A stretch of DNA of 61,118 nucleotides, filler included, from Platydemus manokwari (taxonomy: Eukaryota): assembly GCA_037951405.1 (NCBI GenBank). It is 5 parts of 5 records of this genome, joined end to end, with 100 filler letters (N's around TTAATTAATTAA, not from the genome) between each part and the next. Parts side by side here need not be neighbours in the genome. Positions count along the whole stretch, not along the records: positions 1 to 21,721 come from JBBMOY011311426.1; 4 more parts are not named here. One strand, written 5' to 3'. The notes below the pieces were generated by a model that was not told the DNA's origin, made no database searches, and saw nothing but the letters and a program-made list of their open reading frames with translations. A program made the translations under genes and the position numbers. Within the stretch, counting starts at the first letter, position 1. Each line of letters begins with the position of its first letter. Below, piece by piece: positions 1 through 61,118 of the stretch.

Positions 1-907
1 TATAATTGTTATCATCAATTCCTGAGTTAATAGCGGTGAATTCTAAGTTAAGAAATGAAATGGCAATACCAATTTTTCTAAAATAAAATTCATGACCATT
101 TATAGCCTTTTTAAATTTCACACCATTATTGTAAATGAAAGTTATTTTTATAAATTAATTTAAATATATCATAAAGAAATCCCAAAATTCTTATTCGTTG
201 TGAAGTGGCTTTTATTGACACCAACAATAAACCTTATTAATTTCAGATATGCAAGAAAAAGTCCTGAAATTTGAAATCTTTAAATAATTTTAATTATTTA
301 GGAATTTTCCACAAAAAATTTAGTCTTCTTTTTGAAAATGTTACGTTTCTAAGAAAATTTACTAATATTCTTTATTTATCTTTATCATATATCTTTAGTT
401 CATTTTTTTAAGTACTACAATTTGTTTATTAATTAGTTCTTCTAATTGTAGTTTATCTCATTTTTTGTTGGTTTATCATTATTTATTGTTTAGTAAGTAG
501 TATCTTAAACATATCCTTATATCGATATTCCTGAATTTTGAAAATTTCAGGTTTTTTTACTTATTTATATAAATATATAAAGAAGAACAAAATATATAAA
601 TATTTATTTATACAAAAAATTTTTAATTAAATAAGTCAGGTACTGTCTAACACCTTCACCACTTAGTCGCAGGGCATATGTTAAAGGTTTAAGGCTTGGT
701 TTATAAATAAATTTTATGGTAAAAAATTTCATTCATTCAATTTTACAATTTTTAATACTATTTTATAATTTATTTCGTTCTTAACCGTTAATTTTCAAAA
801 AAAATAAATGCTTCATTTTTCTGTTATTATTGTTAAAGCTCATTTTCATAAACTATTTTCTGAAGACTTGAAGTTATTATAGTGGAAATCAAAGTAATTA
901 CTTAAAT

Positions 908-965
908 ATGAATGAGCAAGTAACGTGAGCGAATATTAATGAATATTTTGGCAATGACTACTACT
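908..965 (+). repeat. Short dispersed direct repeat (partner ~3911-3975)
   Basis: ATGAATGAGCAAGTAACGTGAGCGAATATTAATGAAT versus ATGAATGAGCAATTAAGGTAAGCAAATATTAATGAAT. Confidence 0.7.
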
Positions 966-2294
966 ACAGTCCAATAAAGTTTGAATATCAGGTACCGGAA
1001 AAAAAACTTCTCAGTCTGTTTGTTTAATTTTCTGAAGTCTAAACACATCCTGATCTATCAATCTTTCTTTGGAGAGTTCCAAGGACTCTTGCAAGGCCTT
1101 ATGACTGAAACATGATACACCAGTAAAATTCATAAACATTCCTTTTTGACAATATTTAGAATTGGAAAATATAATAAATATCTTAATAACATTTTTTTTT
1201 CAAAACATTTAAACAAGAACCTACTGATCTACAAGTATGTTGTGAGGCATAACATCATTAACTGTCATAATTTTACAATATTTTTCACAAAACATTTATA
1301 ACCCGATAAACCTGATAAATAAATTATAATGATGATCACTCGAACTCTTGTCGAATCAACTAATATTAATTCTTGATCCAATTATCTATTTATAGAAATA
1401 GAGTATTACTATTATAATAATATTAATAATATATTAAATTATCTTAAATAATACCATAAATAATATATTATTTTATAAATTAGGTGACATGAAATCAATT
1501 TGATGAAATTATTAAACTTACCAATGGTTTTCTAAACTATAGGTGGAATTATTAATAATTTATAATTATAATTATTTTTTCAATATTAATTAGTAAAATA
1601 ATAATAATTTACTATTGATTATTGATTAATTTATCACACTAAGTTTCATTTTGATGAGAATCAAATTGAAATATTTCGAGATAAAAAGAAAACAATGTTC
1701 ATTGACGTGCATTTCACGAGAAATTTTAAATTAATTTATCTACTTAGACGTTATAAGTAGAATAATATAAATTAATAATTTTTTAAAATATTTTACCGAT
1801 ATGACGAGAAAAAGCAATGTTTTGTGCTGGCAAGATTTGATGTTGCTCAATTATTTACAAGTGAAGAAATGTAAATGTGTAGAAAAGTAACAAATAAACA
1901 AAGTGTAATGGAAAAAATGTTCAACACAAATATAAAGGAATAATTTCATATCATCTCAATTTGGAATATTTTATTAGTTTTTATTTTAATGAATTATTTA
2001 AAAATTTAAAATAAAATTATCTTTAAATGATTTAAATATTTTTCATCACACATTTTAATATTTATATTACTCATTAAATTTATTGAACATATTTTTATTT
2101 GTTTTAAATCATAAAAATTTTTGTATAACTTCTCACAGACTAAATATTGGAAATTTCACATTTACATTACTTCTGAAAGCCAACAAATTGATATTCAGGC
2201 TTTTTATATTCTTGGTTAATATTGCATAATTACCTAATCTTATGATTATATATGAGTTTCGAATTCTTTGTTAATCAATATATCTGTGAGCATT

Positions 2295-3030
2295 TACAAT
2301 TTTTTGAATTTCGAAATTTTTAAAGTCATTTTTTTACTTAACATGATGTGGTTTGAATAATTGTGATAAAAGCATAAATTGGTGAGCATCACTTCCAGTT
2401 CATTTACAATGTATTCTTTATAAAATATCCATGTGTTCCTGACATTAATTAAAATCCAATCACGCATAGCGATTATGAAAATATTATGATAAATTTTAGT
2501 GTTGATTTTGGGAAAAGAATTAAACAAATATAAACAAATTGATTAGATTAGTTTTCGTATAATAATAAAGTATAATTTAAAGTTAAGCTAATATAATATT
2601 CAGTTTTATATATGTTTACCTCATTTACTGATTCAGTTAAATCCTGGTACGAGTTGGAGCGACACTCATGTGTGAATTAAATATGGGATTCACAAATAAA
2701 TGTCGGTATAACTCGATGATACATAGATAATAAAATATTTTTATATTATAAATTTATAACCGAAAATAAATAAATACTTCAGGCTTCATATGATAATTGC
2801 ATTGAGTGATTAAATCGAAATGTGTTGCGAGAAGAAATTAACCTTATTTAATGCTTCGTTTTATCTGCGTTTTAAAAATAAATGTCAAAACTAAAATTGA
2901 GAACATAATTTGTTTTGTAGCGGGACAGGATATCACATGAATTATATTGTTGGAATAATTGTTTTATATAGTCGAAACATGGAATTAAAAAGTCAACATG
3001 TTTTTTTTCAGTAGAATCTAATTATGTTTC
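2295..3030. repeat. Left arm of a diverged ~700-bp inverted repeat (partner ~7840-8540)
   Basis: CTTCAGGCTTCATATGAT at ~2777 is the reverse complement of ATCATATGAAGCCTGAAG at ~8077. TCACATGAATTATATTGTTGGA at ~2932 matches TCCAACAATATAATTCATGTGA at ~7919. TTACAATTTTTTGAATTTCGAAATTTTTAAA at ~2294 matches ~8507-8538. Confidence 0.8.
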
Positions 3031-4128
3031 ATATAAATTTATAACCATGATTATTCTGTAAATAGAGAATACAATATTCTCGTTACAAAATGATAATGTT
3101 AATTCCATACATGGTATTTTAAAATACAAATAAAATTTAAATAATTCACTTTGTACATATAAATAAAAATAATATTGAACTTCTATTTTTAATTAATTAA
3201 CACATTACAAATCCTCGTGATTTAAGCTGCTATATTTTTTTGTAAAGCATGAATTAAAAAAGAATCGAAGAGCCGCGATACTGAAATATATTATAATTAC
3301 AATTATTCATAAATTCCAGAGTAATTTCCAGATCAAACAAATTCACTAAAAAAGCACTTTAGTGCATGTTTTCAAATTTTTTTATGTTTAATGATGAATA
3401 AATTGCATATGTGCTTCTTTTATTTAAACACGTATCACACGTATTACATTTGATGAAAGAATACCGAGTTGCAATAATAATTTCGCCTTGAATATTTTTT
3501 CATAATAAAATTAATAACAGTGATGATAATATAATGCGATATAAAATAAAATTGTCAGGGTAATTTGAGATTACATTATTTTCGTGTTTTTTTTCTTCAA
3601 GATGAATTAAAATGAGATTTAATTTTAGGATATTGTAAAAGTAAATTCGAATATTTTGGAATAAATTCATCTTTTTGAAATATACGAGAGACTTCATAAA
3701 ATAATAACAAGACCACAGATTACATAAAGAGATTATTTTCAATTTTTACTGTTTCTAATACACCCCAAATTTTATTAATTTATAATAATAATGCAAAATT
3801 TTATATTTATTTATACATTTCATTGTTACAAACGCTTTCCTAAAGGCCTGACGTAATTTTAAGAAATTATATACAAAATATAATTCTCCCGCTATAAACC
3901 TATATTATACATGAATGAGCAATTAAGGTAAGCAAATATTAATGAATCTTCAAGCATTGACCAAGTGGCTACTGTTAAATGGTGAAAATAAAATAAATTA
4001 AAACTGAAATAATCTTTTTCCATCTATATTGTGAAGTGCTGATATCAAATACAAAACCACAATCAACTCATAAATTATCACGATAAATATACTTGCATTG
4101 ATATTGTTGTATACAGAAATATTTTTAA

Positions 4129-5583
4129 TCACCGTACTCTCACATATCGATAAAGTTTAGCTATGTTAAAGTAAATTATTTGTGCCAATTCAAATAATCC
4201 GACAACGCTTATTCCCAAATATAATCCCATCAATCCTCCAATATCAGATAACAATTGCGAAAAAGTGTATGAATATTCTTCTGCAAATAAATCGCCAACC
4301 TTACTAACTTTGTTGATGTTGATCTGTAATACATTATCTCTCATTTCTTGTATGATATTTTTATCTTTTGGATCTATGGAAATATTGGCAAACAAGTAGG
4401 AATTAATTTGTCGAAGAGCGTCAAGACTATTGTTGCTTATTTCATTGGAGTTTGCTATGAAATTATCTCTTCTGGTTATTGGTTTATATGTTAAAGTATC
4501 ACAGGGATTTGCTAAATATTTGAGACAATAATCCCTTCCCTTTAAAAAGTCTAAATAGTAATCCTCTCCACTTCTTGAACAAGACTTAATATTGGCTTTT
4601 TTTATAAGTATATAGTGTGTCACATTTTTACATAAGTTCAGATACCGCATTTTATTCTCCTTGGCTAAAAGCGACTTGAGATAACAGATACAAACATTCT
4701 CAATATATATCTGATAATGCAAAGCAGTACAATCATCATAGTCTCCATGAAATACTCTTGATGTCTGAGAAAATACATCATAAACCACAGTGGTATAAAT
4801 CTTATGACGACAATTTTTTATTTGTTTGTTTCTAGATTGAGTAACATCTACATTATAATTATATCCAGGATGCAGAATAATTTCATTTTTAGGTGATAAC
4901 TCATTCTCTTCATTAATATAAAGATAAACGGATCGAGGTCCATATCCTAAATCAAACAATTTGTAAACATTTTCGTCTAATTTAAGGATTATCGAAATCG
5001 ACTTAATTAAATGACATTTATAACTTAGAATATGTAAGCAATTTCTCAATCTAATTGAATAACAAGGCATATTATAATTTTTGGAAACCATTCTGCCTGT
5101 AATTATAGATATATTACCAAGCTCTTGAGAATACCTGCTTATGATCGTATTGTCATTTTTGTGAGATAACTTAAAAAAGAAATGTTTCAGCTGATCGTTG
5201 TAATCAATATTCAACTTCCGCAGATCAAGAGAAGACATAATAATCCCATTTACTTTTTCTGATGTAAGATTTAGGTATTTTGTAAAATTCTTAACTTTAT
5301 CAATTATTTCCTGCAAATATATATGTTGTGTTGACTTTGTTTCAATATTGTACGGCACAATTGGAGAACAAATTGTCATTTCTGGCCAGGTATATTTTTC
5401 TGTTGAATATCTTATTGATATTGGATAAGATAAATATTTTCTGACAACAAATGTAACATTCAGTCCTATTCCTCCAATTCCAAATATAAATAATATGAAC
5501 CAAAATATTTTATATTTTCTAGAATTATTAGAATAGATATGAGTGATTCCATGAATTGTGCTGTTCTGGAAAACACTGCTCAT
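4129..5583 (-). CDS. DEG/ENaC (amiloride-sensitive sodium channel family) subunit, intronless, 484 aa
   Basis: N-terminal HG motif (STIHGITHI), TM1 (IFWFILFIFGIGGIGLNVTFVV), post-TM1 WPEMTICS (FPxxTxC-like), Cys-rich thumb region, TM2 LLSDIGGLMGLYLGISVVGLFE with GxS filter. Confidence 0.93.
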   Translation of the reverse strand: MSSVFQNSTIHGITHIYSNNSRKYKIFWFILFIFGIGGIGLNVTFVVRKYLSYPISIRYSTEKYTWPEMTICSPIVPYNIETKSTQHIYLQEIIDKVKNFTKYLNLTSEKVNGIIMSSLDLRKLNIDYNDQLKHFFFKLSHKNDNTIISRYSQELGNISIITGRMVSKNYNMPCYSIRLRNCLHILSYKCHLIKSISIILKLDENVYKLFDLGYGPRSVYLYINEENELSPKNEIILHPGYNYNVDVTQSRNKQIKNCRHKIYTTVVYDVFSQTSRVFHGDYDDCTALHYQIYIENVCICYLKSLLAKENKMRYLNLCKNVTHYILIKKANIKSCSRSGEDYYLDFLKGRDYCLKYLANPCDTLTYKPITRRDNFIANSNEISNNSLDALRQINSYLFANISIDPKDKNIIQEMRDNVLQININKVSKVGDLFAEEYSYTFSQLLSDIGGLMGLYLGISVVGLFELAQIIYFNIAKLYRYVRVR

Positions 5584-6001
5584 TTTGAAATGGTTTTAAT
5601 CATTGTGCTTATAACTTAAATATTAAAGTTGTCCAATAGAATATAGTTAAATTTTGGCCAATGTTTTATAGATTATTTTATGTAAAATTATTATAAACTT
5701 TAACCAATAATAATCAAGACAATGAAATTATTTTAAGCGTTAGTACGTTAACATTTTAAGCAAGAAAATTTTGGTTTTCATAACTCAGCCATATATAATT
5801 TATAAAATCAGTTTTGTATTTTTATATTAAAGTGATTTTAAAACAACAAAATACTTATTGATTTATAATGTCATGAATATATAGATTTACTTGTGCTGTT
5901 ATTTGATAAATAACTTTCATTCATCAATGAGCTGTAAAATCTGATAAGAATATTTGGAAGATATCGTGTATAATTTCAAATTTTATTTTAAAAATCAAAC
6001 A

Positions 6002-6075
6002 TCAAGAATTTATAAGTTCATAAAGTCGATTAAATGATTTCTTATAAATATAACCATTCATAAATAGAACTATAC
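6002..6075. repeat. Short dispersed repeat with an inverted copy at ~8778-8860
   Basis: TCAAGAATTTATAAGTTC...TAACCATTCATAAATAGAACTATA matches the reverse complement of 8778-8860. Confidence 0.75.
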
Positions 6076-7839
6076 ATAAATGCTTATTGCTTATTGTTAC
6101 AGGTTAAATTAGGTCCTCAAAAATAAAATATGAAAGAAATCGCAACCAAATCTCATGGAAATGGAAAAAATAAATTTGAAAAAACATAAAACAGTTGTAT
6201 TTCACTATCAGTTATGTTACCAATTTTAAGATAGAATAAATTTCTTTTATAAGTTGTTGCTTGTTCAAGTGTAAATATCTTAATATTAGTAATAGATAAA
6301 ATTTTAAAACGATGCATTTTGCATCAAGGATTAGATAAATCATTTCTCGACATTATAAATTCATTTTTTAAATTTTAATGAATGTTTTAGACAACCGAGA
6401 TAAATGTATTTAACATATTTTAATAAATTTTAAAACAAATATTTATTTAAGTGCTATGATGATAATTTTTGTTTTAGTAAATGCTATTAAATTGTTTATT
6501 GTTCATTTTTAATTTTTTTAAAATTTGTTTTATTGCATAATCTAATATTCAGAACAGCATTCCAATCTTTGTTTAAAAGTGCACTATTAACTCAACCATT
6601 TCATTAAAACAAATAAAAGCAATTCAGTTAAAATCATTTAATGTGATAGTTCAATATATACCTGGGTCATCTGAAATTCCAATCAATATTATAAAATTTT
6701 CAATCTAATTTAGTCGACTGAAAAAATAGATGATAGTCATGTTATCATATCCAATTATAATAAATTGCTATATATTACCTCGAAATCCTTTCATAAATCG
6801 ACATAAACGAATATATTCTACTAATATTTTCAAAGAAGATAATCTTCTTGAATATATTTTAAAGATAATTTTACTCTAAAATAAATTTGAACGAGATGGT
6901 TTTTCTTTTTGCTTTTAAAAATCTCAACATGCATTCCACAAATATCAAATAATTAAACTGTTTGTGACAAAATCTCCAATTATTGATAAAAATGATAAAT
7001 TAAGCTCGGGTTACATATTTAGCATTTAAAATTATTATTAAAATTATTAGTATTAATGATTTCGGACAATGATTGATATTGTGACGAAACAACTCATTTA
7101 AAACCATAAGTTTTATAATCCAGAAATGATTGATGGTTTACTAAATAATGGCTAAAATTTTCCACAATATTCAAAAGTTCTTACCTTCGGCAGTTATACA
7201 ATATCTTGATAACTAACTTGTTTATCTCACTCAGTATCATCTGAGGAATGAAATGTTAGTATTACTATAAGATATCAATTAATATTTGTAATGTAAAAGT
7301 ATAAAATTCTTTCTTTATATTTTGACATAGGGTTGACCCTTTTTGCAATGGTTAACAATCTTTCTTTGTATAGATCTATAAAATAAATATAAAACATTCC
7401 CATCGTTTATATTGTACTCTCATCTGTTATTAAATAAATAAAGTTAAAATTCGAGATATCAACTTAAAACATATCTTAAAATCCCGGCAAATAAAGACTT
7501 AACATATTTCAACAAGAATGTGAATTTTATTTAGATGATGTTTTGATATTTTTATATATTTTGTTTGTTTATAATGATTTTAAGATTAAAATGTGGAATT
7601 TTCATATTTAATAAAAACACACGATCAAATTTTCTGATTATCTTTAATTATCTGTTGAGTTTAAAATAATTGTTTATTAAGGCAATATTAAGTAATCCAC
7701 ATTATTAATATTATTATTTTTGTAATAATAATCAGAAGATTAAGAATTTCGAACTCCATTCACAAAAGAATTATCGTTATAAGTATATGTTAAACTCAAT
7801 TGTAACTAGTAATGACAAAAATATTTAAATATTTTTTTT

Positions 7840-8540
7840 CTAGATTTCGTCTGCATGAAACAATAAATGATATTTTCATAATGATTTTCTGAGATTCGAG
7901 GAATAAATCTATTATCAATCCAACAATATAATTCATGTGACTTCCTCATCTGTCACTAAACAAATTATAATGTCCATTATACGTTTGACATTTATATATG
8001 AAACGCATTAAAATGAAGCATATAATAGGTTATTAGCGTCTCATATGATGCTTCGATTTAACCACTAAACCCAATCATCATATGAAGCCTGAAGCATTTA
8101 GTGATTTTTAATTTTCAATATAAAAATATTTTATTAACTATGTGTCAACTAGTTATGCCGACATTGATCTGTGAACATATAATTAAAACTTTATTGTTAT
8201 TCCAAATCGTACCAAGATTGAACTAAATCAATAAATGAGCTAAACATATGAAAACTTGAATATTATTTTAGCTTAACTTTAATAATATTGATTTTAGACT
8301 AGCTTTGATATTGAAATGTGAAATTCTTTATATTATAAAAGCAAATGTAATCAAGCTGTTTATATTTATCAAAAATAAATACAACAATTTTCAATAATAA
8401 CTGGATATTTTATAATGCAAGCTATGAAAACCAAATGAGAAGTCAACATCACCAATTTACATTTTTTATACTATTTTTCAAACAAATTCATTTACAAAAA
8501 ATTGATTTAAAAATTTTCGAAATTCAAATTATTGTAAAAA
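7840..8540. repeat. Right arm of the diverged inverted repeat (partner ~2295-3030)
   Basis: Collinear reverse-complement matches to 2295-3030, listed under that feature. Confidence 0.8.
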
Positions 8541-8990
8541 AGGTATTGTGATATCCTTGTCATGAACGAGAATTGAAAGCGTCAGAGAGTTTATTTCTAG
8601 TTGTATGCTGGCAAAATGAGCTCGTTCATTGTTCGAAGCTTGTTTATTTCGGGTTATTTCTTGGTTCATTTGTACTGTTTGTCATTTGAGTGATCATGTA
8701 TAAATAAGTAACTAAGTTCCTTTGCATTTTCCTATAATTCAGTGGAGACACAGGTTCGATCATACAGTTAGTTAATGTGGTTATAGTTCTATTTATGAAT
8801 GGTTAAATTTATAAAAATCATTTCATCAGGCCTTATAAATCAGAACTTATAAATTCTTGAAATAAATATTGAAGTATATACATAACGATGCAAAAATTAA
8901 AAATTCTTTATATTATTTATTTATCAACATTCCGGCTGTATATATTATACTCATTTTATTTATATCTTTTCATAATCACTATATTATAAC

Positions 8991-9204
8991 TGTAAGGGGG
9001 ATTCGTAAATGGAAATGTGATTGCGGTATGTGTGATGTGTGTATGTTGTTTGATTGCATGTTGATTAATGATTGCGCAATTGTCAGTTGCTACAATCCAA
9101 TAAACCTCCCAAGATGTTATTACATCACCAATGATAAAATGATGTATATAACATCGTTATTGTATTAAATAAATTACTCAGTCTAAAACGTCTTATTAGT
9201 AACA
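8991..9204 (+). mobile_element. Candidate solo LTR
   Basis: Starts TGTAAGG, ends AGTAACA, has an internal AATAAA and is compositionally distinct from its flanks. No clear TSD. Confidence 0.35.
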
Positions 9205-9779
9205 TTTAGATTTGGGTTAATATTATTTATTAATAAGTTAAATATATTTGTTTGCTTTATCTTTAATGTTTATTTTTGAATTCATCAATAATAATTATTA
9301 TAATTATAATAATAACACCAATAACAATAATAATAGTGATAATAATAACCACAGTAATAGTAATAATAAAACTAAAATTCGTGAAAGTAGAATAAAATAT
9401 TTAGTTTTATCTGATCTGAAAGAAAAGAGACCAGATCAAAAGAACAAAAAAGTAAAAATAGTAACAGATAATATTCCATTATATCTTATTTAAACTTATT
9501 AGAAAAAAGATATTTAACAAAGAAATAAAATATATAACAAAAGAAAATAAATATAGCAACGGCCATTAAGCCGTATAACCGCATGGAATAAGTTTATTTT
9601 AACAAAGCATAAAATTGGCTCAAATCATATAAATGACACCAGTGGAAACACTATCTAAGAAAAAGAGATTTTAGACAAAAACACACCACAAAAATCTGAC
9701 ATTCGACTTCGATATCTGCGTGACTAGCAAAACGTTGCTTTAACAAATCCGAGTTTAATCGTAAGTGTAAGTTTCATTG

Positions 9780-10210
9780 ATTATAATAACTACATCGCGT
9801 TGCACAATTAACTTAATTATCTAATTTGTGTCGTTTGTGTCGCTCTTCTTAATCTTTTTCCGGTATCCGGTACATTGGATATCGATCAGCGATCTACTTT
9901 CGTGGTGCAAATTTCAGGTGGTGCACATTTCAGGCAAATATTTTGTTGTTTTTTATTAGCCAATTGTATTTCTTAAATAAACATTTTAATAAATCAATTT
10001 AGCATTCTTATCTGTTTAATCATCGTTAATTAATCATTACCTATTATTCTGTGCTATAGTACGCAAACTGGTTACAATGGGATATTCGAATCCTTGTTGT
10101 AACAGTCAATAATTATAGTTTTAAACTTTTAGACGATTTTGCATTTAGATTCCAATAGAATCGTCCTCATAGAATCAGTTAACAAATTATCAACCACCAC
10201 AATACATAAA
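9780..10210 (-). pseudogene. Copy of a dispersed degenerate family (homologous to 29590-29965 and 29990-30170)
   Basis: Reverse complement TAATTATTGACTGTTACAACAAGGATTCGAAT matches TAATTATTGACTGTTACGACAAGGATTCAAAT at ~29696. GCACCACGAAAGTAGAT...TTAAGAAGAGCGACAC matches ~29885-29957. Confidence 0.65.
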
Positions 10211-11508
10211 CCAAGTCACCAAAACATTTATTTCCAATTATCAAAAAAATTAAGATTGAATAAAAAATAATTATTTGATAACAAATAAATAGGATTTTAG
10301 TTAAATTTTTAATTATAGACTATTGTTTTGTTTTATATTTTAATAGTCAATTGTGTGGAGAGTTTTAATTTATACTAAACAAATAAGAGATTGGAAATTT
10401 AGTAACTTTAATTGATTACGGACAGGTCCACGACACTTTTAATTAAAATCAGTGATAAAATGGTCATTATAGACAAAATTAAATTCATTAAAATAATGAA
10501 AATAAAATTTACTGTTACATCAAAATTTCTTTCTTGTACGATTGGACTTGGATTTTGAATGAAGTCTCCTTCCAAAAAGTTTTTCTAGTGTTGATTCAAA
10601 TACTGATTGGGCATATGTCTTCTTGATGATGTTTATCCGCTAAGTCTGAGTTAATTTCTAAATTAACAGCCAAATCTCTCTTCCTATCGTCTGACATTGC
10701 AGGATCCACTACAAAAGACTCGTTCAATTTCTTTCTATTAAGACCTAGCAGAAAAATAGTCTTAAAATTTCTTCGAGTGTTTTTCTTTCGAAGTGGTCGC
10801 CAATAAAAGAGCCATTTAATTACATCACAATTTATAAATTTGAAAAACCATTTTATTTAAAATATTTAAATAAATCGAATATCTAAAATTTAACTAACTG
10901 TTCTATTAAATTAATTCAGGGTTAACATAACCCAGTCAATTTTTAAATCAAAATTTGCTAGCTCTTACTTCTTATTATATTTTAGAAATCTACTTAAATA
11001 TTTTATCTATTATTTAGTAAAATCAATGAGATATGAAAAACAGAATTGAAATGAAAATGTTATTGGAATTAAAAATTATCAACCTTCAAGCTAGTGATAA
11101 ACATAGAATGTAAAACATAATAACAAGTTTTAATTTTAAAATCTCATTAATTTTCAAAAGAAATGTTGCATGAAATTAGATTTTAATATTAAAAGTATAA
11201 TTTTTTTCATTTTTATAATCTAAACAATAAATAAACATTATGTTTGTTTTAAAGCTTCTATTTAATGATTATGAAAATAAACTTTTTTAACTATTTTAAC
11301 AGTATATCAAAGTTTGTCTTAAATTCCATTTACTAAGCTATATATTTTTACTTAAAATTAAATAATAGCTTCGACAATTTACAACGTGGACAATGAGTCT
11401 CTTTATATTATGTAATTTATAAATTATATATTTTTGTATTCTGTACATTAATTTATAATTAATTTAATCAATTTTTTCTTATTTTCGCTTAAATAATATG
11501 AAAAAATT

Positions 11509-14500
11509 ATGAATATATTTATAGTGTGCTTCATCATCTTGCGAAACTTTTCAGCTAAAGGAGAAGTAAGGCTGAAAATAGACCAAATTTCACAATTTCC
11601 AATTACTACAAGTAGACCTTTTGAGATTTTTATGGTTTCAGATGAACCGAATGGGAAAATTGTTAATGCATTAACTGATATGATGATTATACAGATCAGT
11701 GAATATGGTACAAAGAAAGAAAGAGCAATTTTCGATTATGGATTCAAGGATATGATCGATCAAGAATTCAAGGGTGACTATATGCGAATCCCTTTATGGC
11801 AAAAAAGCAATAATAATGAAGCAATAAATGTCACAATTATCTTTACGAGATTGGCAAATAACAAAATTTTGGAAATTTTTACGATGTCACCACCTCCATC
11901 TGAACGCCGGAAGCTCCTAGATTCTCTACAATCAGCCATTGCGATTTATGAAGAAAAAATACAATTACTCATTCCACCTAAAATAGATTTGAGTATTCAA
12001 ACTCAGGATGGACACAAAAGGGAATTAATGCTCGACCAACCTGGTATAGCATTATGTAGGGGTTACGATGGTGTCCCAAACCCGAAACCGTTCTGGGTGA
12101 ATCTTGATGACTTCAAAATTAAAGAAGAAACTTATAATCAAGAAAAGAATGAAATAGTGGCCCATATTAATGTGCATGTGAGGGATCATTTAAAAGTGTT
12201 ACGATGTCAAGCAGGAGCAACAAACGATAGTGTCAAGATCAAAGTCCTTCGTGAGTTATTCCTATGATTGATTGATTCAAATTTAACTGTCAATCGATAT
12301 TTGTAGATCAACCTTCACAAATCACTCTCGAACCTGAAGTAGGTCTCATGGTTGAGAATGGTAGTACGGTGGTGTGTGTCGCTGTTGATGGGTATCCTTA
12401 TCCAGAAATACGTTGGCACTTGGTAAGAGGACCTCCAAATGCATCTCGCTTTTTCAATATCAGCAAAGACGGAAAGAAACTGCATTTGATGCCCGAAGTT
12501 CCTCATAATTCCGAATGGACATTCAATTGTACGGCGACCAATATGCTGCCCAGTTACACTGGCATCTTCAACAGGACCGTGTCATTCACAGTGGGCCGTA
12601 TGTTTTTTGAAAAATATTTTATTGGATTGAAATCATAACACATTAATTGCCCAAAATCTTATTTATAATTCAATCTATAAACAGCAGACCACCAAACCTA
12701 CTATAAGTCACATCATGATGCACCTCTGTTTATAATTATTTGGACTTTCTATCATCAGAATAATCATTCCAAATGATTATTGATTAATAAATAACAAGTG
12801 GTCATCATTGTAAACAATCAGCCATGTATTTACATTTGTTCAGATTAAGAGGCTTGCTTATCGAAACATTGACAATGTCAAGAGAAATAATTGGCCAATA
12901 AATCATTTTCGTTGTCCTTTTTACTCATCAGTATCCAATAACAACTCGATTCGACTATTTCATAATTAGCTCACAAATGTATTCTCAAATACGTTTATTT
13001 CATTCATGGCTTATCTATAGCTATGGATACTATTTAGCTTCTTATCAGCTGGTATTTCACTTTATTAATCTTCACTGTTAGTTGCTAACACTTCTTTGTT
13101 TTTATGTTGGACTCAAAAGTCATAATTATTAACGAGCAAAAATAAATATTTTTATATTACATATTTTCCAAAAAAATATTCTTCTTCTTATTATTATTTA
13201 ACTAATTTGTTAATTATTTTTTAACATATTTTTTGAGAGGTTGCATTAATGGTTTGAGCAAGATAAATAAAAATATTAAATATTTTTAATATAATCAATT
13301 AAAAATACATTTTTCTCTGAAAATCATGTGTATATCCAGGCTGCTTAGATAATTTAGCCATGTTTGGCATTGTGGAGCTATGGGATTCTTTGTCTTCAGC
13401 ATGAATGAGATTGCTTTATGATCAGTTCTTAGTGTGAATCTTTTCCCGTACAAATAGTGATTGAAATTCTGACCAAAGTAATATATTGTTAATAATTCCT
13501 TCCTTGTGATACAATATCCTTTGTCATGTTTGCTCATTGCTTGGGACTCTTTCATTTCCTTGGTTATCTCTTTGCAATAATACTGCTCCTATTGTGCCGA
13601 AACTTGCGTCGGTATCTAGGATGAAATCCTTGTTATAATCAGGGAATGACAAGATCGGTGCTTCTGTGAACGCTTTTTTCATGTATTCGAATGCATTGCT
13701 GCATGCTTCATTCAAATACGTTTTTCATTATTTTTACCACACAATTCTTTCAGTGCTCTTTTTTTGAGTATTCCTTTATAAAACCCCTGTAATATCCACA
13801 AATTCCAAGAAAGCTTGTCGAAAATCAAGGCATAATCTTATTTCCTTTCTATCTTTTTTTCCATATACACAAAAATGGCGTATTCCACGCTGAATTGCAT
13901 TTTCTTATAATGTTATTTTCTCTTAAATTCTTGATTGTCTCTTCTATCTTTGCTTCTAAATTTGCCGTTTGTCTCCGAGGTTTGATATTTATGGGACTCC
14001 CATTTGTTACAATCATATGTTTTACTAACTTTGTACTACCGATGTCCCAATGGTCAGCCATGAATACGTTACTATTCGCTATTAATATTCCCCATAAACG
14101 AGATCCTTCTTTCACCGCAAGATATACTTTTGTTTTTTTGAATATATTTTCATCGGTTATATTCCTACCAAATCTCACTATTATTTCACAGATGGAGGTG
14201 TTTAATTCTGTTTCTTTGTGCTTATAGTGCTTTTTCCATTGTAATTCTAATCCACATTCTTCTTGAAACTCTATTCCGCCTATAATCTTCGGTTTCATGT
14301 GCTCAACTATTATGAATGATATCATCTTAGACTGACTTCCTAACCTGATTTTTATTCTTATTCTACCAAGAACCTCTAATCTACTTTCGTTGGCACATCG
14401 TAAACTTTCACTTGTATTTGACTTCTACTTGTTCGACTGTCTCTAACATCGTCTTATCCATGACATTTACTCTTGCGCCAGTGTCTAACAAGCATTCAAA

Positions 14501-17500
14501 TTCCTTATTCTCTATTTTTATAGTTATTCTCAGTCTCCCTTGCATTTTATCATAAGAAACCTGGGGAAGCTTTAACTCCTTGATCGTTAATATTCTTACT
14601 ACTACTTTCTTGTCTCCTTGTATTTCTACCACATTGTCAGTCGTCTCTTTCTTTATAAATTTTACAACTTTCCATTGTACTCTCTATTCTGATTCTATAT
14701 TATCGTTATTACCGGTTACAATTTGTTTTTCTACTTTCCAATTTGTTTTGTTCTGGGCAATGTCTCGCTTGTTTATTTTAGTTTTTATTTTGTTTATTTT
14801 ATATCAATTACTTATATGATAAATATCAATATGACTAATCATACTCTTGCTAAAACTTAAATTTACTGTTTAGTGTGTTGCCACGACACACTCTCTGGAA
14901 GTCGGCGCGTTCTATTTTGGGTGTTCTTCGTTGTATTCTGAATCCGATTCTTGTTCGACCCTTGCTACTTGTCTATTATTTCGGTTCACCATTCTGTAAT
15001 TTTGTCCATTGAAACTCTGTCTGTTTACATTTTTTCTATTGAAACTCTGTCTGTGATCAAACCTTCGCTGGATTAATGATGTCTCTTGCTTCTAGTTGGA
15101 CCTTTATTGTCCGAATCTGTCTAGATTTGTATAACATTCACTCTCGCGATGTCCTTTATGCCATTTATGCACTTTATGACATTTTTTTTCTCGCCATGTG
15201 ACCTAATCGGTGACAGGTGTAGCACGTCTCGACTTTCTCGTTTTATAATTTCCTGCTATATGCCCTGGTTTTGGTCAATTATAGCACGGCCTATTATCTA
15301 CCTTTCTTTCCAGAGGCCTAGGTTTCTGTTGTGCTCTGACTATCGTGGTCCATTCTCATTCTCCCACCGAGTTTACTTCTCATTCTTTACTTCTTACTTC
15401 ATCTAGTTTTTTAACGGTTTTTTAAATTTGATCCACTTCCTCAATATCCCTCATTTTAATTTCTTTCTCTAACTACACATTATCTGCACAATGCACCAAG
15501 AGAAAAGCCGTTAGCTCCTTTTTAGTTGTTTTGTCAGACCATGTCTTCCACCAGTTTATTTACCTTTTAAAATACACGTCCGTCGTGGAGCGGCCATCCA
15601 TCCAATCCTGAGCAAAGCATTTCTTTTGGCCAAACGCTTTCCTTAGCCTGTCTTCGTACCCCATTTTGGCGTATGTTGCCTCAAATTGCTCTACTAAGCC
15701 GTCGTCCAATCGTGCTAATACGATAATGTATTGGACGTGCTTTGGGATTTTCCCAGCCTCGAAATATCGATTACACTTTTTAATGAAGTGTACGACGTTA
15801 TCCCCCATTTTTAATATGTCTGGCAACAGCGAACCTAGGATTGCAACCACGTGCATGGTCGCCATGTTAGTTGCTAATACTTCGTTTTGTATGTTGGATT
15901 TAAAACCCATAATTATTAACGGGCAAAAAAAATTTTTTATATTACATATTTTCCAAAAAAATATTTTCTTATTTATAGCCTTCTTTAAAGATTCAAATTG
16001 CCATTAATATAAACATTATTTTTTGACATGATATGAACAGGATTATTTATATATAATATTACATAATATTAATATTACCAATAATGATAATAATAATAGA
16101 AATATTGAAAATTCTCTGCAAAACAAATTTCAATGATTCAGCGAATAAAATAATCAAGGAAGTCTGAAATCCAAATATAGATCGAAATCAGAATTATGCC
16201 AAACTATAATCTATCGCATATTGTACTGACCCAGTCCCAATAATATGAAGTATTTACAATAAATCGTGTCAGTGTGTTCAGATCTTATTATTTAACTTTG
16301 ATGGATAAATTAATTGATATCTTTTTCATTCAGGTCAACAAGAAGGTTTATTTGGACTTAGTAGGTGTCGTCGTGTTCTTCTTTGTTTGTGTTTGTGCCT
16401 CTGCGAGTGTATGACTGCTTTTGTAGTGGTGTTTGTGTGCCTGTGGTAGGATGTGTGATTAGACACTTGACTGTTTTAACCTGTGCACTTCTTTCGGTGC
16501 TATGTCTATGATGCTTGTGACGAATGATGTCTGTTGATTCATCATAATATTGTTTTGCTTTGATCATTAAAATAGTTATTTCATCTCTTTTGATGTTGAT
16601 GCCATGCTTGTGATTTATGGGATTGATCGATATTGAGAATATCACATTTCTCGTTTTCGTTAAGATCTAAATTTTCAAATCATGATCGGCGTTGTAGTCC
16701 TGGGTGCAATCATACTTTTCCGTACCATGATTGTATTCATTGTTTGCATTGCTCGACGCAGCTTTATTGGACATTTGGAATCTCGCAACCATCGTAGAAA
16801 CGGGTAAAATTAATTGATTTTGTAATAAAAAACTTTTTTGTTTGATTTCAGTCAAACTGCATCAGAAGAAAAGGTGGTTTTGTATTCATTTACTAAGTGA
16901 TTTTGCTTCGAATGTGTTGCATTTGTTTTAAAACAACAATAATCATAAATTGTTATTATTTGATTTGATAATATTATATTTATATTTATACAAACATTAT
17001 TTTCAATGCAATTAAATTTCGATTATAATTTTGATTCTAATAATAAATATTTTTTCAGATAAAGAAAGGAAATGGATTCAAAGTTACCTTGATAAAGGTA
17101 TAGGCCGAAATAGTGTTATATCTTCAATAATTAGTTTTTTTTAATTGCTATTATTATTAATAATAAAGTAAATTTTTTTAATTACTAAAATGTCATTATA
17201 AATTTGCAAATAAAGTTAGCTTGATTCCAAGTAATTCTGATTAAATAAATTATTACGAGATGTATTTATCAGACATAATGATGAAAATTACTGTTAATAT
17301 TTAAAAATCACAGACATTTCGAATCGATTTTGAAGAATTATTTCACTTGTACCGAATCAGAAAAGTACATTAAGCGATTGTTTATTTTTACATTTTCAAT
17401 AAACAATTGCAACAGTGAGAAAATATATTTCATTTCTTATCACATCAATTTTAACCAATTGTCATTGGACTTTATCATAAATTTTGGCTTTACATAGCCA

Positions 17501-18173
17501 CTGTTGATGGACTTAGAAATTGTTTCCCAGTCAAATACGATTGTTGATTGAACATGTCATAATAATGGCATGTAAATTTTATATCATGCATCAGATTAAA
17601 AACAATGATTTTTATCAATCTGCTAAACATTCATTTTTGCTTGTTCTTTGAAAAATGATTGTGTTTGATTTATGATTGGTTCGATTTGGGATGTATTGTT
17701 GGTATGTTTTAAATAATTTTCAAATAGCGATTATGTTCAGAGTAAAAATTGATTGTAACAACAAATCATTTCCAAATTTTATATTTTAGACTTTGGAAGC
17801 CGAACAGGTGACACTGTTGCCACCTGGAGCTCCTCAAAACCATCTAGACATGGTTAACAATGGGACAGGTTTGCCGCCACCACCACATGAATATCAATTA
17901 ATTATAGACAACGAAATTAAATCCGTAATTCCACTGGACCAACAAGTCTTTTTATACAATACAATAGCATTAATATAGAATGACTAGGTTATCAACGAAA
18001 CGTATCCAGAAGTAACTTATGCAGAACTGAATACGTCTGATCTGCCGATGAAAGAGAACAAGTGTCTCAAAGCGAACAATAACGACGACCAAGTAATATA
18101 CTCGCAGATCATAGGTACGATGTCTACTCCAGATTGCGGGCAGCGAGGATACATGGATTCAGATAATGTCTGA
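11509..18173 (+). CDS. Ig-superfamily type I membrane receptor with cytoplasmic tandem ITIM-like motifs. Proposed exons: 11509-12250, 12307-12597, 16334-16360, 16665-16803, 16852-16873, 17059-17097, 17790-17924, 17988-18173
   Basis: Signal peptide MNIFIVCFIILRNFSAKG; Ig-like C..G.P.P...W...C motifs (CRGYDGVPNPKPFW...C and CVAVDGYPYPEIRW...FNCTATN); all proposed junctions are GT-AG and phase-compatible; TM IMIGVVVLGAIILFRTMIVFIVCIA followed by RR; tail has VTYAEL and VIYSQI. The first two exons are solid; the micro-exons are tentative. Confidence 0.7.
13076..15975 (-). mobile_element. Decayed, internally deleted Ty3/Gypsy LTR retrotransposon in intron 2 of the Ig receptor
   Basis: Direct repeats ~13076-13190 and ~15865-15975 both end ...AACA on the minus strand. 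PBS TGGCGACCATG lies right after the 5' LTR (15854-15864). Gag fragment 15560-15910, CCHC knuckle CYTCHRLGH (~15195-15225), protease LLDTGA (14408-14632), RT start (CNSAWNTP), FLGICGYY thumb motif, RNase H (DTDASFGTIGAVL, RTDHKA). RT YxDD core and integrase not seen. Confidence 0.92.
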
Positions 18174-18618
18174 GCTGGAAGAAGAGAATGCAGCATTGAA
18201 GATTTTATGAATTGTTTTCTTGTCGAATATCTATTATTTTAATACCATGACTATACAATAATCTTTTATTCGAGTAGAACTTTTATATTTAGTCATCGAT
18301 GTTGTGCGTGTGTGTGCGAGTGTGGTCATTCATTTTGTGTACGAATTTTGTTCTTTTCTCTGTTAATTTTTAGTTTTTATTATTCTCTATTTGTGTGCTT
18401 CTATAGTTTGTATATATTCGAGCACTGGATCAATTGATCTCAACGCCATTGTGATATGGAATGAATTTTGTAATTTATTTTTATTTATTTAATATATGAC
18501 TCCTAGCATAACCGATTGCAGGATAATTTTTATTGTGTGCACGTCTTTGACATATATTTGTGCGTTTGTCTATTTGATGCATATTAGCGTGTATGTTTGT
18601 GTGTTGAATGGGTGAATC

Positions 18619-19761
18619 TTATTTCAACGAAATAACAGATTCGAAAATACTTTTGTTTTCCATTTTGGATGCTTTTTTGGAAGAAAAAGATATCACCTTG
18701 TTTAAAACAGATTTTCTTTGTTTGTATTGAATCTCTTCGGTCAAATCACTGTCCCAGACGTCGGATGAGAATGTTCTTGATGATTTATTTGCAGATAACG
18801 AAACAAATCGTTTGGATTCTGATGACTCTGTCAATCGACGACTGAATCGCAAAAACAGCTTCCTGAATCGAGAGTCAGTTCTGAAAAGAATATAAAATAT
18901 AAATAGGACTGAAGTGTATTGACCAATGTCAGCTATCATTCCAATTATATATAAAATGATATAGTCATTATCATCAATTCGTTTAGCCATGAACACTATG
19001 ATAGGTGTTGCCATTAAAATAAAGATTCCATTGATAAATATCGCTAAATTTTTCAGTTTCCTTGATCGTGAACCCACTTTCTTGGTAAGCTTTCGAAATT
19101 GAATCGTTGTGAAAACTGATGTAATCCATGGAACAAAGAAATGAAAAATCCCATTTATAACGAGAATTAAAATTGTGTGTAGTCGGGTTGTACCAATAAT
19201 TAGAATTTGACCGACTTCTTCACACCAGACAGTTCGAATATTGTATAACATTACGATGTTTAACACCAATATAATAAGTACCATACATGTACAAATGGCG
19301 TGAATAATATTTTTATTTATTCTTTGGAAAGGCTTCATCAACCTAATCAAATTCAAAACTGACAACCCTGATAACATATAGAAAAACGAAGCATTGATAG
19401 AGATGTATATATAGAATAATATGTTGTAGCAATAAACAACGAATGACATAAATTGAATCGCCATTCCTGATCCAAACAATATCAAAAATTGAATTTCATA
19501 GAAACTCACATTAATAAATACTTTAAGTAATTGAATATATAAAATCCAAAAATAAATCGTGTAGAACGTGCCAGACACATTGATCCGATACATTGACGCA
19601 AGAGTGATCAAAGCTAGTAAAAACATGACATTGGATATAATATTCATGATCAAATAAATGATTGTAAATTTCACAAGCCATAATTTTGAGCTCAGTAAAT
19701 GGTTTCCTTTTACTGTACAGTTATTAACTTTCTCAATGATAAAATCAAGATAGGAAACCAT
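18619..19761 (-). CDS. Intronless 7TM protein, probably a divergent rhodopsin-class GPCR, 380 aa
   Basis: About seven hydrophobic segments, TM3-end LIRL (degenerate DRY position), extracellular-loop Cys (VWCEE), TM5 FFVPW, TM6 ATP, TM7-helix 8 FYILFRTDSRFRK, Ser-rich tail. Confidence 0.7.
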   Translation of the reverse strand: MVSYLDFIIEKVNNCTVKGNHLLSSKLWLVKFTIIYLIMNIISNVMFLLALITLASMYRINVSGTFYTIYFWILYIQLLKVFINVSFYEIQFLILFGSGMAIQFMSFVVYCYNILFYIYISINASFFYMLSGLSVLNLIRLMKPFQRINKNIIHAICTCMVLIILVLNIVMLYNIRTVWCEEVGQILIIGTTRLHTILILVINGIFHFFVPWITSVFTTIQFRKLTKKVGSRSRKLKNLAIFINGIFILMATPIIVFMAKRIDDNDYIILYIIGMIADIGQYTSVLFIFYILFRTDSRFRKLFLRFSRRLTESSESKRFVSLSANKSSRTFSSDVWDSDLTEEIQYKQRKSVLNKVISFSSKKASKMENKSIFESVISLK

Positions 19762-21320
19762 TATAATTTTTTTTAATAAATCGTTAGAATGTCAATAAGT
19801 AATTATTATATTTATCTGATAAAATTCATCTTAAACTATTTACCAACAGATGCCAAATGCGAGTATCTGGTTTTTTAAAAATCTAATGGTATACATCAAA
19901 TATAACATGTTACAAATGTGTCTTAATTAATTTACTGTATGAAATATAAACATATTGTAAACTATACTATATATCAAATCTACTTTAAAAATCTACAATT
20001 TTAATATTAGAAGTGCATCTATTGTGTCAGTATTCAGATAATTTTTGGTCCTAAAAGTCAGAAAGAGTTCAGTGGATATTGGGAAGATAAATGTTACCAA
20101 AATGCTTATCGTGGATGAAATATTAGTAAATCATCAATATTCATTAACCATTGAATCTAACTAAATTGAGTATTTTCCTTAAAAATGAAAGTGTTTAGAT
20201 AACCTTATAAAATCCATAAATACTTAATAGTTAAAATTTATTAATTAGCGATTATTTATTTCTTCATTAAAATTAGTTACACTCCAAATAAATAGTCAAA
20301 GCACCTTAATAATCTACTAATATCAGAACCCAATATTTAGGTAAGAGCTGTCATCCTATCAAAATTAATCAAACAATATATATGTTCCGAATTTGTATAA
20401 GCGTACTAATAGTAATAAGTGCGTAAAATATAAATTTCTATTTAATTATTAATTTCTTCAATAACAAAACAAATCTATATTTAAAAAGCAAAAATCTATA
20501 CACAAATTCTCTTTTAATGCAATTAATTACAATTTATCTTTGATTTTATTTTTCTTCTATTTTAATAGTAAAAACGCCATTCAATTCCTTAAGAATTTAT
20601 TATTTTGAAAAACATACATTAATCAGAATATTTAAAGAAATGGAATATCTAAGATTTATCTAACTCTAATATTTTTATATTAATTTCATTTTTCAGGATG
20701 AAATATTATAGTTAGCTTTAGTTAAGAAAATAGTATTTGAATTTAGAAATCTTTTAGAATTGAAATAACCAAATTTTGTTATCATTAAGCATGGTCGCAA
20801 TAGTCAAAATTAAATAGTCAAAATTTTGAGTAGTAATAACTGAAAAACAGAAATCACGTGACTAAAAAGTTAAGTGGTTAAAATATAACCCTTTGTGACA
20901 AGAAGAAAAATATTACACAATTAAATAAAAAATTGCGTGATTATAAATAAAATATTGCATGATAAAGCCATCAAGAACAGCCATTAGAGTTAAAGGAAAA
21001 AGTTTTAATCAGAAATCAACTCAAGATAAATTAGTTTACAGGAAATATAGGAAGCGATTAATATAGCTAGTTCGATCATTTATTAAACTAGAACTTGGGA
21101 AGACACTAACTTAATAGTTAAGAAACTAGCAAACAATTTCCGATAATCAATTTACTAAATTCCTTGTTGCCATTTCCCGCAAGGTCAGGAGTACGGTTTG
21201 CCAATTTTAAATAAAAATTTTGTTTCAATAATTTTGAACTGTCTAATGCAAAATAACTTCTCTTTAAAATCCATTTTTCAATATTTTACATTCATGCGTA
21301 CCTATACAATCATTCAGACG

Positions 21321-21579
21321 TGTTAACAGACCAATCAGAATTAGGACGTAACGTAGATTACAATTTAACAAACACATGTAGACACATACATACAGGCTCA
21401 TTTAAAATAAATGAATGACTAGAAATGGGACCTGAGAAATCAAGTTCTTGACTATAAATGTCGCAACAAACATAGCTTATTGTCAGTTGACGATAATTGA
21501 AAAGGAAAGCTCTATCAGCGCTAAGTAGAACTATTATTTATCAATAAATATTTATTATTAACTTTTCCCGCATTCTACA
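21321..21579 (+). mobile_element. Candidate solo LTR
   Basis: TGTTAACA...TCTACA termini with an internal TATAAA (~21453) and AATAAA (~21543). No TSD seen. Confidence 0.35.
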
Positions 21580-21721
21580 CTGCTGTGTATAGGGGCAGAA
21601 GGAAATGTCATTATTGTGCGTAAAATGATTGAAAAAGATTGCCATTTGTGGGGAACTAACCAGGCCATTTTGAGCCAACCAAACTAACTAAAAATAAGAA
21701 TAAATTAATATAAATTTTTTT

Positions 21722-21821
21722 NNNNNNNNNNNNNNNNNNNNNNNNNNNNNNNNNNNNNNNNNNNNTTAATTAATTAANNNNNNNNNNNNNNNNNNNNNNN
21801 NNNNNNNNNNNNNNNNNNNNN
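21722..21821. other. Assembly linker N44-TTAATTAATTAA-N44 (also 31433-31532, 41607-41706, 52066-52165)
   Basis: Identical 100-nt structure four times; TTAATTAATTAA gives stops in all six frames, so it is an artificial contig separator. Confidence 0.97.
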
Positions 21822-22780
21822 TATGTGTGTGTGTGTGTGTTAAATACAACTACAATATGTATTCACAACACAGCGGTAAACCACAATGCAAGAAAGGTGC
21901 ACCAAATATCCTACCCAGTATTGATAAGTAGAAATAAATAATTAGACAGCCTGTAAGGAAACTTTTTGTTGGAGCTCTGATTCGATTAACAAACCTTTAC
22001 CTTCTCAATCTATTTGAATAAATGTAGTTTGTTGACCATGATGATAAATGAATCCTGATTATTATTGTGTTTCAAATCAGAAGACAAAAAATGTATTTAT
22101 TTCATTTCTGATAACAAATTCACATTATAAATATGGAATTACCGAAATGTAAAAGCAATTAAGTAAATGTTTGAAGTAATTAAAATAAGTTTATTTCCTG
22201 ACGATGCATAGCAACCATGTTGTGGAGTGAGAATGTGATGACGTAAATCTTGTAGAGGTATTGAAGCATGTCAGATAAATTAAAAATCAATATTTAATTT
22301 GAAAAAGAAAAGAAAAAAAATATAAATTTTGATTTGAAACATGAATGAAGATAATCTAAGAAATCAATAAATAAATCAGTTTTAATTTGTCAATATAATT
22401 CCAATAAATCTCCTTGTAAAACACCATGTGGCGATTCTATATCATGAAATATCGATTTCCTGAAATAATTGACATATACTGTTAACGGGGATTAGTGGAT
22501 ATAAATAAATTTCTAGTTTCTTAAACGTCATGCCCAGTCTATATTTAGTTTCATTCATATTGAATGAAATATTATCTTTATTACATCCTACAATATTTAT
22601 TGTACTTTTAATGCGATCATTGATAAATATTTTACATTTTCCCAGTAGAAATCTTTTAATTTGTCTCATTGAAACATTTATTTTTTAAACAATGAGAATA
22701 TGAGAGCCAAAAAAAATATTTTATCTTTGTTTTTTATTTCATAGAAATTGTTCCAAAAATGATCATATTTAAATCTTCAG

Positions 22781-23025
22781 AACTTCTTCATCTGTATCGA
22801 GATGTTCATAGCTGCTATAGCTCATCATTTTTCATTCTCTGTTGCTCCATATCGACTTGAAGAAAACCAGGGTCAACCGAAATGTTGTTATTCTTGCCTA
22901 GCTATGTGTGATGTATCGGATGTTAAGAGAGACATGGTAGATCATGTAAAACATGTCGGTAAGAACTCTTCAATATTAATATTAATTATTATTAATAATT
23001 ATCGTTATTATTATAATATTATTAA

Positions 23026-23082
<57 letters not shown>

Positions 23083-23586
23083 TTTCAAAATAAACAAATT
23101 TCAGGTAATGCTGTAAAATCGAAACTCCAATTTCATAATGTTGGTGGACCAAGTTTATTTCCCCGACAAAATGAAGCTACTCCATTGATTACCGGAGATT
23201 ACCATTCGGATTCGGATGTATCCAGATATTCTGATACTGAATCTCGCTCAAAAAATATTCAAAAAGATAACGTTATAAGGAATTCTATTGTTCGACGAGT
23301 ATCGATTGAAAGTATTGGATCTGGATCGTCCTTAAACGAAGCACCAGGAGAAGGTCACCTCAGCGTTTCAGGTTCCAGAAATGTGTACGTGGGTAGTAGA
23401 GCCAGTTTAAACAATCATTTGATGACCAGCCATTCGTCTGCAGCCACTTTGGTTCCTTTGAAAGAAGGAACCACTGAAACATCTGACATTGAAGTGTCGC
23501 ACAACTCAAACACATCAGAAGTCTTAAATGTGCCAGATAAAATAATCATTCCAAGCTCCCCAAGTCACTCCATCAATACTGCATAA
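22781..23586 (+). CDS. TMEM184: 3' exons of a TMEM184 (OST-alpha family) transporter, TMEM184C-like. Exons 22781-22958 and 23105-23586; 5' exons not located
   Basis: NFFICIEMFIAAIAHHFSFS matches the conserved TMEM184 QxFxICIEMFxAAIAHxYxF segment, followed by DVSDVKRD. A phase-1 GT-AG intron contains a TTA microsatellite. Confidence 0.85.
23030..23082. repeat. (TTA)n microsatellite, intronic
   Basis: Direct reading. Similar (TTA)n at ~31357-31430 and an AAT-rich run at ~9285-9370. Confidence 0.95.
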
Positions 23587-23680
23587 AAATGTTAAACTCA
23601 CCTCGTGTTGTTCAACTCTATGCATTTCTTTATTTATGAGACTCTTTCCAAATTATAAACACTCAATATATGAAACTCGA

Positions 23681-24135
23681 TCAGTTGTTCTGGCATCTGT
23701 CACCGTAATTGTCTTTCGAAAATTGATTCCAAATGTTGTCATTTTGGTGTATGGGAACAAACATTAACCGTAGCAACAATATTTTCAATAGCGACTGTGG
23801 TCTGTTTGGTATGAAATCAACCACCAATTTTATATTGGCAGCTTTGATGACAGTGAGAGCTTCTGTAAACACGGTCTCTAAATCGGTAGCATTGATGAAT
23901 TATTTTTTATTTATGATGATGGCCATTATTTCCAACAAATCCAAATATATCTGTTTGTATAAATATGAGAATATATGCGTTCTATGGTTATCAGAAAATA
24001 CATTGGACACCTTCGACCTTAAATTCGATGTATGACTGTTGTCATAAACGATTTTTTTCATAATGAAATGTAATTATAGGATAAAAATAATAATGATAAC
24101 TATTAACCAATGAAAACGTATATTATCTCGCATTT
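23681..24135 (-). pseudogene. Possible pseudogene of an SLC3/GH13 (4F2hc/rBAT-like) type II membrane protein
   Basis: One frame with two internal TAA stops reads hydrophobic WLIVIIIIFIL, then about 70 aa, then IKAANIKLVVDFIPN, which resembles GH13 region I (IKLILDFxPN). Confidence 0.3.
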
Positions 24136-25689
24136 CACTTGTCTGTCAATAGTTTCCATTTTCTGGCAAATGTTTGTGATATTGCTGTTGTTATTTTGAA
24201 GGATTTTCTCTCAGAAATGAGGTCCAATCGTGAGAAATGCTCAAGGCTCAGTGGTAAATTGGAATAAAGTTGAATGAAATGACTATAGATTTGAATTGAC
24301 CATGGGCAAAATACAGAATAATAATAATCATTGAATGATATTCGATGAGAACATTTGATTATGGTGCTATTAATTGATATTGGTTGGTTCCCATGGATGA
24401 TCTAGTTATTAACAGCAATTAGGATGTTTGTGTAGATATAAAAATAAAGATATAAGTGCTTATATAAACCAATAATAGCTTGATATTCATAAGTACGCTG
24501 ATTAACAATTCCATAATTTCAGCAACAAACCGAATATAAGCATAGTTTGTGAAACTCATTGCATATAAAGAGATCTAAATGTTCCAATGATAAATAATAG
24601 GGAAGTGAAGAAATGTCATCTACTATAGTCAATAATATCCACATAGAAGTAAAAGAGATTTTAGAAATGATTTTGTAAAAGTAGTTATTATATGTCACTT
24701 AAACGATAAATGTTTCGAGTAAGTACTATGATTAACAAAATTAATGATATTACTTTTCGAAGGAAATCATATAATTGATATACGTAAATAGTTTTGTAGA
24801 ATGGGTTTGTTCAACTGATTGTCCTTCGAATAATCATGTTAATAATTACTTAGATTAGTCTAATGATAAGTCTAAATCATTTAATATCTGATGTTTCTTA
24901 AGACTTTCTGATCGTTTCAATAGAAGAAAAATTTCCTTATTAACAGCAATTTGATTAATTTTTCCTTGTTCATCTACCAAATATTGGTGGTATTTGTAGT
25001 ATTTATTTATATATTCATTATATATTATTTTGATTTTTGGAATTACTGTTATGAAAACTGTAAGGTGATGCTATGGTTTTAACAGTGTCATCATAAAAAC
25101 TGGTCTTGTTTTCTAGATTTCCTTATATTTTTCATAGGCTAAGAAGGTTAAATATAAATTACAATGAATATAAATTAACATATATAATTAATATTTGTAA
25201 ATAAAATCGGTAATTTTATAAATTATCATAGTTAAAATATAATTTATTAATATTAATCCTTAGATTATTTGTTAAGTGTAATTTCTCCTGTCTAACTTTT
25301 AAATAATTGATTGATCATGGTAATACAGTGAATATACAGACTACTCAGTACGCAAATACTAGATTGAATCAGTAACCAGTATTACACAGGTACCTGAATT
25401 TATCTTCGGTTCTAATATTTTAATCCTGTATAACTCTGCTTTTATATATTTCGATAAAGATAAACGTGATAGAGTAGTATATTTTTAGATTTGTGTGGAT
25501 TTATTGAAACATCATAATTACTTAGAAATATTACCAAAAACACAATTCAATTATCTCTTCAAATTATTAGTGGATACATAGAATATCAATAGAATATTTA
25601 AGAATTTTATGCAGCGCAATCTTTATATTTAAACTAGCTTAAGTGTTTTAATAATGTGTAAGATTCATTATTTTGAGTTTAAGATTTAA

Positions 25690-26484
25690 ATGACAATTTG
25701 CAATATTACTCGAAGATTAATAAATCAAAGTATAATTAGAAATAATTTGAAACTTTTTGATTCAAAACAAGTTGAGTATTTGGAAAGTGACAATTGCATT
25801 TTGGTTGATAAAACAGATAAGGTTCTGGGATCAATCTCAAAAAAAGAATGTCATTTAAAGAAAAACATTAACAATGGAATGTTACACCGTGCTTTCAGTT
25901 TATTTCTTTTTGATTGTAATAATAATTTATTACTTCAACAAAGATCAATTAAGAAGATTACATATCCACTTCATTTTACAAATACTTGCTGCAGTCATCC
26001 ATTGTATAACAATAACGAAATAGATAGCTTCAACGATATTGGAATTAGACGAGCTGCTATTCGTAAACTTGATCATGAATTAGGGATCAAAATCGATATT
26101 AATTGTATTACACGTATTGCCAGAATTTTATACAAAGCTGATAATTTCATTCCAAAATTTATCATTGACAAGGATTCTGAAAATTATTCATATTATTACG
26201 ATTTTGGTGAAAATGAATTGGATTATATTCTCGTTGCGAAATTACAACTAGATAAAAATAACTTATTTACGAATATTAATGAAAACGAAGTTGTTTCTAT
26301 TAAATGGATTTTACAAAGCCAAATAGATGATTTTATTAACAGTTGTAAAGAAGATTCTGTACCAATATCTCCGTGGTTTAATTTGATATATTCCAATGGC
26401 TTCCTCCATCAAATATGGAATAATATCGATAATTTAAAAGCAATAACAAATTGTGAAATCAAAGATTTTCGAGTGTCATTTTGA
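25690..26484 (+). CDS. IDI1: Isopentenyl-diphosphate delta-isomerase type 1, intronless, 264 aa
   Basis: CILVD, SKKECHL, LHRAFSLFLF, LLLQQRS, TNTCCSHP (catalytic Cys), AAIRKLDHELG, GENELDY, EV..IKW, SPWF. Confidence 0.97.
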   Translation: MTICNITRRLINQSIIRNNLKLFDSKQVEYLESDNCILVDKTDKVLGSISKKECHLKKNINNGMLHRAFSLFLFDCNNNLLLQQRSIKKITYPLHFTNTCCSHPLYNNNEIDSFNDIGIRRAAIRKLDHELGIKIDINCITRIARILYKADNFIPKFIIDKDSENYSYYYDFGENELDYILVAKLQLDKNNLFTNINENEVVSIKWILQSQIDDFINSCKEDSVPISPWFNLIYSNGFLHQIWNNIDNLKAITNCEIKDFRVSF

Positions 26485-29094
26485 ATTTTTATTTTTGCTT
26501 AATAAATTTTCTGATAAACACAATTTTGTACAATTTTTATATTGTGTTATTGATATTTTAATTTACTTTGGAACATTTTCAGTGGTGTTAAAGATAAATA
26601 CATAGATTTCTTCAGTTACCATTTTGTTGGTTCTCAACTATGGCGACGTCTATTGTATTTATTTTATATCATTTTTTGTACAAAATATACCTTGTTAGAA
26701 CAATTTAAATTTCATTATTATTTGGAGTGTGATAGGTTTGTCTAGCATTTAAAAATTTCAAATGGAGATTTTTAGTTGGGAATAAATCTGATTCATTTTT
26801 AAATAGGTTCTTCATGGGATAGCTTGTTAAATAAAGAGAAAAACGATTTTGAACTCTTTCAACCTTCACTTTAATACAAACATACAGGCATCCAAAGTAA
26901 ACCCATACATATTCACTCAATCCAAAACAATTTCAAAAACAATAAAAGTATTCGTATTTTAAAGTTGATATTAAAAAGAATATATGCTTGTATAAATAAT
27001 TTCTCTAAGATTAATTGTAAATAAGCAAATACTGTTAACAGGATAATTTGTGATATTTAGTAAAAGTTGAATAGCTCTTATTAATATAAACAAAATTAAA
27101 AACTATTATTAGTTAAAAGGAGATAACAAATAAAATATTGTAAAAAAATATTATAATAAAGGAATAAGAAAATGTTTTATTCGAATAAAACTTTCGAGTG
27201 CAAGTTGAAATTTTAATTAAGTTTTCACAAAGTAATGGCATAACTCAAATGATTCAAATTCTGTCTAAATTTGGATTGCATTTATAGTTTTGAATCATAA
27301 TTGATAACAATGAATTATAAATATTGTACATTTTACTTTAAAAATCAGAATAACAAATGTTAAAGCTGTTGAGTACAACCTTGTAATAAATAATAATGGA
27401 TATATAATTTTTTCAAAATAACAATAGCCTAAATCACCCAAAACATTAATTTATCTAAAAATAAAACGAAAACAAGGAAAATTTAAACATAGATTAAAAT
27501 ATATCTAAATTTGGAATTTAAACAAAGGCATTACCAAAAATAGCAATCGGAAAAAAGAATGGGATAAAAATAGTATGAATAAATCACAACAATAGATTTA
27601 AAATATAAAAAAGAAAAAATATCAATTTGAATAAGGTGAAATAATTACAAAGGTCACCCGAAAATTTATTACAACTGAAAACTCTTTGTATTGGTGATTT
27701 ATTCATTCTAAGAATTCATCTCAACGATTCGTGTTCCATTGTAGTGAAATTAAACATTGATTAGACAACGAAGAAATCTCATTGAAATACAATATGTCGG
27801 ATTATATGAAAGCCGTGTTTAAAAGAAGACGATATACTACATTCTACTCTGTTCTATAATCGAAACTTTGGTCAAATATATTAAAATAAATGTCGACTAT
27901 TGTATTATATCCTAAATCTACGATAAAAACTTTCGAAAAAGAATTGTGAATTGTAATGTATTATTATCTCAAATCTATTACAATTATCTACCAGGAACTT
28001 CTTATTAAAAACTGAAAGTGTATATTATTTTGAATAACGTTTACCGAATTATTTCTTAATTAAACTTTTATATTCTTACAAATACATGTACAAATTTAGC
28101 ATAATTATAGACTGAATCTCGCTCGTTCATCTAGGATTTAAAATTCTAATTTAAAATCTAAAAATGAAAAAAAAACAAATCAATTTAAGTGATTACGGTA
28201 TCTTTAGACTTAATCACCAACCAAATCAATTAAGGGCTCTTCATGCCATTGTCACGGGAAGTCAGTGATGGGTTTTGGTTTTGTCTCAGTGGAGACTTAC
28301 TGTGGGAATTGAGGCCATAAATATCTGATTATTTGTCAAAAAGCTTACTCATTCTAATAATTCATTGGTATAAAAATACTTTGTATTGTAATTTTGGTTG
28401 ACTTTATTTGAATCTTGTTGTTAATATTTATTATCATAGTAATTTTATTTCATTATATCAAACTATTAATTCTATTATTATTCTATAAACTAAATCTATA
28501 ATATTCATTATTTACATTCACCTTTTGGGGTCAGGCTTATAACTAAAATTCTTTAAATACAATAGAACTCAATTAATTATAAGGTTTTAATATTTAACTG
28601 TTACGTTTCGGAGTCACTACTTTCTTTTTTGATTTTTAATTATCTTGATCGAAATCTACGACTTAACCAGTTCTCAGAGTCCGTCTGACTCTCAGATAGT
28701 AATATGAACTTATTTTAATAGTGTTCGTTCGTTGTCTAGGTGTTCTCAATTTATATGGAGATAAGTGGAACGACGTAGAAATTGATTTATTTAACTTAAA
28801 CCCTATCAGTGCTTCTATTATTGTCTTATCGATGTTATTGATTTTACTTAAGTCTCAATTAATTTAATAACTTTAAAAGGTGATGAATGACAATGAACTA
28901 TTTAATAATGAATTTACGAACTCTATAAACGCTAAATGCTTAATAAATATCAAAACTGATTTTTAACACCAAGATATGTATTCGAATTAAATGTTACAAA
29001 TTTGATACTGTTATACAATTATAATTTTTAAGCTACTTATGGATACATAGACGATGATTTTTATATACCATTCAGAGAAAATATTGTGGACCAT

Positions 29095-29185
29095 CAAGAC
29101 CCTTCGTGAATATTGGGAAAGTGTCCATTTCAAGAGAGTTTTCCGAGCTTGGCTCGATAAATAGGAAGAATATGTGGTATGAATA
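29095..29185. repeat. Dispersed repeat with an inverted copy at ~51825-51915
   Basis: GAGCTTGGCTCGATAAATAGGAAGAATATGTGGTATG versus reverse-complement GAGCTTCGCTCAATAAATAGAAAGAATATGGGGTATG; upstream AATATTGGG...GTCCATTT is also shared. Confidence 0.75.
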
Positions 29186-29589
29186 TCAATGTGATCTTAA
29201 CTGTATCATCTTACTGTTTGTTCTTCGAGTAGAAAATACTGGACATATCCTATTCCCGGTCGCGGCAATAAATGATCTTGGGTTTTAGGTTCTGGTTCTT
29301 CTTATGTAACCATTGTGCAGTGCGTATAATGATTGCGGTCACTGGCTTATATAGGCAGTGGTGAGTCATTCACAGATATTGTTCGCAATTTTTATTTAAT
29401 GCAATACATATATGTTTAATGCGCTAGAATTTATCGTGGCAGAAAGAAATTCTCTGTGATGAAATGCACGGTAATTTAATTTATTAAATACATGGATATT
29501 ATTTTATTTAATGCATTTAAGCCGTCTTAATACGTGATAAATAAAAAATTATGAACAACGAAAATAATGATAATAATAATAATATTAAA

Positions 29590-30170
29590 TAAAATTTGTT
29601 TTGTGGGTGGTCTTATGAGGGCTTCAATAGCTCGCATGAGGTCGAATCTATCGGAATGTGACTGAAATATTCTAATGGTTCAACAATAAACACTGTAATT
29701 ATTGACTGTTACGACAAGGATTCAAATGTCCAGCTGCAACCAGTTATTACTTATAGCACAAATCAATATTGATTATTAAGCGATTATCTAGTAGACAATG
29801 TTTGTTAATAAAATTTTATTTAAGAAATCGAAAACAATATTAACACTAAAAAACCAATAAAAAGATTTTGCCAAATTATAAAATGCACTACCAAAGTAGA
29901 TAACTGCGTCATACCCAAAGTTTCTGATACTTGGTTCTAGCTTAAGAGGAGCGACACGAATATAATTTTAAATTAAAAAATTATTAATGACGTTGTGTTG
30001 TTGTGGTTGTTGATGATTTTAACTGGTCCTATTGAAGGCTTCAATAACTCGTTTGAAGACGAAGCTATCGGAAAACTAAACTGAAGTAAAGGTTAAAAAT
30101 TATAACCCGAAATATGATTAGCTGTGGCAACAAGGACTTGAGATATTCTGTTGACAACAGGACAGTCTGT
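29590..30170 (+). pseudogene. Two tandem degenerate copies (one partial) of the family also at 9780-10210
   Basis: GAGGGCTTCAATAGCTCG...CTATCGGAA (~29617) versus GAAGGCTTCAATAACTCG...CTATCGGAA (~30034); period about 415 bp. Confidence 0.65.
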
Positions 30171-30670
30171 AATTTAAAATGTTACTAAAAGCCCTATTTA
30201 CTAAATATGATAATACCACAATTGAATTATCGAATTAATTTATTTATGGAAATGAAATCGTCAAAATGTGTCGAGTACCGAGAGGAGATTACAGGTAGAC
30301 GACCACAAGAGTTTAATTAACAAAAATAAGTTAAGTGATGATTATGCAATTGTTAAGTGATAAATAAAATATTAAATATTTTTAATATAATCAATGAAAA
30401 ATATTTTTTAATTATTAATCTTATTCTTATTTAAATATTAAACCTTTTATTGTTTATATTATTCTACTGTCCATATTCGTTTTGCCAGTCATTATACCTG
30501 TCAACAACTTATCACCTAACTCTCGTCATTGTGTCTTTTCATCGTAATCTTACCTTCCAGTTTACAAAGATAAGGATAAAGAACTTATAAAATAATTATG
30601 GGCAGTTCAGATACACGAATAATAAATAACAAAATTATTATCATAAGGACATAACAAATATTGTTAGTAT

Positions 30671-30714
30671 AACGTCAAAAATCAAAACGTCAAAAATCAA
30701 AACTTCAAAAATCA
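30671..30714 (+). repeat. 15-nt tandem repeat, about 3 copies (AACGTCAAAAATCAA)
   Basis: Direct reading. Confidence 0.85.
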
Positions 30715-31356
30715 TATCAGTAAGTGTTATTGTTATATTATTAATTTGGGATTTGTGGAATTAACTGATTGGGATTGAAGTCAAAGATAGAACTGGATTT
30801 GTTGGATTAATGCATTGTGCTGAATTTGGGTTTGGTGAAGAATGACTTCGGAGAAGATTTTGAAGCTTTGGTCATCAGTGAAAAATTGTTTTTCAAAAGG
30901 GTTTGATAGCGAGAATTTAGTATTGAATGTTTGGGTGGTTACTGCATTGAGGGTTTGTTGGATAGGATTGGTAAGGGTTTACATAGAATGTTTGACAACT
31001 CGATGATTTGACGGCTCGATGATCTGAGGGTTTTGGGTATTAATGTTGCTTTGGGCCTTTGAATATGGTTAATGATGAGAATTTTGAGTGGAGTGAATCC
31101 TCAACAAATTAATTATAAATTTAACTAAAATACGATTATATAGGTAATGCTTACGATAAATAGAAAAATAACCTATACTTAACTGAAATGAATTCGTAGA
31201 AAATGCCTTTGTGGGATCTTAGTCGGATAAATGGTAATAAAATATCCTAGTAACTTCTTGTAGTTCAGTTTAAAACGATGATTTGTAGAATTTCTCCTTG
31301 TAGCTATAATAAAGTATTTCTTCTTGTAAATATTTTTATATACTCATAAATTGTAC

Positions 31357-31414
<58 letters not shown>

Positions 31415-31558
31415 GGTGTTATTATTATTATCNNNNNNNNNNNNNNNNNNNNNNNNNNNNNNNNNNNNNNNNNNNNTTAATTAATTAANNNNNNNNNNNN
31501 NNNNNNNNNNNNNNNNNNNNNNNNNNNNNNNNATTAGGGTTTGATTCGTATACCTTAA

Positions 31559-31662
31559 GGGGTTGGTCAGAGCTCACGGAGACTGATCAAGTCAGCACTG
31601 ATCCACAAATCAATTAAATATATAGACTGATAAAAAATTAAAACCATCAACCCCAAAACGAA
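31559..31662. repeat. Dispersed repeat with an inverted copy at ~58729-58835
   Basis: GGGGTT...GAGACTGAT...AAAACCATCAACCCCAAAACGAA versus reverse-complement GGGGTT...GAGACTGAT...AAAACCAACAACCCCAAAAACGAA. Confidence 0.65.
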
Positions 31663-34600
31663 GAAAGAAAATTAAATTTAAATTAAAAAAACTCAAACAA
31701 TCATATCTAAGTGTTGCGATCAGAATAGGTACTTGGTTTTTAAACTATGTTTTGTCCCTATTAGATATTTTAAAAGTGAATACAAATAAATCAATTATCG
31801 GATTTATATAAAATTTTAATTATAAAATTATCTTATGCGCGAAAATTCGTTAATACAAAAGTAGGTAAAAAGAATCCTTTTTTAAACTTAAGCTCTCAAT
31901 TTACGAGGCAAGGCCATTTATCGAAATATTTTCATATCCTTGTTTGTTTATTTTCGTGGGCCATAGCGCTTTATTTCACAATACATTGACCTTGTGCTTT
32001 GTTTATTCTTTGTATTGGGTTTTATAATTGATATTAATGTATTTAAACAAAGTTTTGTTTTATTTGGTCATTGGAATTTTTAATATGAATTTGAAAATAT
32101 TTATATTTTATTTTTAATTTTACGATTTACACAATTTGAGATTTTTTCGATAAAAATTATGAAGATTATATAAATCAATATTTTTTATTTAATTAAAATG
32201 AGGCGTGTGAGAAGATATGGGTGATATCAATATAGAAATAATGATAAAAAATATAAAAAATACATAAAGAAATTAAACTTGCATAATTAAAGTAGTTTTG
32301 ATTTCAAGACTGCGCACGCTTCATTTCCTCACAATGTTACAACTCCCAATAGACAAGTGATAAATGAGACAAGAATTGATCGTGCCATCTTGTGGTTCAC
32401 AATCCGGTTTGAAAGTAAAGTAAATGTATAAGTTCATTAGTTGTCTAAACCAAGCTGTCATGGTTGTAATTCTATTACTGCAAATAGAATAAATTTCCAT
32501 TCACAAAAATTATTCTTTTTAATAGCTAAATCAAGTATAAGTTAGGGGTTCTTTCTATATAGAACTTGAAAGATTTCTAAAAAAGCCTTACTATACTAGG
32601 CGTATAAATACATATTATTCATATTATTCAGCCTTTATTATTTATAACACGAAAATATAAATTACAAGAATATTTTATACTTAATACCTGTACCCATGGA
32701 TGTGTTGGGAAAGTGCTTCCAATGCCCCAAGCAAGTCCTACAACATAGCCACAAACGCCCCAGGCACATCCAACAATGAGAAAATAATATTAGATAAAAA
32801 TGGAGAATGGGATGGAACGGCTTATCGTGGAGATAAGCCCGAGAAAGTGGGGCGGAGGGAGCCAAGAGAAACAATAAAAACGGAACCGATGATCCCAGAA
32901 GATCCTAGAAAGGAAAACTCAAGATGGTGGGAGATGCATAAGCGAGTGGATTTAGAGGAGGAATACGACCTTGGATATCTCTAAAAACCTTTATTATAAC
33001 ATTTTGTGATTTTGTCTACAATCTTTACCTTATAATTCTTTAATTTCTCTAATCGTTCCTTGAATGTATATTGTATTCAATGTATAACATATTTTGTTAA
33101 TAATTATTTTAAAGTTAATGGAAATTTTTAATGAAAATAAATTTCAAAATAAATCGGATAACAAAAATAATAAACAGTGCGCCCAAAACAATAATAATAG
33201 AAAAAATAAATTTAATTTATACAGAATTTTAGAATGTGTTTAAGTGAGCTAATAATATATAGAAATTCCAAAATTAATTCGTTGAAATTTCTAAGTCTAA
33301 AATTAATAGAATTTATTTAATAGAATTAAAAAAATAATTAGAACTAAATTCTTGGAAAAATAAAAAAATTTTAATTTCGAAGTGGAAAAATAAAAATATT
33401 TTAAATTTCTAAAGCGAATTTTCCACTTCTAAAACAGTATAAACAGGCACCAAAAATCATTATTTCTCGCTCACAAAAATCTAGACACAAAAATCTTAAC
33501 GGTAAAACATAAAAGTCTTAGCGGAAAAAAGAAATCTTAAAAAATTGAACTCTAAAACAACAAGATGCCGACGACTATACTTGTATCAAGAAGACGAATC
33601 CATAAGCTACGAAAGGCTCACAGACTTCAGCTTAAAGACAACTGGCAATACTGGGTTTTGTGTTTAAACGGAACAACTTCTAAGGTGCGACGCTTGAAGA
33701 AACTACGTTAAACATATTTTAAAATCCATATTCTTTAAAATCATTATCTATAGCCACTCACATACCATAAATTGTACGAGTTAAAATCGTGTTTGTTGAT
33801 CCGGTTTATTAATAATCATTAATAATCATTAATTGTAAATTATCTGAAAATCTTGTAATTAATAGAACTTTGTGTATTTGGCATAATTTTCAATGGCGGA
33901 TTATTCTAATTCAATTGACTTACGTTTTGATTTATTATTCATATAGTAAATAGTTGTTGTCACAATCAATACTTGTTTCGTAATAAATAATATATTTTTT
34001 AGACTGATATTCGAGAGAGCTGATTTGAATTTAAATCGTATCAACTTTAAAGAACTCACTTGTGTTGGGAATACTAACTAATAAGACCAAAACCCAACAG
34101 ATGAAGTATATTCGATATTGCATAAGTATTTATTTGGAGCGATTCTGAAATTTATACCGTAAAAGTTAGACTGAAACATTTGACCTAGCATTTTTTTCTG
34201 GATTCTCAGCAGTGCCTAAGAAATGGATTTATTTAATTTAATGTTTCAACACCTAAAGTATTTTATCAATATCAGTTTCACATAATTTGAGAAAGCCTAT
34301 TCATCATAAATTATATTTTATGAGGTTGATTTTGTAATTGCGAAAGTCTTTTATCAAATTTAAGATTCGAAAAATCGCATGAGAAAAAACCTGGCCTGTA
34401 TAGTAAAATTTACATTATTTTCTATCATTCTCAAAAATAAGGAATTAGCATTTTACTGTGATAATAATTAAAGCCGAATATCAGAAATTATAATTGCAAA
34501 ATAACGGTTTAATCAGATCGTCAACGCATAACATACAAGAATTGTAAATCAAAGTTGAACAGAATAACAAATTTTTCAAAAATCGAATGTCAAATCACAA

Positions 34601-35499
34601 TGAGCTCGGTACTCCAATGATAAGAATAACGGGAGAAATTGTTGATCGTGAAAGGTTGAGAGTTGTTGACAAGAATGGACTTTCCTATAGTGACCTAACA
34701 CATATTATTGAATTGTTTCAGTAACACAAATTGTTGTAGAATATTATATTAATTTTTATATTTTGATCTAAGTAAAATATTATTGATTTTCTTTTAGAAT
34801 TATTCCATGGATTTTAATTTATATTTTTTAAATTATTTTTCAAAGTTTCTTTGACATCCCCAGCAATAACATGAAATAGATGAATAAAATTGAGAAAGAT
34901 GTCGAAGTAATTTTTTTGACACAACCACGATGATAAATCAAACTTTTATTTGAAGCATTATTAAAGGCTTGGTGATCAAACCATAGAATTAATTCGAAAG
35001 ATTAAAGTTTCGTAATTATTTTTATTCATCAATGTTGAATAGGTTGTTTAAGATTCAATTAAATAATTCGGTGATTGATGAATTCGAATACATAGCCACA
35101 TGATACCGCATCCAGGATGATTACCGAGTAATATTAGCAAATGATGTGAGGTTGGGAGGTGGTGATTACTTTGTTAAAATATGGTTGTTGATGGATATAG
35201 TAGCAAACTGGGTAGTTTTTCGGGGTATTTATTGTAGTACATGGGAGAAAGTATAGAAGAGGGATTCAATTAATAAATAGAGCAGACGAGGCAGTGATTG
35301 AAAATTTATCTGGGTTGTATAATTTATGTTTCGATAAAATAGAAAGTAAATTAAAGAACTTAAAGAAAGTACCTATATAATAAATTATGAAATATAGCAC
35401 TAAAACAAATACTGACTAACCAATAGCTGTCAAACATCGTAGAATTTCATTTGAATTAGAAGAAATTTAACATCTATTCGATGGAAAGTTGCAATCAAA

Positions 35500-38330
35500 C
35501 CTCAATAGTCCAAGTAATTCAGTGTATAATTTTTCATTAGTCATAGTAGGAAGAAAATGAAGCGAAGAAATATTTGACTACACAACGAGCCCGATATTTT
35601 TCAACGATTTTCACTTCAATATTTTCTATAACAAATACTTTATTGAGTCTAATCAAATCTTCCAAAACGTATTTGTCATCACCGTCAAAACTCACACTAC
35701 ATTTTACTAATCAACTTAAGATATTTAGAATTATTTTCATTGCTGATTTCTAACATGATAACTAATGTTTTGCTTTCAATTTGTATAACTACTTGTTTCG
35801 CCATTTCTTTTAAGTGCAACAGTAGTCTCTGAATATTATTTTTTTATAACCATCTACTAACGGATGACAATATATAATAATCATGCATAGCATGGATAGA
35901 TTCGACACAATTACCCCCGAATTGATTGAATGGTAGTTTGTCATATTCATATTCATACTCGAAATTTTTATTTTTAGTTTCACTACTGGAATTATATTTT
36001 ACTTTAAAGTTCCCGTCTCTTATAAGTTCCTTTGATGAAATCATTAGTCGCTTTGCTTCTAATATCTTTTCTTGTTCAAACTTTTCTATTAATTAATCGT
36101 CTTTTTAATTATAATAAACTTTGGCCCGAATTTTGCTTAATTTCTGGACAAAAATTCCCCGATTAATTAAATATCTATCGTCATCCTAATCTTTCGTGTA
36201 ATATGCAAGTGTAATAAGTATTTCACCATTTATTTTTCTCTGAAATTCATCCTCTAATATTTTTAAACTTGTGTGCACCAAAGCGCTTGAAAGCTCCTTA
36301 TAATGACATCTGAAATATACAGAAGGATTTCAAAAGATGGAAGATCTAATCCTTATCATTCCAAATTGTTATAGTAAGTGTAAATATGTTAATTTTCACG
36401 ATATTTTGTTTTTTCGATTTCTTCTTTATATCGTTTTCATTTATTTTCACCAAATTCTTTTAATATTTCATTTAGATGTATCATATGATTTTGAGATTCA
36501 TCTATTTCGAGTCTGTCTATCTAGCTATTTACTGGATCTTGTATTACAAATAATTCTGCTTCCAATGTCTCTTTATCTTCTGGGAATGTTGCTTTTACTC
36601 TGTTTTTAGAATCCTGAAAATTAACTTTTGAGAATTGGTGGTTGGAATTTACTTCGATTTGAGGGATACGCTCTTGTCAAATGTCAAAAATTTACACATG
36701 AACAGCTTTTTATTGTCCTTGAATATTTACAGCATCTCTTGAAGGTGAATTTGATATAGGTCTTGATCTAGAGTTTTGTGCAATTTGACATCTCCTGCCG
36801 CATTCAGTGCATGTTCGAGATTTTTTATTTGATTATTCGTTTCGGCTATAGTTAAATGAGGATTTGGCTGTTGGATAATTATCGAAAACTCTCTGATTTC
36901 TGCAATTATATACATAATGACCTTTTTGTTGATATTTAAATAATGTAACTGATGGGCGTTTTTCTGCAAAAAGTTAATCTGGGTGTCTTAGTGGATCATT
37001 TATTCGAAGATTTCAAATTATCACTTTCTAGAAATTAAATTGAAGGTGGCCTCTCAATTTTGCTCATTTATGAAACTCCCAGTTTCTATTGCAAAATTTG
37101 TGGACATCCTGTGGACTAAAGCACTTTTTATTTCGACTCTCCTCGTTTTTTAGTGAGATCGTCATTATTGTTATAATCGGCTACTGTAAGTACTGCATTA
37201 ATGCGAATATGAGAACATTTTAAAATTAGTCGTCGAAGACTTTTCTTGTTTGCCTTATTACTGAAAGCTGTTTGTGCTAAAGTTGACAGAAGAAATGCTT
37301 ATTCGGCTACTATTTCATTTGCTTTTTGTGTTCGTGTGAAGAAAATTTGTTGAAAAATTCGGTCTATGTCTTTGCATATGAGTTTTTCGGAAAAACCATA
37401 TTTAATTACCATTAATTCTACAATGTTTCGACGATCTATATGGTTAAGTCCTCCCTTTTAAATAGATGAGTAATCATCGTGTCACACTTCGTTCTGTCTT
37501 TCCATATGCAGAAGCTTACTTGATATAATCAATCATAAAGTCGTCAATGTAGTGCTTAACGGGCAATTTCTGGCAACTTGCGAAATCTACTGGAGGACCA
37601 CCGATTCAAATAGGAATATGATGTACTAGAATAGTACTGGGTTTTGTTCAGAATTTCGTTCATAATGGAATCTATTGCTTTTTGTTACAAATTCTTGCTT
37701 ACTAAAATTTGTTAAGTTATGAACTGTCACTGAATATGGAAATTCGAAATTATAAATTATAACATATTACAAAACTCGATTGGCCACTAAACACGATTAA
37801 AAGGACTCTAGATTAACAATAGATAATCAATCTAGGTGAGATCAACACCTGAAGGTTTAACGGCAAACAGAAGACAACCACAAAGACGGTTAGAAAAATC
37901 ACATAAAAGACTGACAGATACTTGTGAAATCCAGCTTCTTATACAGTGCCCAACCGAAGTCCCATAGCTTCACTTTTATTCGATAGAGTTGTTTACACGT
38001 AGATCTATTAGCGAAATTCCTTGTTTCTCTCGTGCTATTGACGAATCTCGATGTTTGTTACCAGTTGTTGGTATCAGCTAATTGATTATTGAATTCTAAA
38101 TATGGATTGACATTAGGAAGTACCTGATTGGCCATTGGCATGTGCGCTTATCAAATCTGTGTGAGTCAACCCTTTGAGAGTTGTTTCCATCATTTCTATA
38201 TTCTGATAATTTTTATGACCTGCCCAACAGATATGGGTCTAGGTTTTGATGCAGAATCATTATCTACCATTAATTGATTTAAAAGAATAGATTTATTTGG
38301 TCCTTCTGTTGTATAGCTAAGTAAAATTGT
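35500..38330 (-). mobile_element. Highly decayed non-LTR retrotransposon RT region (boundaries approximate)
   Basis: Minus strand shows EGPNK (GPDG-like, ~38300), KPRPISVGQ (~38223-38246) and HYIDDFMI (~37531-37554) in the expected RT order, with many stops and frameshifts. Confidence 0.55.
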
Positions 38331-39866
38331 ACAATAGGCTATAATTGGCTAATATGCATTGAAAAATATATATTCGATAGGACCTATTTAATGATATTCG
38401 TTTCATAATTTCTTCCATATTTTTATCGTATTTTAGCTTTGTAAATCACATATTATATTCGTGACGAACTCATCTAAAAATTGATATGAAATATCAATAA
38501 TTTATATTCATTCTATAATGAATTTCATTGCACTCCGTTACTCACGCAAAAATTACTAAAATATTGTCAGTAGTATAAAAAATTCAAAAAATTATTTTGG
38601 TCGAAATTAACTTTAATTCAAATTAGCTTGTCACAAAACACAGACGAAGCACAGAATTTGAATGAGTTTTTTTTAATTGCTACTTTAATTTGTAGTTGTT
38701 TGTGACATTTGGACAGCGAACAACTTTTCTTACTCAAATAAAAACAATATTGTCGCTCAATTTTGGACTAGCGAATCGTTTCGTTATACGGAAATTGGGT
38801 TAATAAAGTTCGATTTCTAACTAAAAAGTTGAGCAACTTAGACGAAATGGCTTATAAGTGGGTGATGGAAATATTTTTTGACGGCTTTATTCTTTTTAAT
38901 TTTTAAAAATATTTTCATGTAGTTTATTATAATTGAATGGAAAACATAATAAAAGAAGTTGAAGAAGGCACTAAATTTAAATACAATTATTTGAATTTTG
39001 ATTAATATTCTGATGATTCCTCATTTTATCTATGTATTTTAAGTTTACAGCTATTAGCTAAAAATATTTGACCTTGATTTGTTTGGATTTCTATGCTTTA
39101 TTTGAACTGAATAAATTTCTACGAGAAAATTACGTACTTATTGATTTCTATCTTCCATCTGTATTTAATTGGATGAAATAATCTAATAAACATAACTATT
39201 GTTTTAAAATCAATTCTTCAAACATTAAAATTATTGTGAATAATGTACACGATTAAAATATTTATTATAAAGTTCTCAGTCACCATGATTATATAATAAA
39301 TTAAATTTAAATTTGAAAATCGATTCGATATCAATATTAAAATTTAAATTCATAAATATAATTACATTTTATTAGCTTGTATTAGTAAGCCAGATTTAAA
39401 TTATAATTAACTCTATCATATGTAGCATAATTAAAACCATTATTTTAAAGATATACTCATTTGGAATATATACAACCTATTACATTTAACGTAAAGTCAA
39501 CATCCTGAAAACATTACTCTTGATGATAAACAATAGTTAATGTATCAAGTATGCCTATCTCCATAGCAGCTGTCTAAAAACGGAACTTGAACATCCTGAT
39601 ATAAAACTGCTTGACATTTTTTCTTATCAGTTCAACTTCACATCGCTTAGTGATTATAAGTTCTTTTTGGGAATCTATTCTCTCAAATCCTGCGAAAAAT
39701 ATCGATTATTTACCATTCAACCGATATTAAGGAATTATTTTAAATATCCTATAAATTATTATCTAAAATTTATTAACAGTGGAAATTGTTTCAGTATGTT
39801 CAATCAATGTGATTCTATCACAGTGATTCCATCGATTGAAAGATTTACTCCCCGACATACATCTAA

Positions 39867-41414
39867 ATGATTGCCGAAAATATATTTTATGATCCATTTA
39901 TTGAAATAATTGATAAACCGACACAATCTGGAATTAATGACACCACAGAAATTGCTAACAATCCATCTGGTCAAATTCTGAAAGAATTTCGAAATCTTAA
40001 TCATTTCAACCACAATCGACCTCGAATATATAAAAGGCCGTCAAGTGCGATGAGGAGATATATTTATGTAAATTGTTTAAATTGTAATTTCATTGTCAAG
40101 AACGATTGTGTTGAATGTGACAATGATAAAATGGATATGAATTTATCTGGACGATCCATAAAAAAATCTGAAAGAATTAAACAACCAATAATATCTAATA
40201 ACCAAGCGAAAAATGAGAAATTCGACGATATCATTGACAGTAATAACAATGCAATTGGTAAACATGCGCATGAGAGAGATATATTCAATGTAATCAAGAA
40301 TAATGTTCTGTATACTTGCCCGGTTACATTTCCAATAGGATGTTCAAATATACTCAAACTCAATACGAATCCATTATTAGTAACAGCAACAGAAAATGGA
40401 ATGGTGAATTCTATGAATAAAACAGAGATACCATTTAGTAAAGTCTTCGTAAAGCAGGCAATAAACTCGAAAGCAGTGACAATCACATCGAACAATACAT
40501 CATTAGAATCTACAACTGATTCGGTTCTGGAAAAGTTAATAGATGACGTGAATGAAGAAGAGACAATAACTGCAACAACTGAAAAGAAAAACAGCAGAAA
40601 GATCAAAAGTGGTGAAGGAAGTGACAATCATAAAGCCATTTTAAGATGTAAGAAAATATCAGGGACTATATCAAGCTCAGTATGTAGAGAAACATTAATT
40701 TCAGCTCATAATAAAATAACAGAAAAATCATCATTATCTTCTACAAATGAAGATCCGATAAATATTTCAAAAAAGACCCGAGGCATCAAAAATCCCGAAG
40801 TTTCCCCAAATGTCTCAAATGGAACAACTAAAATAAATGAGCCTGCTGTTATAACACATCCAATAATCACGAAAAGTGAAATATCTGTGCAAAATGAAAT
40901 TGAATCCAAACCAAAAATAACAACTTCATCAAAATTTTCAACGTCATTAATGACACCAATTGCCACAAAAATAGCTTTAGTTGCACCAAAACCCATAACC
41001 AAAAGACCAAAATCTTTATCATCAACAAATAGTTCAAGAACATTAATAGTGAAAAACTCAGGACTTTCAGCAACTTCAAGTTTGTTTGGGACAAATGAAA
41101 GAAATGATGTGAATTCATCAAATGCCATCATATCATCGGCTTCATCAACAGATACAATAAGTACATATTGCAACTCAGGATCATCATCATATGCATTGAT
41201 TGATATGAATTATCGCTTCTTAACTAAAAGATCAAACGATCATTATCTTTGTGATAGCAAATGTGATCGAGAAATGTACAAACAATTTGACTATAATGCC
41301 CACCAACATAGTCGATTTAGGAAGATGATCAATCACCCTCGATCAGTCAGTGCCAAAACCATTAATTCAACCGAAAATATCAAAACCCGTTTAAATAGAT
41401 TAAAATTTATTTAA
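39867..41414 (+). CDS. Uncharacterised Ser/Thr/Lys/Asn-rich, probably disordered protein, 515-aa ORF
   Basis: Long stop-free ORF in very AT-rich DNA; N-terminal CLNC...CVEC Cys cluster; AATAAA downstream (~41494). No family recognised. Confidence 0.7.
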   Translation: MIAENIFYDPFIEIIDKPTQSGINDTTEIANNPSGQILKEFRNLNHFNHNRPRIYKRPSSAMRRYIYVNCLNCNFIVKNDCVECDNDKMDMNLSGRSIKKSERIKQPIISNNQAKNEKFDDIIDSNNNAIGKHAHERDIFNVIKNNVLYTCPVTFPIGCSNILKLNTNPLLVTATENGMVNSMNKTEIPFSKVFVKQAINSKAVTITSNNTSLESTTDSVLEKLIDDVNEEETITATTEKKNSRKIKSGEGSDNHKAILRCKKISGTISSSVCRETLISAHNKITEKSSLSSTNEDPINISKKTRGIKNPEVSPNVSNGTTKINEPAVITHPIITKSEISVQNEIESKPKITTSSKFSTSLMTPIATKIALVAPKPITKRPKSLSSTNSSRTLIVKNSGLSATSSLFGTNERNDVNSSNAIISSASSTDTISTYCNSGSSSYALIDMNYRFLTKRSNDHYLCDSKCDREMYKQFDYNAHQHSRFRKMINHPRSVSAKTINSTENIKTRLNRLKFI

Positions 41415-41810
41415 ATCCTCATCTCGTTATTAGTTTGTATGTTTTTTTTCGATTTTACTTATAAATTATGAATTTCTGTCATCTGTTTTTATAATAAATC
41501 GGAAGAGATGATAATTTTGAATTTTATTGGAAATCAAAACTTTATTAGAATCATTATTCAATTCAACTTTTTAATATTTCCAGACTCCAAGTGATATATT
41601 TAAATCNNNNNNNNNNNNNNNNNNNNNNNNNNNNNNNNNNNNNNNNNNNNTTAATTAATTAANNNNNNNNNNNNNNNNNNNNNNNNNNNNNNNNNNNNNN
41701 NNNNNNCATTGCAAAAATTGAATATAATTTAGTTGGATTCATATTTTCATTTATTTCATCTCAATTAATAAGCTATTCTCTAAACAATAATTTGCACAAA
41801 TATAAATTAC

Positions 41811-42347
<537 letters not shown>

Positions 42348-42629
42348 TTATAACATAACTGCGTCAAAATATGATTGGTGCTTGAATAAGATATAAAAAT
42401 CCAATCATTTTCATTTGACTTTTAAGAAGTAATCAAACATCTACCAGTCATTTATAATTGGATTTATCAATGTGTTTTTAAATTAATGTCAATAAAATTT
42501 AATTTATTTTGATTATTGTTAAATCATGTAAGTCTATTCTTAGTTTGATTCCGTTTTGTACAGTAAGTTAAAGTACTAAATAAGTTCTATTTAAAAATAT
42601 TTGTTTTATTGTTTACTGTATCCATGATT

Positions 42630-43140
42630 CAATCGGGGAATATCTGACTACTAGTTTGACGGTAAATAGTTGGGCGAACTCGATAAATAAAAGAAACAAG
42701 GAATTGGCCGAATACTCGTCAGTAGTGGTTTATTTAATCAGTGACGAGATAATTATTATCCTCGATCATAATATGTGGCTTCCCTTTTACCTCGATGACC
42801 ATACATTTGGTCGTGGAAATATATTCACTGACCGTTGTCAACCGTGCTAACGTTCCGCCAGTTGAGTTGAGATAACCAAGGTAGCTATAATCTACCTCAT
42901 CAGTTGAGTCAATATGCTGTATATCAGCAGTTCGCATGTTTAGTGTTGCATGACATACATTTTATTTATTGTATCAGTAGAACTCTCCAAAATTACAAAT
43001 GCTGACCCATTCTATGGAAAAATACCTATCGGCCTCAGAAAATTTATTGCATCACATTCTTTTCACATTTTATCGAGATTACCAGTTCTATTCAATGATC
43101 TTAATTATATGTCGATCGATCTTGGAGTTCATATTCACAT
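42630..43140 (-). mobile_element. Possible non-LTR RT C-terminal relic
   Basis: DYSYLGY (Y.YLG motif) preceded by an IN..K-like segment; stop-ridden and GC-richer than the flanks. Confidence 0.3.
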
Positions 43141-43384
43141 TGAAAAAATATTAAATAAAACCAAAGAACTCGACAGATAACTAACATAAAACTTCCAAAA
43201 ACGACGTGCATTATCGTAGAATATATTTATATTTCAAAGTACAACTATTATATCTGGATTCCATTGAAAATTTTAACCTACTTTATATGCCTCACAACAA
43301 TTCAAATCCTAAAATCGATTATATTAATTAAATCAAACACAATTAAATATCAACACAATTATATTTAATTTAAGAGATACCATA

Positions 43385-44629
43385 TTACAATTTGCCTGAA
43401 GATAATTTAATACGCTTATTACAATTCACACTTAACGCTGCAGCATCGTTTGTGAGTCCCGTGTGTAATTCATTTAATTTCGAACTAATAAAAAATATTT
43501 ATGTTTATATAAAGATAAATATCGAACAAAAAACAAAATACAATTTAGAATGCTCTTTGTCCAGAGTTGCTTCATCGTTATCATCAATTGCAGAATTCAT
43601 GTTGGTTGACAAACTTCTTTTACGACCCATTCTTGATCCCTGACAAAAATTAGAAAATCACAATTTTTAAAATCCAAATACTTGTAAAGTTTCTTCATCG
43701 TCGATATCTTTAACAATGCTTAGAAGATTTTCTTCGCAATCGTTAATACTGTCTTTCAGCGAAGCAATAGAAGCAACGTCACTATTGCAGCAATCCATTT
43801 CAATACCAGCAGTATACAATTCTTCAAATCTAGTGAATATTTTTGAATTTACTTTTATTTAAAAATTATTAAAATATTGCATACTTTGGTTCATTCCATG
43901 CGTGAATATGTTTTTTCCACTTCCTTACTAAACCATCCCATCCGCGTCTACTCATTTTCAAGAATTTATTTGGAGTTCTGGGCTGATACGGTTTTCTTAA
44001 TTCTTTTGCAGTTTCATAAACAAAATTCTTGTAGCATTGCTTTGATTTTCCTTTGTCTATATCATTTTGACGTCGAGCCAAAATATCCACATCATTCTCG
44101 ATTTTAATATTTCTCTATAGTAACTTTACTAAATATTAAATCCAAACAATATCTAAAACTTGAGAGTTTTTAATTTTCTCTGAATATTTAATTAAGTCTT
44201 CTTCTTCTTCGTCATTTAAAAATGATTGGTCTGCCCAACTTTTACTTGTTCTTTTACTAATTCTGTCATTTACTTGTCTTATTTCAATATCTGGATCGTA
44301 ATTTTTATGATATCTTTTCTGGGAATTCTAAATATTTCTAAAAATGATATTTACATCAGATATAAATTTTAACTACCAATATCAAGCTCCCATTTTCGCT
44401 ATTTTCAGAAAAAGGTTTAGAATGCCTGTTTTCTCTCTTTGGTGTAGATATTGCAAAAGGTTTAAGAGATTTATTAAAAGTTTCTTCTTCACTACAATAT
44501 AATTGAAAAAATGCTTTGTTAAATGAAACTTCCATACTTTTGACTTATTATACGCGTACTCCGTCTACATTTCAGTTTCTCAACAAATGGTGAATGTTTT
44601 GTAGGTTTTTCTTTTCTGGTCTTTTGCAT
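43385..44629 (-). CDS. SLBP: Histone mRNA stem-loop binding protein, multi-exon
   Basis: RNA-binding domain LARRQNDIDKGK...Y...PRTPNKF...SRRGWDGLVRKWKKHIHAW (43884-44090). Flanking short GT-AG introns run from ATG 44629 to TAA 43385. Confidence 0.92.
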
Positions 44630-45329
44630 TTAAAAATTATAAAATTTAAAAACTTAGGATTTTTTAATATTTTAAATCAGTTATTTATTTAAACAAACTT
44701 CCTTTGTTTAATTTATTAAAAATCGTATTGTAATTTTTCCATAGTTATAAAATCCGAAGTGCTTCTTAATATATCAAGAATATTAAAGTATTTCAACGAT
44801 AAAACATATTGTGTTTGGAGGTTTTACGTATGTTATCTATTTAACTTAACATTTTTCAATGTGAAGATTAATTCCGAGAGCGATCGACATATTCTTAAAA
44901 TCATTAATTAAAACTGAGACTCATAAAAGAAATAAATAACTTTTAAACAAAGCTTGAACCTGGGTTAAATTTAAGAATGTGTATATTGTATTCGTAATAT
45001 TTTAATCAAAACATTTTAATCAAAATAGTCTTCTAATTGACAGACGGAGAATTTAATACCAAGTGTTTTAAAAATTGAATTTTCAACAAACAATTCGTCA
45101 TTACATGTTTTAAAAATTGAAAGATCAAAAAGCCATTATATATGATAATAAGTAATCAATTTCAATATGCCAAATAAAAAATTAAAATAATAAATTATTA
45201 AAATAGTAATTAAAAGAAAAATAATAATTAAATAAAGTGTTAATAAAACAAATACAAATATGTAGACAATCCATTAATAATACATTTGATTTTGCTGAGT
45301 TTTTATTTTATTAATCTATTGTTTCTCTT

Positions 45330-45720
45330 TTGACACTACTTCTGTACCTTAATTAGTCCAAGTGAGCTGCTTCTTAAAACACAAATTCATTCCTCTTGAT
45401 ATGATGACCTTTCACCTTGTAATCTACCGATTATATTTTTGTATAGTTCACAAAAGCAACAAAAAAATCCACGAAACCATTGAAATTCCACATAAAGGGA
45501 TGACATACAGAGATTCAATAAGCACATGTTCCAATCGCCAATCAGATATATTACATATAATAGTTCATATTTATAATTCATATTGGCGAATACCAACAAA
45601 TAGCAACAAACATTGAGAATTACCAATAACACAAGAGATGCAAGAGAAATTTGTTAACAGAGTGACATGTGCACAATTCAATAGAATGAAAAGTGAAGTT
45701 TTTAAACATTTATTGAACAT
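45330..45720 (-). pseudogene. Possible membrane-protein (GPCR-like) pseudogene fragment
   Basis: One frame with several stops reads hydrophobic segments, including C.ISDW...SLYVIPLCGISMVSWIFLLLL (ECL2-TM5-like). Confidence 0.25.
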
Positions 45721-46029
45721 ACAAGATAGGCCTTAAAAAGGTGATAGATTTATCGAACAAATACCAATCTTTTTTGTGAATTTAACGAAATTTTTCTGAC
45801 AGCCATTTTTCATGATTGTCTTCTGATCTGTGTTCAACTTTCGGATTTGATCTCATTGAGTTTTAATCTATTATTAGTCTATTTTTAGTCAATTGATAAT
45901 CTAACAATTTTTATGACAATAATCTATTACATGCTTGAACTGTAAACAAATCGACCACAATGCAAATAACTGTAGAAATTAGAGGGTTTTCTGTAATTTT
46001 TAAAAAACTACATTTTAATTAAATTATAG

Positions 46030-47130
46030 ACGAAACTTGCTTTGAATCTGATGGAGATTCAAATTGCTCATAACTGCAGATCAAGAGCAATATCAAAAAA
46101 TCCTTCACGAGATAGGTTGAATATTCCAGGTCAAGTGCAATGCTAATCTTGTGGAAATTTTGGACATTTGAAAAGAGCATGCCTCTCAAATTAAAGTAAA
46201 TTTCAATAGATGATCCTCAAAAAGCAAGTCAACTTTTAGGATTCTAAAAATGGAGTAAACATATCATTATCAGAAGATAAAGAGAAATGGAAAGCAAAAT
46301 TATCAGTAATGAGAGATAATGTAAATCTTTCGATTGACAGACTTGGAATAGATGTGCTCTAAAACGTTATGATATATTTTAATGAAATATTATAGCATCG
46401 GATATTGTGGTAAAATTAAAGAAAGATACTTTGGAAAAAGAAACTCTTGGCGATATTTTATTTTGTTTGAAAGCAGCATAATCAGATAATCCTATTGATT
46501 TTCTAAAAAATTTCGAAAATTTGGAGAAAATCAGAGATAATATGACTATGCTTAAAAATTTGGATTTAATAACATCGTTGGTGCCGGATATTAAAAAATA
46601 TATGCCAATTAATTATTATTTTTAGAAATATGCTTACACTCATAGGTCTAATTTAGAGAATGAAAGGATTATATATTAATTAATTTGAATTTATTTTGTA
46701 TATTTTAAGTGTGTAAGTGAGGAGTTTTCACAAAGGTTAAAAAATTAGACGACGAATTATAGAGAAGCTAAAAAGCGAAGAACTGATTATATTCAACAAT
46801 CTGTAAACAAAATTTGGATTAAGATGAATATTTTATTAATTACAGAATTCTAATAGTAAAGATAATCAAAATTTGAGTCTTAATTTATTATTGACGAAGG
46901 AAAAACGAGCTCATTGAAAGTTTGAACAAGAAGTTCCAGTGGAGGTAGAAGTATATATATATATATATATATATAATGATTTTGACGAAGCAGCATGTAA
47001 TAATCGATGACAGATGATTTTTTAAAGAGATTGAAGAGGATTCCATTGTGGTAAATGTAGCCGTAAAACTCATCCGCTTTGTAATTCAAACAGAAAAAGT
47101 TGTCAAACATGTAAATCTGCATTAGATTAT
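46030..47130 (+). pseudogene. Decayed intron-containing gene, charged or coiled-coil-like, family unknown
   Basis: Exon-like purine-rich blocks after TAG/AAG acceptors (for example ASDIVVKLKKDTLEKETLGDILFCLKAA*SDNPIDFLKNF) with in-frame stops. Confidence 0.35.
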
Positions 47131-47299
47131 AAAGTGAAATTCAATGAATACAATTTATCATTTCTGAAAGTTAATGATTTTATTAAGGTTCGCGGGAAGC
47201 TTCTAAATGAGATTTTTTAGCTCAGTAACCTCAATGGGTTGCCACAAATCAGTAAGAAAGCTATCGTAATAAAAATGAAAAAAAATCTCTACATTTTAA

Positions 47300-48516
47300 T
47301 ATTAACTACTATTGAGGGCGGAATGAAACCAAAATAATAAATCAGTACAATCGTTTGACAAAAAAATACGTTGAATATCTCGCAAAATACTAAAAATGGA
47401 CGGATCAAACTCAAGCATCAACAACTTCTTCTATGCACTTACCAAACTTGGCGAGATCAGACTCACTACATCTCTCATGAAATATTGCATACAGAGCACT
47501 GTCGGTGCCTTCCTCTATCTCATAACTTCGGACCAAGAATCTAGAACATTCATGTCAAATCACATAATCAACATTGTGAAGCACCGATTGACTGAATCAA
47601 ATAATCTCGCGACAGCACTTCTGTGGATCACTGACAAACTACAGACTGAAAAGCCAACCTCAGCAGCTATATGGTGGACCTAAACTCGCTTTGCAAAAAA
47701 ACTTAGGAAGAACCAAATCGATATGAAATTCTACAACCATTCTCCTGAAACTCAAGGTGGACAACAACAAAACTTATTTATAAATACGGTATAAATACAT
47801 TCCTATAACGAGTGGGGTACCATGAAAAAAAAATAAAGACTGGTTCACTCCTTCTCGGCGAGTCATCTCTCGCAAAAGCTTCTGAAAAACTTCTACTTGT
47901 CACCAGAAGTCTGGATTTTCACGTATCAGGCTAGAAACAATCTACTATTACTGAATTACACACCGTATTTCATGAAGAAAGGGAAATCAACTTTATGTCG
48001 ACGATGCCAAACAGAACAGGAAACTGATGCCCAAATTTTCATCCACTGTTCAGCGGTCCATGGTCTGGCATCAAAAAGGCACTCAATCATCTTGGACCAC
48101 CTAGGCAACTACTTACAATCACTCGGACTGGATACCGATATTGATACAAGCCCATCTGATCATCAGGTACAAAGCCAAGTGACGTGCCTATATAATCGAC
48201 CTGAAGATCTGATATCTCGGACAACTTTGAGAAACATCGGTTCCTGAACTTTAAAAAATATCAGACAATAGCGGCTGAAATTAAAACAAAAACCAGATAT
48301 GAAATATTACTTGATGTACTCTGTATTGGAGTACTTGGATCTTGGGACTCGAAAAACAACGAAGTGCTTGCCAACATCAGTCTAGACAAGCCACAAATCA
48401 CCTTCATCACAGGGTTCTTCATTAACACTCTACTGAAAGATGCCTTCCTGACATACAAGACCCACACGGACCAACGGAAACTGAATCCGCCATCTTGGTC
48501 AAGAGCATACAACTAG
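47300..48516 (+). mobile_element. 3' portion of an RLE-type (R2/NeSL/Utopia-like) non-LTR retrotransposon, disrupted
   Basis: EGGM (GGLG-like), zinc knuckle CRRCQTEQETDAQIFIHC, RH motif (KRHSIIL), RP.D and IGVLGSWD (VGALGSW-like) in the canonical order. Confidence 0.85.
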
Positions 48517-50221
48517 ATATCTACAACGACCACAATCTGATAGTTTAACTATTGACATGGAAAACGAACAATTCTTATCTAAAGAATTTCGGAAAGAATA
48601 CTGATAGGAAGAAGCGAAAATGTACATATTGTAAATTGATATGAGGACATGTGCCACCACATCTTGAAGAATTTTATGTTTATACCGAATAAACCGAATA
48701 GTTTTTTCTTAATGCCTTCAGATTCATTTAAATTGGTTACTGTAGTAGCTGATGAGTTTATAATATGCAAATTTTCTTTTTTTATCGCATGTTTAAATTT
48801 ATTAATGTTTTGATTCAATTTGCTCATTATTTTTATTGAAAAAATTTTAATCAAAATATTTTTTGATAATTTTAATTTTACTATTTATTGAAATATAAAC
48901 ATTATTATTATTTTTAAAATTTGAAAATCCTTGCCATTTTTTTAAAATTTCAATACAACTTTTTATTTATTTTATTTTTTAAAGCAACAATCTTTTTTAT
49001 TCGTCTTTTGGTTTAGCGGCTATAATTCGCCATTGATGATGACTTTAGTTAACTCTTTAAACTTTCTTTGCTTTCAAATCCATTTAAAACTTTCGACATT
49101 TCCAATCATAAATTTTAATTGTACATTTTAAAAATTGATAATTTTAGAGGGCTGATATGTGAGCCCATTATATATTTTTGAAAAATCTTTAATTAATTTA
49201 TTAGATTTATTATTTTTAATCCAATTATATTATTTTTATTTAAATTTTTAATTATGAAATTTGAGTTTTATTTTCATTTTTATTTTCTCACTGTGTTTAT
49301 ATGATGTTTAAAATTTATTTATTAAATAATTATAGGTAATAAGTTATAAAACCATTTTCAGAAATTTGATAATCTAATCCAAAAAGAAATGTTTACTTTA
49401 ATATCTTTGTAAAATTAAGTTCCAGAAATTAAATAATCTAAAGACTTTGTAAAACCTAAATGTATATGATAATTTTAGCCCCCCCCCAAATTCGAGACTT
49501 CTAAATATTTTCAAAAGTTTTCAATTAATTATTGTTTTCCTCTTGATAATAAGAGCTTATAATTTTCCGATTTTTTTTCTGTGGCAATCACTTAATATCA
49601 TTAATTTTTAAAATTTTTTTTAAATTTGAAGGTTTCATAATTTTATCACATTTAGATTTCATAGTTATACATATATATTTTGGGAGGAAACTTTTGTGTA
49701 TAAATTTCTCTTATTGTTAAGCTCTTGTCAAATTCATTTTATTAATCTTTCTTTAGACTATTCATTTTTTAAATTCATGATATAAAAATTAATATTCTTC
49801 TAAACGAACAGTTTTTGAAAATATTATAAGATTATCATAATCTTAAAATCCCGGTGTTAAAAAGTAATTATGTTTTTCCACATCCGCAACTTCCATAAAT
49901 TAGCATTTTAAAAGAAGAGAGACTATTTTCATGATTATTAAATTTTATTTTATTTTAATTCCAGATAAATAATGAATGTGCCATTCTAACGGTCAAGATT
50001 TGTAAAATTTAAAGATGGAATTTGAATTTTAAAAAAATAAATTAAATTTTATGAGAGAAAATAAAATAAAATGAATAAATAGAATCATTGTATCTGAAGA
50101 ATGAATACAATATTTTGATCTCATATGTTTTACCACTTATTGTTATTATATATGTGAAGAGTGAAAAAAATATTGAAATGATAATAGCCCATATTGTATA
50201 AAATATTTAACTTCATATTAC

Positions 50222-50590
50222 TTCATTAGAGAATTTCAAGATAAAATAAATTGAAAAAAAAATTAAAAAAATTAAAGGAATTTCTGAAGATTGTATTAGA
50301 AAATTTCAAGATAAAGTTGATTAGAAATATATTTCAAAATATCGATCAATGTCAAAATCTTTTGTTGGTGAATTTCAGAATTATGTTAAATGGTATTTTA
50401 TTTCAAAATATCAATTTTTATCAGAACCTTTTATCAGAGATTTTCAAAATAAAGTAGATTGGAGGGAAATTTAAGTTCAACAAAAGCTATCTAAATCTAT
50501 TATTAGATAATTTCGAGATAAAGTAAATCGTAGGGAAGATTTCAATACATCAAAAATTATCACAATCTCTTATTAGAGGAATTTAAAAGA
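50222..50590 (+). pseudogene. Degenerate 23-aa tryptophan-repeat coding relic (FIREFQDKVDW...ISKYQ.LSE)
   Basis: About six units at ~69-nt spacing (50225, 50295, 50364, 50433, 50502, 50572), for example FIREFQDK, CIRKFQDKVD, FIRDFQNKVDW, ISKYQFLSEP; stops and frameshifts present. Confidence 0.8.
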
Positions 50591-53500
50591 GAATTGAAAT
50601 AAATTCAAACTTAAAAGATAGTTTAGAAATATTTTTGTGATATTTGTCCAAAAGAAATTTCAAAATCTAATAAATTAAAACACGAAAGATCTAAATATCA
50701 TACGAATTAAGGTACAACTTAAAATACGAATAATACGAATTAAAGCACGAAAAGTATGAATCGTATAAAAAGTGGGAAATTAAAATGTTTAATTTTGTGG
50801 GAGGTAATTCAGTTAAGCTGACATCCGCCACTGATAGAGACTTTTAATAAGCAATTAAAAATAAGTTTTTAAATAAATTTAGTTTTTAAATAAATCTGGT
50901 TGTCATTCCGAGAATTTCATTTGAAAAATTTAAAACCATAAAATAAAGCATTTTAACTGTACATTTTTTGACTGGGTGGGGACAAATCTTCAAGAGCATT
51001 TACAAAATTATGATGAAATTATAAATAATTATAATGAAACCGAAAATTTTGATGACTTATCTTAAATCCCGATTATTCCAGCAATTTTAGAAGAAGAATA
51101 TCAACCTTGTAGATATAATTGATGAAATTGCAAGAGAGTTGATTATATTTCAAAAGATTTACAATCGAGACATTTCAGATTTATAACTGATTCATAAAAT
51201 GAATAGTATTTCTAATCTAACATTTAGAGGAATATTAGAAAATTTTTTAAAAAATTATTACAAAAATAAAGATTGTTTTGGGTCATGGCCAATCAAAAAT
51301 AAAATAACAAAATCCGCAATTAGAGCATTTAAGAAACTCAAAAGAATTTACAATTAAGAAAATTAATGAAAGTCCAAATAAAGGTGACTATTTTCCATAC
51401 TTTTTTATATGAGGCTCAAAATCAATTTAATCTCATCCTGGATAAAACCAGGCTAAAAGCAGTAGGTTCAAAATCATTTTTTAACTTAATATTAGATAAA
51501 ACTGTCTTAACTCATGAAGGTTTCGCTCCAGATTTTTTTGTTTCTCATTTTGTTTTTTAGACTGGTCTCGGGGGGGTTTGAATTATGTTTCCCCTTTTCA
51601 AAGAAACATGCTTGGTTTCATAGAATAATAGGAAGAATTAAATCTGCATGAGATTAACCGGATAGAAATAAATTCTGTTCGAATGAAAAAATCAAAAATA
51701 ACAAACCGGAAAAGCAGTACATATTTTAAATCTTAACCCATTATTTTCCTTGACTAAGCAACACAGTATATAAGGCTCTTAACAATTAATGCCTTTGCCC
51801 CGAAGCTACTAATAAATATAACTGTACATACCCCATATTCTTTCTATTTATTGAGCGAAGCTCAAGTTCCTTAAAATGGACTATTCCCCAATATTGACAA
51901 AAAGGGCTTGTTTGGTCTAAGATTCTTTACCCTGAATTGCACACTGATTTCCAAAGTTTAAGTGTTTAGTGTGGCATTAAATCCTATTCGTATAAAAGTA
52001 TTAATTTTTATATGATTGTCTGTTAGGTAATAACCGTATAAAAGTATTCAATTTATGTATATTTGNNNNNNNNNNNNNNNNNNNNNNNNNNNNNNNNNNN
52101 NNNNNNNNNTTAATTAATTAANNNNNNNNNNNNNNNNNNNNNNNNNNNNNNNNNNNNNNNNNNNNATATATCGATTAAAAACATTAGCAGACCGATAAGC
52201 TAAATATTTGTAAACACCAATGCGTAATCATCATTATTTAATCTTTCATTTTGTGGCTCAATCAATTTTAGCAACAACATAACAAACGTTATCTTTTGTT
52301 TGATATTTTGAACGTCACAACAGAAATACTTCTGTGACAGAATAGCTACTGGGAATAGGTCATCCAGAAAACCAGCTTTAGGACATAAATTTTCTTCAAA
52401 TTTATAAAACGTATTACAAATAAAAATAAAATAAAAATAAATATCGTAGCTGATGTATCGAAATGGAATAGAAATTTTAATAACATATTTTCACACATAA
52501 TCGTAATGAATAATGAATTGAATCCGCTCGATAGGCAGATATGTAATAGCAAATTCGAAATCATATCTGATACTGATGTGTTGAATTCCATGTTTAAAAT
52601 GAGAATCAATTATTGAGTTTATTTTTATTATTTTGGGGATCTTAAAATCAATAAATATTTGAATGATCATTTTGAATAGAAAATATATTGATATTAAAAT
52701 GTAATTGATAAATTTAATTTTATGGATAAGATGGAGAAATAATAGAAGAACATTTAAACAGGATGGTTGAGAAAAACGATATTTAGAATATATAGAAAAG
52801 CAAAAAGAGAATTTATCAGAAAATATAACTAGCATATAAAGAATTTCAAAGAGAAAATATAGAATTATTGTGTTAAATCCATAGCTAAAGCTAAGAAAAA
52901 TAAAAATGTTAATTTATTGAATGTATTGCAAAATCTATATAGTTTATTTAATTACATTCTATCAAAACATTTTGAATTTTTTATTTAATTACTTAAGAAA
53001 AATTTAAGTTTGAAATAAAATATTAAATACATCAGAGCTTCAAAATCTAATAAAATTTGATTATTTGAAAAACGGATCAAAGTAGGTCGAATTGCAGTTT
53101 ATTGAAAATTAGTGAGGCCTCCATTTTTAAAAGTAGAAGCAAATTGAGAGACGCTTCAAAAAAGTGATATTGGAATAATAAACATGTTTGTAGTTTACTA
53201 GCTCGATTTATAATTAAAATAATTAAATTCTAGGAGAATTAATATAATGGCTTATATTTTAAATATAACATTCCGAAGTAAGAAACAACTTCCAAATTAT
53301 TACTTAAGCAGAGCATAACAGTGTTTTCTGCAATTTACAAGTAATCGAGCAAAAATTGTGATTGTTAATCACGTATCAGACTTTGAGTACTCAGTAAAGT
53401 CGTTAAGGCTTTACAGTAGAAAAATTATATAATTATACCGAATTCTAGCTTTATAGTCAATCATAATATCAAGTTATCGTTCAAGTATTCATTACCTAGA

Positions 53501-54011
53501 TTAGATTCTGAACCGATACCTCAACATTATGCAAGGTTTAATCCTATTTTATTTATTAACTTCGAATTTGAGAGCAATAAGACGTTAATATATCTAAGAG
53601 ATATTATCAAATGCTCACAAAGAAACCCAACTCCACTTGAGAATAAAAGAAAATAATTTAGTTTGTCAAGAACTGCGACAATAAAGAAACACCTAACTCT
53701 AAACTAATTATTCTTATTCACATATAGTCTGTATTTGAATACTCACAATATATTGAGGGGTTTCAATATTTGTTATCAACAATATTTTCTTTTTATTTAC
53801 ATTTCTGTCGCAGCTTTTATCCGATAATATTGCTTTTTTAATAAAAAAATTTAGTAAAATAATAGCTCTTAAATAACAAAATTTTTGTTGCTGTGGTTTT
53901 GATCGACTTTAAATAGTGAAAATTCAATTATACGTAACATTATTTTCATCTTGCGAAGTCTTTTTGAGTTAGAAACCCCAAGAAGACAAACATGGGATTA
54001 AGTTATTATTA

Positions 54012-54292
54012 CTGTAAGGGATTAAATCCCCACAGTGTACTTATATATTATACTAATATGGAGCTAACATGCAGTCGCGACAGATGATCTAGATCAAGTG
54101 ATAAGTGTTATGTATGTTGAGTCAAGCGAATCGGTCAATGAACAATTCATCAAATAACCAATTAGTAGTCCTACTCGATAGTGGTGAGTTGAAATGACTA
54201 GAAAATACATCTATCGATACAATTATCGATTATTGATAAACAAATATTCATTGTAATTGACAGCATAAAGAAATTTATAAATTTACATCACA
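54012..54292 (+). mobile_element. Candidate solo LTR
   Basis: Starts TGTAAGGG like the 8991 element and ends ...CATCACA. No TSD seen. Confidence 0.3.
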
Positions 54293-54529
54293 GATTGGGG
54301 TTGGAATTATTTGATGAATGACAGACAACATTTTTTCCTGGCACGCATAAACGGTAGCTTAAAACAAAAGACGAAAAACATTAAAAAGTTACTATCATTT
54401 TTATTATAGCAATTATTATTTTTGTTATTATAATAACTTTTTAAATGACCTTTATTCGTTTTACTGAACTATATTTATTAAATAGCTTATTTCACCTAAA
54501 AATCTCGGTAACTTCAAAATATATTTATC

Positions 54530-55315
54530 ATGATGGCAATCAATCATTTGAAGAATTTATCTTTTTTTGACATGAATCTGTATGGGGAATTATTATCTCA
54601 TCAACTGTATCATCAACTTGTTAAATGCGAAGATCCAAATACGATTTTACACATTATTTATGATCTTTTGAAATATTCGAATCATTGGATAATCAATGAC
54701 TTTGTTGTTTACGATCGTTTGGGGTTGTGTTTGGATTCCTTTCAAGTTGATATTCAACGGAACGCTCTCTTGCTATTGTCAAAATGTTTAATGTTCATCG
54801 ACAGGAATGTCATGAATGAAACAATGAGAGAAATTTTTATTAAAGTATTCTCGTGTACTTTTACTGATGACTTTCAAATGAAAAGCTTGGCTATTCGATG
54901 TTTAATATTAATCTCATCCAGCCTATCCGATTTGGAATTCGCGTCATATATTGAAATGGCTTATCAAATCTTTCTGAATGATAAGGATAAAATTCGGGTC
55001 CACGAAACATTTTCATTGAATATTCAGAAATTGTTCGACAGTTTACCTTCAAGTATATGTCGAGAAAATGTTTGCGAAATTCTCGAAAAAAGAAATAATG
55101 AAAATGATTTTCCATATCAAATTTGTGATTTTCTTCGTCAGAATATCACTGATAAACCGAAGCAAGTAAATGAGAATATAAAGAAAGTCTTTCAAAATTT
55201 TAAACACAATATTTATCGAACACAATACTTGCCAATTGTCGAAAGGAAAGATGAAGAATCAAAAAATATTTCAAATATTTTCACCAAACCTATAAATTAT
55301 GAGGTGAAACTCTGA
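54530..55315 (+). CDS. HEAT/ARM-like helical protein, first exon; likely continues across the gap
   Basis: 261-aa ORF with HEAT-like segments (LCLDSFQVDIQRNALLLLSKCL; FTDDFQMKSLAIRCLILI). A GT donor-like GAGGTGAAA at its end and exon-like blocks after the gap. Confidence 0.55.
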   Translation: MMAINHLKNLSFFDMNLYGELLSHQLYHQLVKCEDPNTILHIIYDLLKYSNHWIINDFVVYDRLGLCLDSFQVDIQRNALLLLSKCLMFIDRNVMNETMREIFIKVFSCTFTDDFQMKSLAIRCLILISSSLSDLEFASYIEMAYQIFLNDKDKIRVHETFSLNIQKLFDSLPSSICRENVCEILEKRNNENDFPYQICDFLRQNITDKPKQVNENIKKVFQNFKHNIYRTQYLPIVERKDEESKNISNIFTKPINYEVKL

Positions 55316-55336
55316 TGATTAATGCCATCAAATTAT

Positions 55337-55484
55337 NNNNNNNNNNNNNNNNNNNNNNNNNNNNNNNNNNNNNNNNNNNNNNNNNNNNNNNNNNNNNNNN
55401 NNNNNNNNNNNNNNNNNNNNNNNNNNNNNNNNNNNNNNNNNNNNNNNNNNNNNNNNNNNNNNNNNNNNNNNNNNNNNNNNNNNN
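55337..55484. other. Sequencing gap (N run)
   Basis: Direct reading. Confidence 0.99.
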
Positions 55485-56089
55485 AATCTTGCAAATGAAA
55501 GTTTGCCAAATATTCTCATTTATCTCTTGCAGGAAATGCTGACAATTCATATCGTTGGTTATTCGTTGATAATGTAACGGCACCCGTAACAATTTATTTA
55601 TAGAAGTGAGGTATTTTGAGTGAGAATTTTGCTGTGTTTTATTCTTTTTCGTAGGAAGTTGACATTAAAAGAGAACATCGTCAGTGTAAATTATCGGTTT
55701 GAAAGAATTGAAGCACCTGATTGTAAATTGAGCTTATTCTAACAAGCTTTTATTTAATCAATCTCAGGTAATTGAAACTGAAATAATGTGCTTGTCCTGT
55801 AATTATCGTATAGAACCCGTTATTATTATGGACTCAAGAATCTCGACAGTGAAAATTTTCTTACGAAATTATCTTGTATTGGTACTGAATTGATCATTTA
55901 TTTCTATTTTATGCTTTATACAAAAGGTTAATCGATTTTATTGAATTCGTATTGGGAATTTCATTGATTTTCTGCCTTTAAATATGTAATTGATCCGATA
56001 AAATAATTTTCATAAAAATCTTTCATTTTAGTTATCATTAAAAATTGAAATTATAAAACAATAAAACTTGCTTTGTCTATGTAAGCATT

Positions 56090-59000
56090 TTAAGTCGAAT
56101 TCAATTTTAGAAGATTTTAATTTGTATTGAATTTAATTTGATATTTAATTTAATTTTATATTGAATTTAATTTTAATTTCAATTTGATTTTCGAAGATTT
56201 AAATTTGTTTTGAATTTAATTTTATATAAATTATATTCTTTTTTATAATAATTGTATTTACCTAGAATTTGATGTCGTGCATTTCAGTTTGTTTTCAATG
56301 CGCTTTTTATAAAATAGTAACGGCTTACAGTCGACATTTTTAAAAATCTAATTTATTTTTATTTAAACTAATTAATTTTATTAAAAGTTAGAAAATGTGA
56401 ATTACAGTTGAGATTGATAATTCTTCACATTCTATTAAATTAATTATTTTCTTCTTTTAATCCATCGATATATATATTCACAAAAGTTTCTAAATCGAGT
56501 CTATTATTGGGCCTATTAATAACCAGGTACGGAGTTCAATGAATTTGGACATGCAACGAAATTATTTTTATCAATGTTGGATTAATTCGGATTTTCCAAA
56601 ATAGGCTTATTCGTGCTTGTAAAAATTTGTATGGCGGGAAAAAAAGAAATTTAAAAATATTATTTAGTTTTTGAATTGTTTTTACAATAATTTTTAAAAT
56701 TTTGATTAATTGACTCAATTATTGTAATTTATTTAATTTAAATATTATTAAATATATTTAAATTAATTAATCAATATTTTTCTTTAATTTATTACATATA
56801 ATCAATATAATGAAATTTAATTAATTATCATTAAATAGATAATTTATTAATTTAATTTATTGACTTAATTTTATTTGAAAATGTTAATTAAATTTTTTTT
56901 AATTATTTAATTAATCAATCGATATTTGTTTCACTTGAATTTTTTTATATTTTGTTGTTTGATTGCTTGCTCTTGGTTTAAAATAAACTCAATAAAGTTT
57001 TAATCAATTAATGAGGTATTTTTTTAATAATAAATTGATAATTAATGAGCTTGATCGATTAAACTATTAATTTATTTCTTATAGAAATTTATTTTAAATA
57101 TTAAGTAATTTTTAACTAATTAATTTAATTAATTATTAAATATTATTAATATGGTAATGCTCATTTCTGACACTTTTTCATTGATAATTTTATTGATTAT
57201 TATGATTTATCGAGTGTAATTTTAAATACGAGTTACAGATAAGAGCAAAAAATTAGAAATTGTTTTAAAACTTCTCACTAAAAATTTCGCCCCTAATTAT
57301 CAGCTAGTGTGTTTCGTACAATTTTCGCATCATAAATTCGTGCCTGGATAAAAAACAAAATGATGGATTATTTAATGGATTTTTGTCTTTTATTCTGGTG
57401 TCCGCTTAATAGAACTTAGAATAAATAACTCGATTGTGATATTGTCATTCATCATGACAGCAGGCGTCACGACAAATGGGATTATTAATCGTTGTCACAA
57501 CAATAATATGGGACGAATCACAACACGTAATACACCCAATCTTGTGATATTTCGCTTCTATCATGATTCATGTTCTCATCGATCGAAATCTGTATCAGAT
57601 CGAATATTCTTGACAAGAAATATTTATTTTCAAGTTTCCATTCAAGTGAGTAGATTGATTGTTTTGTTTCATACAATTTATTGATATACCAGGAAAGAGA
57701 ATTCCACTTGAAGAAGTCAACCAACAAAGAGTTTCAGCACGATATAACTGCACATGATATTAAAAGCCACTTTCGAAATAATACTGTGCTTTTGCCTAGT
57801 CTTTATTTCTCGAGAAAGGAAATATTTTCTTCTAGTTTCATTCAATTCGCGAATTTATAATGACCATCTCTAAGACGGTTATGTTTCTCATCTTTACATA
57901 TTTATCTTTCATAAAATTAAAATGTCGATAATTATAAAAAATCCAAAATTCACCAGGTCATGAACACTTAAAGCTTTGCTTGAAATCTAAACGACTCTAA
58001 GTCAAGATCTGCTTGATGTCGTTACTTTTCAATTAGCTTCCGAAGCGTACTTTATGAAATCGTAGCGGCTTTCATAGTGACTACATATTTATATTCGATT
58101 CTGCGAAGATCTTGTAGAGAATATATAAAGAAGATACAAAGGAGATATAAAAAAGATATAAAGAAGGACTTATGTAAATATATATGGTGTAAGCTGCTAC
58201 TATTTTAAATGCCATACATAAAAAACTAACTGAAAAGTTACGAATTCAAATTCTATTCAAACACAATTATTAAAACAAAAAAAAATAAATTTTATACCAA
58301 ATAAAATTTCATATAAAATTAAATTCCAAATAAATTTAAATCTTGGAAAATCAAATTCAATTTAATATCCCCACACCCCCCTTGCTTTAAAATCTGTGAT
58401 TTTCATTTTATTCTTATTTAACATTGCATGGAACACTCTAATTCTTTTAGGTTTTCATATCTTCTCTACATTTTGTTCATAACTTCTTTGTATCTCATCT
58501 ACATCTTCTCTATATTTATTCCTTATATCTAATCGACGTATTCTTTATATCTTCTCTACATAGTATCTACAAGTCATAACCTCAAATTATATTCAAATAA
58601 ATTATTTAAATAAATTATTTATAACAAATTACATTCTATACAAATTAGAATCTTTGAAAATCAAATTCCAATAAAATATTCCCACATAAGATATTCGATA
58701 CAGCGACAAATTATGCAGAGATTAAGTGTTCGTTTTTGGGGTTGTTGGTTTTTATTTTATCTATTATCTTTAATTTTTAACTTTTCTATTATCAATATCA
58801 GAGTCTAATCAGTCTCTATCAGTTCTATTAACCCCAGGTAACAACAAAACTTATATTTTCTTTAGATCTTCTTTCGGCTGGATCGTTTCAATTTCCGTGT
58901 GAAGACGGGATGAACGGCTCAATAATATTGCTTTTATTATCAGTCTCACTTTTATTGTTAAACGCCTCTTGCACCCTTTCAAAAGCTAATGATTTGACAG

Positions 59001-60135
59001 TGAAATGATTTTTACTGAAATGTGATTGAGAACTCAGGACACTTGTCAAATCAAAAAAACTCTATTTATGACTACTAAAACTATATTTGTTAACAAAATT
59101 ACAATATAAAGTGACTACTTTTATACGATTAAGCTATGGTTAAATATAATGTTACTATTATGCACCAAAACGACAAGAGTTATGCTTCAACTTCTCTACA
59201 AGCTTCGGTAACAATGTTCCCAAGAGGATTAGAACCGTTTGTTAAAGGTATTTTGGCTTAGTCCTATAAATAGGAAGAAATGTGTCTTTGTTGATGTAGA
59301 TAAATGATGATTTTATTGGAATTTATCTTACTTCACTGTTGCGCATTTCTCCTATTGATTTCAGAAAATAACAATTATAAAATTGTTCTTCCAGACAAAT
59401 CTGGACATAAAATGGCAATGGGTATAATGGTTTTTCGGCTTCGAATTGCAAACGAATAGCTTCGGGTTGACACGGCTATGTTCTTGCTTTTATAACAGAT
59501 GAGTTCTTCGTAACAGGCAGTTCAGGGACTACTCATTTTTTAAGTATTATTTATATGGGATTTTATTGTTGGGGATTTTCCAATTAAAATGCGGGCTCTT
59601 TTATTTTAATTGAAAGGAATTTCTTTTGAATGCGGTTGTCAGCTCATTATAAGGGTGGATATTAATATTTAATGGCGGGAATTTATTTTATTCGAATTCA
59701 TTTATTGTTGCCGTCCAAATTTATACGGGTAATTTATTTTTATGCTGGTGATTTTCATATTTCGAGTTTCTTTGATGCGGGCTATTTTTTAGTTGTTGGT
59801 GAAAATATTAGAGGGTTAAATTTATTTGGGTTTAATTAAACGGTTCTAAGTTTTAATAAATTCCAATTTCATTTACAAAAGTATTTATATTATTAAAGAT
59901 ATTTTTTTTCGAGCTTGTCCAGAATAAAAAAGATAAAGGAATAAAAATATAACTAATAATAACATTAGCTACTTTTATACACTTAGAATTTTCATGCAAA
60001 CGAATAAAAAAATAATGTTCATTCCAAAACCCAGCATAAGTATAAAAAGGAATTCAAAGATTTTTAAAAAAAGGTGGGTGTGAGAATTTTTAAATGAATC
60101 CAATTTTTAAAGATTTAATTCGAATTTTATTTAAA
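56090..60135. repeat. Cluster of short AT-rich repeat units in both orientations (56090-56230, 58300-58380, 58640-58686, 60074-60135), plus inverted GA/TC-rich blocks (58113-58168 versus 58455-58560)
   Basis: TTGATTTTCGAAGATTTAAATTTGTTTTGAATTTAATTT versus AAATTAAATTCCAAATAAATTTAAATCTTGGAAAATCAA; CCCACA ends versus GTGGGTGTG. Confidence 0.6.
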
Positions 60136-60599
60136 ATTATATTAATTTGTTTAAATAATTGCATATACCTATATAATTTCGTGTCGTGGCTTTTCAGATA
60201 GTTTCCCGAGCGTGCTTGATCAAACATAAACATACTGAATATCATTGCGTTCTACCTTGATATCGATTTTCTATTGTTTGATACAATAATACTAAACTCA
60301 GATAATTATCGATTTTTAATATACTAATCATGTAAAAATTCACGTAAATCAATCATTTGGACAATCGTTGTCAGAATCCCAATTATCCGGAAAATTGTTA
60401 AGAAAATATTAACATTTCAAGGTATGAAAATAAAGTCGCAAATTCGATTTATCAAGTGCTCTTCAATTTGAGATTATTTTCGTGTCGATGAAATATCATT
60501 GAAAGAGAAATTAATATTATGAATTTGATGAATTAAAACAATTTTGATATCAATACGAGAAACTACACATCGATATGGATATGTTTAATGAATATTTGA

Positions 60600-60900
60600 T
60601 GATCGACTATTTATGATGCTACTGTTATACATCGGCGCTTGCCAATACCAATTTTAAACCAGCATAACATATTGCATCATCACACACGCATATATGCGAG
60701 TCGGATGATTTCAGATTGTGGTGGCTTAGTATACCAAAATTGAATATAAAATGGCAGCAGTAAAAAAATAAAATAAGACTAAAAATATAAACTTTTCCCT
60801 TTCGTTGGATAATACACATTCAAGACCAGACATTATAGACAGTAAAATAAATATAAAATTCGTTAAAAGTATAATTTTATATTCATTCCATCATTTAGTA
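60600..60900 (-). pseudogene. Possible Cys-loop ion channel TM-region pseudogene
   Basis: Frameshifted hydrophobic segments with NEREKF (GEK-like) and PPQSEII (PPTSLVI-like) loops. Weak. Confidence 0.22.
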
Positions 60901-61118
60901 GAGGGTCAATACAAAGATTAAATGAAATGAATATTTCTCTCGGTTATCTTAATAGAGATTCCGTGGAGGAATACAGATTATGATTATTAATCGGTATCAA
61001 ATTAATATTGAGTGTTGTGTTTATGCCAATATCAATTCATAACAAATAATCAATTAATTGATGATATATTTTGATGGCGTGAAAAATTATACATAATCAA
61101 AAAAATAAATGTTTTAAT

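Follow-up and report, generated by a model that had tools for sequence, protein, structure and literature searches.

The locus described here lies in record JBBMOY011311426.1 of the Platydemus manokwari assembly GCA_037951405.1 (positions 1-21,721 of the window, that is, of the whole 61,118-nucleotide stretch of DNA that was analysed, filler included), and is a real gene for a three-domain immunoglobulin (Ig)-type surface receptor from a large, previously undescribed family. The receptor is a type I membrane protein of the immunoglobulin superfamily (IgSF), one of a family that is expanded and lineage-restricted; the initial annotation had proposed a lineage-specific receptor, and the paralogues and homologues found here bear this out. 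Its cytoplasmic tail most likely comes from the transmembrane (TM) exon followed by one or two small ones and by two longer exons, 17790-17945 and 17988-18173. The best explanation of the locus, offered tentatively and at slightly under an even chance, is a tandem-ITIM inhibitory IgSF receptor with a tail of this composition.

Exon coordinates, borders, phases, both tyrosine motifs and the 27-aa spacing of their tyrosines were re-read from the sequence and found as first annotated (Table 1). Every proposed exon border is GT-AG, the phases along the gene model run 0>1>1>(1)>2>0>0>0>stop, and all eight proposed exons are open with all splice sites intact. Two other descriptions required correction: the gene had been called invisible in the ORF track, and exon 1 is an ORF of 252 aa; the genome had been called reduced, and the assembly comprises 911 Mb in about 2 million contigs. 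Searches and folds were run exon by exon, not on the joined full-length product. A GPCR gene adjoins the receptor locus; its neighbours in the atlas are clusters from nematodes and rotifers, a tentative lead at most.

Table 1. Features of the proposed receptor gene, with positions counted along the window (a slash within a donor marks the exon-intron border).
Feature	Position	Strand	Remarks
Exon 1	11509..12250	+	Starts with ATG; signal peptide, N-terminal domain, first Ig domain; ends in phase 1 at donor C/GTGAGT
Signal peptide, exon 1	about 11509-11562	+	
Cysteine-less V-set-like N-terminal domain (predicted), exon 1	about 11563-11976	+	
First C2-type Ig domain, exon 1	about 11977-12250	+	Cys183...Cys233
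Intron 1	12251..12306	+	56 nt, GT-AG, phase 1; place conserved in paralogues
Exon 2	12307..12597	+	Second Ig domain, C2-set, canonical Cys..Trp..Cys; begins and ends in phase 1
Intron 2 (assuming a direct join of exon 2 to the TM exon)	12598..16664	+	Contains degraded LTR-retroelement remnant
Proposed 27-nt micro-exon	16334..16360	+	Frame-keeping, dispensable; no paralogue counterpart
TM exon	16665..16803	+	Stalk, helix, RR; ends in phase 2 at donor GG/GTAAAA
Proposed 22-nt micro-exon	16852..16873	+	Would bridge the TM exon to the frame of 17790
Proposed 39-nt micro-exon	17059..17097	+	In frame, optional; good acceptor and donor
Exon 7	17790..17945	+	52 codons, proline-rich cytoplasmic tail; donor CAA/GTCTTT, phase 0
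Proposed 42-nt intron	17946..17987	+	GC 24%, in-frame stops
Last exon (exon 8)	17988..18173	+	61 codons and stop; two ITIM-consensus motifs; C-terminus ..SDNV
VTYAEL	18012-18029	+	Last exon
VIYSQI	18093-18110	+	Last exon

The paralogue search called for by the initial annotation recovered at least 21 paralogues of exons 1-2 in the P. manokwari genome. Exon 2 is 29-40% identical to exon 2 of six of these (31-40% in five of the six), and the position of intron 1 is conserved among paralogues (donor cGTAAG after ..F/L). Homologues in other species gave 33 matches, 16 of them strong; among these P0004, derived from a spliced transcript that includes a TM segment and a tail, has a splice where intron 1 lies. 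Exons 1 and 2 are supported beyond chance by the paralogues and the conserved intron. A word search with exon 1 in 5.8 billion proteins (length range 136-432 aa) gave no match, neither exon 1 nor exon 8 gave a match in scans of JGI metagenomes, and no orthologue of this member or its tail was found in 1.8 billion representatives or the JGI metagenomes. Exon 8 is single copy in the genome, the own-genome search having returned only exon 8 itself.

The N-terminal domain, which had been described as unrecognised, modelled well on its own (AF2, pLDDT 91.8, pTM 0.86) and is predicted to be a cysteine-less, cryptic V-set-like Ig fold. Its best VIA matches were T cell receptor and antibody V domains at Z 8.5-8.0, the border of the informative range for VIA, with rmsd 2.9-3.2 Å over 110-121 aa (best match Z 8.5, 2.9 Å over 110 aa; all top matches were V domains), and its best Foldseek matches were VHH domains and CTLA-4 (E 2e-4, TM score 0.5-0.66). 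The sequence gives little sign of this: a Pfam search of exon 1 gave no match, the domain lacks any cysteine, the Cys23-Trp41-Cys104 "pin" of the V-set is absent, and P31 and F112 are the only residues of the domain invariant across the family (alignment A1). A new fold was considered for this domain and rejected on the match of the model to V domains. The ectodomain therefore follows a V-C2-C2 plan, like that of the nectins and IRRE proteins. The first Ig domain (Ig1, residues 155-247) superposed on an Ig domain of RPTP-sigma at Z 10.4 (rmsd 2.0 Å over 86 aa), and its Cys183 and Cys233 do not vary among family members (alignment A1); the two-domain unit superposed on D1-D2 of nectin-4 at Z 9.8 and of Rst at Z 8.9. 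Exon 2 carries the C..W..C core of the second Ig domain (Ig2) and was found in Pfam with Ig_3 (E 9.4e-5), I-set (3.2e-4) and C2-set_2 (5.2e-4), none reaching the Pfam cut-offs, which relatives exceed (P0009, Ig_3, 36.6 bits versus 30; P0005, C2-set_2, 32.1 versus 21). By profile and by fold the receptor thus belongs to the IgSF.

The TM exon has a GC content of 41%, versus 17-31% in its flanks, and encodes a short stalk, a hydrophobic helix (about 25 residues, one of them an arginine) and a basic stop-transfer RR. In paralogues L014, L015 and L016 a TM exon stands directly after Ig2 in the same splice phase, and that of L015 has the same start and phase and a ..QIMI.. motif common to both; by these comparisons the TM exon is supported beyond chance. 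A 27-nt micro-exon had been placed ahead of it. As a required part of the gene this exon was rejected: without it exon 2 can be spliced straight to the TM exon with the frame kept, as in the paralogues, comparative support for the small exon is lacking, and its codon score is unremarkable (p about 0.08).

Downstream, exons 7 and 8 (GC 44% and 43%, flanks 24%) stay open over 52 and 61 codons, lengths seldom reached in the local AT-rich non-coding DNA. Their codon scores (0.52 and 0.41 bits per codon) equal those of exons 1-2, and the other reading frames of exon 7 hold stops. The 11-mer GACCAACAAGT at the exon 7 donor recurs at the point where the TM exon of paralogue L015 ends, and a 47-nt intron in L015 matches the proposed 42-nt intron in place; retention of the 42-nt intron would end the protein at 17976-17978 without ITIMs. 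The two exons, supported beyond chance by GC, open length and codon score, are likely to be coding in one frame.

An ITIM was taken as at least one [I/V/L/S]xYxx[I/V/L] in a receptor cytoplasmic tail, and tandem-SH2 engagement as two of these about 20-30 aa apart. Both motifs of exon 8 have V/I at -2, a small residue at +1, L/I at +3 and acidic residues upstream. The pair sits in a coding-like frame, in an exon whose place in the receptor mRNA is predicted. Of what had been claimed for the motifs, two ITIMs at SHP-type spacing in a coding-looking frame stand. ITIMs are not a trait of the family: the canonical motif was found in none of the six relatives with a known or predicted tail (L017/L028, L032, L037, L034, P0004 and L015). 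A search for the SHP2/csw orthologue, also suggested earlier, located two adjacent SH2 exons on contig G000:C1354805, with best PDB matches to the N-SH2 (E 5e-51) and C-SH2 (E 2e-27) domains of PTPN11, human SHP2. A phosphatase domain was not found on this 2.7-kb contig; by the similarity of the SH2 exons, the genome encodes an SHP2/Csw (PTPN11) orthologue with tandem SH2 domains. We infer that the gene is expressed and that the exons downstream of the TM exon are joined as proposed. In principle, the ectodomain would then bind a cell-surface or soluble ligand, a Src-type kinase would phosphorylate both tail tyrosines, and the doubly phosphorylated tail would engage the N- and C-SH2 domains of the organism's own SHP2/Csw orthologue and release its autoinhibition, with an inhibitory outcome in which SHP2 may damp or redirect tyrosine-kinase signalling.

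A less probable reading, which nevertheless carries considerable weight, accepts the receptor and roughly the same tail and takes the motifs as incidental or as serving something other than SHP-type inhibition. The protein would then serve adhesion or recognition in the manner of nectin/IRRE proteins, and its tail would act via the proline-rich stretch, the C-terminal ..D-N-V, or other SH2/PTB proteins. The frequency of ITIM-like patterns in family proteins is 0.21 per 100 aa; a pair like this one is expected in 0.3% of shuffled exon 8 sequences and in about 2% of 190-aa tails of family composition, and with at least 21 paralogues and a window picked for its motifs it is possible that the pair arose by chance. 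The lack of ITIMs in the six relatives and the termination of L015 likewise in D-x-V point the same way, as does the ectodomain: its V-C2-C2 plan superposes best on the adhesion molecules nectin-4, nectin-3, Rst, SYG-1, Neph1 and MAG. Like the nectin/Necl and IRRE proteins (Neph1, SYG-1, Rst), the receptor crosses the membrane once and has a short tail whose last residue is hydrophobic. The likeness to these proteins is, however, structural only, with no sequence similarity in Pfam or PDB and no homology to nectins; the V-like domain here is without a disulfide, and the afadin-binding nectin C-terminus E/A-x-Y-V (or Necl EYFI) is absent, the Platydemus protein ending in SDNV. Incidental motifs would also have to fit the narrow vertebrate tandem-ITIM consensus at typical spacing with acidic residues upstream, in a genome that encodes the reading partner SHP2.

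The tandem-ITIM reading depends further on how the TM exon is joined to exon 7. The two are out of frame unless bridged by a small exon of length 1 mod 3, and without use of the 16803 donor the reading frame runs straight into a TAA stop. The proposed 22-nt exon, picked by eye, is the best of 12 possible bridging exons, with a good pyrimidine tract and donor and a codon score of p about 0.02; it and the 39-nt exon (p about 0.07) are plausible only. A receptor that stops soon after the TM exon, or uses other 3' exons, so that the ITIMs never stand on it, is accordingly conceivable but unlikely; 17790-18173 would in that case form a small transcription unit of its own, serve as an alternative 3' end, or go untranslated. 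Apart from the frame and the TAA, this would agree with the wide variation of tail length between paralogues and with run X1, the only public run holding the locus. A contig of X1 skips 16987-17067, an apparent haplotype that would remove the acceptor of the 39-nt exon, at a joint with only 20 letters on its shorter side in an AT-rich stretch; contig depth drops four-fold, from about 40 to 10-16, at 16940/16945, and the tail is covered less evenly than the Ig exons. A tblastn search of the paralogue loci with the TM and tail exons gave nothing significant, and the closest paralogue, L012, has no clear TM or tail exon in the 5 kb downstream. (Coiled-coil and MATH-like ORFs come after L012.) Against such a receptor, exons 7-8 are clearly coding-like in a single frame, share the strand of the TM exon and lie just 1 kb beyond it, and they have no plausible start, signal peptide or domain of their own; the next gene beyond the locus lies on the opposite strand, and the DQQ/GT donor homologous to the end of the L015 TM exon ties exon 7 to the family.

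Run X1 is genomic DNA: its contigs cross the exon-intron borders, and no splice joints were present in them at the locus. Intron 2 holds a high-copy, degraded LTR retroelement remnant of about 2.9 kb on the minus strand (RT_RNaseH, E 6.8e-14), with word depth 10^4 versus about 40 in single-copy DNA and direct repeats of 103 nt (13099-13201 and 15886-15988). A pseudogene, a decaying or silent member of the family whose frames are open only because it is young, is hardly credible: this reading could draw on the remnant in the largest intron, on a search for RNA runs holding the locus that found none, and on two allelic differences in exon 2, both non-synonymous, but a transposon on the opposite strand of an intron need not damage the gene, the lack of RNA runs is uninformative here, the exons and splice sites are intact throughout, and exon GC and codon usage resemble those of other genes.

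The tandem-ITIM receptor proposed here may be compared with known systems. Vertebrate tandem-ITIM IgSF receptors include PECAM-1, SIRP-alpha, PZR, LAIR-1 and KIR-L. They have in common with it the type I IgSF form, two [V/I]xYxx[L/I] motifs close to the C-terminus at a spacing of about 20-30 residues, and a tandem-SH2 phosphatase in the same genome. They differ in that no sequence relationship is detectable beyond the generic Ig fold, the ITIM tail is not common to the Platydemus paralogues, and an arginine lies inside the Platydemus TM helix; a TM arginine in vertebrates marks activating, not inhibitory, partners. Another likeness is found in the allorecognition (Alr) family of unusual IgSF receptors of Hydractinia, whose V-set head was missed by profiles, has the Cys-Trp-Cys "pin" replaced, and was recognised by structure prediction, and of which few members carry ITIMs of the same [I/L/V/S]xYxx[I/V/L] pattern, with SHP homologues in the genome (PMC9546547). 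Both families are expanded, fast-evolving and single-pass; in both, a pin-less V-set head seen by structure prediction only is followed by I/C2-type Ig domains, ITIMs are limited to few members, and SHP homologues are present in the genome. Comparison of structures with V domains gives a lower Z here (8.5, versus 12.6-16.7 for Alr; PMC9546547), the Platydemus receptor lacks the Fn3-like stalk, and the Platydemus genome is AT-rich with 42-56-nt introns. The only link to Alr beyond these likenesses was a language-model feature-space neighbour, "Allorecognition 2", at 0.89, below the 0.9 line. Other invertebrate IgSF or recognition receptors with ITIM tails are an oyster NCAM1 homologue, which has two ITIMs and an Fn3 domain and recruits an SH2 phosphatase (PMC11841013), and the recognition receptors fester and uncle fester of Botryllus (PMC12582321, PMC11507803). 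They differ in the Fn3 domain of the oyster protein and in that fester is not V-C2-C2, and expression and functional data exist for them, whereas the Platydemus receptor is known from genomic sequence.

A broader proposal, to which only a slight probability is attached, is that the family consists of lineage-specific paired recognition receptors, with an origin independent of KIR/LILR, Alr and fester, which set a self/non-self or pathogen threshold through SHP2. Such a family could comprise cryptic V-set heads, mostly with short or motif-less tails, and this member with a tandem ITIM and a TM arginine; inhibitory and adaptor-coupled members could jointly set the threshold.

ITIM-bearing Ig receptors were long regarded as a vertebrate immune speciality, and the cnidarian, tunicate and mollusc examples suggest that ITIM logic is older or has evolved repeatedly. 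With its function judged by analogy, the locus would join a known class, the ITIM-bearing invertebrate IgSF receptors. It adds to that class a hitherto undescribed, expanded family that counts at least 21 genes in this genome and has relatives elsewhere, in other species, a V-set-like head hidden from sequence profiles, and one member with a textbook tandem ITIM in its predicted tail. If the tail proves real, the lineage gains a candidate inhibitory receptor with an SHP2 partner already identified; if it is not, the family still shows that many Ig receptors escape profile-based annotation.

Searches and structure predictions of the receptor were run exon by exon. All exon and motif coordinates of the initial annotation proved correct when read from the sequence, and the GT-AG joins it had claimed as phase-compatible are present at every border of the gene model (table below). 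Its description of the gene as invisible in the ORF track does not hold, since exon 1 is a 252-aa ORF.

Features of the receptor gene and its two neighbours, in window positions
Feature	Position	Strand	Properties
ASC-family channel ORF	4129-5583	-	484 aa, single exon; Pfam ASC full-length, E 1.4e-31
Exon 1	11509-12250	+	ATG start, signal peptide; phase 1 end at donor C/GTGAGT
Exon 2	12307-12597	+	both ends phase 1
TM exon	16665-16803	+	phase 1 in, phase 2 out
22-nt exon	16852-16873	+	restores phase 0
39-nt exon	17059-17097	+	phase 0
Exon 7	17790-17945	+	phase 0
Exon 8	17988-18173	+	phase 0; ITIM motifs
GPCR-like ORF	18619-19761	-	380 aa, intronless; seven hydrophobic segments

Exon 1 matched 10 further loci in its own genome at 23-33% identity, and a profile built from these loci detected 21. 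Where the paralogous contig is long enough, an exon 2-like exon follows after a short intron, and the donor between the two (cGTAAG after Phe or Leu) keeps its codon and phase. Intronless paralogues (L017/L028, L032, L037 and L034) hold the whole protein in one ORF, in the order signal peptide, N-domain, Ig, Ig, TM helix and a tail of ~40-170 aa. Searched against 1.8 billion representatives, the profile gave 33 matches, 16 of them strong and full-length; some are 55-80% identical to particular paralogues of this genome and therefore come from related species. No orthologue of the window's own gene was found among the 33, the top identity being 37%. One relative, P0004, on a public-run contig of 2.1 kb, has its splice precisely at the exon 1-exon 2 junction and continues beyond the Ig exons into a TM helix and a 60-aa tail. 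These sequence comparisons show the receptor ectodomain exons to be real.

The closest paralogue, L012 (G000:C533329), has coiled-coil and MATH/TRAF-like ORFs 1.3-2.2 kb downstream of its Ig2 exon on the same strand, and no clear TM exon was seen after that exon. The same order occurs in predicted proteins of a related species, P0011 (Ig-Ig, coiled coil, MATH_2 at E 1.5e-4) and P0025. Either the synteny is conserved and gene predictors merged the neighbouring genes, or the fusion is real.

Exon 2 gave Pfam Ig matches below threshold; relatives exceed the thresholds. Exon 1 was modelled by AlphaFold with the paralogue alignment (pLDDT 79); in the model, residues 155-247 form a predicted I/C2-type Ig domain (Z 10.4, rmsd 2.0 Å to an RPTP-sigma Ig domain), and the whole model fits the two-domain V-C2 units of nectin-4, nectin-3, Rst, SYG-1, Neph1, B7-H6 and MAG. 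The receptor resembles nectin and IRRE proteins in architecture alone. The N-terminal domain, folded alone from 27 sequences (pLDDT 91.8, pTM 0.86), matched V domains in all cases (TCR delta, TCR alpha, antibody VH, CTLA-4), with Z 8.5 and rmsd 2.9 Å over 110 aa by VIA and, by Foldseek, E 2e-4 and a TM of at most 0.66. Profiles miss this domain because it is without any cysteine and only one Pro and one Phe are invariant in the family. What had been described as an unrecognised 150-aa domain is, by its structure model, a cryptic V-set-like Ig domain, and the predicted ectodomain is therefore V-C2-C2; we use the label V-set-like, short of proven V-set homologue, because a Z of about 8 is only borderline informative for the tool. 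P0021 and P0024, from related species, consist of a signal peptide, a V-like N-domain and a TM helix without C2 domains, and the cryptic domain is thus also used as an independent module.

The Ig2 exon of paralogues L014, L015 and L016 has a phase 1 end and splices directly to a TM exon beginning a few codons ahead of the helix; the TM exon of L015 has the ..QIMI.. start and the RR stop-transfer in common with that of the window. Exon 2 of the window likewise joins 16665 in frame, so the 27-nt micro-exon originally placed between them is neither needed nor supported. An arginine lies in the middle of the predicted TM helix (16724-16726), where the aligned L015 has isoleucine and the paralogues have no arginine. 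Among vertebrate paired receptors, members that couple to signalling adaptors are marked by a basic residue in the TM segment. The exon 2-TM exon intron contains a degraded, very high-copy LTR-retroelement remnant (~13099-15988, minus strand) with an RT_RNaseH match, broken ORFs and 103-nt direct repeats (13099-13201 and 15886-15988); its word depth in the public run is 10^4 vs ~40 for single-copy DNA. The stretch directly after the proposed 27-nt exon, 16361-16520 (+), is GT-rich (44% GC) and has open frames for Cys-/Val-rich hydrophobic peptides. Entered from exon 2, one of these frames would end the protein after ~16 hydrophobic residues; the segment could represent an alternative 3' end, or no more than simple sequence.

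Coding character is conspicuous in exons 7 and 8, at 44% and 43% GC; both the intervening 42 nt and the flanks have 24%. Their reading frames stay open for 52 and 61 codons, lengths at which only 26 and 11 sampled windows were open in ~12.6 kb of non-coding DNA in six frames. Codon-usage log-odds are 0.52 and 0.41 bits/codon (0.33 and 0.47 for exons 1 and 2), and their non-coding frames contain stops. The exon 7 donor, CAA/GTCTTT, is weak-looking; it is better supported because the TM exon of L015 has the same 11-mer (GACCAACAAGT) at its donor; that exon ends ..DQQ/GTAACG, and a 47-nt intron and a short last exon come after it. The link from the TM exon to exon 7 is weaker. Because these two exons do not share a frame, they need a bridging exon of length 1 mod 3; among 12 open candidates the 22-nt exon is the clear best by pyrimidine tract and donor, with an only mildly unusual codon score (p ~0.02). 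The 39-nt exon is optional to the frame, and one public-run contig skips 16987-17067, which would remove its acceptor; this joint is supported by only 20 letters of AT-rich sequence. An ITIM tail is thus a plausible part of the gene, and more likely than not belongs to the same mRNA as the receptor.

The locus was found in one public run only (X1), which is genomic, since its contigs cross exon-intron borders without splice joints. Contig depth falls from ~40 to 10-16 at 16940/16945, alternative joints occur in the following AT-rich intron (16986>17068, 17032>17416, 17407>17707), and the tail is covered less uniformly than the Ig exons. We read this as haplotype diversity; over 16940-18199, the tail introns may exist in several haplotypes, or the tail region may be present in some copies and absent from others. 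X1 differs from the window in exon 2 at 12325 and 12545, both non-synonymous as read (Thr>Ile, Met>Ile); no differences were seen in exons 7-8.

The motif pair was confirmed as VTYAEL (18012-18029) and VIYSQI (18093-18110), with tyrosines 27 residues apart; in favour of a functional role, both fit the narrow vertebrate pattern, with acidic residues upstream and typical spacing. At least two motifs spaced by 18-35 residues arose in 0.3% of trials with shuffled exon 8, and such a pair in ~2% of random 190-aa tails of family composition. With at least 21 paralogues and a window selected for motifs, a chance pair is possible, and a canonical ITIM was found in 0 of the 6 relatives with a known or predicted tail (near-misses in L037 and P0004). 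The proposed search for an SHP2/csw orthologue yielded a clear one: locus L042 (G000:C1354805, 502-1169, minus strand) carries two adjacent SH2 exons whose top PDB matches are the human PTPN11 N-SH2 (E 5e-51) and C-SH2 (E 2e-27), and the contig ends before the phosphatase domain.

The contig carrying the receptor (C1311426, 1-21721) has a strong AT bias, with GC of 22-27% outside genes vs 35-46% in exons. The genome had been called reduced; the assembly, at 911 Mb in ~2 million contigs, shows that it is not. Its gene content is metazoan, with an ASC/ENaC channel, a rhodopsin-type GPCR, SHP2 and IgSF proteins. The sole word-search relative of the ASC ORF is 32% identical. The GPCR-like ORF is convergent with the receptor gene, with 446 nt between their ends; a Pfam search of it gave no match, and in the Atlas its neighbours, at 0.94-0.97, are nematode and rotifer clusters of divergent GPCRs, rhodopsin-class or chemoreceptor-like.

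No sequence homology of the receptor to the Alr, oyster or Botryllus receptors was found. Conceptually, the Hydractinia Alr family comes closest: these are expanded single-pass receptors whose V-set domains, having no Cys-Trp-Cys pin, are recognised by structure prediction alone; ITIMs are confined to two members, and SHP homologues are present (PMC9546547). ITIM-bearing invertebrate receptors are an established kind, with examples in oyster and Botryllus (PMC11841013, PMC12582321, PMC11507803). The receptor gene and its family in P. manokwari are real and unannotated; the whole explanation, in which the two motifs would be putative SHP2 docking sites, is offered tentatively, as a reading that falls just short of probable.
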